NCBI GenBank assembly: GCA_009837815.1
Contig: VXSV01000047.1
Location: 1 to 48,867, forward strand
Reading direction: 5' to 3'
DNA length: 48,867 nucleotides
Source of the DNA: Acidimicrobiia bacterium
Lineage (GTDB): Bacteria > Actinomycetota > Acidimicrobiia > Spongiisociales > ZC4RG35
Shown here: positions 1 through 48,867 of the stretch, one piece after another
Layout of the letters: each line of letters starts with the position of its first letter
How positions within the stretch are numbered: the first letter of the stretch is position 1
Notes under the pieces: generated by a model
Told to the model about the DNA's origin: nothing
What the model saw: only the letters and a program-made list of their open reading frames with translations
The model's database searches: none
Program-made: the position numbers and the translations under genes

Positions 1-614
1 CCCGAGACGATCACCGCCGCCTCCTCCAAGTCGGGTCCCTGCCGCTCCCGGGCGTGTCGCTCGGTCACCACCGCCCCCGCTCCTCCCACATCGGGTATCT
101 CCACCGGGATCACCTCGGGCGGCGGCCCGCCGACCGGATCGGCCGGGAAAGACTTGGGGCGGATGATGGCCAGGTGGGGACGGGGCCCCCGAAAGGCGGC
201 CACTGCAATTTCGGCGCCTCCCGAGATCTCGTGACGGGTGGTTGCGGCCCCGTCGGGTTCAAGCGTCACATCCACCGCGTTGGAAAGGACCGACAGTCCC
301 AGCCGGACCGCCAGCCGACCGGCCACATCCCTGTCGGTGTAGGCCTGCCCGAATAGGATCACTCCCGGGGAGTGTTCTTCGGCCAGTGCGGCAATCGCAG
401 CAGCCACCGGCGCTCCCGCCAGTGAGTCCCCATGGTCGAAGACGAGCACCCGCCTGGCCCCGTGGTCTCCCAACGCCTCCCAGGACTGTTCCGATCCGCT
501 CCCCGCATAGAGCACGGTGGGCTCGCCCAACTCCCGGGCCTTGGCCAACAACTCCAACCCCAGGGTGGACGGTGCCCCATCGGTCTCTTCGCAGAAGACC
601 CAAATCTCGGCCAT
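1..614 (-). CDS. etfA: Electron transfer flavoprotein subunit alpha (partial, runs off the left edge)
   Basis: Not in the ORF track. Manual translation from ATG at 614 gives MAEIWVFCEETDGAPSTLGLELLAKARELG...GPDLEEAAVIVSG. It starts 2 nt after the etfB stop. Confidence 0.9.
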   Translation of the reverse strand, partial: MAEIWVFCEETDGAPSTLGLELLAKARELGEPTVLYAGSGSEQSWEALGDHGARRVLVFDHGDSLAGAPVAAAIAALAEEHSPGVILFGQAYTDRDVAGRLAVRLGLSVLSNAVDVTLEPDGAATTRHEISGGAEIAVAAFRGPRPHLAIIRPKSFPADPVGGPPPEVIPVEIPDVGGAGAVVTERHARERQGPDLEEAAVIVS

Positions 615-616
615 GG

Positions 617-1375
617 CTAGACCACCTTTGCTTCCTGTAGCTTCTCCAGGATGAGCAGATGTCCCTCGCCCTCATCCTCCGCCACCACTCCGGCGGCCCG
701 TTCCGGCGCGGGGACCACCGAGACCACCTTCTGTCCGACCGAGACCTCCACTCCCAGGGCGGCGACTCCCACTGTCTCGGTGGGCTTCTGCTTGGCCTGC
801 ATTATCCCCCGGAAAGTGGGATAGCGGGGCTCAACCACCCCGGCGGTCACCGAGACCAGAGCGGGAAGGGCGGCGGTGACCACGTCGTAGCCGGCGCTGG
901 TCTGGCGGTTGATGGTGACCCGGTCGCCGGAGACCTCCACCCGGGTGGCGTAGGTGAGGGCCGCTACTCCCAGCAGTTCGGCCATCATCTGGGGCACCAC
1001 TCCCGAGTACCCGTCGGTGGACTCGGGGCCACAAATCACCAGGTCGAATCCGCTGCGTTCGGTCGCTGCCGCCAGGACCCGGGCGGTGGTCAGGGCGTCG
1101 GCGCCCGCCAGTGTCTCATCCTCGACCATGACTGCCTGGTCGGCGCCCATGGCCAGTGCCTGACGGATGCCCTGGGCGCGTCCCACAGGACCCATCGAGA
1201 CCAGGGTTACCGTTCCCTGGTTGGCCTCGGCCAGTCTCAGGCCCATCTCCACGCCGTAGCGGTCGGTGTCGTCGAGGATCTGGTCCTCGGTGCGGACCAG
1301 CAGATGGGTTTCAGGGTCGAATCGTGACGGGTTGGCAGGGTCGGGAATCTGCTTGACGCACACCAGTATCCGCAT
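617..1375 (-). CDS. etfB: Electron transfer flavoprotein subunit beta
   Basis: MRILVCVKQIPD N-terminus; ALAMGAD, STDGYSGVVP and EPRYPTFRGIMQAK motifs; ATG at 1375. Confidence 0.95.
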   Translation of the reverse strand: MRILVCVKQIPDPANPSRFDPETHLLVRTEDQILDDTDRYGVEMGLRLAEANQGTVTLVSMGPVGRAQGIRQALAMGADQAVMVEDETLAGADALTTARVLAAATERSGFDLVICGPESTDGYSGVVPQMMAELLGVAALTYATRVEVSGDRVTINRQTSAGYDVVTAALPALVSVTAGVVEPRYPTFRGIMQAKQKPTETVGVAALGVEVSVGQKVVSVVPAPERAAGVVAEDEGEGHLLILEKLQEAKVV

Positions 1376-1408
1376 GAGCGCGTTTAAGGCTACCAACCCC
1401 GGAACCTC

Positions 1409-2239
1409 CTAAATCCGGGGGAGCAGGGCGGTGAGCAGCCGGCTGAAGTCCTCTTTCACCAGCTCCGCCGTGGCCGCTACATCCTCGTGGGTGAGTCGGT
1501 GGTCAGCGATTCCGGCGGCCAGGTTGGTCACCACCGAAAGGCCGATCACATGCCGCTCCATGTGGCGGGCGCAGATGACCTCGGGCACTGTGGACATGCC
1601 CACCAGGTCGGCGCCCAGGCGGCGGGCCATCTCCACCTCGGCGGGCGTTTCGAAAGTCGGCCCCAGGAACCAGGCGTACACCCCTTCCGATATGGCGATG
1701 TCCTGTTCGGCGGCGACTTCTGAGACCAACCGTCGCAACCGTGGCGTGTACGTGTCGGACATGTCGGGAAAGCGGGTCCCCAGCCGGGAGTCGTTGGGAC
1801 CCACCAACGGATTGATGCCGGCCAGGTTGACGTGGTCGGAGATCGCCACGATCGATCCGGGGGTCATGCCGTCGCCGCAGCCTCCGGCGGCGTTGGTAAC
1901 CACCAGGGTGTGGCATCCGGCCATCAGTGACGCCCGCACAGCGAACGTCAGCACCTCCGGGCTGTAGCCCTCGTAGGCGTGGACCCTCCCCGATAGAAGC
2001 AGCACGCGGTTTTCTCCGAAAAAGGTCGAGTAGAGGGTCCCGGCGTGACCTCTGACGGCCGGGACCGGGAAGCCGGGGATCCTGGGGTAGGGAACCGCCA
2101 CCGCCTCCTCCAGGTGTTCGGGGAAATCCCCCGAAGCGGACCCGAGGACCACCACCACGTCGTGGCTGGGACGGCCCGTGGCTTCGGCTATGGCCAGGGC
2201 GGCGGCCTCCAGCCTCTCGTGCAGGTCGTTTGTCGACAT
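1409..2239 (-). CDS. punA: Purine-nucleoside phosphorylase (trimeric type)
   Basis: GHAG, GRVHAYEG, TNAAGG, GPTFETPAE, VGMSTVPE and VTNLAAG motifs. ATG 2239 lies just after the deoA stop. Confidence 0.95.
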   Translation of the reverse strand: MSTNDLHERLEAAALAIAEATGRPSHDVVVVLGSASGDFPEHLEEAVAVPYPRIPGFPVPAVRGHAGTLYSTFFGENRVLLLSGRVHAYEGYSPEVLTFAVRASLMAGCHTLVVTNAAGGCGDGMTPGSIVAISDHVNLAGINPLVGPNDSRLGTRFPDMSDTYTPRLRRLVSEVAAEQDIAISEGVYAWFLGPTFETPAEVEMARRLGADLVGMSTVPEVICARHMERHVIGLSVVTNLAAGIADHRLTHEDVAATAELVKEDFSRLLTALLPRI

Positions 2240-2241
2240 TC

Positions 2242-3567
2242 TCAATCCATTTCGCTGCTTCGGATTCTCTCTCCAATTAAAGGCGCGATGTCCGGCGGAT
2301 GTCGGTCGATCGACCATGCTCCCGCCAGGAAGTCTCGCACCGCCTCCCATCGGCTCTCCTCCTCGTAGGTCACCTCGGCAAGGGTCTGGCCCTTCTCCAC
2401 CCGGTCACCCGGCTTTGCCAGGATCCTGATTCCCACTCCCGGGTCGATGGAGTCCTCTTTGCGTTCCCGCCCCGCCCCCAGGCGGGTGGCGGCTACGCCC
2501 ACCGTTAGGGCCTGGCACGCCGCGATCCAGCCTGATGTCGCCGCCCGCACCTCGGCTCGCCGGGTGGCCGTGGGCAGGAGGGACGGGTCTTCCACCACTG
2601 CGGGGTCTCCTCCCTGGGCCTCCACCACCCTCCGGAATATCTCCATGGCCTCTCCGGACTTGACCGCCCGGGTCAACATCCTGCGGGCGGCCGCTTCATC
2701 GGAGGCCCCTCCCGCCAGAATCAACATCTCAGACCCCAGGGCCAGGGTCACCTCCCACAGGTCCTCTGGTCCCTCGCCGCGAAGGGTCCGAATCGACTCG
2801 GCGATTTCGCAGGCGTTGCCCACTTCTCTCCCCAGGGGAGACTCCATGCTGGTCAGAAAGGCGGTGGTCGCCACCCCGTGCGCCTTTCCCAGGCCGACCA
2901 TGGTGGTGGCCAGGCGCCGGGCCTCGGCCGGGTCGGGCATGAACGCGCCTGTGCCGGTCTTGACGTCCAGCACCAGACCGTCGAGGTCTTCGGCCAGTTT
3001 CTTGGACATGATCGAAGAGGCGATCAGGGGAAGGGATGAAACGGTACCGGTGGCGTCCCGCAGCGCGTAGAGCTTGGCGTCGGCGGGCGCCAGGTTCTCC
3101 GACTGTCCTCCGTAGACCATTCCGTGGGTGGCGAGCACTTCCATGAAGCGGTCGGAACCAAGGGAAGTGCTCAACCCGGGAATGGACTCCAGCTTGTCCC
3201 GGGTCCCGCCGGTGTGGCCCAGGCCTCGTCCGGTCAGGGTGGGAGTGAGAACTCCGCAGGCTCTGACCATGGGCAACAGCGGTATGGTCACCTTGTCTCC
3301 CACCCCTCCGGTTGAGTGCTTGTCCACCTTGGGACCCCGAAGGCCCGACAGGTCCAGGGTCTCGCCCGAATGCAGCATGGCGTCGGTCCATGTCGATAGT
3401 TCCTCCCCGTCGAGGCCCCGCAGATATACGGCCATCGCCATAGCCGCCATCTGGTAGTCGGTCACCTCGCCGGAGGTGAAGCCCGAGATCAGCCACCTTA
3501 TCTGGTCGGGGGACAGCGCCAGTCCGTCCCTCTTGCGTTCGATCAGTTCGACGGCGGTGAACTTCAC
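2242..3567 (-). CDS. deoA: Thymidine/pyrimidine-nucleoside phosphorylase
   Basis: DKHSTGGVGDK, GRGLGHTGGT, LYALRD and SIMSKK motifs. GTG start at 3567 overlaps the deoB stop (GTGA). Confidence 0.95.
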   Translation of the reverse strand: MKFTAVELIERKRDGLALSPDQIRWLISGFTSGEVTDYQMAAMAMAVYLRGLDGEELSTWTDAMLHSGETLDLSGLRGPKVDKHSTGGVGDKVTIPLLPMVRACGVLTPTLTGRGLGHTGGTRDKLESIPGLSTSLGSDRFMEVLATHGMVYGGQSENLAPADAKLYALRDATGTVSSLPLIASSIMSKKLAEDLDGLVLDVKTGTGAFMPDPAEARRLATTMVGLGKAHGVATTAFLTSMESPLGREVGNACEIAESIRTLRGEGPEDLWEVTLALGSEMLILAGGASDEAAARRMLTRAVKSGEAMEIFRRVVEAQGGDPAVVEDPSLLPTATRRAEVRAATSGWIAACQALTVGVAATRLGAGRERKEDSIDPGVGIRILAKPGDRVEKGQTLAEVTYEEESRWEAVRDFLAGAWSIDRHPPDIAPLIGERIRSSEMD

Positions 3568-4754
3568 GCTACCTCCTTCCAGAATGAGGTTCCCTCTCCG
3601 ACCCGGCGCAGCCCGAAGCCTTCGGCGATGGTCGCCGCCACATCCGAGTAGCGGCCCCGGGTTCCCAGATCCACCCCGGCCGCGTTGCGGCCCGCCACCA
3701 GCAGTGGGACCATCTCCCGGGTGTGGTCGGTGGAGTCGCGGGTTGGATCCGTGCCGTGGTCGGCGGTGATGAACAGCAGGTCGTTTCCTCCCAGGGCCCC
3801 GGACAACGCCGGGATCCAGGAGTCGATTCTTTCCAGGGCGGCCGCGTAGCCGTGGGGGTCCTGTCGGTGGCCGTAACGCATGTCCAGGTCCACCAGGTTG
3901 GTGAAGATCAGGCCGGGGCTTCCCGCCGAGGTCATGGTGGAGAGAGCCGTCACGGTCTTTCCCAGCCCGTCGGCGTCGCCCTCGGTGTGCTCCGAGCGGG
4001 TGAGTCCCCGGCCGCAGAACAGGTCGTTGGTCTTGCCGATGCCCCACACGGTCATCCCGGCCTCCGACACCCGGTCCAGCAGGGTGGTCCCAGGGGGGAG
4101 CATCGAGAAATCCTTTCGGTCGTAGGTGCGCCGGAAATTACCCGGCTTTCCCACGAAGGGCCGGGCAATCACCCTTCCGATCCGGTATTCGTCGCAGTGG
4201 CGTCTGGCGATCTCGCACAGCCGGTACAGTTCGGCGACGCTCAGCACGTCGGCGTGGCAGGCGATCTGGAACACCGAGTCGCCGGAAGTGTAAAGGATGG
4301 GCCCGCCGGTGGCCAGGTGACTCTCACCAAGCTCTGCGATGATGGCGGTGCCGGAGGCGGCCACGTTGCCCAGGAACTTCCTTCCGAACCGGGCCTCGAT
4401 GGGGTCGGTCAACTCTGCGGGGAACCCGTTCGGAAACAGGCCGAAGGGGCGGTTGACCGAAAGCCCGGCGATCTCCCAGTGCCCGCTGGTGGAGTCCTTT
4501 CCCGCCGACGCCGGCCTCATGCGGCCGAAGGCCATGGAGGGGTGGGCGGCGGCCGGAACGCCCTCGATGCCGGGATGGAGGGCTCCGAGGCCTGCTGCGC
4601 CGAGATTGGGAAGCGTCAGCCCGCCGACAGCCCGGGCCACGTTGCCCAGGGTGTCCGAGCCGGAGTCTCCGTACCCTGCCGCATCGGGGGCTTCGCCCGC
4701 TCCGCAAGAGTCAAGCACCATCACCACCGCCCGTTCCAGGGGATGGGGACTCAC
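3564..4754 (-). CDS. deoB: Phosphopentomutase
   Basis: VLDS, GKDSTSGHWEIAG, GRVIARPF, NLVDLDMRYGHR, TADHGTDPT and DHTRE motifs. Confidence 0.95.
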   Translation of the reverse strand: MSPHPLERAVVMVLDSCGAGEAPDAAGYGDSGSDTLGNVARAVGGLTLPNLGAAGLGALHPGIEGVPAAAHPSMAFGRMRPASAGKDSTSGHWEIAGLSVNRPFGLFPNGFPAELTDPIEARFGRKFLGNVAASGTAIIAELGESHLATGGPILYTSGDSVFQIACHADVLSVAELYRLCEIARRHCDEYRIGRVIARPFVGKPGNFRRTYDRKDFSMLPPGTTLLDRVSEAGMTVWGIGKTNDLFCGRGLTRSEHTEGDADGLGKTVTALSTMTSAGSPGLIFTNLVDLDMRYGHRQDPHGYAAALERIDSWIPALSGALGGNDLLFITADHGTDPTRDSTDHTREMVPLLVAGRNAAGVDLGTRGRYSDVAATIAEGFGLRRVGEGTSFWKEVA

Positions 4755-4764
4755 GGACCGCCCC

Positions 4765-5043
4765 TCACCGTAGGACCACGCGGTCGCCCTCCACCGCCAC
4801 GCCTTCTTCTCGCAGCTTCTTGGCCTGCCTGCCGGAGTCGGGGGCTGCCAGCCGGCCGTCGGCCCTGATCACTCTCCACCACGGCGCCGGTCGGACGGTG
4901 GCCCTCAGCAGGTTTCCCACTGCCCGGGCGGCCCCTCGGTACCCGGCCGCGGCGGCCAGTTCGCCGTAGCTGATCACCTCTCCCTCCGGAAGGCAGTCGA
5001 GGACCTCCAGGACCGCTTCCTCGAAGTCCGGGGTGTTCCGCAC
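4765..5043 (-). CDS. Alkyltransferase-like protein (MGMT family, ATL type)
   Basis: C-terminal part of ORF 4765..5595: SYGELAAAAG..AARAVG..PWWRVIRADG, with Trp in place of the PCHRV acceptor Cys. GTG start at 5043 inferred. Confidence 0.85.
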   Translation of the reverse strand: MRNTPDFEEAVLEVLDCLPEGEVISYGELAAAAGYRGAARAVGNLLRATVRPAPWWRVIRADGRLAAPDSGRQAKKLREEGVAVEGDRVVLR

Positions 5044-5048
5044 GGTCC

Positions 5049-5684
5049 TCAGTGGGGAGTTCCGAACAGCCGGTCTCCCATGTCCCCCAGGCCGGGAAGG
5101 ATGTACTTGCGGTGATCCAACTCCCGGTCGTGGCCGGCGGTGAAGACCGGGGTTTCGGGATGGCGTTCCGCCATGGCCTCGACACCCTCCGGACTGGTGA
5201 CCACGCACAAGCAGGCGATGTCGTCGGCGCCCTCCGCCTTGACCAGGTCCACGGCCGCGGCCAGGGATCCGCCGGTGGCCAGCATGGGCTCGAGCACCAG
5301 CACCCGGGCGCCGGACAAGGGCGGGAGTTTGTTGTAGTAGCCGACCGGCCGGGCGGTTTCCTCGTCCCGCTGCAACCCGATGTAGCCGATGCTGGATTCG
5401 CCCAGGAGGTCCAGGGCTCCCTCCACCATTCCCAGCCCGGCCCGAAGGACGGGCACCAGCACGGTGGGTTTGGCGAGCCGGCCCCCCACGAACCCCTCTT
5501 CCATGGGGGTCTCGATCTTGGTGGGCGCCAGCGGCAGGTCTGCGGTCGCCTCCGCCACCAGCAGCCAGGTAAGCCTGCGGGTCATCTCCCGGCACTCCCT
5601 GGGACCGGTGCGCCGGTCCCGGATCACTGTCAGGTAGTGAACCACCAGGGGGTGCTGGACGACGGTGAGATTCGGGTAGGTTAT
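5049..5684 (-). CDS. upp: Uracil phosphoribosyltransferase
   Basis: PVLRAGLGM, EPMLATGGS and YILPGLGDMGDR motifs. Family-like sequence (NLTVVQHPL) extends upstream of GTG 5645; start tentatively placed at ATA 5684. Confidence 0.92.
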   Translation of the reverse strand: MTYPNLTVVQHPLVVHYLTVIRDRRTGPRECREMTRRLTWLLVAEATADLPLAPTKIETPMEEGFVGGRLAKPTVLVPVLRAGLGMVEGALDLLGESSIGYIGLQRDEETARPVGYYNKLPPLSGARVLVLEPMLATGGSLAAAVDLVKAEGADDIACLCVVTSPEGVEAMAERHPETPVFTAGHDRELDHRKYILPGLGDMGDRLFGTPH

Positions 5685-5756
5685 GGCGGCTCTCCCTTCA
5701 TGGGGCCTCTTTCCGCCTCCGGCGAGGAGGATGGGTTGGAAGGGAGGGGAGTCGGT

Positions 5757-5990
5757 TCAGAGGTTGACGACCGGGCAGGTGAGCGTGCGGGTGATGCCCT
5801 GGATCATCTGGATTTCGGAGACCACCAACTTCCCCAGTTGGTCCACGCTGTCAGCCTCCGCCTTGACGACCACGTCGTAGGGACCGGTGACGTTTTCCGC
5901 CTCCCGCACCCCGGCGATAGCCCTCACGTTGCGGGACACCTGCTCGGCTTTCCCGACTTCGGTCTGGATCAGAACATATGCGACAGCCAC
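5757..5990 (-). CDS. Stand-alone Lrp/AsnC ligand-binding domain protein
   Basis: AYVLIQTEVG..VTGPYDVVV..GITRTLTCPV; GGAGG Shine-Dalgarno before the GTG; no HTH. Confidence 0.9.
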   Translation of the reverse strand: MAVAYVLIQTEVGKAEQVSRNVRAIAGVREAENVTGPYDVVVKAEADSVDQLGKLVVSEIQMIQGITRTLTCPVVNL

Positions 5991-6006
5991 GTTTCCTCCT
6001 TGGAGA

Positions 6007-6219
6007 TCAATATCCGTCCTGGCCCATTCGGATGGTGTGGGCGAAGGATCGGTCTCCCTCTTGATCGGTTTCGAATACGATCCGCTGCCCCTGGCGGAGG
6101 AAGCGGAAGATGGAGCCTTCCAGGGAGCCCGGTCGCAACAGAACCGTGCTCCGGTCGTCGTCGCAAACGATCACTCCGACCCCTGTTTCGGGATCGTAGG
6201 TCTTGACGACTCCCTGCAC
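6007..6219 (-). CDS. Cold-shock-domain-like (OB-fold) small protein
   Basis: MQGVVKTYDPETGVGVI...FRFLRQGQRIVF pattern; 70 aa; abuts rpmB. Confidence 0.75.
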   Translation of the reverse strand: MQGVVKTYDPETGVGVIVCDDDRSTVLLRPGSLEGSIFRFLRQGQRIVFETDQEGDRSFAHTIRMGQDGY

Positions 6220-6220
6220 C

Positions 6221-6409
6221 TCAGACCTTTTCCACCTTTCCTGCCTTGATACAAGAAGTGCAGACCCGGGCCCTGCGGGTGTTTGACCCCCGGCGCACCC
6301 TGATCCGCTGTATGTTGGGACGCCACCGACGGTTATTTCGCTTGTGAGAGAAGGTCACGGTCTTGCCGAAGGACGGTTTGCGCCCGCAGACCTCGCATTG
6401 GTACGCCAT
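6221..6409 (-). CDS. rpmB: 50S ribosomal protein L28 (zinc-ribbon type)
   Basis: [36 protein letters not shown]; GGAGG before ATG 6409. Confidence 0.97.
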
Positions 6410-6415
6410 GGAATT

Positions 6416-6434
6416 CCTCCGAGCCACAAGAATA
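6416..6434 (-). promoter_or_regulatory. Putative -10 box (TATTCT) and Shine-Dalgarno (GGAGG) for rpmB
   Basis: Minus strand reads TATTCT-tgtggctc-GGAGG-aattcc-ATG. Confidence 0.45.
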
Positions 6435-6450
6435 GCGAATCAGTGATGAG

Positions 6451-8754
6451 ATGGCGAACCAGACGGTAGACAAGGGCTCACGGGCCTTGGAGCGAGGGTC
6501 ATCCCCTCAGAACTCTGAGCCCTCCGGCCCGGGCCGGAGCCTGGCCTACCTCCAGGATGTGAGTGTTGAGCGGGTCCGCAACATCGGGCCCCGGCTGGCC
6601 GGGATGCTGGCCAAGAGTGGAGTTCGCTCGGTGGCCGACCTGCTCCAACACTTCCCCCACCGCTATCTGGATCGCTCCCTGGTGGTCCCGATCGCCGAAC
6701 TTCCCATTGACGGGGAGGCCACCCTCATAGCCGAGGTGGTGAGGACCTACCGGCCCCGCGCCTCGGGCCGGAGCGGACCGAGGGAGATGCTGAAAGTGAC
6801 GGTACAGGACCCCCACCTCCGACGATCGGGGCCGGATAGGGCACTGGGCGGAATCCAGCGGATGGAGATCACCTTCTTCAACCAGCCGTTCAGAGGCCGC
6901 CAACTCCACCCGGGGGTCGTGGCCGCCTTTTCGGGGAAGGTGACCACCTTTCGAGGCCGTCCCCAGATGACCAATCCCGACGTGGAGTTGGTCTCGTCCG
7001 ACGAGGAGAGCTTCGAGGGCAAAGTAGTTCCGGTCCACTCGGCGGTAGGGGAGATGACCCCGGTTCGTATCCGGTCAGCGGTTCAGAACGCTCTGGGGAG
7101 GGCCAGGCCGATTCTCGATCCCGTTCCCCGGTCGATTCTGGAGAAAGGGGATTTCATGGACCGGGATCAGGCCTTTGCGAACATCCATTTTCCCAGCAGC
7201 ATGGATCACGCCCGGGAGGCTCGCAGGAGGCTGGTGTTCGATGAACTCTTCCGCATCCAGGTGGCGCTTTCCCTCACCCGCCACCGGCTGGTGGAAGAAC
7301 AGGAGGGAATCTCCCAACGGCTGGAGTGTCAACTGGTGACAGATTTCCTCGACGGCCTTCCCTATGACCTGACCGACGCGCAGAAAAGGGTGTTGGAAGA
7401 GATAGGGGAGGACCTGGAGAGTGGCCGCCCCATGCACCGGCTGCTTCAGGGGGAGGTGGGGTCGGGAAAGACGGTGGTGGCTCTCGCCACCCTTCTGGCC
7501 GCGGTGGGATCGGGGAACCAGGGAGCGATCATGGCGCCCACCGAGGTGCTGGCCGAGCAGCTCTACCTGGTGCTCCGGGAGATGCTCAGCCAGGGCGGTC
7601 TCTCGCCTCCCGTGGCCCGCCCCCAGGTGGGAGGCCGGCACATCGGGTCGCTGTTCCAGGCGGCTGGGAGCGTCACCGTCCGGGTGGCGCTTCTGACCTC
7701 GTCGCGGGCGGCTGCCAACTACCTGGGCAACCCCGGTCGATCCCGGGTGCAGGAGGATGTGGCGGCGGGCGAGGCGCAGATAGTGGTCGGCACCCACTCT
7801 CTCATCCAGGAGAGGATACGGTTCCGGAGACTGGGGGTGGTGGTGGTGGACGAACAGCATCGCTTCGGGGTCTCCCAGCGGAGCACTCTCAAGCACAAGG
7901 GCGCCGATCGGCAGCCGGACCTCCTGATCATGACCGCCACGCCCATTCCCCGCACCCTGTCGATGACCCTCTATGGAGATCTGGTCCTCTCCACCATCGA
8001 CCAGATGCCACCGGGTCGCTCCCCGGTGAAGACCAGGGTGATCGACAAGACCCCCGAAGGGCTGGACGCCGCCTACCAGGCTATCCGGACGGAGGTGGCC
8101 AGGGGACGCCAGGCGTTCGTGATCTGCCCTCTGATCGAGGACAGTGAAAAGCTGGCTGTGCAGTCGGTCACCTCCCAGTACCGGGAGATAACCTCGGTCC
8201 TCCCCGACCTCACGATCGACCTGATGCACGGACAGCTCTCCAGCGTCGACAAGGAAGGGGTCATGGCGAGATTCCGCTCCGGGGAGACCGACGTGCTGGT
8301 GAGCACCACCGTCATAGAGGTGGGGATCGACATTCCCAACGCCACGGTAATGGTCATAACCGACGCCCAGCGGTTCGGTCTCTCCCAACTCCACCAGTTG
8401 AGGGGCAGGGTGGGGCGGGGCCGGCACCCCGGTCGATGTCTATTGGTGGCAGACGCCGCCACCCCTGACTCGGCCCGGCGCATGAAGGCGATGGCCCGGA
8501 CCACCGACGGCCTGGAACTGGCGAGAGAGGACCTCCGGATCCGGGGCCAGGGGGCCGTGTTCGGGGCCCGCCAGTCGGGAATGGGGGACCTCAGGCTGGC
8601 CGACATACTCCGTGATCTCTCGGCCATGAAACGCGCCAAAAGAGCCGCCGACATCCTGGTTGAGAGCGATCCCTACCTGCATCAGCACCCCCTGCTGGCT
8701 GAGGAGATCGCAGAGGTCCTGGGTGACGACGTGCAGTGGCTGTTCGACTCATGA
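6451..8754 (+). CDS. recG: ATP-dependent DNA helicase RecG
   Basis: LLQGEVGSGKT, MAPTEVLAEQ, DEQHRFGV, MTATPIPRTL and QLRGRVGRG motifs. Exact start uncertain. Confidence 0.97.
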   Translation: MANQTVDKGSRALERGSSPQNSEPSGPGRSLAYLQDVSVERVRNIGPRLAGMLAKSGVRSVADLLQHFPHRYLDRSLVVPIAELPIDGEATLIAEVVRTYRPRASGRSGPREMLKVTVQDPHLRRSGPDRALGGIQRMEITFFNQPFRGRQLHPGVVAAFSGKVTTFRGRPQMTNPDVELVSSDEESFEGKVVPVHSAVGEMTPVRIRSAVQNALGRARPILDPVPRSILEKGDFMDRDQAFANIHFPSSMDHAREARRRLVFDELFRIQVALSLTRHRLVEEQEGISQRLECQLVTDFLDGLPYDLTDAQKRVLEEIGEDLESGRPMHRLLQGEVGSGKTVVALATLLAAVGSGNQGAIMAPTEVLAEQLYLVLREMLSQGGLSPPVARPQVGGRHIGSLFQAAGSVTVRVALLTSSRAAANYLGNPGRSRVQEDVAAGEAQIVVGTHSLIQERIRFRRLGVVVVDEQHRFGVSQRSTLKHKGADRQPDLLIMTATPIPRTLSMTLYGDLVLSTIDQMPPGRSPVKTRVIDKTPEGLDAAYQAIRTEVARGRQAFVICPLIEDSEKLAVQSVTSQYREITSVLPDLTIDLMHGQLSSVDKEGVMARFRSGETDVLVSTTVIEVGIDIPNATVMVITDAQRFGLSQLHQLRGRVGRGRHPGRCLLVADAATPDSARRMKAMARTTDGLELAREDLRIRGQGAVFGARQSGMGDLRLADILRDLSAMKRAKRAADILVESDPYLHQHPLLAEEIAEVLGDDVQWLFDS

Positions 8755-9299
8755 TGAGGGTGATCGGCGGCCGGTACCGGGGGCTCCGGCTCAGTGCGCC
8801 CCGGGGTCGGGGCACGCGGCCTCCCACCGGTCGGGTTCGAGAGTCGATCTTCTCGGCTCTGGGGGAGCGGGCGAAAGAAGCCGACGTCCTGGACCTCTAC
8901 GCCGGTTCGGGCAGTTTCGGGATCGAGGCTCTGAGCCGGGGCGGCCGCTCGGCGGTCTTCGTCGAGAGGCGGCGACAGGCGGTGGCGGCGCTCCGCTCCA
9001 ACCTGGACGCCGTCGGGGCCGGCGACTCCGCCGAGGTGTTCTCCTCCAGCGTGGAGAGCTACCTGGCCGTCCCCGATGATGGGCGGCGGTTCAATATAGT
9101 CTTTGCCGACCCTCCCTGGGATATATCATCGGAGGATGTGGCCGGCATGCTTGAGAAAGTGTCGGGCCTTATGACCCGTGGAGCCGTTGCAGTTGTCACC
9201 CGGAGAGCGAACGACGACGTTCCGGCGGCCCCAGGGCTTGCCATCGAGGACCGGCGCCGACACGGCGACACCCAAATAATCAGATATCTCAAGGAGTAG
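8751..9299 (+). CDS. rsmD: 16S rRNA m2G966 methyltransferase RsmD
   Basis: MRVIGG..TRP..RVRESIF, LDLYAGSGSFGIEALSRG and DPPW motifs; ATGA overlap with recG. Confidence 0.93.
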   Translation: MMRVIGGRYRGLRLSAPRGRGTRPPTGRVRESIFSALGERAKEADVLDLYAGSGSFGIEALSRGGRSAVFVERRRQAVAALRSNLDAVGAGDSAEVFSSSVESYLAVPDDGRRFNIVFADPPWDISSEDVAGMLEKVSGLMTRGAVAVVTRRANDDVPAAPGLAIEDRRRHGDTQIIRYLKE

Positions 9300-9302
9300 A
9301 GG

Positions 9303-9776
9303 TTGACGGTAGCTCTCTGTCCGGGAAGTTTTGATCCGCCCACCAGCGGGCATGTGGATGTGATACGCCGGTGCGCGCGGCTGTTCGACCGGGTTGTGGT
9401 AGGGGTGGTGGCCAACCCTTCGAAGCAGTCTTTCTTCACCCTTTCCGAGCGGGTCGACTTCCTGCACAACGCCCTGTCGGACCTTCCCCAGGTGGTGGTC
9501 CGCCACTATCAGGGCCTCCTGGTTGACTTCGCCCGCCAGGAGGGGGCGGCCGTGCTGGTCAAGGGCTTGAGGGCGGTGAGCGACTTCGACACCGAGCTGC
9601 AGATGGCGCAGATGAATCAGACGGTGGGGGGAATCGAGACAATGTTCATGCCCACCCGTCCGGAGTGGAGTTTCCTCTCCTCCTCGCTGATCCGGGAAGT
9701 CGCCGCACTGGGAGGGTCGGTGCAAGGACTGGTCCCCGACGATGTCGCCAAAGCTATGAAGGAGCGTTTTTCATGA
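9303..9776 (+). CDS. coaD: Phosphopantetheine adenylyltransferase
   Basis: PGSFDPPTSGH, KGLRAVSDF and SSSLIRE motifs. Confidence 0.97.
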   Translation: MTVALCPGSFDPPTSGHVDVIRRCARLFDRVVVGVVANPSKQSFFTLSERVDFLHNALSDLPQVVVRHYQGLLVDFARQEGAAVLVKGLRAVSDFDTELQMAQMNQTVGGIETMFMPTRPEWSFLSSSLIREVAALGGSVQGLVPDDVAKAMKERFS

Positions 9777-10306
9777 CCGATCAGCAAGCCTCTCTCGGCC
9801 AGCCGTCCGAGGTTGTTCCGGTCCGCTCCTCGGTGGGTCACCTGCTCGGATTGGTGGAGGAAATGATCGACGAGGTCCGCCAGGCCCGTTCTCTCCCCCT
9901 TTCCCAGAACGCCCTGGTCGACCGCGAAAAGATGCTGTCTCGTCTCGACGCCCTGCTAAGAGGCCTCCCCGAAGAGTTGCGGGCCGCCCGATGGATGGTC
10001 CGTGAGAGGGAGACTTTCATGCGCCGCGCCGGCGAGCAGGCCGAAGAGATCGTCAATCGTGCGCGTTCGGAGTCCAAGCGCCTGGTCAGCCAGAGCCACA
10101 TCCTCGAGGAAGCGGTCGCCGAGGCAAATGCGCTGGTCCGCAGGGCAGAGGGCGAGGCGCGGCGGACAAGGTTGGAAGCCGAGGACATGGCCGACGCGGT
10201 GCTCGAATCCCTGGAGACCCTCATCGGGGACCTGGCCGCCAAGGTCAGCGCCACCCGCACCGTTCTCCACCGGTCCCGACCAGCAGATCCGGCGCCGCCC
10301 ATCTGA
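9773..10306 (+). CDS. Conserved coiled-coil protein of the coaD-DUF177 locus (DivIVA/ATPase-like annotation)
   Basis: ARSLPLS..VDRE..LPEELRAARW pattern; ATGA overlap with coaD; conserved position. Confidence 0.75.
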   Translation: MTDQQASLGQPSEVVPVRSSVGHLLGLVEEMIDEVRQARSLPLSQNALVDREKMLSRLDALLRGLPEELRAARWMVRERETFMRRAGEQAEEIVNRARSESKRLVSQSHILEEAVAEANALVRRAEGEARRTRLEAEDMADAVLESLETLIGDLAAKVSATRTVLHRSRPADPAPPI

Positions 10307-10316
10307 GAGATCCGCC

Positions 10317-10790
10317 GTGCAGGTTCAGGTGTCGCACCTTCTCGGGACCCCGGGACGGACCGATCGGCGTCAGTGGGATGTTCCCCTGGTCGTGGAGATG
10401 CCCGTGGTCAAAGCCGGACGGGCCCGGGTCGATCTGGTTCTGGAGGGGGACCGCGACGGGGTGCGGGTGAGCGGAACGGTGTGTGTGGACGCCCAGGTCA
10501 GTTGCTACCGGTGCCTGGAAGAGTGGGAGGAGGAGCGGGTGGTTGCCCTGGACCGGACGGTCAGACGCCTCCCGGACTCCGATGGGTATTGCATCACCGA
10601 GGACGGATGGCTGCGCCTGGATGGGATTGTCGTCGACGAGGTGGTACTCTCTTTGCCGACTGCACCTCTGTGCGAGAGGGACTGTCGCGGGATCTGTTCC
10701 GGATGCGGCATCCATTTGAACGCAGAAGAATGTAAATGTGTTGTTGAGGACCGGCCGTCCCCGTTTTCGGTCCTGTCCAACTTCCTATAG
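10317..10790 (+). CDS. DUF177/YceD family protein
   Basis: CYRCL and PLCERDCRGICSGCG Cys motifs; directly upstream of rpmF; GTG at 10317. Confidence 0.9.
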   Translation: MQVQVSHLLGTPGRTDRRQWDVPLVVEMPVVKAGRARVDLVLEGDRDGVRVSGTVCVDAQVSCYRCLEEWEEERVVALDRTVRRLPDSDGYCITEDGWLRLDGIVVDEVVLSLPTAPLCERDCRGICSGCGIHLNAEECKCVVEDRPSPFSVLSNFL

Positions 10791-10802
10791 GAGAGTCGCC
10801 CC

Positions 10803-10979
10803 ATGGCTGTTCCCAAGAAAAAGAGTTCCAAGATGCGCACCAGGCACAGAAAGGCGGCCTGGAAAGTCCGCCCGCCCACTCTTTCCCGCTGCCCGCAGTG
10901 CCAAGCCCCCCGGCTGGCCCACCGGGCATGCCGGGAGTGCGGTGGCTATCGAGGACGTGAAATAGTCGAAGTCGAGTAG
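10803..10979 (+). CDS. rpmF: 50S ribosomal protein L32
   Basis: Not in the ORF track. Manual translation: MAVPKKKSSKMRTRHRKAAWKVRPPTLSRCPQCQAPRLAHRACRECGGYRGREIVEVE (58 aa); AGGAG upstream. Confidence 0.97.
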   Translation: MAVPKKKSSKMRTRHRKAAWKVRPPTLSRCPQCQAPRLAHRACRECGGYRGREIVEVE

Positions 10980-11953
10980 TGCCCACCATCGCCCTGGATG
11001 CCGGCGGGGGTGACTTCGCTCCCCGGGAGACGGTGGCCGGAGCGGTAGCGGCGGCCGCCCAGGGGATTGACGTGCTCCTGGTGGGGAATCGCCCCGTTCT
11101 GCAGACAGAGCTGGATCACCAGGAGGCGGAGTTGCCGATCGTGCACGCCCCGGCGGTGGTTGGAATGGGAGACTTTCCTATCAGGGCCATCCGGGAGGTG
11201 CCGGACTCTTCGGTGGTGGTGTGCGGAAACCTGGTCTCCTCGGGAGAGGCCGACGGGTTCGTCTCGGCGGGCTCCACAGGAGCCTCCCTGGCGGTGGCGG
11301 CCGTGGGTATCGGCCGGCTGCCGGGGGTGTCGAGGCCGGCGATCGCCAGCCTCCTGACCATTCCGTGGAATCCGACGGTCCTCTGCGACGCGGGCGCCAA
11401 CCTGGTGGTGCGGCCCAGCCAACTGGAGGAGTTCGCAGTGATGGGATCGGTGGTGGCCGAGACCACCGCCGGCGTCGACAACCCACGGGTGGGACTGCTC
11501 AACAACGGCTCGGAAGACTCCAAGGGCAGAGAGATGGAGAGGGAGGGGCTTGCTCTCCTTCGCAGAGCCCCCGTGAACTTCGTGGGGAATGTCGAGGGGA
11601 CTGATTTCGCCACCGGGGCGGTGGACGTGATCGTTACCGACGGTTTCACCGGGAATATCTTCTTGAAGACGGTGGAGGCCTCGGTGGTGATGGCAGCCAA
11701 GGCATTCTTCTCGCTGCTGGCGGAGAACGAGCCCGAGACCGAGGAGAAGATACGGCCACAGTTCTCCGCACAGGGCCGCAAGCTGATGGACGACCGTCAC
11801 GCCGGCGCTCACCTGGTGGGCGCAAAGGGCATCGCGGTGATCGCCCACGGGCACGCCCGCAGTTCGGCCATCGCCAAGGCGCTGCAGATGGCGCACGAGG
11901 GTTCCAGGTACCGGCTTCCGGATCGGATCGGGGAGAGATTCCTCTGCCGTTGA
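10979..11953 (+). CDS. plsX: Phosphate acyltransferase PlsX
   Basis: IALDAGGGDFAP, SAGSTGA, RPAI, GNVEG, TDGFTGN and IAHG motifs. Confidence 0.95.
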   Translation: MPTIALDAGGGDFAPRETVAGAVAAAAQGIDVLLVGNRPVLQTELDHQEAELPIVHAPAVVGMGDFPIRAIREVPDSSVVVCGNLVSSGEADGFVSAGSTGASLAVAAVGIGRLPGVSRPAIASLLTIPWNPTVLCDAGANLVVRPSQLEEFAVMGSVVAETTAGVDNPRVGLLNNGSEDSKGREMEREGLALLRRAPVNFVGNVEGTDFATGAVDVIVTDGFTGNIFLKTVEASVVMAAKAFFSLLAENEPETEEKIRPQFSAQGRKLMDDRHAGAHLVGAKGIAVIAHGHARSSAIAKALQMAHEGSRYRLPDRIGERFLCR

Positions 11954-12726
11954 ACCACCTGCAGAAGCGTTTGGGTTATCGGTTCTCGTCGCCTGAGTTG
12001 CTCCTGAACGCGCTCACACACAGCTCCTATGCCAACGAGATGGGCATCCCCGACAACGAACGGCTTGAGTTCCTGGGCGACACCGTCCTGCAAATGGTGG
12101 TAACCCGCCACCTGTTCGGGGAGTATCCGCACCTGCGGGAGGGCCAGATGACCAGGGTGCGGGCGGCGGTGGTGCGGAAGGAGTCGCTGGCGCAGGTGGC
12201 GGAGGTGCTCGACCTGGGAGAAGGCCTCCGTCTGGGCAAAGGCCAGGAGCAATCAGGCCGTCACAACGTGAGCATCCTGGCCGACGCCATGGAAGCTGTC
12301 ATAGGAGCCGTCTACACCGACGGCGGATGGAAACCGGCCGAACGCCTGATAATGACCAACTGGCGGGAGATGATCGACACCCAGGCTGCCGCACCCGACG
12401 CGCTTGACGCCAAGACCCAGCTCCAAGAGTTGCTGGCCACAGAAGGCAAGACCCCCCAATACCGTGTCACCGGGGAGGGCCCCGGTCACGCTCGCCGTTT
12501 CGAGGCGGAGGTATGGGTGGATGAGAAGTGCTCCGGGACCGGTGAAGGACCCACCCACCGCCTGGCCGAGCAGCAGGCGGCGCGTAGCGCCATCGAGACG
12601 CTCTTTTCCGGTACGATCCCGGCCCGCCCCCGGGCGAAGCCCCCCGTATCCGCAGCCCCTCGGGCAGTCGGACCACGGGAGTCCCCCCAATGGTGGTGGA
12701 TGAAACGCCGGCCGAAGAAACCTTGA
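11950..12726 (+). CDS. rnc: Ribonuclease III
   Basis: NERLEFLGD signature, ADAMEAVIGAVY, and a dsRBD (DAKTQLQE). Confidence 0.96.
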   Translation: MNHLQKRLGYRFSSPELLLNALTHSSYANEMGIPDNERLEFLGDTVLQMVVTRHLFGEYPHLREGQMTRVRAAVVRKESLAQVAEVLDLGEGLRLGKGQEQSGRHNVSILADAMEAVIGAVYTDGGWKPAERLIMTNWREMIDTQAAAPDALDAKTQLQELLATEGKTPQYRVTGEGPGHARRFEAEVWVDEKCSGTGEGPTHRLAEQQAARSAIETLFSGTIPARPRAKPPVSAAPRAVGPRESPQWWWMKRRPKKP

Positions 12727-12738
12727 TCTGAGCGGAGA

Positions 12739-13575
12739 ATGCCGGAACTGCCCGAAGTGGAGACGGTGCGCCGGGCCATCCGGTCCGAACTCGAGGGCCG
12801 CAGGGTGGCTTCCGCCCGGATATGTCATCCCCGCACCGCCCGCCGCCACGCCCGCCACACCGACGTGGAGGACAGGTTGGTGGGTCGGCGCGTCAATCGG
12901 GTGGGTCGGCTCGGAAAGTTCCTGCTGATCGGGGTGGACGGCGATCTCACCTGGGTGATGCATTTGGGGATGTCGGGGCGTATCAGCCTGTGTGAACCCG
13001 GCGATCCGATGGAGATCCACACCCGCTTTTGGGCCGAGATGGAACCGGGCCCCTCGTTGCGCATGATCGATCCGAGGACTTTCGGGTTCGTGGCGGTGTT
13101 CACCCCCGAGGAGTTGGATGGTTCCACCCTGGCCCGGCTGGGCGCCGACGCCTGGGAGGACCTCCCCTCGGCCGGTTGGCTGTTCGAGGCGATGAGGTCG
13201 CGGACCACTCCCATCAAGAGCCTGCTCCTGGACCAGCGCTTCCTGGCGGGCCTGGGGAACATCTACTCCGATGAGGTGCTCCATCGGGCGGGGATCCACC
13301 CCACCCGCCGGTCGGGAGGGCTGTCGTTGGAGGAGGTGGGCCGGATCCGCTCGGAGGTGCGTCCGGTCCTGGCGGAGGGGATCAGCCGGGGAGGCGTCAG
13401 TCTGGATGATCTCGCCTACCTGTTGCCGGATGGCCGGGCCGGGGGCTTCCTGGAGTATCTGGCAGTGTACGGCCGGGAGGGCCTGGCATGCCGGTCCTGT
13501 CAGTCCCCGATCCGGAGGATGGTGATCAACGCCAGGTCTTCTTTCTTCTGTCCGGAGTGCCAGGCAGGGCCCTGA
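12739..13575 (+). CDS. mutM: Formamidopyrimidine-DNA glycosylase (Fpg)
   Basis: MPELPEVE, HLGMSG, GLGNIYSDE and a C-terminal CxxC..CxxCQ zinc finger. Confidence 0.97.
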   Translation: MPELPEVETVRRAIRSELEGRRVASARICHPRTARRHARHTDVEDRLVGRRVNRVGRLGKFLLIGVDGDLTWVMHLGMSGRISLCEPGDPMEIHTRFWAEMEPGPSLRMIDPRTFGFVAVFTPEELDGSTLARLGADAWEDLPSAGWLFEAMRSRTTPIKSLLLDQRFLAGLGNIYSDEVLHRAGIHPTRRSGGLSLEEVGRIRSEVRPVLAEGISRGGVSLDDLAYLLPDGRAGGFLEYLAVYGREGLACRSCQSPIRRMVINARSSFFCPECQAGP

Positions 13576-13638
13576 GAGGGGCCGTCGAGCGAACAAACCA
13601 CCGAAAAAGGGCGGGAATCCATTAATTTGGGTTTGCGG

Positions 13639-16600
13639 ATGTTTCTGAAGTCCATCGCTGTCGCCGGGTTCAAGTCCTTTGCCAAGCGGACCACTCTCGA
13701 GTTTGGTCCGGGGATCACGGTGATCGTCGGTCCGAACGGCTCGGGAAAGTCCAACATCGTGGATGCGGTGGCCTGGGCAACGGGAAGCCAGGCCACCCGG
13801 ACGCTACGCGCCGACCGCTCCGACGAATTACTGTTCTGCGGGACGGCCACGCTGCCGGCGTCGTCCCGGGCGGAGGTGACGCTCGTGTTCGACAACACCT
13901 CGGGTGTCCTGCCCATCGATCGCCCGGAGGTGTCGGTCACCCGCCGCTACCACCGCTCGGGTGAGTCCGAGTTCGAGATCAACCGGGTCTCGTGTCGGCT
14001 GCTGGACATCACCGAATTGCTGGCCGAGGCGGGCATTTGGAAAACCCGGTATGCATTGGTGGGACAGGGACAGATCGAGCGGGTCCTCAATGCCTCTCCG
14101 TCCGAACACCGGAAGGTCTTGGAGGAGGCGGCCGGAGTGGGCAAGCACCTCTGGCGCCGGGACAAGGCGGTCCGACGCCTGGAGTCCACCGGAGCGGACC
14201 TGGATCGCATCGCAGACCTGATCGCGGAAAAGCAGCGGAGGATGCGTCCTCTGCGCCGCCAGGCCGAGGCGTTGGGGCGGTATCAGCGCCTGTCGGGAGA
14301 GATCAGGGCGTTGCGCACCTTCCTGGAGGGAAAGAGGCTCCGGGAACTCGACGAAGAACTGGCCAACGCCGTGGCAAGTCGCAAGAGATGGCATGAAAGG
14401 CGTTCGGAGGCGGCAGCAGACCGTGAGCGGGGCGTGCAGGCGCTTTCGGAGGCCGAATCATCACTTGAGGATCTCCGCTCCGATCCGGCGGACCGGGCGC
14501 TGCAGGATTGGGAGATGGCCACCGAGCGGATGCGTCGCCTGTCGGAGGTGGCCGCCCTGCAGAACGAGGCCCTCCGTCGACGCCGCCAGATGGAGGCGCT
14601 GGGACGATCGCTGGTCGAGGAGCGGGTCTCTCTGGAGCAGGGCATGGAGAAAGTGGATGGCGAGATAGCGTCCTGCGAGCAGGCTGTGGAGATCGCCCGC
14701 TCCGCCCAGGCCCGGCTGGCCGGGGAGGAACGGAGGCTGGCAGTCTTGAAGGGCGCGGGCGCGGAGGCGGAACTGGGGGGACTGGAGAATGAGCTGGCCG
14801 GGTTGGAGGCCGCCTGGGAGAGAGATCTGGGGGAACTGGAGGGGGTCGAGGCCCGGCTTTCCGAGCTGGCGGCCACCGCCGAGCGTCTGGAGTCTGGGAT
14901 GGAGGAGGCGGAGCAGGCACTCGCCGGGGCGGAGGCCCTGCATCTATCGGAGGAGGAAGAAATGAAACGGGCCGCCCGGCGGGCCAGGGAGACGAGGCGG
15001 CAGTTGAGGGCGGCGGAGGAGCGGGCGGCGGAGGCCCGCGCGGCAATGGCAGAGGCGACGGGGAGGCTGGAAGCGGCCCGGGCGGCCCTGAAGGCCCGGG
15101 ATCCGGCCCGGAGAAGCCAGGTGGAGGCCCTCAGCGGGTGGACGGGATGGGTATCCCAACTTCTCTCCGTACCCGAGGAGTTGGCCGCGGCGGTGGAGGC
15201 GGCGTTGGAGAGATGGGCAGAGGCCGGCGTGTTCGAGGGACCAGTGGGGCTCGGAAACGCGGTGGACAGGTTGGGAGAAGCAGGGGGCCCCGGGGGGCCC
15301 GTCTCGATGGTCAGCCTCCGCTTTCCAGGACGGCTGGAGAGTTCCGCCCGGTCGGCAGCCTTGTCGGGTAGCAGGTTCAAGCCGCTCCTGGACCTGCTGG
15401 AGGAGGACCCCCAGGCCGCTTTGGCGATGCGGCTTTTGGGCGATGTGGTTGTGGTGGAAGACTGGCGAACCGGGTGGGAAGTGGTAGGGAGCCATCCACA
15501 CCTTCGAGCGGTTACCCGCCGGGGAGACCTGATAACCGCCCGGGGGATCCGTCTCTGCGGCGGGGTCCGCCTGCCCGATCTGGCGGCGGCGGTGGCGAAT
15601 GCGGAGGAGGCCGGCCGGTCCTGTGAGCACCTCCGGGAGGAGCTGCGGCGAGTGGGCGCCGAGGCGCGGTCGGGAGAGGAAGCCCAGGAAGAGTCCACCG
15701 CCCGGTGGAACGAACGCCGCCGCTCGCTGCTGGAGTCCCAGCAGAGGCGGGATCGGGTGGAGTCGCGTTGGACCGAACTCCAGGGGCAGTCCCGCCGCCT
15801 GGAGGAGCGGAGGGACTCACTCAGGGAGGAACAAGCGGCTCGGCGGGGCCGCATGGCCGAGTTGAAGGAGCGGATCACCCGGCTGCGCGGCCGACGGGTG
15901 GACGCCGCCGGCGAGGCGCGGCGACTGGCCGAGCGACTGGAGCGGGCTTCTGAAGACCGGGTGGCGGCCGAGGAGGAGCACCGGTCCCGAATCACCGAAC
16001 TCAGCCGTCTAAGGGAGGAGAGACGGCTGGGACAGGCCCGGCACGAAAAGGTCGTGATGGAGTTGACGAGGGTTTCCTTCCTGCCCGAGGAGGCCCCCGA
16101 CCACTCCGAGGAGGTGGCTGAGTTGGCCGCTGCGGCGCTCGGGGTGATGTCCGCCCGGCGGGAGGCGCTGGTCTCAATCGACCGGGCGTCAAAGGAGAGG
16201 TTCCGGGAGGTGGCGGCCGAATCGGGGCGGATCCGGGAAGCCATCGGCCAGGCCGATGAGACCGAGCGCCGCGCCACGGGCGAGTTGGAAGGGCTGATTG
16301 CCGAGGTCTCCCGGTTGGAGTCCCGCCGCCAGGCGGTTACCGAGAGCCTCCGAATGGTGGGCGCCGATCCCACAGAGGCGGTCACCGCGCCGGTCCCCGA
16401 GACGGAAGACCCCGAGGGGACGCTGCGGTCCCTGGTGGCCGAACTGGAACGGGCGGGACCCATGAACCACTACGCCGCCCTGGATTTGTCGGAACTGGAG
16501 TCGGAGGTCTCGGAGTTGTCAGCGCAGCGCGACGACATCGTCGAATCCGGAGAACGCCTGGGCAGGGTAATCGCAGAGTTGGAGAGGGAGGCGACCGATC

Positions 16601-17094
16601 GTTACCTGGCCACTTTCCGGGAGACGGCTACCTCTTTCGAACGATCATTCGGTCAGGTCTTCCCGGGTGGCCGGGGCCGGCTTCGCCTGGTGGATTCGGC
16701 CGATCCGCTCGGCTCGGGAGTGGAGATCCGAGCCCAGCCTTCGGGGAAACGGGTGTCGCGGCTCAGCCTGCTGTCGGGAGGAGAGCGAGCTTTGGGGGCT
16801 CTGGCCTTTCTGTTTGCGATGATGAAGACCCGCCCGTCTCCCTTCTACCTGCTTGATGAAGTGGACGCCACCTTGGACTCGGCCAACCTGCACCGAGTTC
16901 TCGGGATGGTCCGAGAACTCAGCTCGGAGGCACAAATCCTGGTAATAACCCACCAGCCCCAGACCGCCGAGGCCGCCGACCTGCTCTACGGGGTGACCAT
17001 GCCCCCCGGAGGCGCCACCCGGGTGGTCTCCGTGGGCATGGACCAGGCCGGTACCGGTCTGCCAGGCCTGCAACCTCCCGCCAAGTCCGCCTGA
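13639..17094 (+). CDS. smc: Chromosome segregation protein SMC
   Basis: GFKSF, Walker A GPNGSGKSN, long coiled coils, LSGGE signature, Walker B LLDEVD. Confidence 0.95.
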   Translation: MFLKSIAVAGFKSFAKRTTLEFGPGITVIVGPNGSGKSNIVDAVAWATGSQATRTLRADRSDELLFCGTATLPASSRAEVTLVFDNTSGVLPIDRPEVSVTRRYHRSGESEFEINRVSCRLLDITELLAEAGIWKTRYALVGQGQIERVLNASPSEHRKVLEEAAGVGKHLWRRDKAVRRLESTGADLDRIADLIAEKQRRMRPLRRQAEALGRYQRLSGEIRALRTFLEGKRLRELDEELANAVASRKRWHERRSEAAADRERGVQALSEAESSLEDLRSDPADRALQDWEMATERMRRLSEVAALQNEALRRRRQMEALGRSLVEERVSLEQGMEKVDGEIASCEQAVEIARSAQARLAGEERRLAVLKGAGAEAELGGLENELAGLEAAWERDLGELEGVEARLSELAATAERLESGMEEAEQALAGAEALHLSEEEEMKRAARRARETRRQLRAAEERAAEARAAMAEATGRLEAARAALKARDPARRSQVEALSGWTGWVSQLLSVPEELAAAVEAALERWAEAGVFEGPVGLGNAVDRLGEAGGPGGPVSMVSLRFPGRLESSARSAALSGSRFKPLLDLLEEDPQAALAMRLLGDVVVVEDWRTGWEVVGSHPHLRAVTRRGDLITARGIRLCGGVRLPDLAAAVANAEEAGRSCEHLREELRRVGAEARSGEEAQEESTARWNERRRSLLESQQRRDRVESRWTELQGQSRRLEERRDSLREEQAARRGRMAELKERITRLRGRRVDAAGEARRLAERLERASEDRVAAEEEHRSRITELSRLREERRLGQARHEKVVMELTRVSFLPEEAPDHSEEVAELAAAALGVMSARREALVSIDRASKERFREVAAESGRIREAIGQADETERRATGELEGLIAEVSRLESRRQAVTESLRMVGADPTEAVTAPVPETEDPEGTLRSLVAELERAGPMNHYAALDLSELESEVSELSAQRDDIVESGERLGRVIAELEREATDRYLATFRETATSFERSFGQVFPGGRGRLRLVDSADPLGSGVEIRAQPSGKRVSRLSLLSGGERALGALAFLFAMMKTRPSPFYLLDEVDATLDSANLHRVLGMVRELSSEAQILVITHQPQTAEAADLLYGVTMPPGGATRVVSVGMDQAGTGLPGLQPPAKSA

Positions 17095-17135
17095 ACACCA
17101 AGCCTCCGCGCCAACCCCATTTGGAGTTCGTTCGG

Positions 17136-17161
17136 TACACTTCGGGTCAGGTAGCTGACTC
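17136..17161 (+). promoter_or_regulatory. Putative -10 box (TACACT) and a hairpin directly before the DUF488 start
   Basis: TACACT at 17136-17141; stem GGGTCAG-gtag-CTGACTC at 17144-17161 ends at the TTG. Confidence 0.35.
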
Positions 17162-17773
17162 TTGAGCACCAGTGACACATTTCCTGAGCAGGCCCCGGGG
17201 CTGCTGTCGATCGGTCACTCGAATCATGCTTTTGATGATCTGGTGAAGCTTCTGAAAATGCACCGGGTGGAGGCGGTAGCAGATGTGCGCAGCTCACCCC
17301 ACTCAGGGTTCAACCCCCAATTCAATAGGCAGGATCTGCGACATGGGTTGAAAGCGGCGGGAATTCGATACGTTTTCCTGGGAGAGGAACTAGGTGGACG
17401 TCCCGAGGGGGCCGAGTTCTACGACTCTGACAGCCGCGTTCAATATGGGCGGGTGGCTGAGACGGTCTTGTTTCAGTCCGGCCTCCGACGGCTTGTTGAA
17501 GCGGGCAACCGCTACCGCACAGCCATTCTATGCAGCGAGGAGGACCCGGTGGGGTGTCATCGGTACCTACTCATAACGCGGGCGCTCTCCAACCAAGGAG
17601 TCGAAGTGATCCACATCCGGGGCGACGGCGCCCTGCAACGCCCGCAGGAGTTGCCGTCATTCGATCCTGAGTACCGGGAGGCTACGCTTTTTGGAGAGGA
17701 GGTGAGGAGCTCATGGAGATCTACACGATCGGCTTCACCAAGAAGTCGGCCGAAGACTTCTTCGCGTCGCTGA
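17162..17773 (+). CDS. DUF488 family protein (copy 1)
   Basis: SIGHSNH, DVRSSPHS, ELGGRP and LCSEEDPVGCHR motifs. Confidence 0.9.
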   Translation: MSTSDTFPEQAPGLLSIGHSNHAFDDLVKLLKMHRVEAVADVRSSPHSGFNPQFNRQDLRHGLKAAGIRYVFLGEELGGRPEGAEFYDSDSRVQYGRVAETVLFQSGLRRLVEAGNRYRTAILCSEEDPVGCHRYLLITRALSNQGVEVIHIRGDGALQRPQELPSFDPEYREATLFGEEVRSSWRSTRSASPRSRPKTSSRR

Positions 17774-18153
17774 GGCGCAACCGCATCAAACGGCTCGTGG
17801 ATGTCAGGGCCAACAACACCTCACAGTTGGCCGGCTTCACGAAACAGAATGACCTTGTCTTTTTCCTGGGGGACCTGCTGGGAGCCGACTACTTCCATGA
17901 GCCCCTGTTTGCCCCCACCAAGGAACTCCTCAAGGCGTATCGCAATAAAAATGGTCTCACTTGGGATGAATACGAGTCGGACTTCTTGGATCTCCTGTCG
18001 GAACGCCAGGTGGAAGTGGAGATTTCCAGGGATCTCTTCCTCCCTCGGACCGTGTTGTTGTGCAGTGAGGCAACCTCCGATCTCTGCCACCGGCGACTGG
18101 TCATCGATTATCTGGATGGGTCTTGGGGCAACGTACAAGCCGTCCATTTGTAG
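17713..18153 (+). CDS. DUF488 family protein (copy 2, different subtype)
   Basis: IYTIGFTKKSAEDFF, DVRANNTSQLAGF and LLCSE..CHRRLV motifs; GAGGAG before the ATG. Confidence 0.9.
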   Translation: MEIYTIGFTKKSAEDFFASLRRNRIKRLVDVRANNTSQLAGFTKQNDLVFFLGDLLGADYFHEPLFAPTKELLKAYRNKNGLTWDEYESDFLDLLSERQVEVEISRDLFLPRTVLLCSEATSDLCHRRLVIDYLDGSWGNVQAVHL

Positions 18154-18162
18154 CGACTCTCG

Positions 18163-18855
18163 ATGCGCATCCTGATCAACCATCTGACTCGCATGAGGCC
18201 CGGCCGAATTTGTGTGGCGGGGGTCACCACGAATGGTGCTCACATCCGTCCCGTGCTCGACGGCGAACAACTCGGGCGAGATCTTTTGAGCAGTGAGGGT
18301 GGTCCCTTCTCTCTGGGACAGGTAGTGGACCTTGGTAAGACCCGTAGCCGTCAGAGTGTTCCCGAGGTTGAGGACGTTGTGTTTCGCCCGGAGGAGGTAA
18401 AGCCAGAGAAGATGCTGAGTTCAGCCGAGTTCGGAGACGTGATGAAGCAGTTCGCGAAATCTTCGCTGGTGGAGATCTTCGGCAAGGACCTTATCCCTCA
18501 TCGACGCACCGCGGCCGTTTCCGAGGGGGAGGGAAGCGTGTCGCTGGGTGTACTCCGACCAGAGGGTGCCAGGTTCTCTTCAGGAACCCCACAGGATGGT
18601 GGAGTCAGACTAACAGTTGAAGATACTGATCTGGGAGACCTGACCTTGCCGGTGACTGACCTCCGCTTGTGGAAGCCTGATCACAGGACCCCCGCTCGGC
18701 GCGCAGTCGAAGGAATCCGATCGGCCCTGGAGGGATGCCTAGTTGCAGTGGGACTCTCCAGGCCTTTCCGGCCGCCGGGGCACTCTGTCCCTAGGCACTG
18801 GTTGCAGGTAAACAACCTCTTCCCGGTTGGTGATCCTCTGTGGGCCCGGGCGTGA
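18163..18855 (+). CDS. Putative dual OB-fold (DuOB-type) nucleic-acid-binding protein
   Basis: N-terminal GRICVAG..G.HIRPV and C-terminal LPVTD, VGLSRPF, WLQVNNL. The pattern is recalled for dual-OB proteins found beside DUF488 genes; not verified by search. Confidence 0.7.
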   Translation: MRILINHLTRMRPGRICVAGVTTNGAHIRPVLDGEQLGRDLLSSEGGPFSLGQVVDLGKTRSRQSVPEVEDVVFRPEEVKPEKMLSSAEFGDVMKQFAKSSLVEIFGKDLIPHRRTAAVSEGEGSVSLGVLRPEGARFSSGTPQDGGVRLTVEDTDLGDLTLPVTDLRLWKPDHRTPARRAVEGIRSALEGCLVAVGLSRPFRPPGHSVPRHWLQVNNLFPVGDPLWARA

Positions 18856-19310
18856 GCACCTGTAGATCTGGTCGTAAGGAAAGCCAACGAGATGGCTAAA
18901 ACAACCTTCGATTAGCGCGCCGCGAAAGTGTCGGAGGTGGCAAATTTCTGAAATCCGCGCCATAGCAGGCGTGGCTTCTGATCGGTAGGATGATGAGTCT
19001 GGGGGTCGGGAATAATAAGGGTTTGCCAACCCTGCCACTCGTTCCCGGACTCCAACTCGGGGCCGCCCGAAGGGTGGACCTACCAAATGACTTTACCGAC
19101 AAGTGTCGGCCAGGTCAAGTGAATCAGAGGGATTCGTTTGACACGTTAGTAGCGATGTGGGTGGGCTTTGAGGGCAGAAGTACCGCCGTCGTTATCGCGA
19201 TCTGGTCGCGTTGCTCTCCAGATGATCGAGTTGCCTCCCCCGGTTTGGGTCGGAGTCAACGACATTAGAGGTCTGGGGAGGAGCCAGGTCGGGAGAGCCG
19301 GCGGCCGCCG

Positions 19311-20312
19311 GTGGATGTCGGGACGGGTCGGGCATTAACATGGCCGAGGGTGGCATGGCTGACGCGCTGGTGGAGAAGGCGTCGCTCTTCCCTCCTCGAA
19401 CCGAAGGCTCCTGCGGATCCGACCTATTCCGCTCTGGCGAAGACCCGGCGCGCCCTGACGGCGGCCTGGAGATCCGCAGGCGGGGACGGACGGCTTCGCC
19501 CCGCCTTCTGGTCCGGGTTGGAGGATGCGCTGGTGGCGTCCGATCTGGGAGTGAAGATCTCGGCGGAGCTGGTATCTGCGGTCCGGAACGGCCAACCCGG
19601 AGACCAGACGGTGGCCCGGGCGCTTCTTGCCGAGGAGATGGTCAGGTTGCTGGCAGATTCAGACCGGACCCTGGCATGGTCCGGCAACGGGTCTCCCCGG
19701 GTGGTGATGGTGGTGGGGGTGAACGGGGCCGGGAAGACCACCACCTCCGCAAAGCTCGCCCACTGGCTGGCGTCGCAGGGCAGGGACTGCCTGCTGGGCG
19801 CCGCAGACACCCATCGCCCGGCCGCGCAGCGCCAGTTGGCGACCTGGGCGGAGAGGATGGGGGTGGACATCGTGGGGGGCGAGGACGGCGCCGATCCGGC
19901 CGCGGTCGCCCGGGACGCGTGGACTGCGGCCAAGAGCCGGGGCCGTCAGGTGGTGATCATCGACACAGCCGGCCGGTTGCACGCCAAGACCCACCTGATG
20001 AGCCAACTGGAGAAGATCAAGCGGGTGCTAACCGAGGTTGCCGGCAAGGTCGACGAGGTGCTCCTGGTGCTTGACGCTTCCACCGGCCAGAACGGGGTGG
20101 CCCAGGCCCGGGAATTCTGTCGCCGGGTGGGGGTGACCGGAGTGGTGCTCACCAAGTTGGACGGGACCGCCCGGGGAGGGGTGGCGGTGGCCGTGGAGCG
20201 CCGACTGGGGATGCCGGTGAAGCTGGTCGGGACCGGCGAGGGACTGTCGGATCTGGCGGTGTTCGACGCCGAGACATTCGTGCGGGCGCTGCTGGAGGAC
20301 GGACCCCGATGA
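19311..20312 (+). CDS. ftsY: Signal recognition particle receptor FtsY
   Basis: GVNGAGKTT, DPAAVA, DTAGRLH, DASTGQN and TKLDGTARGG motifs. True start may be GTG 19350. Confidence 0.95.
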   Translation: MDVGTGRALTWPRVAWLTRWWRRRRSSLLEPKAPADPTYSALAKTRRALTAAWRSAGGDGRLRPAFWSGLEDALVASDLGVKISAELVSAVRNGQPGDQTVARALLAEEMVRLLADSDRTLAWSGNGSPRVVMVVGVNGAGKTTTSAKLAHWLASQGRDCLLGAADTHRPAAQRQLATWAERMGVDIVGGEDGADPAAVARDAWTAAKSRGRQVVIIDTAGRLHAKTHLMSQLEKIKRVLTEVAGKVDEVLLVLDASTGQNGVAQAREFCRRVGVTGVVLTKLDGTARGGVAVAVERRLGMPVKLVGTGEGLSDLAVFDAETFVRALLEDGPR

Positions 20313-20737
20313 CCGGCCACGACTCCCTGGTGGACAGAGCGCGCCGGGCCGCCCGGAACTCCTACTCGCCCTACTCGGGATTCCGGGTGGGAGCGGCGCT
20401 TGTGACCGGCGACGGCTCGATCTTCTGCGGCGCCAACGTGGAGAACGCCGCCTACCCGGTCTCCAACTGCGCGGAGGCGACCGCGGTCAACACCGCCGCC
20501 GCGGCGGGCGCCAGGCGGATTGGCACTGTGGCGGTGGCCTGCATCGACGCCGACTCCATCGCCGACGCCTACCCGTGTGGGCGGTGCCGTCAGGTGATGA
20601 ACGAGTTCGGAGTGGAGACGGTGCTGGTTGCAACCGGCGCCGGTTCCTACCGGGTTCACAGCCTTTCCGAACTGCTGCCATACGGGTTTTCCGGCGACTT
20701 TCTCCGGGGTGGGGGAGAGGCTCCCGCAGGGAGTTGA
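20309..20737 (+). CDS. cdd: Cytidine deaminase
   Basis: YSPYSGFRVGAA, NVENAAY, CAE and PCGRCRQ zinc motifs. Confidence 0.95.
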   Translation: MTGHDSLVDRARRAARNSYSPYSGFRVGAALVTGDGSIFCGANVENAAYPVSNCAEATAVNTAAAAGARRIGTVAVACIDADSIADAYPCGRCRQVMNEFGVETVLVATGAGSYRVHSLSELLPYGFSGDFLRGGGEAPAGS

Positions 20738-20815
20738 CAAACCGCCGGGGGAGTAGACTCTCGCGGGCCGGAAGCGCCCGAACAGGGTGGGCCGCCTCAC
20801 CGCAAAGGACCCCAC

Positions 20816-22096
20816 ATGATTGATATGCGTCCCCTCTCCCAGGTGGATCCCGCCACCGCCGGTTTGATCCGCCGCGACGTGGAAAGGCAAAACAGCCACA
20901 TTCACCTGATCGCCTCGGAGAACTTCGCGTCGCCGGCGGTGATGGCCGCTTCGGGCTCCATTTTCACCAACAAGTACGCCGAGGGCTACCCGGGCCGCCG
21001 CTACTACGAGGGCTGTGCGGTGGTGGACGAGATGGAGACCCTGGCCATTGAGCGGGCCAAGTCGCTTTTCGGGGCGGCCAGCGCCAACGTTCAGCCCCAT
21101 TCGGGAGCCCAGGCCAACATGAGCGTTTACTTTTCGCTGCTGACCCCGGGTGACACGGTCCTGGGCATGCGGCTCGACCAGGGGGGACACCTCACGCACG
21201 GGTCGCCGGTCAACTTCTCGGGCCTGTACTACGACTTCGCGGCGTACGGGGTTGATCCGGGCACCGAACGTGTGGACATGGACCAGGTAAGAGCGCTGGC
21301 CTTGGAGCACCGTCCCAAGATCCTGCTGGCCGGTTACTCGGCCTACTCCAGGCGTCTCGATTACCAGGGATTCCGGGAGATCGCCGACGAGGCGGGTGCC
21401 GTCTTCATGGTGGACGCCGCTCACTTCATCGGGCTGGTGGCCGGCAAGGCCTACCCCAACCCGGTTCCTTTCGCAGACATCGTCACCGGCACCACCCACA
21501 AGGCCCTGCGAGGGCCCCGCGGTGGCTTGGCGCTGGCCCGGGAGGAATACGCCGCCGCCATCAACAAGGCGGTGTTCCCCAACGCTCAAGGAGGGCCGCT
21601 CATCAACCAGGTGGCGGCCAAGGCGGTCTGCTTCCTGGAGGCGTCGACAGCCGATTTTCGCGCCTACGCGGCTCAGGTGGTCGCCAATGCCGCGGCCATG
21701 GCGGCGGCGGTGCAGGAGGCCGGGGCCCGAGTGGTGTCGGGAGGCACCGACAACCATCTGTTCCTGATCGATCTGCGCTCGGTCTCCGAAGACCTCACCG
21801 GAAGGGCTGCGGCCCGGCTGCTGGACGAGCTGGGGATCACCCTCAATTTCAACACCATCCCCTTCGATCCTCGGCCTCCCTACCGGGCGTCGGGAATCCG
21901 AATCGGGACGCCCGCCATGACCTCCCAGGGCATGACCGAACCCGAAGCCAGGCAGGTGGGATCCCTGATCGTGGAGGCGCTCCGAGGGGGTGGCGACGAA
22001 TCCGTCCGGGCCGACGTCGCCGGCAGGGTGGCGGAGTTGGCCGCCTCCTTCACCCCCTACCCGGCCGGTTTTCGAGGATACGGCGGGACGGGATAA
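20816..22096 (+). CDS. glyA: Serine hydroxymethyltransferase
   Basis: LIASEN, NKYAEGYPGRRYY, GGHLTHG and TTHKALRGPRGG motifs. Confidence 0.97.
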   Translation: MIDMRPLSQVDPATAGLIRRDVERQNSHIHLIASENFASPAVMAASGSIFTNKYAEGYPGRRYYEGCAVVDEMETLAIERAKSLFGAASANVQPHSGAQANMSVYFSLLTPGDTVLGMRLDQGGHLTHGSPVNFSGLYYDFAAYGVDPGTERVDMDQVRALALEHRPKILLAGYSAYSRRLDYQGFREIADEAGAVFMVDAAHFIGLVAGKAYPNPVPFADIVTGTTHKALRGPRGGLALAREEYAAAINKAVFPNAQGGPLINQVAAKAVCFLEASTADFRAYAAQVVANAAAMAAAVQEAGARVVSGGTDNHLFLIDLRSVSEDLTGRAAARLLDELGITLNFNTIPFDPRPPYRASGIRIGTPAMTSQGMTEPEARQVGSLIVEALRGGGDESVRADVAGRVAELAASFTPYPAGFRGYGGTG

Positions 22097-22131
22097 CCTT
22101 TGAGTAGTTCATCAATGCCGGAGGAGCGGGT

Positions 22132-22499
22132 TTGGACATAGAAGCCTTGATAGGCCGCCGCTTGGCGCGGCGGGCTGTTTGGTTGGCGCCCCTGACAGGA
22201 TTGGTCTCATGGGCGCTGTGGACTCCCGCGGCCGGCTTCTGGGCGGCGATGGGTTCCCTGGCCGCCGCCGGCTCCTTTGCGGTGACCGGGTGGGCTCTGT
22301 CGAGGGCGGCCCGCCGTTCCTACCTCACCCTGGGGGCGGTCGCCTTCGGAGGGTTCGTGGCGCGCCTGGCGGTCATCACCTTCCTGGTCTGGGTGGCGGT
22401 GAGCGTCTGGGACGCCCACCTGTACGGGATGTTCCTGGGGGTGGGCGCCGCATGGCTGGCTGCTCTCACTTTCGAGGCCCGCAGACAGGTGGCCACCGG

Positions 22500-22503
<4 letters not shown>
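22132..22503 (+). CDS. atpI: ATP synthase subunit I-like membrane protein
   Basis: Four hydrophobic segments, 123 aa; ATGA overlap with atpB. Confidence 0.7.
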
Positions 22504-23530
<1,027 letters not shown>

Positions 23531-23532
23531 GA

Positions 23533-24081
23533 ATGTCGGCGGACGTCCTGATTCTGGCTGCCGAGGAGGAGAAGTCGGGCCTGTTCCTGATTCTCCCCGA
23601 CGTATCCGAACTGATATGGGGTGCGGTGAGCTTCGTCGTCATCGTCTTCCTGGTGTGGAAGTTCGCCATGCCGGCTTTGGACCGCGCCCTGGGTGACCGC
23701 CAGAAGGCGGTGGTCTCCCAACTGGAGGAAGCCGAGGAGGCCAAAGGAGCGGCGGAGCGTCTGCGCGATGACTACCAGCGTCGACTCGACGAGGGCGCCC
23801 AGAGGGCGGACCAGATGATGGAAGCCGCCCGGTCGGACGCCGAGAGTCTCCGCCAGGAGATCATCGACCGCGCCGCGGCCGAAGCGGTCCAGATAACCGA
23901 ACGGGCACGCGCCGAGGCGGAGTCGGAGCGCGCCCGAGTCCTGGAAGAGGCCCGTCAAGAGATCACCTCCCTTTCCCTGGATATCGCCGAGAAGGTGGTG
24001 GGATCCCAGATCGACGCCTCCGGGCACCAGCGACTGGTGGAACGCTACATCCGAGAACTGGAGAGAGAAACGGCCGAATGA
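23533..24081 (+). CDS. atpF: F0F1 ATP synthase subunit b
   Basis: N-terminal TM followed by a long charged helix; operon position. Confidence 0.93.
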   Translation: MSADVLILAAEEEKSGLFLILPDVSELIWGAVSFVVIVFLVWKFAMPALDRALGDRQKAVVSQLEEAEEAKGAAERLRDDYQRRLDEGAQRADQMMEAARSDAESLRQEIIDRAAAEAVQITERARAEAESERARVLEEARQEITSLSLDIAEKVVGSQIDASGHQRLVERYIRELERETAE

Positions 24082-24611
24082 GCGACGTCACGGAGGGCTA
24101 CGCGGACGCCCTGTTCGGGTTGGCTGTCGCCGAGGGACAGCTTGAGCGGGTGGAGAGCGATCTTTTTGCTCTGGCCCGGGCGGTGGAAGGATCCCCGGAG
24201 TTGACCGACGCCCTTTCCGATCCCCGGGTTCCCCGAGAGCGCCTGGATACGCTGGTCTCCGAACTCCTCTCCGACCGGGCTTCGCTGGTGACCGGGGAGG
24301 CGGTGGGCCTTCTGGTCCGCATGGGGAGGCTCACAGACCTGGTGGAGATCGCCGACCGCCTGGCGGAGAAGGCAGCCCTGTCCCGGGGCCGACAGATCGC
24401 CGAAGTGCGCTCGGCTGTTCCCTTGGGCCCCGAGACCGTCGGACGCCTGGAGGAAGTGCTCTCGGGTGTGGTGGGCCATCCGGTCGAGGCGCGGGTGGTG
24501 ATCGACCCCGACGTGCTGGGGGGTCTCATGGCCCGGGTGGGAGACCTGGTGGTGGACGGGACGGTCCGGTCCCGCATGAACCAGGTACGCGCATTGCTGG
24601 CTGAAGTTTGA
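24078..24611 (+). CDS. atpH: F0F1 ATP synthase subunit delta
   Basis: YADALF, VRSAVPL and DPDVLGG..VGDLVVDGTV motifs. Confidence 0.94.
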   Translation: MSDVTEGYADALFGLAVAEGQLERVESDLFALARAVEGSPELTDALSDPRVPRERLDTLVSELLSDRASLVTGEAVGLLVRMGRLTDLVEIADRLAEKAALSRGRQIAEVRSAVPLGPETVGRLEEVLSGVVGHPVEARVVIDPDVLGGLMARVGDLVVDGTVRSRMNQVRALLAEV

Positions 24612-24629
24612 ATACCTAAGGAGTAGTCA

Positions 24630-26147
24630 ATGGCAGAGATGACCATCACCGCCCACGACATAACCGAGGCGCTCAGAAAGAGCCTGGACGACTGGAACCC
24701 TTCCATATCCCGCGAGACGGTGGGCCATGTGTCTTCCATAGCCGACGGTGTGGCCAAGGTGAAGGGCCTTCCCCTGGCCATGTCCTCGGAACTGCTGGAA
24801 TTCGAGGGAGGGTTGCTGGGGGTGGTGCTGGACCTGGAGGAGGACTCGATCGGCGTGGTGATGATGGGAGACTCCAACCACGTGGAGGAGGGCGACCCGG
24901 TGCGCCAGACCAGCCGGGTGCTGGAGATCGGGGTGGGAGATGACCTGCTGGGGCGGGTGATCGATCCGCTGGGCAATCCCATCGATGGCAAGGGGCCGAT
25001 CACCACCACCGCCCGCCGCCGCCTGGAGGTACAGGCGCCCACGGTGGTGCAGCGCCGACCCGTCCACGAGCCGCTCCAGACCGGGACCAAGGCGATCGAC
25101 GCCATGACCCCGGTGGGACGCGGGCAGCGGGAATTGATCATCGGCGACCGTCAGACCGGAAAGACGGCTCTGGTGGTGGACACCATCATCAACCAGAAGG
25201 CCGAAGGGGTCAAGTGCGTCTATGTGGCGATAGGGCAGAAGGCGTCCACGGTGGCCGAGGTGGTGGCCTCCCTCACCGAACACGGCGCCATGGACTACAC
25301 GGTGGTGGTGAACGCCTCGGCCGCCGCGCCTCCGGCTCTCCAGATGTACGCGCCCTATGCGGGGTCGGCCATCGGCCAGCACTGGATGTACAACGGCGAG
25401 CACTCCCTGGTGATCTTCGACGACCTCTCCAAGCAGGCGGTGGCGTACCGGGAGATCGCCCTCCTGCTGCGCCGTCCTCCAGGCCGGGAAGCCTATCCGG
25501 GGGACGTGTTCTATCTGCACAGCCGACTCCTGGAGCGCTGCGCCAAGCTGTCCGACGAGTTGGGCGGCGGATCGATGACCGGACTCCCCATCGTGGAGAC
25601 CAAGGCGGGGGACGTCTCGGCCTTCATCCCCACCAACGTGATCTCCATCACCGACGGCCAGATCTACCTGGAGACCGATCTCTTCTTTTCGGGGGTCCGT
25701 CCGGCCATCAACGCCGGCATCTCCGTCTCCCGGGTGGGTGGCGCCGCCCAGGTGGGCGCCATGAAGAAGGTGGCGGGTCCCATCCGCATCAACCTGGCCC
25801 AGTATCGGGAGTTGGAGGCCTTCGCCCAGTTCGGGTCGGAACTCGACTCCACTTCGCAGGCCCAGCTGGAGCGAGGCGCCCGGGTGGTCGAGGTGCTCAA
25901 GCAGCCCCAGTTCCGTCCCTTCCAGGTGGAGGAGCAGGTGGTCACCCTGTACGCGGTGACCAACGGGTTCATGGACGAGACGCCGGTGTCGGAGATCTCC
26001 CGTTTCGAGGAGGAACTGACCGAGCACATGCGGCGCCGCCACGGACACTTCCTGCGTTCCATTGTCGAAACCGGTTCGCTTCCTGACGTGGAGACTCTCA
26101 ACTCGGTCCTGAAGGAATTCGCGGAGAGATTCCGCTCAGGAGACTGA
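24630..26147 (+). CDS. atpA: F0F1 ATP synthase subunit alpha
   Basis: GDRQTGKT and [21 protein letters not shown] motifs. Confidence 0.98.
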
Positions 26148-28478
<2,331 letters not shown>

Positions 28479-28480
28479 CC

Positions 28481-28816
28481 GTGGCCAGTCCCTTCAATGT
28501 CGACGTGGTCTCGCCGGAAGGGACCCTCTGGTCGGGCGACGCCGAGTTCCTGGTGGCCCGCACCACCGAGGGCGAGATCGGGATCCTGGCCGGGCACGAG
28601 CCACTGATGGCCGCCCTGTCGGCAGGTCCGGTGCTCATCGACCATGACGGCGACCAGAGGACCACCATCGCCGTTCACGGAGGTTTCATGCAGGTGGTGG
28701 AAAACCGCGTGACCCTGTTGACCGACCGCGCCCGGATCACCGCCGGCGACCGCGCCGAGGCCGCAGCAGAGGCGCTGAAACTCAGCGAAGGCGACCCCCT
28801 CGACTTCGAGGAGTAG
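28481..28816 (+). CDS. atpC: F0F1 ATP synthase subunit epsilon
   Basis: VDVVSPEG..EGEIGILAGHEP..HGGFMQV; GTG 28481. Confidence 0.93.
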   Translation: MASPFNVDVVSPEGTLWSGDAEFLVARTTEGEIGILAGHEPLMAALSAGPVLIDHDGDQRTTIAVHGGFMQVVENRVTLLTDRARITAGDRAEAAAEALKLSEGDPLDFEE

Positions 28817-28906
28817 GGTCGACCCGGGTCGCCGGGCGGGCCCGCCTGCCTGGGAGTGAAGGCGGAGCCAAAACCCCCTAATCGCTCTCAGGTTCACGGC
28901 GACTGG

Positions 28907-29881
28907 TCAGGGAACCAGGCAGACCCTTCCCAGCACCTGGCGTTCGGCCAGATAGGCCATGGCGGCGGGGGCCTGGTCGAAGGAGAAGACCCGGTCTACG
29001 TGGGGGCGGATCAGGCCCTGTTCGCACCATTCCTTCAGTTGGACGAGATTGGCGCGGTTTTCCCGGGGATAACGCACCACGAAGTCTCCCCAGAACACTC
29101 CCACCGCCGAGGCCGACTTGAGGAGGGCCAGGTTGAGCGGCAGGCTGGGGATCTTCCCGGCCGCGAATCCCACCACCAACAGGCGCCCGTTCCAGCGCAG
29201 GGAGCGAAAGCAGGTCTCGGTGACCGAACCGCCCACCGGGTCGTAGACCACATCGGCTCCTTTGCCGTCGGTGAAGTCGCGGATCGCCGCCCGGAGGTCT
29301 TCGCGGTCGTAGCGGATGGCGACATCCGCCCCGCGCTCGAGGACGAACTCGGCTTTCCTCTCCGAGGACACGGCCGCCGCCACCCGGCATCCCAGCAGCT
29401 TGGCGATCTCGACCGCCGCGACGCCCACTCCTCCCGCTGCGCCCAGCACCACCACCGTATCTCCTTCCGACACGCCGGCGCGGTCCACCAGAGCGTGATA
29501 GGAGGTTCCGTAGGCGGTCATGAAGGTCGCCGCCTCGATGTCGGTCAAATTGTCGGGGGCCGGTGCGGTGACTATCGCGTCGGCCGCCACCTTCTCTGCA
29601 AAGCACCCTATCCCGGAGAACAGCACCACGCGGTCGCCCACGCTGACCGACTCGACGCCGGGGCCCACCTCGGTCACGGTTCCCGCTCCCTCGAAACCGG
29701 GTATGAAGGGAAGGTCGGGCTTGATCTGATATTGCCCGGACACCATCAGAATGTCGGCGAAGTTCAGCCCTGATCCGCCGAGGGCGATCTGGACCTGCCC
29801 GGGGCCGGGCGTCGGTTCGGGGACCTGGCGGGCCGCCAGGCCGGCCGGACCGTCCCAGGCGGTGCAAACTACGGCTCTCAC
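28907..29881 (-). CDS. NADPH:quinone oxidoreductase (MDR/zeta-crystallin family)
   Basis: NFAD, PFIPGFEGAG, GAAGGVG, YDPVGG and VGFAAG motifs. Confidence 0.93.
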   Translation of the reverse strand: MRAVVCTAWDGPAGLAARQVPEPTPGPGQVQIALGGSGLNFADILMVSGQYQIKPDLPFIPGFEGAGTVTEVGPGVESVSVGDRVVLFSGIGCFAEKVAADAIVTAPAPDNLTDIEAATFMTAYGTSYHALVDRAGVSEGDTVVVLGAAGGVGVAAVEIAKLLGCRVAAAVSSERKAEFVLERGADVAIRYDREDLRAAIRDFTDGKGADVVYDPVGGSVTETCFRSLRWNGRLLVVGFAAGKIPSLPLNLALLKSASAVGVFWGDFVVRYPRENRANLVQLKEWCEQGLIRPHVDRVFSFDQAPAAMAYLAERQVLGRVCLVP

Positions 29882-29927
29882 GGGCTTTTAGGTTAGTTGA
29901 GGAAGATCCGGTCGGGAGCGGTTGTGC

Positions 29928-29955
29928 GGTAACGCGCCGGGGCGCTGAGCGTCTT
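29928..29955 (+). promoter_or_regulatory. Putative ECF sigma-dependent promoter
   Basis: GGTAAC-N16-CGTCTT, the usual ECF AAC/CGT layout, just upstream of the 29982 gene. Confidence 0.55.
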
Positions 29956-29981
29956 GGAACATAGAGCGGGTTGGAAGGAAC

Positions 29982-30848
29982 ATGGACAGACCGGACCTCT
30001 CCGGAGTAGTTCTCAGAGCTATAGCCAAATCTTATCGGGACGAGATGGGTCCCGCCCGTGCCGAGCAATTGGCTTCCCGGGCGATAGCCCGGGCGGGGGA
30101 ACGATCCCGAAGGCGTCAGCGCATAGGGGTGCTGGCGTCGAGCGTGGCCCTGGCGGCGTCCCTGACAGTGGTGGGAGTGGCGGTGCTGACCGGCGGTTCG
30201 GATTCGGCGACTCCGCTGGATTCTGAGTCCGACGTGGTGGCGTCGGGTCCGGCAGACGCCGACGGGATGAACGTTCCGACCCTCACCAGGGAAGGGCTGA
30301 TGGAGGCCCTCGACCTGATCGACCAGCAGCGGGAACTGGAGGCAGCCGAGATGGTGGTCACGGCGCTCTCCTACATCGCCGAGTCGATGGCCGGCGCCGA
30401 CGTGGCTGCGTCCGGAGCTGTCACCGAGGCCTTTGCGCCGCCCGCGTCACCTCCTGAAGGAGCGCAGACCCCGGCCCCTTCCGGCTCGGTTTCGGGCGCT
30501 CCCTCACCTGATGAGGACATCTACGCCTACGGTCCTCAGCCATCCGGGCAGGGGGAGCCTTCGGACGGCCCCATATACGAGACGCCTGAGTCCCACCCCG
30601 CAGAACAGGTGGCAGAGACCGGCACTCTCTTGAACGTGACCGCCGATCCGGCGGCTATTGAAGAGTTGGGCCAGATGCTAAGGCTCGAGGTGGAGGAGTT
30701 GCTGGGTGTGCTGGACGTCTCCGATTCCGATGCGATCAACGAAGCGGTTGAGGAAGTGGAGAAGGCCGTGGCGCCGATCCTCGAATATCATTCTCAGGAC
30801 GAACCGACGATTCTTGTCCCTACCAGCGGTGATGACGAGGAAGAATGA
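29982..30848 (+). CDS. Hypothetical single-pass membrane protein (anti-sigma-like topology)
   Basis: About 47-aa N-terminus ending RSRRRQR, one TM (IGVLASSVALAASLTVVGVAVL), then an acidic Pro-rich C-terminal region; GAAGGA before the ATG. Confidence 0.75.
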   Translation: MDRPDLSGVVLRAIAKSYRDEMGPARAEQLASRAIARAGERSRRRQRIGVLASSVALAASLTVVGVAVLTGGSDSATPLDSESDVVASGPADADGMNVPTLTREGLMEALDLIDQQRELEAAEMVVTALSYIAESMAGADVAASGAVTEAFAPPASPPEGAQTPAPSGSVSGAPSPDEDIYAYGPQPSGQGEPSDGPIYETPESHPAEQVAETGTLLNVTADPAAIEELGQMLRLEVEELLGVLDVSDSDAINEAVEEVEKAVAPILEYHSQDEPTILVPTSGDDEEE

Positions 30849-30952
30849 CCCGCATCCCGGCTGACAGGCGGGAACGGCTTCGGTATCTGAACTGCCGTAC
30901 GCCCTTTCAAATTACCCGATCCTGAAGACTCAAAGCTATACCGTGGGCTGAA

Positions 30953-31933
30953 ATGGCGTCCGCGGACTCCTCCCAGTGGCCTCCCTCGCTCTCCGAGGCC
31001 ACCGCCGCGCGGGACGGTGACCAGGCGGCCCTTGCATCCATCCTCACCAAAGGGCTGCCCCGGTTGGTCGCCTTCTTCCGCGGCCAGGGTCTGGCTTTGG
31101 CCGACGCCGAGGATGTGGCGAGCGACGCGTGCGAGTCCCTGGTCCGTTCCATCGGCCGCCTGCGTTCCCCCCAGGCTTTCGAGGCCTGGTTTTGGAGAAT
31201 CGCCCGCTCCAAGTTCAACGACCACCTGCGAAGACGCCACCGGCCCCTCCCCGCTCCCGACCTGGAGACCAGCCGGGTGCTTCCCGAAGAGCACGCCGTG
31301 GACCAAGAGGACTTCCGGAGGGTGCGGCTCGCATTCGCGCGTCTCGGCCCACGGGACCGTGAACTGCTGTGGCTGCGCGAGGTGGAAGGTCTCTCCCATG
31401 CGGAGATCGGGGGCAGGGTATTCAAGCGTGAGGGGTCGGTGAGGGTGGCGATGCTCCGGGCTCGCCGCCGGTTCGAACAGTTCTTGACACAAGAGCAGGA
31501 GAGACCGCACCCCGCCGAGTCGTATCAGGCCCCGGTTGTGCTGTTCATGGCCGCCAACGACTCCGACTGCTCCCAGATGGCCGCCGCCCTGCTGCGCGAG
31601 ATGGCCGCCGGTCCGGTGAGAGTGTTCAATGGAGGGTCGTCCCCGGCTTCGCGGGTGGACCCGAGGGCGGTGGCTGTCCTGGCCGAGCGGGGAATAGACA
31701 TCGCCGAGGCCCATCCTGTCCGGTTGAGCGCCGCCTTGATCGAAGCGGCGGAGGTCGTGGTGGACCTGGGCGAGGAGAATCCGCCGGTCGTCACCGGCAA
31801 GCGTCTCTTCCGTTGGCGGGTGGGATCACCGGCGGGGAAGAGCCTCGAGGAAATGAGAAGAACGCGGGACGAAATCGAGCGACAAGTGTGGGAATTGATG
31901 ATCGCCCTGAACATCGAACCGCGAAAATTATGA
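30953..31933 (+). CDS. ECF sigma factor fused to a degenerate ArsC/LMW-PTP domain
   Basis: Sigma2 (DAEDV..AWFWRIAR..DHLRR) and sigma4 (LGPRDRELL..EGLSHAEI), then VLFM..SQMAAALL..AVAVLAERGIDI..PAGKSLEEMRRTRDEIERQV. Confidence 0.88.
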   Translation: MASADSSQWPPSLSEATAARDGDQAALASILTKGLPRLVAFFRGQGLALADAEDVASDACESLVRSIGRLRSPQAFEAWFWRIARSKFNDHLRRRHRPLPAPDLETSRVLPEEHAVDQEDFRRVRLAFARLGPRDRELLWLREVEGLSHAEIGGRVFKREGSVRVAMLRARRRFEQFLTQEQERPHPAESYQAPVVLFMAANDSDCSQMAAALLREMAAGPVRVFNGGSSPASRVDPRAVAVLAERGIDIAEAHPVRLSAALIEAAEVVVDLGEENPPVVTGKRLFRWRVGSPAGKSLEEMRRTRDEIERQVWELMIALNIEPRKL

Positions 31934-31942
31934 AATAGGGGG

Positions 31943-31971
31943 TTGCCGTTTTATGGTTTTAGGGGCATAGT
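31943..31971 (+). promoter_or_regulatory. Putative housekeeping sigma promoter for the downstream sigma gene
   Basis: TTGCCG-N17-CATAGT in an AT-rich intergenic stretch. Confidence 0.55.
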
Positions 31972-32034
31972 CATAGGAAGGATCACTGTTTCTCCTATGA
32001 GACACGAAACAGACAAGCGATAAGAAACTCGGCT

Positions 32035-33033
32035 GTGGTATCACGATCAACCCTAAAGAAGACCGCCGCGGACGGTAGATCCGACCGGCGGGTGCGCATG
32101 ACCGACCAGATAACCGACGAGCGCGGTCGGCTCACCTCCGACCTGGTTGCACAGTACCTGTCGGCCATCAGTGAGACCGACCTGTTGGACGCCCAGCAGG
32201 AGGTGGAGTTGGCACAGCTCATGGAGGCAGGTCGTCAGGCAGAGGACAAGCTGGAAGAGGGGGAGTACGAGACCTCCGCCGCAAAGAGGCGCCTGGAGAG
32301 GCAGAAGCGGCGAGGGGCGGCGGCGAAGAACCAGTTCGTGCAGGCCAACCTGCGGCTGGTGGTGCACAACGCCCGCCGCTACCAGGGGGTGAGGGGAATT
32401 GACTTCTTGGACCTGGTGCAGGAAGGAAACCTGGGTCTGATCCGGGCGGTGGAGAAATTCGACTGGCGCAAGGGATTCAAGTTCTCAACCTACGCCACCT
32501 GGTGGATAAAGCAGGCCATTACCCGCGCCATAGCCGACAAGTCCCGCACAGTCAGGATCCCCGCCCATCTTCACGACACCCTGGCCAAGGTGCGGCTGGC
32601 GCAGGGAATCCTGAAGGGAAAGCTCGGGCGTCTGCCCAATCCCGATGAGATATCCCGGGAGACCGGAATACGCAAAGACCATGTGGAGCAGGCTCTGGTG
32701 CTGTCTGACACCGTTTCCCTCGAGGAGCCGGTGGGAGAGGACGGAGCGCAGCGGGGCGACTTTATCGAGGACGGCGACGCCGATGATCCCGAGGCGATCG
32801 CCGAGGCCACCAGCGTGGCGATCGCCATGCGCAACTCCATCAAGAAGCTCCCCGAGCGGGAGCGAAAGATCATGGAACTGCGGTACGGATTGGAGGACGG
32901 CATCCCCAAGGGACTGGATGAGATCGGCAGCCACTTCCAGTTGACCCGGGAACGGATCCGCCAGTTGGAGAAGTTGGCGCTGTGCCGACTGCGCCATCCC
33001 TCCTACGGGATACGCCAACAGGACCTCATCTAG
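32035..33033 (+). CDS. RpoD/SigA-family sigma-70 factor lacking region 1.1 (group 2-like)
   Basis: [40 protein letters not shown] and TRERIRQLE motifs. Start may be ATG 32098. Confidence 0.93.
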
Positions 33034-33141
33034 GGAATCCCCGGGAGGATGGGACTGGCAAGCCTCCGCTTTTAGTCCCGATATCTGCTACTCGTCCTGA
33101 CCACACTGGAGTTGCCTGGTATTGTTGGCGGCGAGTCGCTC

Positions 33142-33345
33142 ATGGCATCCACAGAAACCACCCCGTCTCCTTCAGAGATCCTGACCATGGATAAGGTGTT
33201 GGAGCGGGCGTGGAGAGGCAAAGAAAGGCTAATGAAGGCCGGGTTGCCTACGACCCGCGATAACGCCCGCAGGCTGGCGTGGAAGCGAGCGAGGGGAATT
33301 GACACGACTGTGGAAGAGCGACGTCGTGCCCTTGACACCCGCTGA
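33142..33345 (+). CDS. Small basic hypothetical protein (67 aa)
   Basis: MASTETTPSP..ERRRALDTR; overlaps the start of the next gene; TATTGT upstream. Confidence 0.55.
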   Translation: MASTETTPSPSEILTMDKVLERAWRGKERLMKAGLPTTRDNARRLAWKRARGIDTTVEERRRALDTR

Positions 33346-33938
33346 ACTCCGAGCAAGAGCGCGCAGTGCGGAACCAGGCTCTCCAGAATGGATCCTCTAT
33401 TCAGCGGCCGCTTTTGATGCAGTGGTGGAACATCCTTTGATCCTTGTCGGTGGTGGCGCACAAGTGGTCCATACCCGACAGCACCGACCCACGGATATAG
33501 ATTTGGTTGGAAGAATCACGCAACGGGACTTTGATGCTCTCGCGGCCGCCGGATATGAGAAGCAGGGGCGACACTGGATATACGATTGGAAAAGGGGTGG
33601 AAGGGGTGGACGTGGAGGTGCCTGCTACTGTGCTTATGGGCGAAGACCCTCCTGAGGTCGTTGATGTGGGCGGCAACCATTTGCGAGTCATATCGTTGCA
33701 TGATCTAATGATGGACCGTCTCGTTCACGCGACGGACCGCACCGAAGTTACCTGGGACGAAGTGATAGAACTGGCCGAAGCAACGGGCGACCGGGTCAAC
33801 TGGGACGCGGTGCGAGCCCGATGCATGGTGAAACGGAATGACGACATCGGTCTGCATATCCTTCCGCAGATATTGGATGAGGTGCTAGCCGAACTAACAG
33901 CCATCAGCCAGCGGAAAAGGGACAACCCGGGCTTTTAG
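33326..33938 (+). pseudogene. Frameshifted nucleotidyltransferase-fold protein (DUF6036/AbiEii-like)
   Basis: Frame 1 holds LILVGGGA..PTDIDLV..GRHW and frame 2 holds VEVP..LRVISLHDLMMDRL. Removing one base at AAAAGGGG (33590-33597) joins them into about 203 aa. Confidence 0.75.
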
Positions 33939-33958
33939 CTGGACGTAGGTTTCTAAGG

Positions 33959-35329
33959 TTGAATACACCGGCTTTGTTAGGAGTAGGTACCAGACTCCGG
34001 TCCATCACCGGAATTGTCCTGATGGCGGGGGTCATGCTCTTGATGGCTGCTCCGGCGGTCGGCCAGTCCTCGGAGACGGTCGGTACCAGGTTGCGCTACC
34101 AGGACGAGCACGGGCAGCGGACGCCGGTGGAGGGAGTGGTCATCTCGGTCGCCGCCGTCGACGGGTCCGAGGTCGGCGCCGGCCACACCGACTCCGACGG
34201 GGTCTTCGAAGCGCCGGTGCCCGGACCCGGTGTGTACCTGGTGTCGATCGACGTCGACACGCTCCCGGCGGGGATCCGGCTGCGGGAGCCGGACCGCACC
34301 ACGGTCGAGGTCGAGGTGCTGGAGTCCCGGGACGGAAGGGCGATCTTCTCCCTGATCAGCGGGAATGCGGAGCCGATGGAGGAGAGCGGCGGGGTCTCGG
34401 TGCGAAGGGTGGCGCAACTCACCACCGAAGGGGTGAAGCTGGGTTTGTTCCTGGGGATGGCCGCCATCGGCCTCTCCCTGGTATTCGGCACCACCGGTCT
34501 GGTCAACTTCGCCCACGGCGAGATGGTCACATGGGGAATGCTCTCCGCATACTTTTTCAACTACTTCGGCCTGGCGGGGATCTTCGGGTTCATGGCCGGA
34601 TGGTGGCCGCCGCTCGGCGAGGGGGTCAACCTCATCTTCGCGGCGATCCTGGCGGTGATAGTCGGCGGGACCACCGGTTTTGTCATGGACCGATGGGTGT
34701 TCGGTCCCCTCCGCATCCGGGGCGTCAGCCTGATCGCCCAGATGGTGGTGACCATCGGGCTCTCCATCCTGGCTCGATACATCTTTCTCTTCATCTTCGG
34801 GGGGAACCTCAGGTTCTTCAGGGACTACTCGGCCCAGAGCGCTCTGCAGATCTGGATCATCGAGATAACCCCCAAGGACCTGATCACCGTGGTCCTGTCG
34901 GTGCTGATCCTGATCGGGGTGGGGTTCTTCCTTCAGCTGACCCAAACCGGAAAGGCCATGCGGGCCGTGGCGGACAACCGGGACCTGGCGGAGTCATCGG
35001 GGATCAACGTCCAGCGGGTCATCAGAATCGTGTGGGTGGGAGCGGGATCGCTGGCCGGGCTGGGAGGAGTGTTCATCGGGCTGGCCGAGCAGTTGAGCTG
35101 GCTGATCGGCTTCCGTATGCTGCTCCTGATCTTCGCCGGGGTGGTCCTGGGGGGACTGGGCACCGCCTACGGCGCCCTGCTGGGATGCCTGCTGGTGGGC
35201 ATCGGCATCCAGCTCTCCACCCTGTTCATCCCGGTTGAACTGAAGAACATCGGCGCCCTGGTGGTGCTGGCCCTGGTGTTGGTGGTGCGCCCCCAGGGCC
35301 TTCTCGGCAGGAGGGAGCGGTTCGGATAG
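33959..35329 (+). CDS. Branched-chain amino acid ABC transporter permease (LivH-type) with an N-terminal extracytoplasmic extension
   Basis: AIGLSLVFGTTGLVNFAHGE and GKAMRAVADN motifs. Confidence 0.92.
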   Translation: MNTPALLGVGTRLRSITGIVLMAGVMLLMAAPAVGQSSETVGTRLRYQDEHGQRTPVEGVVISVAAVDGSEVGAGHTDSDGVFEAPVPGPGVYLVSIDVDTLPAGIRLREPDRTTVEVEVLESRDGRAIFSLISGNAEPMEESGGVSVRRVAQLTTEGVKLGLFLGMAAIGLSLVFGTTGLVNFAHGEMVTWGMLSAYFFNYFGLAGIFGFMAGWWPPLGEGVNLIFAAILAVIVGGTTGFVMDRWVFGPLRIRGVSLIAQMVVTIGLSILARYIFLFIFGGNLRFFRDYSAQSALQIWIIEITPKDLITVVLSVLILIGVGFFLQLTQTGKAMRAVADNRDLAESSGINVQRVIRIVWVGAGSLAGLGGVFIGLAEQLSWLIGFRMLLLIFAGVVLGGLGTAYGALLGCLLVGIGIQLSTLFIPVELKNIGALVVLALVLVVRPQGLLGRRERFG

Positions 35330-35331
35330 CC

Positions 35332-36342
35332 ATGGCGCTGGCGGCGATCGACTGGGGATTCATCCTGATCCAGACGGTGGAGACATCGCTCGGTCTGGAG
35401 GCGGCGGTGTACGCACTGGCGGCGGTGGGGCTCAATGTCCATTTCGGCTACGCGGGGTTGCTCAACTTCGGACAGGTGGGATTCGTGGCGATGGGGGCCT
35501 ACGGCATGGGACTGTCGGTGACCCTCTGGAATCTGAACCCCTTCCTGGCCCTGGTGGTGGGAATGGGATTCGCCGCCGCATTCGCGCTCATTCTCGGGGT
35601 CCCGACCCTGCGCCTCCGGGGCGACTACCTTGCGATAGTCACCATCGCCGCGGCGGAGATCGTCCGTCTCCTGGCCCGTTCCACCACCCTGGGGGAGATC
35701 ACCCGCGGGGCGGAGGGTCTTCACGGCTTTATAGGGCCCTTCCGGGAGCTGAATCCATTCGATCCGGGCGCCGAGTACGGGATCGGTCCCGTGCAGTTCG
35801 GCGGCAACCAGTTCTTTGCCATCGTTGTGGGTTGGGCACTCACCGCAGTGGCGCTGGTGGTCATCCGGCAGTTGATGCGCAGCCCTTGGGGACGGGTGGT
35901 CAAGGCCATCCGAGAGGACGAGGACGCCGCCCGGGCGCTGGGCAAGAACGCATACTGGTACAAGCTGCAGGCCCTCATCCTGGGCGGGGTGATCGGGGGA
36001 CTGGCGGGCATGGTGCAAGCGCTGGGGAAGGCCACCATCCAGCCCGACTCCTTCGTGCCGGCCTACACCTTCTTTTTCTGGACGGTGCTGATCCTGGGCG
36101 GGGTGGGACGGATCTGGTCTCCGGTGGTGGGCGCCATGATCTTCTGGGCGATGCTCACTTTCTTCCAGGGAACCCTGACCGCCATGGTGAACGAGGGGCT
36201 GATCCCCACCGCCCTGATGGACACCAGCCAGGTGAGCCAGATCAGGTTCATGCTGGTGGGGGTGGGGTTGGCGTTGTTGATGGTCTTCCGACCGCAGGGC
36301 ATCTTCGGATCTCGAGAGGAGATGATGCTGGATGTCAGGTAG
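35332..36342 (+). CDS. Branched-chain amino acid ABC transporter permease (LivM-type)
   Basis: GYAGLLNFG, LRLRGDYLAIVT, AIREDEDAA and RPQGIFG motifs. Confidence 0.93.
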   Translation: MALAAIDWGFILIQTVETSLGLEAAVYALAAVGLNVHFGYAGLLNFGQVGFVAMGAYGMGLSVTLWNLNPFLALVVGMGFAAAFALILGVPTLRLRGDYLAIVTIAAAEIVRLLARSTTLGEITRGAEGLHGFIGPFRELNPFDPGAEYGIGPVQFGGNQFFAIVVGWALTAVALVVIRQLMRSPWGRVVKAIREDEDAARALGKNAYWYKLQALILGGVIGGLAGMVQALGKATIQPDSFVPAYTFFFWTVLILGGVGRIWSPVVGAMIFWAMLTFFQGTLTAMVNEGLIPTALMDTSQVSQIRFMLVGVGLALLMVFRPQGIFGSREEMMLDVR

Positions 36343-37249
36343 CAACGTGGCCTCGCGTCTGTGGGACAGGATCCGGCGGCGCGACGACTTCGAACCCGAC
36401 TTGGGGTGGGTGCTGGACGATTCCCGCAGAAAGTGGATGGCGGAGCACACCTCGGGGGTGACCAAGCCCGATCCCGCCCTGGTGATCAAGAACCTGCGCC
36501 GAACCTTCGGCGGTCTCACCGCGGTGGATGTGGATCATCTGGAGATCCAGCGGGGGGTCATTACCGCGCTGATAGGTCCCAACGGGGCGGGCAAGACGAC
36601 TCTCTTCAACCTGCTCACCGGCTTCGACCGCCCCGATTCGGGGTCGGTGCTCTTCGACGGCCGGGACATCGAACGGATGCGCTCGCATGTGCGGGCCCGG
36701 AAGGGATTGGTGCGCACCTTCCAACTCACCAAGGCGCTCACCAAGCTCTCGGTGCTGGAGAACATGAAGCTGGGCGCCAGGGGCCAGGTCGGGGAGGGAT
36801 TCGCCCGGTCGCTGGTCCCCCCGTTATGGCGGGCCCAGGAGCGGGCCATCGAAGAGCGGGCCATGGAACTCCTGGAGAGGTTTTCCCTGGCTCACATGGC
36901 GTCGGAGTATGCGGGGACCCTTTCGGGCGGCCAGCGCAAACTCCTGGAGATGGCCCGGGCCCTGATGTCCCGGCCGGCGGTGGTGATGCTGGACGAGCCG
37001 GTAGCCGGGGTCAACCCGGCCCTCACCCAGTCCCTGCTGGAACATGTCAGGGAATTGCCCATCGAGGGCATGACCGTGATCTTCGTGGAGCATGACATGG
37101 ACGTGGTCTGGGACATCTCCGACTGGGTGGTGGTGATGGCGGAGGGAAAGGTGATCGCCGAGGGCCTGGCCGAGGACATCGGAAAGAACCAGGCCGTGAT
37201 CGACGCCTATCTCGGTTCCGGCGATGACAACAACGGGGAAGCGCCATGA
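36332..37249 (+). CDS. ABC transporter ATP-binding protein (LivG-type)
   Basis: GPNGAGKTT, VRTFQ, LSGGQRK, LDEP and EHDM motifs. Confidence 0.94.
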   Translation: MSGSNVASRLWDRIRRRDDFEPDLGWVLDDSRRKWMAEHTSGVTKPDPALVIKNLRRTFGGLTAVDVDHLEIQRGVITALIGPNGAGKTTLFNLLTGFDRPDSGSVLFDGRDIERMRSHVRARKGLVRTFQLTKALTKLSVLENMKLGARGQVGEGFARSLVPPLWRAQERAIEERAMELLERFSLAHMASEYAGTLSGGQRKLLEMARALMSRPAVVMLDEPVAGVNPALTQSLLEHVRELPIEGMTVIFVEHDMDVVWDISDWVVVMAEGKVIAEGLAEDIGKNQAVIDAYLGSGDDNNGEAP

Positions 37250-37992
37250 TCGAGCAGAAGGGTTCCCGGCCGGCCCTGGTCGAATTGCGCAAGGTGGTGG
37301 CCGGATACCTGCCGGGTGTGGACATCCTCAGGGAGGTCGACATGGTGCTCCACCCGGGAGAGATGATCGGGATCATCGGTCCCAACGGAGCGGGCAAGTC
37401 AACTCTGCTGAAGGCCCTTTTCGGATTGCTGGAGGTGCGCTCGGGAGATGTGATCTACAAGGGGGAGTCCATCACCGGGGTCGGCGCCCATGAGTTGGTG
37501 GCCAGGGGCGTCGGCTACGTTCCTCAGCTCAACAACGTCTTCTCTGCGCTGACGGTGATGGAGAACCTGGAGATGGGGGTGTACCTGGAGCCGAAGAAAG
37601 CCCCCCAACGCATGGAGAGAGTGGTCGAGTTGTTCCCGAGACTGGGGGAGCGTCTCGGCCAGCGAGCCGGGCTCCTGTCCGGCGGAGAGCGCCAGATGCT
37701 GGCCATGGGTAGGGCCCTGATGATGAACCCTGAGGTACTGTTGCTGGACGAGCCCTCGGCGGGGCTCTCCCCGGTGCTGCAGGACCAGGTCTTCGCCCGG
37801 GTCAGGGATATCAACCGATCCGGGGTGGCGGTGATCATGGTCGAGCAGAACGCTCGGCGCTGTCTTCAAATCTGTCACCGCGGGTACGTCCTGGATCATG
37901 GTCGTAATGCCTACACCGGAACCGGACAGAGCCTCCTCAACGACCCGAAGGTGATCGAGCTCTACCTGGGCACTCTGGCCCGGGGAGATTGA
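37246..37992 (+). CDS. ABC transporter ATP-binding protein (LivF-type)
   Basis: GPNGAGKST, LSGGERQM, LDEPSAGL and VEQNA motifs. Confidence 0.94.
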   Translation: MIEQKGSRPALVELRKVVAGYLPGVDILREVDMVLHPGEMIGIIGPNGAGKSTLLKALFGLLEVRSGDVIYKGESITGVGAHELVARGVGYVPQLNNVFSALTVMENLEMGVYLEPKKAPQRMERVVELFPRLGERLGQRAGLLSGGERQMLAMGRALMMNPEVLLLDEPSAGLSPVLQDQVFARVRDINRSGVAVIMVEQNARRCLQICHRGYVLDHGRNAYTGTGQSLLNDPKVIELYLGTLARGD

Positions 37993-37997
37993 TAGGA

Positions 37998-38028
37998 GAG
38001 TGGGGGCGGGCGGCGCCGGCCCCCACTC
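37998..38028. terminator. GC-rich hairpin between convergent genes (possible bidirectional terminator)
   Basis: Perfect 10-bp inverted repeat GAGTGGGGGC / GCCCCCACTC; no long U tract. Confidence 0.6.
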
Positions 38029-38051
38029 GGTAGTCGTTTGCCTACTTTCCT

Positions 38052-39347
38052 TTATCCGCCCGCGAAGACGTATTCGTCGAGAGCGGAGTCGGGCCGGTCA
38101 CCGCCGCTGTAGGTGGCGATGCGGAAGCTGGCTGCCGCCGGTTCGCCTGCATCGACGAACTCGTAGGGTCCGCCCACGCCGTCGTAGTCGGGATCACCAC
38201 CACCCTCGATGATGTCCTTGCACTCGGTGAAGCTGGTGCACTTGGTCCCGCCGCGGGTCACGTCATTGATCTGCGCCCCGATGTCCACCGGGTTGTCGGA
38301 GCCGGCCACCAGCGCAGCCAGCGCCAGGATCACGATCGCGTCATAGGTCTCCGCGCCGTAGGCGAACACACCGTCGAGGCCGCCCTCGTAGGCGCCGTCC
38401 AACCGGTCGGTGAAGTCTGTGATAGCGGTCAGGTTCACGGAAGGCTCGGTACCGCGCATGCCGCTGATAATCGAAGGATCGGAGAGCTCCGAGCCGATAC
38501 CACCGATGTTCCCGTCGACACCGTAAACGTTGGTGGCGGAAGTGGCGCCGACACCCCGCTCGTGCATGGTCACCAGGATGGTGGCTGACTCCTGGAAGCC
38601 GATCACCACGATCGCGTCGGGGTTAGCTCCCGCCAACTGGTCCACCTCCGCGTCGAAGTTGTCGGTGCCGGGCGCGTAGGCGATGAACGGATCGACCGCT
38701 CCGCCCAAGCTCTCGAAGTTATCTCTGAAAGAGTCGGCCAGGCCCTGTCCGTAGGACTCCTGGCGGAAGATCACACCGGCGATCTCGTTTCCTTCCGATG
38801 CCACCAGGTCCGCCAGGACCTTGCCCTGCAGCAGGTCGGAGGGAGCGGTCCGGAAATACAGGCCGTTGTCGTCATAGGTCGTGAAGTCCGGAGAGGTGTT
38901 GGCCGGGGAGAAGTGGATCACGTTGTTGCCGGTGATCTTGTCGATCACCAGCTTGGAGACAGCCGAACTGGCCGCTCCGATGATCGCGTCCACCTCCAGG
39001 GCCAGGAGCCGGTCGACCTCGGGGTTGGCGATGTCCTGGTTGGTGTCGCCCGAGTCTCCCTCGTGCAGCACCACGTCGGCGCCCAGCACGCCCCCGGCCG
39101 CGTTGATGTCGGCCACGGCCAGCCGGGCCCCGGCCACCTCCGGCGGGCCCAGGAAGGCCAGGTCGCCGGTCACCGGCGCCAGGGTGCCGATCACCAGCCG
39201 GCCTTCCACGCCGTCGCTCGGCGTTTCGTCGACGGCAGCCTGGGTTGTTGTGACCGCACCCTCCTCGCCGTCTCCACAAGCGGTTGCCACCAAGGTAATC
39301 GCCGAGATGATGGCCGCCAGCTCAAGATGCCGCCTGGTTCTGCGCAT
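38052..39347 (-). CDS. ABC transporter substrate-binding lipoprotein (Liv family)
   Basis: Lipobox LVATAC; INAAGGVLG, GAASS and YFRTAPSD motifs; GAAAGGA upstream. Alternative start TTG 39353. Confidence 0.92.
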   Translation of the reverse strand: MRRTRRHLELAAIISAITLVATACGDGEEGAVTTTQAAVDETPSDGVEGRLVIGTLAPVTGDLAFLGPPEVAGARLAVADINAAGGVLGADVVLHEGDSGDTNQDIANPEVDRLLALEVDAIIGAASSAVSKLVIDKITGNNVIHFSPANTSPDFTTYDDNGLYFRTAPSDLLQGKVLADLVASEGNEIAGVIFRQESYGQGLADSFRDNFESLGGAVDPFIAYAPGTDNFDAEVDQLAGANPDAIVVIGFQESATILVTMHERGVGATSATNVYGVDGNIGGIGSELSDPSIISGMRGTEPSVNLTAITDFTDRLDGAYEGGLDGVFAYGAETYDAIVILALAALVAGSDNPVDIGAQINDVTRGGTKCTSFTECKDIIEGGGDPDYDGVGGPYEFVDAGEPAAASFRIATYSGGDRPDSALDEYVFAGG

Positions 39348-39536
39348 GTTCAATGTCCCGTCCTTTCGTTGTAGTGAGGTGGCCGGGCCCTTGCAGGTGC
39401 CTGCCTGAGGTGAGAACCCTCCTTGTTCACTTCGGGTTCAATGCGAGTCTGGGCGAACACCGCCCGACCCATGTCTTAATCTAGGTTTGGGTCGCGCCCG
39501 TTCTCGGGAGACGTTGGGGTCTGTTTCTCCAAATCG

Positions 39537-41273
39537 CTAGCGGATGACCGCCACCACCGCTCCGGTGGCGACCGAGTCTCCGGGTTCTATGCGGAGTTCC
39601 ACCACGTTGCCCTCCCGTCCGGCGGAAACCGCGTTCTCCATCTTCATGGCCTCCAGGACGCAGATGGTGTCGTCGGCGTCCACCTGGTCTCCCACTTTGA
39701 CGTTCACCTTCACGATGGTGCCCTGCATGGGAGCGGTGACCGCCCCGTCGGATGCGACGGCCGGTCCCTTGCCGGGTTTGGGAGGGCGGCGGCGGACCTT
39801 GGCCGCCCGATCCTCCTGTCCGACGTCCGGCTCCCAGTAGGAGACCACGAAACGGCGCCCGCTGATCTCCACCGTCATGTCCTGGCGGACCACCCCTTCC
39901 TCTTCGGGAAGGGACTCGGCAACCTCCGGGTCGGTCCGAGAGAGGTCGACCTCGCTCTCCAGCCAGGCGGTGTGATGGCGGGCGGAGATGAAGTCGGGGT
40001 GGTCCAGCACCGCCTTGTGCACCGGAATGGTGGTGGGAACGCCGGTGATCTCGAACTCTTCCAGGGCCCGTTGCGCCCGGCTGATCGCCTGGGTGCGGGT
40101 GGGCGCCCACACCACCAGCTTGGCCAGCAGGTTGTCATAGAAGCGCGGGATGGTGACGCCGGCCCTCACCCAGCCGTCCACCCGCACCCCCGGGCCGGCC
40201 GGCTCACGGTAGCTGACGATCCTCCCCGGGGTGGGCGCGTAGTTGCGATAGGGGTCCTCGGCGTTGATCCGCATCTCGATGGCGTGGCCGTCCGCTCGCG
40301 TTCCTATGGCAGAGGTCGGGCTTCCGGCCGCGATGCGCAGTTGTTCTCGCACCAGGTCCACGCCGGTGACCATCTCGGTGACGGTGTGCTCCACCTGCAG
40401 CCGCGTATTCATCTCCAGGAAATAGAAGGACCCCTCCGAGTCGACCAGGAACTCCACCGTTCCGGCGCTGCGATACTCGCACGCCCGGGCGATTCTCAGA
40501 GCGGCCTCGCCCAGTTCCCGGCTCTGGGAGAGATTCAGGATCACCGACGGGGCCTCCTCGACCAGCTTCTGGTGTCTCCGCTGGACCGAGCAGTCCCGCT
40601 CACCCAGATATACGAAGTTGTGATGGCTGTCCACCAGGATCTGGGCCTCGATGTGGTGGACGTCGGTCAGCTTCTTCTCCACATACACCTCGGGACTGCC
40701 GAAGAAGGCGTCGGCCTCTCGCTGGGCCGACGCCAGGGCCTCCTCGATCTCGGAGGGATCCTCCACCGTGCGCATGCCGCGTCCCCCGCCTGCCCGGGAG
40801 GCCTTGATCAACACCGGGTAGCCCAGGCGGTCGGCCACCGCTTTGATCTCGGCGGGATCCTCCAGGGGGGATTCGGTACCCGGCACCACCGCCACTCCCG
40901 CCTGGGTGGCTATCCGCCGGGAGGCCACCTTGTCGCCCATGGCGGCGATGGCCCCGGGAGGGGGGCCGACCCAGATCAGGCCCGCGTCGGTGACCGCCTG
41001 GGCGAAGTCGGCGTTCTCGGAGAGAAATCCGTACCCCGGGTGAACGGCTTCGGCGCCCGTTTCGGCGGCCACCCCCAGGATTCGCTCCATGTTCAGGTAT
41101 GACTCTCCGGCGGGGGCGGGTCCGATGTTCCATGCCTGGTCGGCCAGCTGGGTGTGATAGGCGTCCCGGTCGGGCTCGGAGTAGACCGCAACGGTGCCCA
41201 ATCCCGCCTCGCGGGCCGTGCGAATTATCCTGACCGCAATCTCGCCGCGGTTGGCCACCAGAACCGACTTCAC
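39537..41273 (-). CDS. Acyl-CoA carboxylase alpha chain (biotin carboxylase plus BCCP)
   Basis: ANRGEIA, HPGYGFLSEN and EMNTRLQVEH motifs; EAMKM biotinylation site. Confidence 0.96.
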   Translation of the reverse strand: MKSVLVANRGEIAVRIIRTAREAGLGTVAVYSEPDRDAYHTQLADQAWNIGPAPAGESYLNMERILGVAAETGAEAVHPGYGFLSENADFAQAVTDAGLIWVGPPPGAIAAMGDKVASRRIATQAGVAVVPGTESPLEDPAEIKAVADRLGYPVLIKASRAGGGRGMRTVEDPSEIEEALASAQREADAFFGSPEVYVEKKLTDVHHIEAQILVDSHHNFVYLGERDCSVQRRHQKLVEEAPSVILNLSQSRELGEAALRIARACEYRSAGTVEFLVDSEGSFYFLEMNTRLQVEHTVTEMVTGVDLVREQLRIAAGSPTSAIGTRADGHAIEMRINAEDPYRNYAPTPGRIVSYREPAGPGVRVDGWVRAGVTIPRFYDNLLAKLVVWAPTRTQAISRAQRALEEFEITGVPTTIPVHKAVLDHPDFISARHHTAWLESEVDLSRTDPEVAESLPEEEGVVRQDMTVEISGRRFVVSYWEPDVGQEDRAAKVRRRPPKPGKGPAVASDGAVTAPMQGTIVKVNVKVGDQVDADDTICVLEAMKMENAVSAGREGNVVELRIEPGDSVATGAVVAVIR

Positions 41274-42817
41274 AGCGGGATGTTCCCGTGTTTCTTGCTG
41301 GGCAGGCTCTCGCGTTTGGTTCGGAGCATCTCCAGGGCCGAGATGAGATGCGCCCGGGTCTCACGCGGTTCGATCACCGCGTCCACCAGGCCGAGTTCGG
41401 CGGCCTTGTAGGGGTTGTTGAACTCTTCCTCGTATTCCGCCACCAACTCGTCCCGGCGCTGCTCGGGGTCGTCCGCGGCGGCGATCTCCCGCCGGAAGAT
41501 CACGTTCACGGCGCCCGATGCGCCCATCACCGCGATCTCGGCGGAAGGCCAGGCAAAGACGGTGTCGGCCCGGATCCCGCGGGCGTTCATCACCAGGTAG
41601 GCGCCCCCGTAGGCCTTGCGGGTGATCACCGACACCCGGGGGACGGTGGCCTCGCAGTAGGCGTAGAGCAGCTTGGCGCCGTGGCGAATGATCCCGCCGT
41701 GCTCCTGGTCGACACCCGGGAGAAAGCCGGGAACGTCCACGAAGGTGACCAGGGGAATGTTGAAGGCGTCGCAGAAGCGGACGAACCTCGCCCCCTTCTC
41801 GGCGGCGTCGATGTCGAGGGTGCCGGCCAGCACGGACGGCTGGTTGGCGACCACGCCCACGGTGTGACCGTCCAGGCGGCCCAGCCCCACCAGCAGGTTG
41901 CGGGCCCAGTGCTCGTGCACCTGGAAGAAGTCACCGTCGTCGAGGACCGTCTCGATCAGGGTGGTCATGTCGTAGGGCCGGCTGGAGGAGTCGGGGATGA
42001 TATGGTCCAGCAGGTCGTCGGTGCGAGTGGGAGAGTCGGTGGGGGTGAAGTAGGTGGGGAGTTCCAGGTTGTTCTGGGGCAGGAACGAGAGCAGGTACCG
42101 GACGCCGTCGAGAGCCGCCACGTCCTCGGCGAACACGAAGTGCACCACCCCCGACGTGGAGGCATGCACTATTGCCCCTCCCAGTTCCTCGAAGGTGACT
42201 TCCTCCCCGGTGACCGCTTTGATCACGTCGGGCCCGGTGATGAACAGGTGGCTGGTCTCGGTCACCTGGATCACGAAGTCGGTGAGGGCGGGGGAGTACA
42301 CGGCGCCGCCCGCGCACGGGCCCATGATCACCGAGATCTGGGGGATCACCCCCGAGGCGCGCACGTTGCGCTCGAAGATCCTCCCGTAGCCGTCCAGGGC
42401 CCCCACCCCCTCCTGGATGCGGGCCCCTCCGGAGTCCTTGAGGCCGATCAGGGGGGCTCCGGCTCGCATCGCCATGTCCATGATCTTGCAGATCTTGTCC
42501 GCCACCGCCCGGCCGAGGCTTCCCCCGAAGGTGGTGAAATCCTCGGCGAACACGAACACGGTCCGCCCGTCGATCTTCCCCCAGCCGGTCACCACCGCGT
42601 CGCCGTACGGACGGCGGTTCTCCACCCCGAAACCACGCGCCGAGTGCCGGACGAAGGAGTCCACCTCACAAAACGTGTCCTGGTCCAGCAGGTGGGCGAT
42701 ACGCTCGCGAGCGGTCAGCTTGCCGCGTTCGTGCTGGCGGTCGACGGCTCTCCGGTCGAGCGCTCTCGCCTGGCGTCGCATCTTTCGCAAGTGTTCGATT
42801 CGCTGTTCGGTTCCCAT
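41270..42817 (-). CDS. Acyl-CoA (propionyl-CoA-type) carboxylase beta chain
   Basis: GKLTARERI, DSGGARIQEG, DVPGFLPG and KKHGNIPL motifs; ATG 42817. Confidence 0.96.
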   Translation of the reverse strand: MGTEQRIEHLRKMRRQARALDRRAVDRQHERGKLTARERIAHLLDQDTFCEVDSFVRHSARGFGVENRRPYGDAVVTGWGKIDGRTVFVFAEDFTTFGGSLGRAVADKICKIMDMAMRAGAPLIGLKDSGGARIQEGVGALDGYGRIFERNVRASGVIPQISVIMGPCAGGAVYSPALTDFVIQVTETSHLFITGPDVIKAVTGEEVTFEELGGAIVHASTSGVVHFVFAEDVAALDGVRYLLSFLPQNNLELPTYFTPTDSPTRTDDLLDHIIPDSSSRPYDMTTLIETVLDDGDFFQVHEHWARNLLVGLGRLDGHTVGVVANQPSVLAGTLDIDAAEKGARFVRFCDAFNIPLVTFVDVPGFLPGVDQEHGGIIRHGAKLLYAYCEATVPRVSVITRKAYGGAYLVMNARGIRADTVFAWPSAEIAVMGASGAVNVIFRREIAAADDPEQRRDELVAEYEEEFNNPYKAAELGLVDAVIEPRETRAHLISALEMLRTKRESLPSKKHGNIPL

Positions 42818-42851
42818 CCCGGTTGCACCTCTTCGATAGGCTCTGTGATAC

Positions 42852-43562
42852 TTGGACTTGGGGAACGGCTCTTTGGCTACACCGTATTCTGTGATCCGAC
42901 TGTCTGTCACGGGTTCCACACAGGACGACGCCAGCCGAGCTTATCGGGGAAGACCCGTGGTGGTTATATCGGACCGCCAGGAATATGGTAGGGGAAGAAG
43001 GGACCGGACCTGGATCACCGCGGCCGGAGCCGTTGCCGTCTCGGTTGCCTGCGAACCGCGGTGGCCTGTGGATCGCTGGGGATTGCTGTCGCTCCTGGCG
43101 GGCCTGCAGGCGGCCCGAACGCTGGGTGGGGAAGTCTCCCTGAAATGGCCCAATGACCTGCTGGTGGGGGACGAGAAAGTGGGTGGAGTGCTGGTGGAAG
43201 CCGCCGGTGGAGTGGCCGTGGCGGGATGCGGGATCAACCTGTGGTGGCCCGATTCTCCCCGGGGGATGACCGGCTTGGACGACCATCCCCCTTCGGCTTC
43301 CCGGCGTGACGAGATCGCCAACGCCTGGGCGGAAGGGTTTCTGGAAGCCGCCCTCGATCCGGGCGGCGGAGGGTTCTCACTCGACGACTACCGCAGTCGA
43401 TGCGTGACGCTGGGCCAGTGGGTCACCTGGGGAACGCAAAGCGCGGGACGGGCGGTCGGCATAAGTTCCGGAGGGGAATTGGTGGTCGAGACCGCCGCCG
43501 GCCGCAGGCGCCTGCGGTCAGAAGAGGTTTCCCACATCCGGGGCGCACCCGGGGAGGACTAG
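42852..43562 (+). CDS. birA: Biotin--protein ligase (no HTH)
   Basis: GSTQ, GRGRRDRTW, KWPND, KVGGVL and GCGIN motifs; divergent from the carboxylase genes. Confidence 0.92.
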   Translation: MDLGNGSLATPYSVIRLSVTGSTQDDASRAYRGRPVVVISDRQEYGRGRRDRTWITAAGAVAVSVACEPRWPVDRWGLLSLLAGLQAARTLGGEVSLKWPNDLLVGDEKVGGVLVEAAGGVAVAGCGINLWWPDSPRGMTGLDDHPPSASRRDEIANAWAEGFLEAALDPGGGGFSLDDYRSRCVTLGQWVTWGTQSAGRAVGISSGGELVVETAAGRRRLRSEEVSHIRGAPGED

Positions 43563-44290
43563 CCCAGGTCCAGGGTCTGGGGCGCCGGGAGATGGGAGGC
43601 GAAGAACCCGGCGAGGCGCTCCATGGCGTCCATGGCGGCGCCCTCGTTGTAGTTCGGATGGTTCTCGTCGACGAATCCGTGTCCGACTCCCTCGTACAGC
43701 AGCCAGGCGCCGGCGGGGTTGCGGTCCTGGGCGTTGTCGACCGTGCCGGGTTCGATCAGGTCGTCGTCGGCGGCGTAGATGCCCAGCACCTCTGGGCCCA
43801 GCCGCTCCAGCTGCTCAGTCGTCGGGTAGCGTCGTTGCTCGTCGCCGGTCAACGGCCCGTACAGCACCGCCGCCGGGCCGACCCAGCTTCGCAGGGCGCC
43901 GGCCAGGATGGCCAACCGCCCCCCCGACCCGATTCCTAGAACTCCCACCCGGTCGCCGAGCGCCCAGTCGAGGTCATGGTCGTTGAGGAAGCGGTGCGTC
44001 TCGTCGAGCTGGGCCAGCAGGTCGACGTCACCCATCCGGTGGTGGGCGCCGTTGGATGAGCCGGGTTCGAGACCGAGCGCCAGGGACACCATTCCCCGCC
44101 GGGCCAGGAACCGGCACACGCTCTTGACATGTGAGGAGACATCGCCGGGGCCGCTGGTGATCAGCACCACGGGAAACCGGCCCACCGCGTCGGGCCGGGC
44201 CATGTAGTCCGAGCGGTAGGAACTCCCGGCCGGCGTGGAGTAGGTACCGTACATCACCGAGTGGGTTCCCTCGTGGGGAAGTACCGCCAA
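43559..44290 (-). CDS. Dienelactone hydrolase-like alpha/beta hydrolase
   Basis: YMARP..FPVVLI, GVLGIGSGG, YEGVGHGF and AAMDAMER..FF patterns. Start uncertain. Confidence 0.8.
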   Translation of the reverse strand: MAVLPHEGTHSVMYGTYSTPAGSSYRSDYMARPDAVGRFPVVLITSGPGDVSSHVKSVCRFLARRGMVSLALGLEPGSSNGAHHRMGDVDLLAQLDETHRFLNDHDLDWALGDRVGVLGIGSGGRLAILAGALRSWVGPAAVLYGPLTGDEQRRYPTTEQLERLGPEVLGIYAADDDLIEPGTVDNAQDRNPAGAWLLYEGVGHGFVDENHPNYNEGAAMDAMERLAGFFASHLPAPQTLDLG

Positions 44291-44372
44291 AAGCTGACCC
44301 TCCTGGGTTTGGTGTTGCCTACCCAGACAGGGTAGCGGCCCGCCGGTCGGCTATCTTCAACGGGATCATCGA

Positions 44373-45299
44373 GTGTCTGAGAGTTTCGGAACGGAGCGGG
44401 CCGTGACCCGCCGGGCGGTGGTCACCGGCGGCGCGGGTTTCATCGGCTCCCACCTCTGCGAGGCCCTGGCGGACGCCGGGTGGAAGGTGGTCTCTCTCGA
44501 CGACTGCTCCACCGGTTCCCCGGCCAATCTGGAACGGGCCCGCTCGCAGGGAGTCCAGACCCTCGAGGTGGACATAACCGCCCCGGAACTGGCGGCGGCC
44601 ATGTCGGAAGCCCGACCGCAGGTGGTGTTCCATCTGGCGGCGGTGTCGTCGGTGACGGCCTGTGCCCGGGACCCGGAACGATGCCTGGCGGTGAACTTGG
44701 AGGGGACCGCCCGGGTGTGGGAGGCTGCGAGTCGATGTGGGGCGGACGCCATGGTGAACGTCTCGTCCCTGGCTGTCCACGGGGCCTCGGATGACGCCTA
44801 TGGGCGGAGCAAGCGGGCCGCCGAGACGTTCCTGACCCGGCGGGCGCCCTCGGAAAGGATGCGTCTGGTCACCCTGCGTCCCGCCAATGTCTACGGACCT
44901 CGCCAGCACGGGGACGGGGAGTCGGCGGTGGTGGCCACCTGGCTGGGGGCGATGGCGCGGGGAGAGCCGCTGTTCCTGGACGGCGACGGACGCCAAACCA
45001 GGGACTTCCTCTACGTGGACGACGCCGTGGCGGCGATGGTCCTGGCCGCCGACCAGGCCCACGGCCACACCCTGGAACTGGGTAGAGGCGTGGAGACCTC
45101 CCTCGGGTCGCTTCTGCAGACGATGAGCCAAAAGACAGGATGGCGGGGCCGACCCTCCCGACGCCCGGCGCGGCCGGGAGACATCAGGCGGTCGGTGGTT
45201 GACCCCCGTCCCGCCATCGACCTGCTCGGCTGGGAACCCCAAACCGGGTTGGATGAAGGCCTTCGCCTCACCTGGGAGTGGTTAACCGGCGGCGTTTGA
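44373..45299 (+). CDS. NAD-dependent epimerase/dehydratase (GalE-like extended SDR)
   Basis: TGGAGFIGSH, HLAA, YGRSK, NVYGPRQ and GDGRQTRDF motifs. Start may be GTG 44403. Confidence 0.92.
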   Translation: MSESFGTERAVTRRAVVTGGAGFIGSHLCEALADAGWKVVSLDDCSTGSPANLERARSQGVQTLEVDITAPELAAAMSEARPQVVFHLAAVSSVTACARDPERCLAVNLEGTARVWEAASRCGADAMVNVSSLAVHGASDDAYGRSKRAAETFLTRRAPSERMRLVTLRPANVYGPRQHGDGESAVVATWLGAMARGEPLFLDGDGRQTRDFLYVDDAVAAMVLAADQAHGHTLELGRGVETSLGSLLQTMSQKTGWRGRPSRRPARPGDIRRSVVDPRPAIDLLGWEPQTGLDEGLRLTWEWLTGGV

Positions 45300-45310
45300 C
45301 GTCTGACGCC

Positions 45311-46015
45311 TCAACGGAACAGGTCTTCGGGAGCGGGCCGTATCAGCTCGGTGGCCGAGCCGTCGCCTGCCGGGAGCGACAGCCCTCGCACGATCGCCAC
45401 CGGGACGCCGCCGACCTTTCCCTTGGCCAGATCGGCCGCGGCGGCGATCTCGTCGGCCACCGCCACTTCGGTCACCTCCAACATCCGATCATGATCATCG
45501 GGGACGCCTCTCAGGTCGCTAATGGGCTTGAATCCCGCCACCCCGATCGCCACATCGGTCAGGCCGCGTCGGAAAGGGCGGCCGAAGGTGTCGGTGATCA
45601 CCACCGCCACCTCCACCCCGAACCGCTGGACGAGGCGGGAGCGGATCCTCCGGGCGGAACGGTCCGGGTCGACGGGGAGCAGCACGGCTCGGCCGGGACC
45701 CACGTTGGAGCGGTCCACCCCGGCGTTTGCGCAGATGAACCCATGCCGGGTCTCGCTGATGACCAGGTCCCCCCGCCGGCGGAGGACGCCCGCCGACTCC
45801 GATTCCACCAGGCGGCGATGGCTGTGGGGGCCGTCGTCCTCCAACTCCACCATTCTGCCCTCGGCCTTGGACACCACCTTGTGGGTCACCACCACCACGT
45901 CCCCCGCCCGCAGGCCCAGGCCCGATTCGGTCAAGCGTTCCCCGATCAGGAGGGCCAGGTCGTCTCCCTCCGAAATCTCCGGAATCCCCCTTACCGGGTG
46001 GATGCTTATCGTCAC
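45311..46015 (-). CDS. cofE: Coenzyme F420-0:L-glutamate ligase
   Basis: KVVSKAEGR, CANAGVDRSN, DTFGRPFRRG and ADEIAAAA motifs; GTG 46015 overlaps the cofD stop. Confidence 0.94.
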   Translation of the reverse strand: MTISIHPVRGIPEISEGDDLALLIGERLTESGLGLRAGDVVVVTHKVVSKAEGRMVELEDDGPHSHRRLVESESAGVLRRRGDLVISETRHGFICANAGVDRSNVGPGRAVLLPVDPDRSARRIRSRLVQRFGVEVAVVITDTFGRPFRRGLTDVAIGVAGFKPISDLRGVPDDHDRMLEVTEVAVADEIAAAADLAKGKVGGVPVAIVRGLSLPAGDGSATELIRPAPEDLFR

Positions 46016-46950
46016 AGCGCCGCCATGATCTCGGCGGCCAGCCGCGCGGCTGCGGCCGGGTCGGCTATTCGAGTGTCGGTCGCCCATGCCCCGAGGCCCA
46101 TGTCGGAGAGGAACCCCACGTCGTCTGCGTCTCCGATGTCCACCACCAGACCCGAGAGCAGACCCCGGTAGGCCTCGGCCACGCCCCGGTTTCCGGGCGG
46201 CAGGCCCAGGCTGTCCATCACATCGGCGGCCGGGCCTTTCAGGGCTTTGCCGCCGAACAGCGGACTGACCGCGATCACCGCGTCGGCGGCCTCCAGGGCG
46301 GAGCGGATGCCGGGAACCGCCAGGATCGGCCAGATCGAGAGGGGAGGGTTGGATGGGGCGATGATCACCGCCCGGGCTGTGCCGATCGCCTCGATCACTC
46401 CCGGCGCGGGCCGGGCCGCCTCCGCCCCGTCGAATCGGACCCGGGTAATCCGGTCCCGGTGTTGTCTGCGCACGAAATAGTCCTGGAAGTCCAGCCACTC
46501 TCCTCCGACGGTCTGCAGCTTGGTGCGGACCGGCTGATCGGTGGCCGGCAGCAGCCTTGCACCCAGTTCGAAGGCGGCAGCGATCTCCCCGGTGACGACG
46601 CTCAGCGGCTTTCCCTCCCTGATTCGCATGGTCCGAAAAAGGTTGGTCGCCAGGTCTGCGTCGCCCAATCGGAATGTGGCGTCGACCTCGAACTTGGACA
46701 ACGACTCCATGACCTGCCAGGTTTCGTCGGCCATACCCCAGCCCTGTGGCCCCTCCTCCCCGGCGAGGGTGTAGACCACCGTGTCCAGGTCGGGGGCGAC
46801 GTACACCCCATACACCCAGTCGTCGTCGCCGACGTTGACCACCACCGTCGTGTCCCAGCGCTCCAGCCGGGAAAACCCCCGCGCCAGTCGCGCTCCTCCC
46901 ACCCCTCCGGAAAGGAGCAGCACTCCGGGCTTTTTGTCAAGGGTTCCCAT
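46012..46950 (-). CDS. cofD: 2-phospho-L-lactate transferase
   Basis: LSGGVGGA, NVGDD, PDLDTVVYTLAG, FQDYFVR, PSNP and GPAA motifs. Confidence 0.95.
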   Translation of the reverse strand: MGTLDKKPGVLLLSGGVGGARLARGFSRLERWDTTVVVNVGDDDWVYGVYVAPDLDTVVYTLAGEEGPQGWGMADETWQVMESLSKFEVDATFRLGDADLATNLFRTMRIREGKPLSVVTGEIAAAFELGARLLPATDQPVRTKLQTVGGEWLDFQDYFVRRQHRDRITRVRFDGAEAARPAPGVIEAIGTARAVIIAPSNPPLSIWPILAVPGIRSALEAADAVIAVSPLFGGKALKGPAADVMDSLGLPPGNRGVAEAYRGLLSGLVVDIGDADDVGFLSDMGLGAWATDTRIADPAAAARLAAEIMAAL

Positions 46951-46984
46951 GGGTGGTCCGTATTCCTAGCATTGGCGTTTGTTG

Positions 46985-48867
46985 ATGACGGGCACAGCCT
47001 CCTCTTCGGATCCCATCGTACGCCCAACCCGGACTCCCAGCATTGCGGTTGTGCTCATGGCCGACGGCGACCCTCTCAAGCCACCGGTTGACCGGGGGGC
47101 GGAAAAGGACTGGATCACCCGGCTAATAGTGGTGGGCGAAGACCCCGGCGCCAAACGGGAGGCGGAACGACTCGGGGCCCTCCACCGTGACACCCTGGAC
47201 GAGGTGGCGAGGGCTCTGCCCGCCGACGTCGAATACGTCTGGATACTGGCAGGCCGGGCACAGCCCGAGCCGGGGGCCCTGACCGCCCTGGTGAAGGTGG
47301 CGTTGGACCATCAGGTGGCGCTGGTGGGATCGAAGATCCTCTCCTCGGAGAACTCAGAGCACCTCCTGTCGGTGGGGAGCGCCACCGACCTGTTCGGAGT
47401 GAACTCCACCGGCTTGGACGACTCCGAACTCGACTTCGCCCAACACGACGTGGTCCGGGAGGTCTCAAACCTCTCCTCGGTCTCCCTCCTGATGCGTCGC
47501 CGGCTTCTGGCCGTCCTCGGCGGGTTCGACGAATCCCTCCCCCCCGTCTCGGCCGGTCTGGACCTTAGCCAGCGAGTGCGACTGGCCGGAGGGCGGGTGG
47601 TGGTGGCCCCCTCTTCGCGGGTCCGATACCCCTCTCGGCTGTTTCCCCGCTTTGCGGGCTGGAGAGAGCGGGCGGGGCGGATGCGAGCCATGTTCAAGGC
47701 CTACCGGGTGGTGACCCTGGCCTGGGCCGTTCCGCTGGATGTGCTGCTCAACCTCGGCGAGGGGCTGTTCAGTCTGGTTTTGGGAAGACCGGGGCGTCTG
47801 GCCGGTTTTCTGACCGCGGTGGGTTGGAACCTTTGGAGGTTCCCCTCGGCCGTCTCGGGCAGGCTGAAGGCACAGAAGTTCCGAGCGGTCGGCGACGAGG
47901 AACTATTCAGGTATCAGATGTCGGGTTCGGTGACCCTCCGGGAGATGGGATCCGAATTCGGACGCAGAGTCGGGGACTTCGGCCCCGAGGAGAAATCCTG
48001 GTCGGCGGTCCTTGCTTCCCGTCTCCGCAGGGGGGCGCCCCTGGCGGCCCTGGGATCTTTTCTCTATGTGGCGGCGGCTTCCCGCAACCTGTGGCTGGTC
48101 GGCCTACCTGCGGTCGGGTTCAGCTTGCCTCCCGGCGACGATCCGGCCGGGGTGCTCTCCGCCTACGCGGGGGGATGGAGCGACACCGGTTTGGGAACCC
48201 CCCTTCCTCCCCATCCCGCCGCCACGTTGGCGGCGTTCGCCGACTGGCTGACCCTGGGGTGGTCGGGCTCCCAGGTCCTGGTGACCGCGATCGCCCTCCT
48301 GGCCGGCCTGCTGGGATCGGCCCGGCTGTTTCGCAGCATGGGCGTTGCATCCGCAGGCTCTCACGCGGGGGCGGCCGTTTACCTGCTGGGGTCGGCCACC
48401 GCCTCGGTGCTTGCCCACGGCTACTGGCCGTTGGTGATCGCCCTGGGGGCTCTCCCCTGGTCGGTGTCGGCCACGGCGCGGCCCTGGCCCGACCGATGGA
48501 GGGCGCGGATCGGCGACCTGGCCGCGGTTTCCATGGCATGCGCGCTGCTGGCCGCCTCGGCGCCGGTGGCGGTGGCCGCACCGCCCGCAATAGTCCTGCT
48601 GGGCTGCGCGGCGGGCGTCGGCTGGTCATGGTGGTCGGTCCCCCGGGCGCTTTTGGGAGCGGCGGTGGGAACCTCGGCCGTGGCGGCCTATCTGTGGGCC
48701 TATGACCTGGACGTGTGGTCTTATGGTCCGTCGCCGGCCTGGGAGGCCGACTGGGTCTACTGGGGCGGGGTGGCTGTAGCCGGCCTGCTGGCCGTGGTTT
48801 TCGGTCGGGCCCGTTCGCGGGGGGCGACCGGGCTGGGCCTGGCTTTGAGCGGGGCGGGTCTGTGGGT
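46985..48867 (+). CDS. Membrane protein with a degenerate N-terminal GT2 glycosyltransferase-like domain (partial, runs off the right edge)
   Basis: Not in the ORF track. Manual translation from ATG 46985: ..YVWILAGRAQPEPGALTALV..VGSKI..LLSVG..ELDFAQHDVVREV..LGGFDESL, followed by apparently hydrophobic segments. Confidence 0.8.
   Translation, partial: MTGTASSSDPIVRPTRTPSIAVVLMADGDPLKPPVDRGAEKDWITRLIVVGEDPGAKREAERLGALHRDTLDEVARALPADVEYVWILAGRAQPEPGALTALVKVALDHQVALVGSKILSSENSEHLLSVGSATDLFGVNSTGLDDSELDFAQHDVVREVSNLSSVSLLMRRRLLAVLGGFDESLPPVSAGLDLSQRVRLAGGRVVVAPSSRVRYPSRLFPRFAGWRERAGRMRAMFKAYRVVTLAWAVPLDVLLNLGEGLFSLVLGRPGRLAGFLTAVGWNLWRFPSAVSGRLKAQKFRAVGDEELFRYQMSGSVTLREMGSEFGRRVGDFGPEEKSWSAVLASRLRRGAPLAALGSFLYVAAASRNLWLVGLPAVGFSLPPGDDPAGVLSAYAGGWSDTGLGTPLPPHPAATLAAFADWLTLGWSGSQVLVTAIALLAGLLGSARLFRSMGVASAGSHAGAAVYLLGSATASVLAHGYWPLVIALGALPWSVSATARPWPDRWRARIGDLAAVSMACALLAASAPVAVAAPPAIVLLGCAAGVGWSWWSVPRALLGAAVGTSAVAAYLWAYDLDVWSYGPSPAWEADWVYWGGVAVAGLLAVVFGRARSRGATGLGLALSGAGLW

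Follow-up and report, generated by a model that had tools for sequence, protein, structure and literature searches.

The window, i.e. the whole 48,867-nt stretch of DNA that was analysed, carries a cassette of three closely packed genes in the same orientation between smc (13627-17094) and ftsY (19311-20312). The features of the locus are as follows.

17162..17773, plus strand: gene 1, a DUF488 paralog resembling PDC-M45B (203 aa, TTG start)
17713..18153, plus strand: gene 2, a DUF488-N3a paralog resembling PDC-M45C (146 aa, ATG start)
18163..18855, plus strand: gene 3, a divergent DuOB (dual OB-fold) protein (230 aa, ATG start)
17713..17773, plus strand: out-of-frame, dual-coding overlap of genes 1 and 2 (61 nt)
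17693..17709, plus strand: candidate Shine-Dalgarno-like purine-rich run GGAGAGGAGGTGAGGAG, inside gene 1 and shortly 5' of the ATG of gene 2
18856..19310, no strand: non-coding spacer between the DuOB gene and ftsY (57.6% GC), its 3' part being the ftsY upstream region

Gene 1 begins 67 nt after smc, 9 nt separate genes 2 and 3, and 455 nt lie between gene 3 and ftsY; the core genes around the trio in the window are rnc, mutM, smc, ftsY, a cytidine deaminase gene and glyA. The first-pass annotation, made from the letters alone, had described the trio as breaking the usual smc-ftsY adjacency, and this was borne out by four genomes of the same genus in which ftsY directly follows smc after approximately 140-430 nt. 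Positions 18994-19310 of the spacer were 70% identical to the ftsY upstream region of G013, the nearest relative, and had no match elsewhere in the genus. No convincing promoter or terminator was found around the trio and no Rfam family was matched in the window, the spacer being included in both cases.

The low GC content that had been spot-counted for the trio was also found by measurement. The trio has a GC content of 58.4%, compared with 65.8% for the window, 68.4% for smc and 69.6% for ftsY, and its 60-nt lines range from 0.47 to 0.72 (median 0.58, n=28) while those of smc and ftsY range from 0.52 to 0.82 (median 0.68, n=73). The GC3 values of genes 1, 2 and 3 are 63%, 75% and 63%, respectively, and those of smc, ftsY, glyA and mutM are 81-85%. 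A scan across the window with 1694-nt segments, moved in steps of 50, showed that only 1.5% of the segments were equally GC-poor and that the minimum was located inside the trio. Another GC-poor stretch, around 22.6-23.4 kb, proved to be ordinary and corresponds to ATP synthase subunits a and c.

Comparison with the 16 other genomes of the genus showed that the module was intact in three, broken in one and reduced to a remnant in six. The DuOB gene was interrupted by a stop in one genome, gene 2 was truncated in two, 26-31 codons of gene 1 were all that remained in three (including G013), and the DuOB C-terminus was the sole remnant in one. Several species of the genus carried the cassette at the identical smc-ftsY site, and the DuOB sequences of the Acidimicrobiia formed one clade in a quick tree. 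A recent horizontal insertion is ruled out by the shared site, the monophyletic clade and the remnants in relatives, which together argue for old residence and repeated loss. Horizontal acquisition, as proposed earlier, is thus an oversimplification: the cassette is accessory and odd in composition, but these comparisons show it to be long resident and repeatedly lost.

Since every stage of decay was seen among these relatives, and low GC3 suggests weak codon adaptation, the copy in the window's genome might be a relic nearing loss and without current function. We consider this very improbable, as the window holds three intact ORFs, the catalytic and invariant residues are retained, and the overlap of genes 1 and 2 has exactly the conserved length of 61 nt.

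Searches with Pfam models assigned all three genes to the families that the first-pass annotation had named. Both gene 1 (2e-21, 77.3 bits) and gene 2 (4.4e-17, 63.3 bits) matched DUF488 (PF04343) well above its cut-off of 22.2 bits. Gene 2 also passed the cut-off of DUF488-N3a (PF22751, the 'active' subclade) with 29.9 bits for a threshold of 27, gene 1 had no match to this model at E<=0.01, and neither gene matched DUF488-N3i (PF22752, the 'inactive' subclade) at E<=0.01. The translations contain the motifs SIGHS, DVR and C-S-E...C-H-R in gene 1 and TIGFT, DVR and C-S-E...C-H-R in gene 2, as had been read in the first pass. Residues C124, C132, H133 and R134 of gene 1 were retained in 74-75 of the 75 aligned homologues; C117, C125 and H126 of gene 2 were retained in 75 of 75 and R127 in 74 of 75.

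The best folds matching the AF2 model of gene 1 (pLDDT 83.4) were Cys-based atypical phosphatases, namely PFA-DSP1 (E 7.1e-4), DUF442, Siw14 and TpbA. These matches had E values from 7.1e-4 to approximately 3e-2 and probabilities of 0.92-1.0 but TM scores of only 0.29-0.45. In the model, a strand ends at C124 and the following helix starts with C132-H133-R134, a placement of Cys and Arg that would correspond to the topology of a phosphatase P-loop. The spacing of this loop is C-x7-C-H-R (C-x9-R), with a second cysteine, instead of the classical C-x5-R. Both DUF488 paralogs are predicted to be cysteine enzymes with a rhodanese-phosphatase-like fold and intact active-site loops. Sequence searches of solved structures gave nothing for gene 2 or for the DuOB profile, and none of the three proteins is covered by an NCBIfam model. 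As the first pass had supposed, no experimental characterisation of the trio members or of a DUF488 activity was found in the literature.

Gene 3 matched Pfam DuOB (PF22557) with an E value of 3e-8 and 34.4 bits for a cut-off of 27, residues 2-216 being aligned with positions 2-207 of the 210-position profile. In a six-frame search of the window's genome the same profile had no match at E<=0.01, even though gene 3 scores above the cut-off in hmmscan, and we treated this empty result as a sensitivity limit of the search. The AF2 model of gene 3 (pLDDT 93.5, pTM 0.90) was consistent with the dual-OB assignment made from the sequence. Its top Foldseek matches were tandem-OB DNA binders (the HIN-200 domains of AIM2, IFI16 and p202, Teb1, CST, TEBP-alpha, POT1 and RPA), with probabilities of 0.9-1.0 over 224-240 alignment columns but TM scores of 0.25-0.43. 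With VIA, residues 1-84 superposed on the OB folds of SSB, RPA, PriB and TEBP with Z scores of 5.6-7.4, which supports the first OB fold; the second half was barely covered.

The DuOB protein differs from these DNA binders by the low TM scores, the middling Z scores, the lack of sequence similarity and the many invariant polar residues that it carries. Alignment of 24 homologues showed 26 invariant columns, including H7, T9, C17, R29, E70, D71, D166, H212 and N217, and a nearly invariant H27. The invariant His, Cys, Glu and Asp residues hint at metal binding or catalysis beyond plain DNA binding. Two long DuOB homologues (394 and 314 aa) contained no fusion to DUF488. A complex prediction for genes 1 and 2 with DuOB as partner gave a score of 0.01 for a mark of 0.32 and counts neither way.

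The search with the window-type DuOB retrieved 717 proteins at E<=0.001 and at least 208 loci in species-representative genomes. Of the 80 best DuOB loci, which belong to many phyla, 74 have the order gene 1-gene 2-DuOB on one strand, so that the co-occurrence of the trio elsewhere, raised in the first pass as a check, is that of a recurrent operon. No constant fourth gene was found beside it. The module was present in 22 of 81 genomes of the Rubrobacteraceae.

The overlap at 17713-17773 is read in two frames: in one it ends gene 1 with a conserved tail (motif W-(K/R)-S-x-R-S), and in the other it supplies codons 1-20 of gene 2. Among 74 rows compared (73 loci and the window), 59 had an overlap of 61 nt, 10 had a longer one of 85-94 nt and in five it did not exceed 16 nt, the 61-nt form being conserved across phyla. 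The Thr5 codon of gene 2 was ACG in 58 of 66 sequences and ACC in none of the 66, while these codons account for 40% and 37%, respectively, elsewhere in gene 2; the Gly7 codon was GGT in 56 of 66, compared with 11% elsewhere in gene 2. These frequencies show that the codon choice of gene 2 is skewed so as to preserve residues of gene 1.

Comparison with known systems showed that a module of this kind is not new, and its novelty is therefore lower than had been supposed at first, the system having previously been predicted in silico and PADLOC listing it as the phage defence candidate PDC-M45. Burroughs and Aravind reportedly predicted in 2023 that DUF488-N3/DuOB systems are a novel form of DNA-end processing in nucleic-acid-modifying conflict systems, and PF22751, PF22752 and PF22557 are, we presume, Pfam entries derived from that work. 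The trio resembles this system in passing the Pfam cut-offs for DuOB and DUF488-N3a and differs from it in gene 1, which keeps the Cys-His-Arg motif and does not match the 'inactive' N3i model. The trio is best described as an intact DUF488-N3/DuOB system in rearranged form, a three-gene module that is conserved and self-contained.

The resemblance to PDC-M45 was strong for the enzymes and weak for DuOB. Gene 1 matched PDC-M45B (PDLC04657; 8.3e-58, 193 bits, profile positions 6-151 of 204) and gene 2 matched PDC-M45C (PDLC04658; 1.2e-56, 188.5 bits, profile positions 1-144 of 145). Gene 3 had no match in PADLOC at E<=1, and the PDC-M45A model (PDLC04656) had none in the window's whole genome at E<=1 and none at the DuOB sites of five other genomes with the B-C-A subtype, i.e. 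the gene order of the window. The window's DuOB is too divergent for the A model, and its profile comparison with a canonical DuOB was weak (hhalign probability 11%, E 0.0027). In genome G270, the PDC-M45A protein (8.7e-20) is also a Pfam DuOB protein (2.6e-68) and is followed by the same two DUF488 types; the component families of the trio and of PDC-M45 are therefore the same. The gene order is A-B-C in the two canonical copies inspected (G270 and Allochromatium plasmid pAt1), and the B/C overlap in these two copies is 4 nt instead of 61 nt with a conserved tail.

This listing agrees with the first-pass statement that DUF488 and dual-OB proteins occur together in conflict-type settings, and it opens the possibility of an anti-phage role, in which the OB protein would sense phage single-stranded DNA or replication intermediates and the DUF488 pair would process or modify nucleic-acid ends, leading to a block of phage replication or to abortive infection. 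We regard such a role as possible but somewhat doubtful. As far as its main text goes, the study of Payne et al. (bioRxiv 10.1101/2024.01.29.577857) presents PDCs as candidates embedded in BREX, DISARM or type I RM systems, which speaks for defence; PDC-M45 is not named in that text, and all 145 PDCs are described there as untested, which speaks against it. Defence is also favoured by the context of the canonical copies, since the one on plasmid pAt1 is located within a type III CRISPR-Cas locus and that of G270 is beside an HTH-peptidase M78 gene. The patchy distribution and repeated decay of the cassette, its low GC and GC3 both here and in related Acidimicrobiia, the tandem duplication of DuOB at two loci and the faster divergence of DuOB within the genus (53-63% identity, compared with 66-72% for gene 2) point in the same direction. 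Against defence, the PDC-M45A model misses the window's DuOB, the window-type DuOB had no match in the phage and plasmid collections, the DuOB quick tree largely tracks taxonomy rather than showing rampant transfer, and the flanks in the window are core genes.

Housekeeping genes made up most of the neighbours of the window-type loci, and no defence gene recurred as a partner. A scan of 135 of the 169 nearest-neighbour representatives, using ORFs from a crude caller and no background control, gave 140 Pfam families, none of them present in more than three or four representatives. DNA methylases, NaeI or an Eco57I-like gene were found beside a few window-type loci, and such RM-type neighbours count for defence; a few ABC-ATPase matches were also seen. 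In a planctomycete clade of 11 members, 10 loci had RecQ next to them, in one of two arrangements; as this adjacency is limited to one clade, it represents few independent events. A RecQ-like gene was also adjacent to a Ktedonobacterales locus. In one genome (G007), a co-directional run of HerA-like, Mre11, Rad50 and NurA genes is located directly upstream, and a NurA homologue is present in the window's own genome on another contig. Solo homologues of gene 2 (48-53% identity) adjoined UvrA or UvrB paralogs and formaldehyde-response genes in three of the six plasmid regions inspected, from 150 matching records. Paralogs of RecQ, UvrA, HerA/NurA and SbcCD serve in defence systems too, so neighbours of these types are ambiguous, and the genomic context points partly to repair and partly to defence.

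The module could act on RNA ends or on nucleotides derived from NAD or ADP-ribose instead of DNA, for example by removing a 2'- or 3'-phosphate, a cyclic phosphate or ADP-ribose-1''-phosphate in RNA repair or signalling. OB folds bind RNA too, and among solved folds gene 1 comes nearest to phosphatases of small molecules and inositol pyrophosphates (PFA-DSP1 and Siw14). A variant on a Citrobacter plasmid also pairs DuOB and DUF488 with DUF4326, a family for which Iyer et al. (2022, PMC9503650) propose the processing of ribose-linked phosphates of ADP-ribose. We nevertheless find this rather improbable, given that DNA binders are the closest structural matches of DuOB, that the recurrent neighbours are the DNA enzymes RecQ, UvrA/UvrB and Mre11-Rad50-NurA, and that no RNA ligase, kinase or tRNA-related gene was recurrent beside the trio.

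The best explanation of these results, which we put forward tentatively and with a probability of about 0.4, is that the conserved three-gene module, guided by its OB protein, processes DNA ends or lesions by cysteine-dependent chemistry. The tandem-OB protein would bind single-stranded DNA or a DNA end and bring the two DUF488 paralogs to it; these would remove or transfer, in a cysteine-dependent manner, a phosphate-linked group at the terminus or lesion, and damaged or blocked ends would be cleaned in this way alongside helicases and nucleases. Counted in favour of end processing were the families, the folds, the catalytic residues, the operon with its overlap and the repair-type neighbours, as well as the closeness of the DuOB tree to taxonomy, the housekeeping neighbours and the absence from phage and plasmid collections. 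Counted against it were the PDC-M45 listing, the CRISPR, M78 and RM neighbours and the patchy, repeatedly lost distribution that resembles that of defence genes, along with the modest fold matches (TM 0.25-0.45), the C-x9-R loop, the restriction of RecQ to one clade and the position of NurA on another contig. The DNA-end-processing prediction mentioned above agrees with this proposal and with that of the first-pass annotation. For the B-C-A subtype, we lean towards accessory genome maintenance rather than dedicated phage defence.

A bolder version, which we hold to be unlikely, is that the B-C-A subtype is an unrecognised, vertically inherited DNA-repair module and not an immune system, in which two different cysteine enzymes, paired as a heteromer, would be recruited by a tandem-OB sensor of single-stranded DNA. 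Such a module would free DNA ends of blocks and adducts, such as the 3'-phosphates that Fpg-type lyases leave behind, aldehyde adducts or protein adducts, and its partners would be RecQ, Mre11-Rad50-NurA or UvrAB-type machines. The 61-nt overlap would then encode a tail that is required either for assembly or for translating the two paralogs at a fixed ratio.

The discovery is incremental, since its kind has already been described computationally. The window adds that the B-C-A order is widespread (74 of the 80 best loci, of at least 208), that the DuOB of this subtype is missed by the current PADLOC A model, that an unusual dual-coding overlap between two predicted enzyme genes extends across phyla, and that the context ties these enzymes to RecQ, UvrAB and Mre11-Rad50 as much as to defence. 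The B-C-A trio thus offers a concrete choice between repair and immunity and gives biochemistry a compact target of three proteins. The DUF488 domain family is large and occurs across prokaryotes, with no activity reported in the literature that we found, and if the B-C-A subtype is indeed a repair module, it would provide the first biochemical function for the DUF488 family.

The genes analysed here lie as follows in the window.

11950-12726, rnc
12739-13575, mutM
13627-17094, smc
17162-17773, + strand, gene 1, 203 aa, Pfam DUF488 (2e-21)
17713-18153, + strand, gene 2, 146 aa, Pfam DUF488 (4.4e-17) and DUF488-N3a (29.9 bits, cut-off 27)
18163-18855, + strand, gene 3, 230 aa, Pfam DuOB (34.4 bits, cut-off 27), near full length
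19311-20312, ftsY
20309-20737, cytidine deaminase
20816-22096, glyA

The first-pass annotation had described a low-GC cassette of two DUF488 genes and a dual-OB gene between smc and ftsY, and our analysis confirmed three + strand open reading frames of these Pfam families at this site; all the motifs it quoted were found in the gene translations. The DuOB score, above the cut-off, was obtained by hmmscan of the protein, while a six-frame search of the window's genome with PF22557 gave no match at E≤0.01. The trio is the lowest-GC 1.7 kb in the window (58.4% versus 65.8% for the whole), and its GC3 is 63-75% versus 81-85% in the flanking core genes. A second low-GC stretch (22600-23400, about 56-58% GC) encodes ATP synthase subunits a and c, and its reading as an island was rejected in favour of ordinary membrane-protein composition.

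Of 1405 candidates in a search with the DuOB protein, 717 passed E≤0.001; the source records name some of those listed 'dual OB domain-containing protein' or 'putative nucleic acid modification protein with dual OB domain'. In species-representative genomes, a DuOB relative was encoded in 208 stretches. When the three window proteins were searched by tblastn in the best 80 of these 208, the order gene 1, gene 2, DuOB on one strand was found at 74 of the 80 loci, a rate valid for the window's DuOB subtype only since the loci were chosen by DuOB similarity. The DUF488 pair is on the opposite strand at two loci (L027 and L038), a contig end leaves gene 2 alone visible at three (L058, L078 and L091), and no DUF488 was found by tblastn within 8 kb of DuOB at one (L048). 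The trio is a conserved operon. Its hosts among the 80 loci are Actinomycetota (Acidimicrobiia, Rubrobacteraceae and Solirubrobacteraceae), Chloroflexota, Planctomycetota, Acidobacteriota, Myxococcota, Thermodesulfobacteriota, Dormiibacterota and one bin labelled Gammaproteobacteria; it was present in 22 of 81 sampled Rubrobacteraceae genomes (18 of 77 without four unpublished genomes). The DuOB genes of L029 (from a bin labelled Planctomycetota) and L042 (from the bin labelled Gammaproteobacteria) are near-identical, with tree branches of about 0.09 each and the same trio layout, reflecting either a recent transfer or an error in binning or labelling. Two 'Candidatus Spongiisociaceae' loci (L023, 8001-9475, and L030, 7296-8729) have two tandem DuOB genes after the DUF488 pair.

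PADLOC matched gene 1 to PDC-M45B (8.3e-58, with the profile matched only to position 151 of 204) and gene 2 to PDC-M45C (1.2e-56), and gave no match for gene 3 at E≤1. The PDC-M45A model matched nothing in the window's genome, nor the DuOB sites of five other trio-carrying genomes. One of 301 Actinomycetota genomes (G270) had a true PDC-M45A match (8.7e-20); this protein is a strong Pfam DuOB (2.6e-68), and a 216-aa DUF488 and a 143-aa DUF488-N3a come after it, which gives PDC-M45 the order A-B-C (DuOB-DUF488-DUF488). The window shares these three families but has the order B-C-A, and between its DuOB and the canonical one the profile similarity is weak (hhalign probability 11%, E 0.0027). 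The cassette is a rearranged form, with a divergent DuOB, of a system known so far from computation. The PDCs are 145 untested candidates, chosen because their homologues sit inside BREX, DISARM or type I RM systems, and PDC-M45 is absent by name from the main text describing them (Payne et al., bioRxiv 10.1101/2024.01.29.577857). A further arrangement was seen on the Citrobacter plasmid pLNU-11 (L119, 5379-7046), where the second DUF488 is replaced, beside DuOB and DUF488-N3a, by the related phosphatase-like domain DUF4326.

Gene 1 extends 61 nt into gene 2 in a different frame. Of 74 rows (73 loci and the window), 59 have a 61-nt overlap, 10 a longer one of 85-94 nt and five one of at most 16 nt; a motif, W-(K/R)-S-(I/T)-R-S-V, is conserved in the part of the gene 1 tail that lies in the overlap. 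Synonymous codon choice in gene 2 is bent toward keeping this motif: Thr5 is ACG in 58 of 66 rows and ACC in none (40% and 37% elsewhere in gene 2), Gly7 is GGT in 56 of 66 (11% elsewhere), and Tyr4 is TAT in 36 and TAC in 12 (TAT 27% elsewhere), counts that overstate independence since the rows are kin (about 28 are Rubrobacteraceae). The pattern holds across phyla. Because the overlap is just 4 nt in the two canonical A-B-C copies inspected and the PDC-M45B profile stops at 151 of 204, the gene 1 tail seems to mark the B-C-A subtype.

The structural model of gene 1 (pLDDT 83.4) best matched Cys-based atypical phosphatases (PFA-DSP1, E 7.1e-4; DUF442, Siw14 and TpbA; TM 0.29-0.45). A strand at 119-124 ends at C124, and C132-H133-R134 opens a helix at 133-143; the loop is phosphatase-like but has its own C-x9-R spacing and a second Cys. 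Residues C124, C132, H133 and R134 of gene 1 and C117, C125, H126 and R127 of gene 2 are each kept in 74-75 of 75 sequences, and both paralogs are therefore predicted to be active, as had been proposed; assignment of gene 1 to the 'inactive' N3i type was rejected with Pfam. The names DUF488-N3a, N3i and DuOB presumably originate with Burroughs and Aravind 2023, who reportedly predicted DNA-end processing in conflict systems. No activity for DUF488 or DuOB was reported in the literature searched.

The best PDB matches of the DuOB model (pLDDT 93.5, pTM 0.90) in Foldseek were tandem-OB DNA binders, namely the HIN domains of p202, AIM2 and IFI16, Teb1 AB, CST, TEBP-alpha, POT1 and RPA (E from 2.7e-4, probability mostly 0.9-1.0, TM 0.25-0.43). 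An independent all-against-all aligner placed residues 1-84 on SSB, RPA, PriB and TEBP OB folds with middling Z scores of 5.6-7.4. Across 24 diverse homologues, 26 columns are invariant, including H7, T9, C17, R29, E70, D71, D166, H212 and N217, and H27 is nearly so; this polar conservation would exceed the needs of a passive ssDNA binder.

The window's genome belongs to the Acidimicrobiia, and the nearest named records to the window are Acidimicrobiia and 'Candidatus Spongiisociaceae' MAGs. Among 16 other genomes of the genus, the trio is complete at the smc-ftsY site in three (G003, G015 and G007), and G008 has it with DuOB interrupted by a stop. Gene 1 and a truncated gene 2 are left in G002 and G011, and the last 85 DuOB codons alone follow smc in G006. 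The nearest relatives by FtsY identity (G013, G010 and G014; 86-89%) retain 26-31 codons of gene 1 after smc and carry a CBS-domain gene on the other strand (Pfam scan in G013 only). In G001, G012, G005 and G004, smc adjoins ftsY with no genes between; G016 (contig end) and G009 (smc far from ftsY) were left outside the tally. A quick maximum-likelihood tree built from 80 DuOB sequences places the 12 Acidimicrobiia rows in a single clade (SH-aLRT 100), within which the four smc-ftsY copies are a subclade (SH-aLRT 92); most of the other clades follow taxonomy too. Because relatives share the site or keep remnants and the Acidimicrobiia DuOBs are monophyletic, the cassette is an old resident of the smc-ftsY site that is undergoing repeated loss. 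The earlier interpretation of the trio was supported in part: it held for its recurrence and for the Cys motifs kept in both DUF488 proteins, while the recent import implied by 'horizontally acquired' was rejected on site, remnants and tree. Low GC characterises the Acidimicrobiia copies: over 66 loci, the trio differs from its flanks by a median of just -1.2 points; it has the lower GC at 46 loci, and at 23 the deficit exceeds 3 points.

The gap between smc and ftsY varies in other ways, as seen from a run of four genes in G007, a DUF222-HNH endonuclease gene between DuOB and ftsY in G015, another species of the genus (L011, 10580-11872), and a duplicated smc 3' fragment in G013. In G013, the closest relative (L102, 1316-2047 and 3300-3392), this fragment (residues 958-1155, 90% identical) follows the real smc on the way to ftsY; together with the 31-codon gene 1 remnant and the CBS gene, which encodes four such domains on the opposite strand, it resembles the trace of a recombinational replacement.

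The two closest genes on either side of the trio (crude longest-ORF calling) were grouped under 169 representatives, and a scan of 135 of these showed no constant fourth gene; they matched 140 Pfam families, mostly housekeeping, each in three representatives at most. Several neighbours point to repair. RecQ adjoins the trio at 10 loci, all in one 11-member planctomycete clade (Pfam check on one representative, the others by blastp clustering), eight upstream and divergent and two downstream and co-directional, and a RecQ-like gene lies 3' of DuOB in a Ktedonobacterales locus. The G007 run (L012, 1264-8049) consists of HerA-like (599 aa, weak PADLOC HerA match), Mre11/SbcD, Rad50/SbcC and NurA genes between smc and the trio, directly upstream and co-directional, NurA ending 21 nt before gene 1; a NurA homologue is present in three of 17 genus genomes, including the window's, on another contig (C125). 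Homologues of gene 2 (48-53% identical) occur in 150 plasmid records. Three of six inspected regions, on large plasmids (L114, Klebsiella pKp55; L115, Comamonas; L117, Acinetobacter pittii), carry a lone DUF488-N3a gene beside a UvrA paralog or UvrB and formaldehyde-response genes (frmR, fghA, class III alcohol dehydrogenase), and another has rarA and a frmR-like gene nearby; these contexts may tie the family to aldehyde-damage repair.

A defence system is a second reading, little less probable than the one favoured below, to which point the PDC-M45 listing, an Allochromatium plasmid DuOB-DUF488-DUF488 copy inside a type III CRISPR-Cas locus, the HTH-peptidase M78 gene adjoining the G270 copy, the Citrobacter DUF4326 variant with mobile genes around it, a few methylase, NaeI or Eco57I-like neighbours, the tandem DuOB duplications of L023 and L030 and the patchy, decaying distribution of the trio. 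Neither the plasmid nor the phage collection held a match to the window-type DuOB, and the phage collection had none to gene 2. Paralogs of RecQ, UvrA, HerA and SbcCD are also found in defence systems, and for this reason the genomic context is not decisive. With a probability of about 40%, we favour cysteine-dependent processing of DNA ends or lesions, guided by the OB protein, as the function that the cassette would perform, with a slight lean toward genome maintenance for the window's subtype.

Follow-up and report, generated by a model that had tools for sequence, protein, structure and literature searches.

The window, by which we mean the whole stretch of 48,867 nucleotides that was analysed, carries on its forward strand a gene in which an ECF sigma core is joined in frame to a domain of the ArsC/LMW-PTP fold. 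The gene lies between those of a single-pass membrane protein and of a SigB-like sigma factor. The features of the locus are the following.

29929..29955, + strand: ECF-type promoter motif (-35 GTAACG at 29929-29934, 15-nt spacer, -10 CGTCTT at 29950-29955)
29982..30848, + strand: 288-aa single-pass membrane protein, probable anti-sigma factor (synteny, complex model)
30912..30941, + strand: conserved block TTACCC ... CTATAC (partial conservation, 13-locus alignment)
30953..31933, + strand: fusion gene, ECF sigma core plus ArsC-fold domain predicted to be catalytically dead (326 aa, coordinates with stop codon included)
31061..31243, + strand: sigma region 2, residues 37-97 (Pfam PF04542 Sigma70_r2, E 2.6e-10)
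31316..31471, + strand: sigma region 4, residues 122-173 (Pfam PF08281 Sigma70_r4_2, E 3.3e-9)
31484..31537, + strand: variable linker between sigma4 and the added domain, residues 178-195 (dN/dS, pLDDT)
31538..31930, + strand: ArsC/LMW-PTP-fold pseudoenzyme domain, residues 196-326 (Pfam LMWPc, Foldseek)
31550-31573, + strand: P-loop remnant of the pseudoenzyme domain, residues 200-207 (alignment)
32035..33033, + strand: 332-aa group-2 (SigB-like) sigma factor (Pfam regions 1.2, 2, 3 and 4)

In the fusion protein, Sigma70_r2 scored 40.4 bits (Pfam cut-off 24) and Sigma70_r4_2 36.7 bits (cut-off 25.7), while no region 3 match was obtained in the Pfam search. TIGR02937 matched with 75.5 bits against a cut-off of 42.9. 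With sigma2 and sigma4 present and regions 1.1 and 3 absent, the protein is an ECF (group 4) sigma-70 factor. The best NCBIfam subfamily was ShbA (NF007230), and the protein was not assigned to it, the score of 69.9 bits being below the cut-off of 209. The open reading frame and the Pfam matches agree on the in-frame join of sigma2 and sigma4 to the ArsC/LMW-PTP domain, as the sequence-only reading of the window had proposed.

Among other sigma factors, the closest are ECFs without the fusion, around 190 aa long and approximately 50% identical. An unfused ECF of 46-49% identity was present in two of the five same-family genomes searched, and genome G000 contains no unfused copy of the sigma factor. 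From these sequence comparisons, the fusion gene is an ortholog of the unfused ECFs.

Range, maintenance and origin of the fusion

The fusion domain was detected in every genome of the window's genus, g1 (17/17), and in none of 184 genomes representing 37 other genera of the family (E <= 1e-35). Each of the 17 genomes has an open frame of 326-355 aa, and the same architecture, with a length of 326-328 aa, recurs in 23 further protein clusters (67-89% identity) and in 12 species genomes of the contig collection. Runs X4 and X7, independent sponge metagenome assemblies from other studies, have contigs in which the fusion stretch is unbroken. There is no stop codon in the linker, and the frame is kept in all relatives. 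The hosts are uncultured sponge symbionts and their range is narrow.

Median dN/dS values over 78 pairs of 13 loci were lowest in the sigma core (residues 1-185; 0.088), higher in the added domain (0.188) and highest in the linker (0.305). Judged by these values, the fusion gene is under purifying selection, domain included. The earlier reading had allowed for a one-off, an assembly artefact or a domain decaying in relatives. Conservation in 17/17 genomes, contiguity in X4 and X7 and the dN/dS of the domain answer all three. Two genes read through are equally refuted by the open frames, the 23 clusters, the independent contiguous assemblies and the stop-free linker, and the probability that we leave to any such spurious origin is practically nil.

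The closest non-sigma relatives of the domain are actinobacterial LMWPc proteins with 37-46% identity, in which the CxxNxxRS and GCGDxC motifs are intact. A search with the domain region returned 42 matches, none of which carried sigma domains outside the clade. In a search of 1.84 billion representatives, the fused family was represented by P0017 and two fragments among the best 150 matches listed. When 20 long or two-stretch matches were scanned with Pfam, none contained sigma domains; six combined an ArsR-HTH with LMWPc and two combined MIP with LMWPc. The protein atlas yielded only common LMWPc clusters, all below 0.9. Long phmmer stretches had raised a candidate homology between sigma4 and the Phosphatase-like_N domain, which was rejected when BLASTP aligned the LMWPc part alone. 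The fusion arose once, in one sponge-associated Acidimicrobiia genus, and unfused orthologs persist in sister genera.

The ArsC-fold domain and its former active site

Residues 196-316 matched LMWPc over the whole profile (positions 1-144 of 144; 35.2 bits, Pfam cut-off 23.2). The domain was modelled by AlphaFold2 with block pLDDT values of 82-93. Foldseek superimposed this model on the pI258 ArsC structure 1rxe with a target-normalised TM score of 0.87 and an rmsd of 1.7 A over 129 columns, and on Cg_ArsC2 (3rh0) with a TM score of 0.85. The whole-profile match and the fold match to 1rxe place the domain in the LMWPc superfamily (PF01451), whose fold is of the four-stranded alpha/beta type.

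The catalytic positions were located by alignment to the solved ArsC chains 3t38, 3rh0 and 2myu and to 153 canonical domains. The nucleophile Cys, present in 98% of the canonical domains, is replaced by A200 in the window. Within the P-loop, D203 occupies the position of the Asn (97%), D205 that of the Gly (93%) and C206 that of the Arg (93%), and S207 retains the Ser (99%). The resolving-Cys stretch, canonically M-G-C-G-D-x-C-P, reads L-G-E-E-N-P-P, and the general acid Asp (93%) has become S292. The motifs AANDSDCS, LGEENPP and GSP had thus been read correctly for the window sequence. None of the ArsC equivalog cut-offs was reached (TIGR02689, 52.4 against 157.6; TIGR02691, 32.2 against 174.3; NF010053, 42.6 against 215). 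With the Cys and Arg of the P-loop signature C-x5-R-(S/T), the resolving-Cys pair and the acid Asp gone, the window protein does not belong to the ArsC/LMW phosphatases. On the residues it retains, its ArsC/LMW-PTP fold is catalytically dead.

The same positions were counted in 24 fused sequences, all of one genus. Position 200 is Glu in 13, Ala in seven, Gln in three and Ser in one, and the acid Asp position is Ser in all 24. Nucleophile and acid are consequently replaced in every relative, which upholds the proposal of a dead enzyme. The Arg position 206 is Cys in 16 sequences, Arg in four, Ser in two, and His and Asn in one each. Positions 199-202, 205 (Asp in 17/24) and 206 are variable and position 204 is either Ser or Ala; five of the eight positions of the former P-loop vary, and D203 and S207 alone are invariant (24/24). 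Glu is found at positions 274 and 275 in 18/24 sequences each. Cys at position 277 occurs in a single sequence, and seven of the 24 domains contain no Cys at all.

These counts do not bear out two parts of the sequence-only reading, namely a conserved sensing pocket, given the five varying positions, and thiol or redox signalling by way of the lone Cys, given that Cys206 is present in just 16/24 sequences and that seven domains are Cys-free. A C60-C206 redox pair was also considered as a general mechanism and rejected: C60 is found in 17/29 unfused relatives as well, and C206 is absent in 8/24 fused sequences.

Compared with canonical domains, 14 positions are conserved solely in the fused clade. 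They include D203, S292, W313, E314 and I321-R324, and several are grouped on the last helix and the tail, which argues for constraint beyond folding. As all 24 sequences belong to one genus, these 'conserved surface' residues may partly mirror shared ancestry.

The upstream membrane protein and the promoters

The gene directly 5' of the fused sigma gene encodes a single-pass membrane protein in 13/13 fused loci, and a homologous single-pass protein is encoded upstream in 8/8 unfused loci inspected. In the window protein, the cytoplasmic N-terminus (residues ~1-47) is helical; one hydrophobic helix (~48-72) follows, and the outer part is acidic. Searches against Pfam, NCBIfam and PDB sequences gave no match, and the protein falls in no known anti-sigma family. 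In the complex model, residues 1-50 were positioned between sigma2 and sigma4 with a score of 0.79, compared with 0.00 for the best control; this mark was attained by 58/80 solved complexes and 2/110 mismatched pairs, counts that are rough because own alignments were used. The modelled contacts join membrane-protein residues 5-42 to residues 24-65 and 104-178 of the sigma factor, and none involves fusion residues from 190 on. Agreement of contacts between runs was at least 78%, and the pLDDT of the partner was at least 74. The success of the model may partly reflect memory of solved sigma/anti-sigma complexes. Based on this modelling, the membrane protein is a probable anti-sigma factor for the fused sigma. 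This candidate had been overlooked in the earlier reading. Since the unfused relatives also possess an upstream anti-sigma candidate, the ArsC-fold domain appears to be an add-on and not a replacement for the anti-sigma factor.

The outer domain of the membrane protein differs between the two groups: a DUF5667 match was obtained in 9/9 unfused relatives, versus 0/12 in the fused genus. DUF5667 was found in no paper by the literature search. The arrival of the ArsC-fold domain would thus have coincided with a remodelled outer sensor of the anti-sigma candidate. The loss of detectable DUF5667 in the fused genus suggests that control of the sigma factor may have shifted there from an extracytoplasmic to a cytoplasmic cue.

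The promoter motif sits 27 nt 5' of the membrane-protein gene start. Both hexamers are invariant in 13/13 fused loci and the spacer sequence is variable. The pattern produced 25 matches in 16/17 genomes of the genus, as against one for the reversed control. The promoter previously placed at 29928 is therefore real as a conserved ECF-type motif. In the unfused loci (n=9), a related pattern, GTAAC...GACT/GCTA, which was picked after the sequences had been inspected, occurs once per locus, 36-106 nt 5' of the homologous gene. Autoregulated ECF promoters combine an AAC-containing -35 element with a CGT-containing -10 element. From the position of the motif and its ECF-like hexamers we infer that the fused sigma uses the 29929-29955 promoter and so would be autoregulated. 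A second copy of this promoter, on contig C101 of genome G000, may let the sigma factor drive a small conserved RNA as well. An Rfam search on two promoter loci gave nothing relevant, the one miRNA match having an E value of 0.39.

The conserved block at 30912..30941 may be a second promoter of the housekeeping type. A consensus scan between the three genes detected no sigma-70-type promoter and no + strand terminator. From metatranscriptome library X20, a single 216-nt contig mapped to 30681-30896; it gives neither start nor level and may represent DNA carry-over.

Downstream, the best-covering NCBIfam match of the 332-aa sigma factor was SigB (NF005920), whose cut-off of 464 bits was not reached (score 317.7). 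The SigB-like gene adjoins the fusion gene in 13/13 fused loci, versus 0/21 unfused loci. Its position is conserved as judged from these loci, and we claim no part for it in the sigma/anti-sigma system. An ECF promoter motif in front of this gene was looked for and is absent; the conserved block there reads TTGCCG-17-CATAGT in the window. Another group-1/2-type sigma with region 3 is encoded on a different contig. The annotated neighbours of the fusion gene include no conspicuous ars genes.

Possible roles of the domain and comparison with known systems

Two AlphaFold2 runs of the fusion protein, based on alignments of 69 and 24 rows, both gave a pTM of 0.46, with a low-confidence linker (block pLDDT of 66 for residues 181-190). 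The pTM values leave a cis-regulatory contact between domain and sigma unsupported, and the docked autoinhibitory domain suggested earlier did not hold up: no fixed docking was predicted. We infer a regulatory role for the domain. In the reading that we prefer, and for which belief and doubt are about evenly balanced, the protein is an anti-sigma-controlled, probably autoregulated ECF sigma factor with a tethered pseudoenzyme module that recruits a partner or adds a second control layer. The common ancestor of the genus would have acquired it when an ArsC domain of thioredoxin type and actinobacterial origin was joined to the C-terminal end of sigma4; the domain would then have lost all its catalytic residues, so that it could neither reduce arsenate nor remove phosphate. 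The 288-aa membrane protein would clamp sigma2 and sigma4 through its short N-terminal cytoplasmic segment and so keep the sigma factor inactive. Once freed, the sigma factor would use the GTAACG-N15-CGTCTT promoter to transcribe the two-gene operon that encodes it. The domain, retained as a flexibly tethered pseudoenzyme, would serve as the second control layer or as a partner-recruiting handle. It would act by protein contacts made through a newly conserved surface, with W313, E314 and I321-R324 in the last helix and tail, and not through the old active site.

Three other roles were weighed against this tethered module. The acidic pocket of the degenerate P-loop, formed by D203, D205, E274 and E275 with or without C206, could bind a cation, a thiol or an oxidant and thereby alter sigma activity. 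With D203 and S207 invariant, the old pocket may still have some function, the frequent acidic residues at 205, 274 and 275 are in keeping with it, and the Foldseek superposition indicates that the fold surrounding the pocket is retained. However, positions 199-202, 205 and 206 vary, C206 is far from universal, and the Arg that holds the oxyanion is lost. The P-loop Asn and Ser are structural supports of the loop. As their sites are conserved in 97% and 99% of canonical domains, invariance need not mean ligand binding, and we consider such a small-ligand sensor unlikely. The dead fold might, on the other hand, be kept for folding, solubility or stability alone and pass on no signal. The two AlphaFold2 runs, in which it does not dock on the sigma core, would agree with this; so would the anti-sigma candidate, which could by itself account for regulation, and the unfused relatives, which do without the domain. 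Its dN/dS and its retention in 17/17 genomes, never shortened, make a mere passenger decidedly unlikely.

The domain could also dock on the sigma2-sigma4 linker in the manner of ECF41 and ECF42, inhibiting or activating the sigma factor in place of an anti-sigma factor. Fused C-terminal extensions are, according to the main text of PMC7826278, the second commonest mode of ECF regulation, with 19 groups; the same text describes such groups as typically devoid of an anti-sigma factor, whereas a conserved candidate is encoded here. Together with the low pTM of both runs and the variable, low-confidence linker, this renders a docked extension very improbable. With an anti-sigma candidate present and no fixed contact predicted, the models would not assign the protein to the ECF41/42-like mode.

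ECF sigma factors with fused extensions are one-protein signalling devices, and few types of extension are known. An ArsC-fold pseudoenzyme would extend this short list. The suggestion that the dead ArsC domain is a signal-input or partner-docking module, so that a pseudoenzyme would have given rise to a new class of regulatory extension in ECFs, is tentative and on the doubtful side. The system is suited to study, owing to the single origin of the fusion, the unfused orthologs in sister genera and the fact that a probable anti-sigma factor and a target promoter can be identified. The fusion could reveal what a freshly acquired pseudoenzyme domain gives to a sigma factor.

Neither 'phosphatase' nor 'arsen' occurs in the main text of PMC7826278 or in that of PMC7671368, 'phosphatase' is absent from PMC8999054, and no paper containing both 'LMWPc' and 'Sigma70' was found in the literature. 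'ShbA' and 'hrdB' do not occur in the main text of PMC7826278. As had been supposed, the literature search, covering main texts, found no described ECF group with an ArsC/LMW-PTP extension.

The C-terminal extensions of ECF sigma factors reported in the main text of PMC7826278 and in that of PMC8999054 include the SnoaL-like extension of ECF41, the TPR extension of ECF42 and that of ECF56. As in these groups, sigma4 of a minimal sigma2-sigma4 protein is followed by a domain that exceeds 100 residues, and as in ECF41, ECF56 and related groups, whose extension adopts a SnoaL-like fold, it is no simple peptide. Unlike theirs, the domain has an ArsC/LMW-PTP fold, a type that these main texts do not name; it is limited to one genus, other members of the wider ECF group being without it; and it coexists with a candidate anti-sigma factor and has no predicted docking on the sigma core. 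The abstract of PMC7730460 presents SigG1-RsfG of Streptomyces tsukubaensis (ECF56), in which an ECF sigma factor with a C-terminal extension is part of a sigma/RsfG system; the extension of SigG1 is SnoaL_2, versus the ArsC fold here.

On the enzyme side, the domain shares with the thioredoxin-coupled ArsC of S. aureus pI258 (1rxe/1ljl) the fold (TM 0.87) and conserved framework residues, and it matches Cg_ArsC1' of C. glutamicum (3t38) in sequence (E 7e-17). It differs from thioredoxin-coupled ArsC in lacking the nucleophile Cys, the P-loop Arg, the resolving-Cys pair and the acid Asp, and in not being a free-standing enzyme. In Actinobacteria, ArsR-ArsC and Acr3-ArsC fusions are placed in arsenic resistance systems (PMC6514093). 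Fusions of an ArsR-HTH to LMWPc were also met in our search (P0152, P0203, P0223, P0235, P0245 and P0259). Like the ArsR-ArsC fusions, the protein of the window combines a transcription regulator with an LMWPc/ArsC domain in Actinomycetota. The regulator is a sigma factor here and an ArsR-type HTH repressor there, and in P0152, the one member aligned, the CxxNxxRS loop is intact in both LMWPc domains, unlike in the fused sigma.

Fusion protein and its lost active site

The open reading frame at 30953-31933 (+) was confirmed as real and encodes a protein of 326 aa. Three Pfam domains lie above the curated cut-offs:

Residues 37-97, +: Sigma70_r2
Residues 122-173, +: Sigma70_r4_2
Residues 196-316, +: LMWPc, with the entire 144-position profile matched

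The N-terminal part is an ECF sigma factor by NCBIfam TIGR02937 (75.5 bits). The best-scoring NCBIfam model for the C-terminal part, an arsenate reductase, reaches 52.4 bits, far under its cut-off of 157.6. The added domain model superposes on pI258 ArsC over 129 columns with a TM of 0.87 and an rmsd of 1.7 Å. Two features are markers of the ECF group. An N-terminal W-P-P motif (residues 9-11; window 30953-31000) occurs in 23 of 24 fused sigma factors and its W in 28 of 29 unfused ones, and Cys60 of sigma2 (window 31130) is found throughout the fused clade (24/24) and in 17/29 unfused relatives.

The domain was aligned to solved ArsC chains and to 153 canonical LMWPc domains (percentages are of canonical domains):

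A200: in place of the nucleophile Cys (98%)
D203: in place of the P-loop Asn (97%)
D205: in place of the P-loop Gly (93%)
C206: in place of the P-loop Arg (93%)
GEENP: in place of the GCGDxC stretch
S292: in place of the general acid Asp (93%)

Both alignments bear out the residue mapping of the sequence-only reading, and its claim of a pseudoenzyme holds: the catalytic Cys, Asn and Arg, the GCGDxC cysteines and the acid Asp are all replaced. The added domain cannot be an enzyme of known kind.

Range, selection and origin

The same architecture (326-328 aa) occurs in 23 other protein clusters at 67-89% identity. In the contig collection the fusion is carried by 12 species genomes, all Acidimicrobiia MAGs, several of them labelled as sponge-derived bins. 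Whole-genome searches (E ≤ 1e-35) detected the domain in 17/17 genomes of the window's genus and in none of 184 genomes from 37 other genera of the family. Across a 201-genome sample of the order, a tally that takes in one genome flagged as unpublished (G196, on which no conclusion rests), matches outside the window's own genome (G000) were just ordinary ArsC-like ones at ≤ 48% identity. A 2.25-kb stretch is unbroken in contigs from other studies' sequencing runs, X4 (6 differences) and X7 (33 differences); its recorded holders are all sponge metagenomes or coded organisms. Median dN/dS (Nei-Gojobori, 78 pairs from 13 loci) was lowest in the sigma core (0.088) and highest in the linker (0.305); the added domain, at 0.188, is under purifying selection. 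The sequence-only reading had allowed that the fusion might be a one-off, an assembly artefact or decaying in relatives. These possibilities were tested and are ruled out by the 17/17 genomes, the X4 and X7 contigs and the domain dN/dS. The domain-architecture search found the fusion throughout the genus and not decaying. It is an ECF sigma factor with a fused extension, limited to one uncultured genus.

The nearest relatives of the sigma half are unfused Acidimicrobiia ECFs of ~190 aa (~50% identity). Such an ECF (46-49% identity) is present in 2 of 5 same-family genomes searched, within a different neighbourhood (transhydrogenase, nitroreductase, membrane protein, ECF, TrmH-like methylase, exonuclease). 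Since these relatives are unfused and a search of G000 found no unfused copy, the fused gene is the genus's representative of this ECF group and has been relocated next to a group-2 sigma gene. The domain half is closest (37-46% identity) to actinobacterial LMWPc proteins whose catalytic motifs are intact and which also carry a Phosphatase-like_N domain. G000 also has a free ArsC-like gene, on contig C17, which shares 43% identity with this half.

Operon, candidate anti-sigma factor and promoters

Gene order is the same in 13/13 fused loci: oxidoreductase (-), 288-aa membrane protein (+), fusion gene (+), 332-aa SigB-like sigma (+) and branched-chain amino-acid transporter. Features of the window are:

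29929-29955, +: promoter GTAACG-N15-CGTCTT, 5' of the membrane-protein gene
29982-30848, +: membrane-protein gene, 288 aa
31938-31971: conserved block TTGCCG-17-CATAGT of housekeeping-promoter form, before the SigB-like gene
32035-33033: SigB-like group-2 sigma gene, 3' of the fusion gene

The SigB-like gene is found at this position in 0/21 unfused contig loci. No ECF promoter motif was found before it, the conserved block there being of housekeeping form. A second group-1/2-type sigma with region 3 lies on contig C42, and the genome holds 7 sigma region 2 matches above the Pfam cut-off (8 at E ≤ 0.01). The flanks are ordinary: by locus similarity, 24630-28816 carries ATP synthase genes (an ORF labelled atpD, 27060-28478, is 90-99% identical in relatives) and 33959-36342 branched-chain amino-acid ABC transporter permeases. 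None of the neighbours examined stood out as an arsenic resistance gene.

The SigB-like and livH-like genes are separated by ~0.9 kb (33034-33958), against ~100 bases in related loci. Overlapping ORFs there (33299-33655 and 33507-33938) had no tblastn match in 12 related loci, and GC is lowered (0.598 for 32001-34000). The stretch has the appearance of a genome-specific insertion, possibly a broken gene.

The membrane protein, a candidate anti-sigma factor that the sequence-only reading missed, changes the mechanism proposed there. It comprises a conserved helical N-terminus of ~47 residues, a single hydrophobic helix and an outer part that is acidic and divergent. Directly 5' of the ECF, a homologous single-pass protein is encoded in 7/8 unfused contig loci inspected and in genome G150, whereas in G026 it is ~2.4 kb away; at locus L034 its position was taken from protein and promoter comparisons, the listed frame being 409 aa. 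The outer part matches DUF5667 in 9/9 unfused-sigma relatives (among L015-L034 and L088) versus 0/12 fused-genus proteins (L003-L014), and the cytoplasmic N-terminus remains conserved. The outer sensor part seems to have been reshaped in the lineage that acquired the ArsC-fold domain.

Complexes of the full-length fusion protein with membrane-protein residues 1-50 were predicted in three runs, with three controls. The median score was 0.79 (best control 0.00), a mark reached by 58/80 solved complexes and 2/110 mismatched pairs, counts that apply here only roughly since the prediction was run on custom alignments. Contacts agreed by at least 78% between runs, with partner pLDDT of at least 74. 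The predicted interface joins sigma residues 24-65 and 104-178 to partner residues 5-42, a classic anti-sigma clamp in these models, and includes no residue of the added domain. The partner had no sequence match in the PDB; the passing score may be owed partly to solved sigma/anti-sigma complexes.

One 216-base contig, from a metatranscriptome library of sponge origin (X20), is an exact match to 30681-30896, a stretch that runs from the 3' end of the membrane-protein gene into the spacer 5' of the fusion gene. It fits read-through transcription but may be DNA carry-over.

Both promoter hexamers are identical in 13/13 loci, with a variable spacer. The pattern has 25 matches in 16/17 genus genomes (reversed control, 1), and we infer that the operon is autoregulated by this sigma. 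Each of 9 unfused loci has one related motif, GTAAC-N15-19-GACT or GCTA (a pattern picked after viewing the sequences), 36-106 nt 5' of the homologous gene. Because unfused loci have both homolog and motif, an autoregulated anti-sigma/sigma operon would be ancestral to the group and the ArsC-fold domain added to it.

A second promoter copy, with a 16-nt spacer, lies outside the window on G000 contig C101:2360-2387 (+), and occurs in 9/17 genus genomes (locus L105 in G000; L090, L092, L093, L098, L099, L104, L107 and L110 in others). Two possible hairpins lie in the ~65 conserved bases that follow it, and beyond these the sequence differs from genome to genome; in G000 a run of N begins ~220 bases 3'. 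Rfam gave no relevant match at this locus, and RNAalifold gave 15 pairs with compensatory changes in just 3. This copy may be the promoter of a small RNA that the same sigma controls.

Role of the added domain and known systems

Judged from the alignment of 24 fused relatives, the old pocket is unevenly constrained. D203 and S207 are its sole invariant positions; 204 is S or A only, and 199-202, 205 and 206 vary, so that the NDSDC loop singled out by the sequence-only reading is not uniformly conserved. It is therefore doubtful that the acidic pocket, to which the two invariant residues would belong, serves as a ligand or cation sensor. The suggested Cys or redox signal fares poorly: C206 is present in 16/24 relatives and 7/24 domains are Cys-free. 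In two AlphaFold2 runs each domain folded, with a low-confidence linker, a pTM of 0.46 and no rigid docking of the added domain on the sigma core. The autoinhibition proposed earlier finds no backing there, and a docked autoinhibitor of the ECF41 kind is very unlikely.

Fourteen positions combine at least 90% conservation across the fused clade with rarity among canonical domains; several of them are on the last helix and an extra C-terminal tail (W313, E314, M316, I321-R324). A passenger domain kept for stability, under selection as it is, seems unlikely beside this pattern. The conserved tail surface, the variable pocket and the lack of rigid docking favour a tethered module: the added domain plausibly has a protein-interaction or regulatory role, and would form a second layer over an anti-sigma-controlled sigma.

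PMC7826278 and PMC8999054 rank fused C-terminal extensions second in frequency among the ways of regulating ECFs (19 groups), with SnoaL-like, TPR, Cys-rich, DUF1835 and transmembrane types, typically in groups that lack an anti-sigma. A phosphatase extension is unmentioned in the main texts of PMC7826278, PMC7671368 and PMC8999054; 'arsen' is unmentioned in the first two. Within the library searched, no paper pairs LMWPc with Sigma70. As first supposed, such an extension looks undescribed in these main texts, though the supplements that catalogue all ECF groups may list it. Among the best 150 matches in 1.84 billion representatives, sigma and LMWPc were combined in the fused clade only. Passages of PMC6514093 describe ArsR-ArsC and Acr3-ArsC fusions in Actinobacteria, and similar proteins were among our matches. 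Their LMWPc/ArsC partner is a repressor or channel, whereas in the window it is a sigma factor; the one such fusion aligned (P0152) retains its catalytic loop, unlike the window domain.
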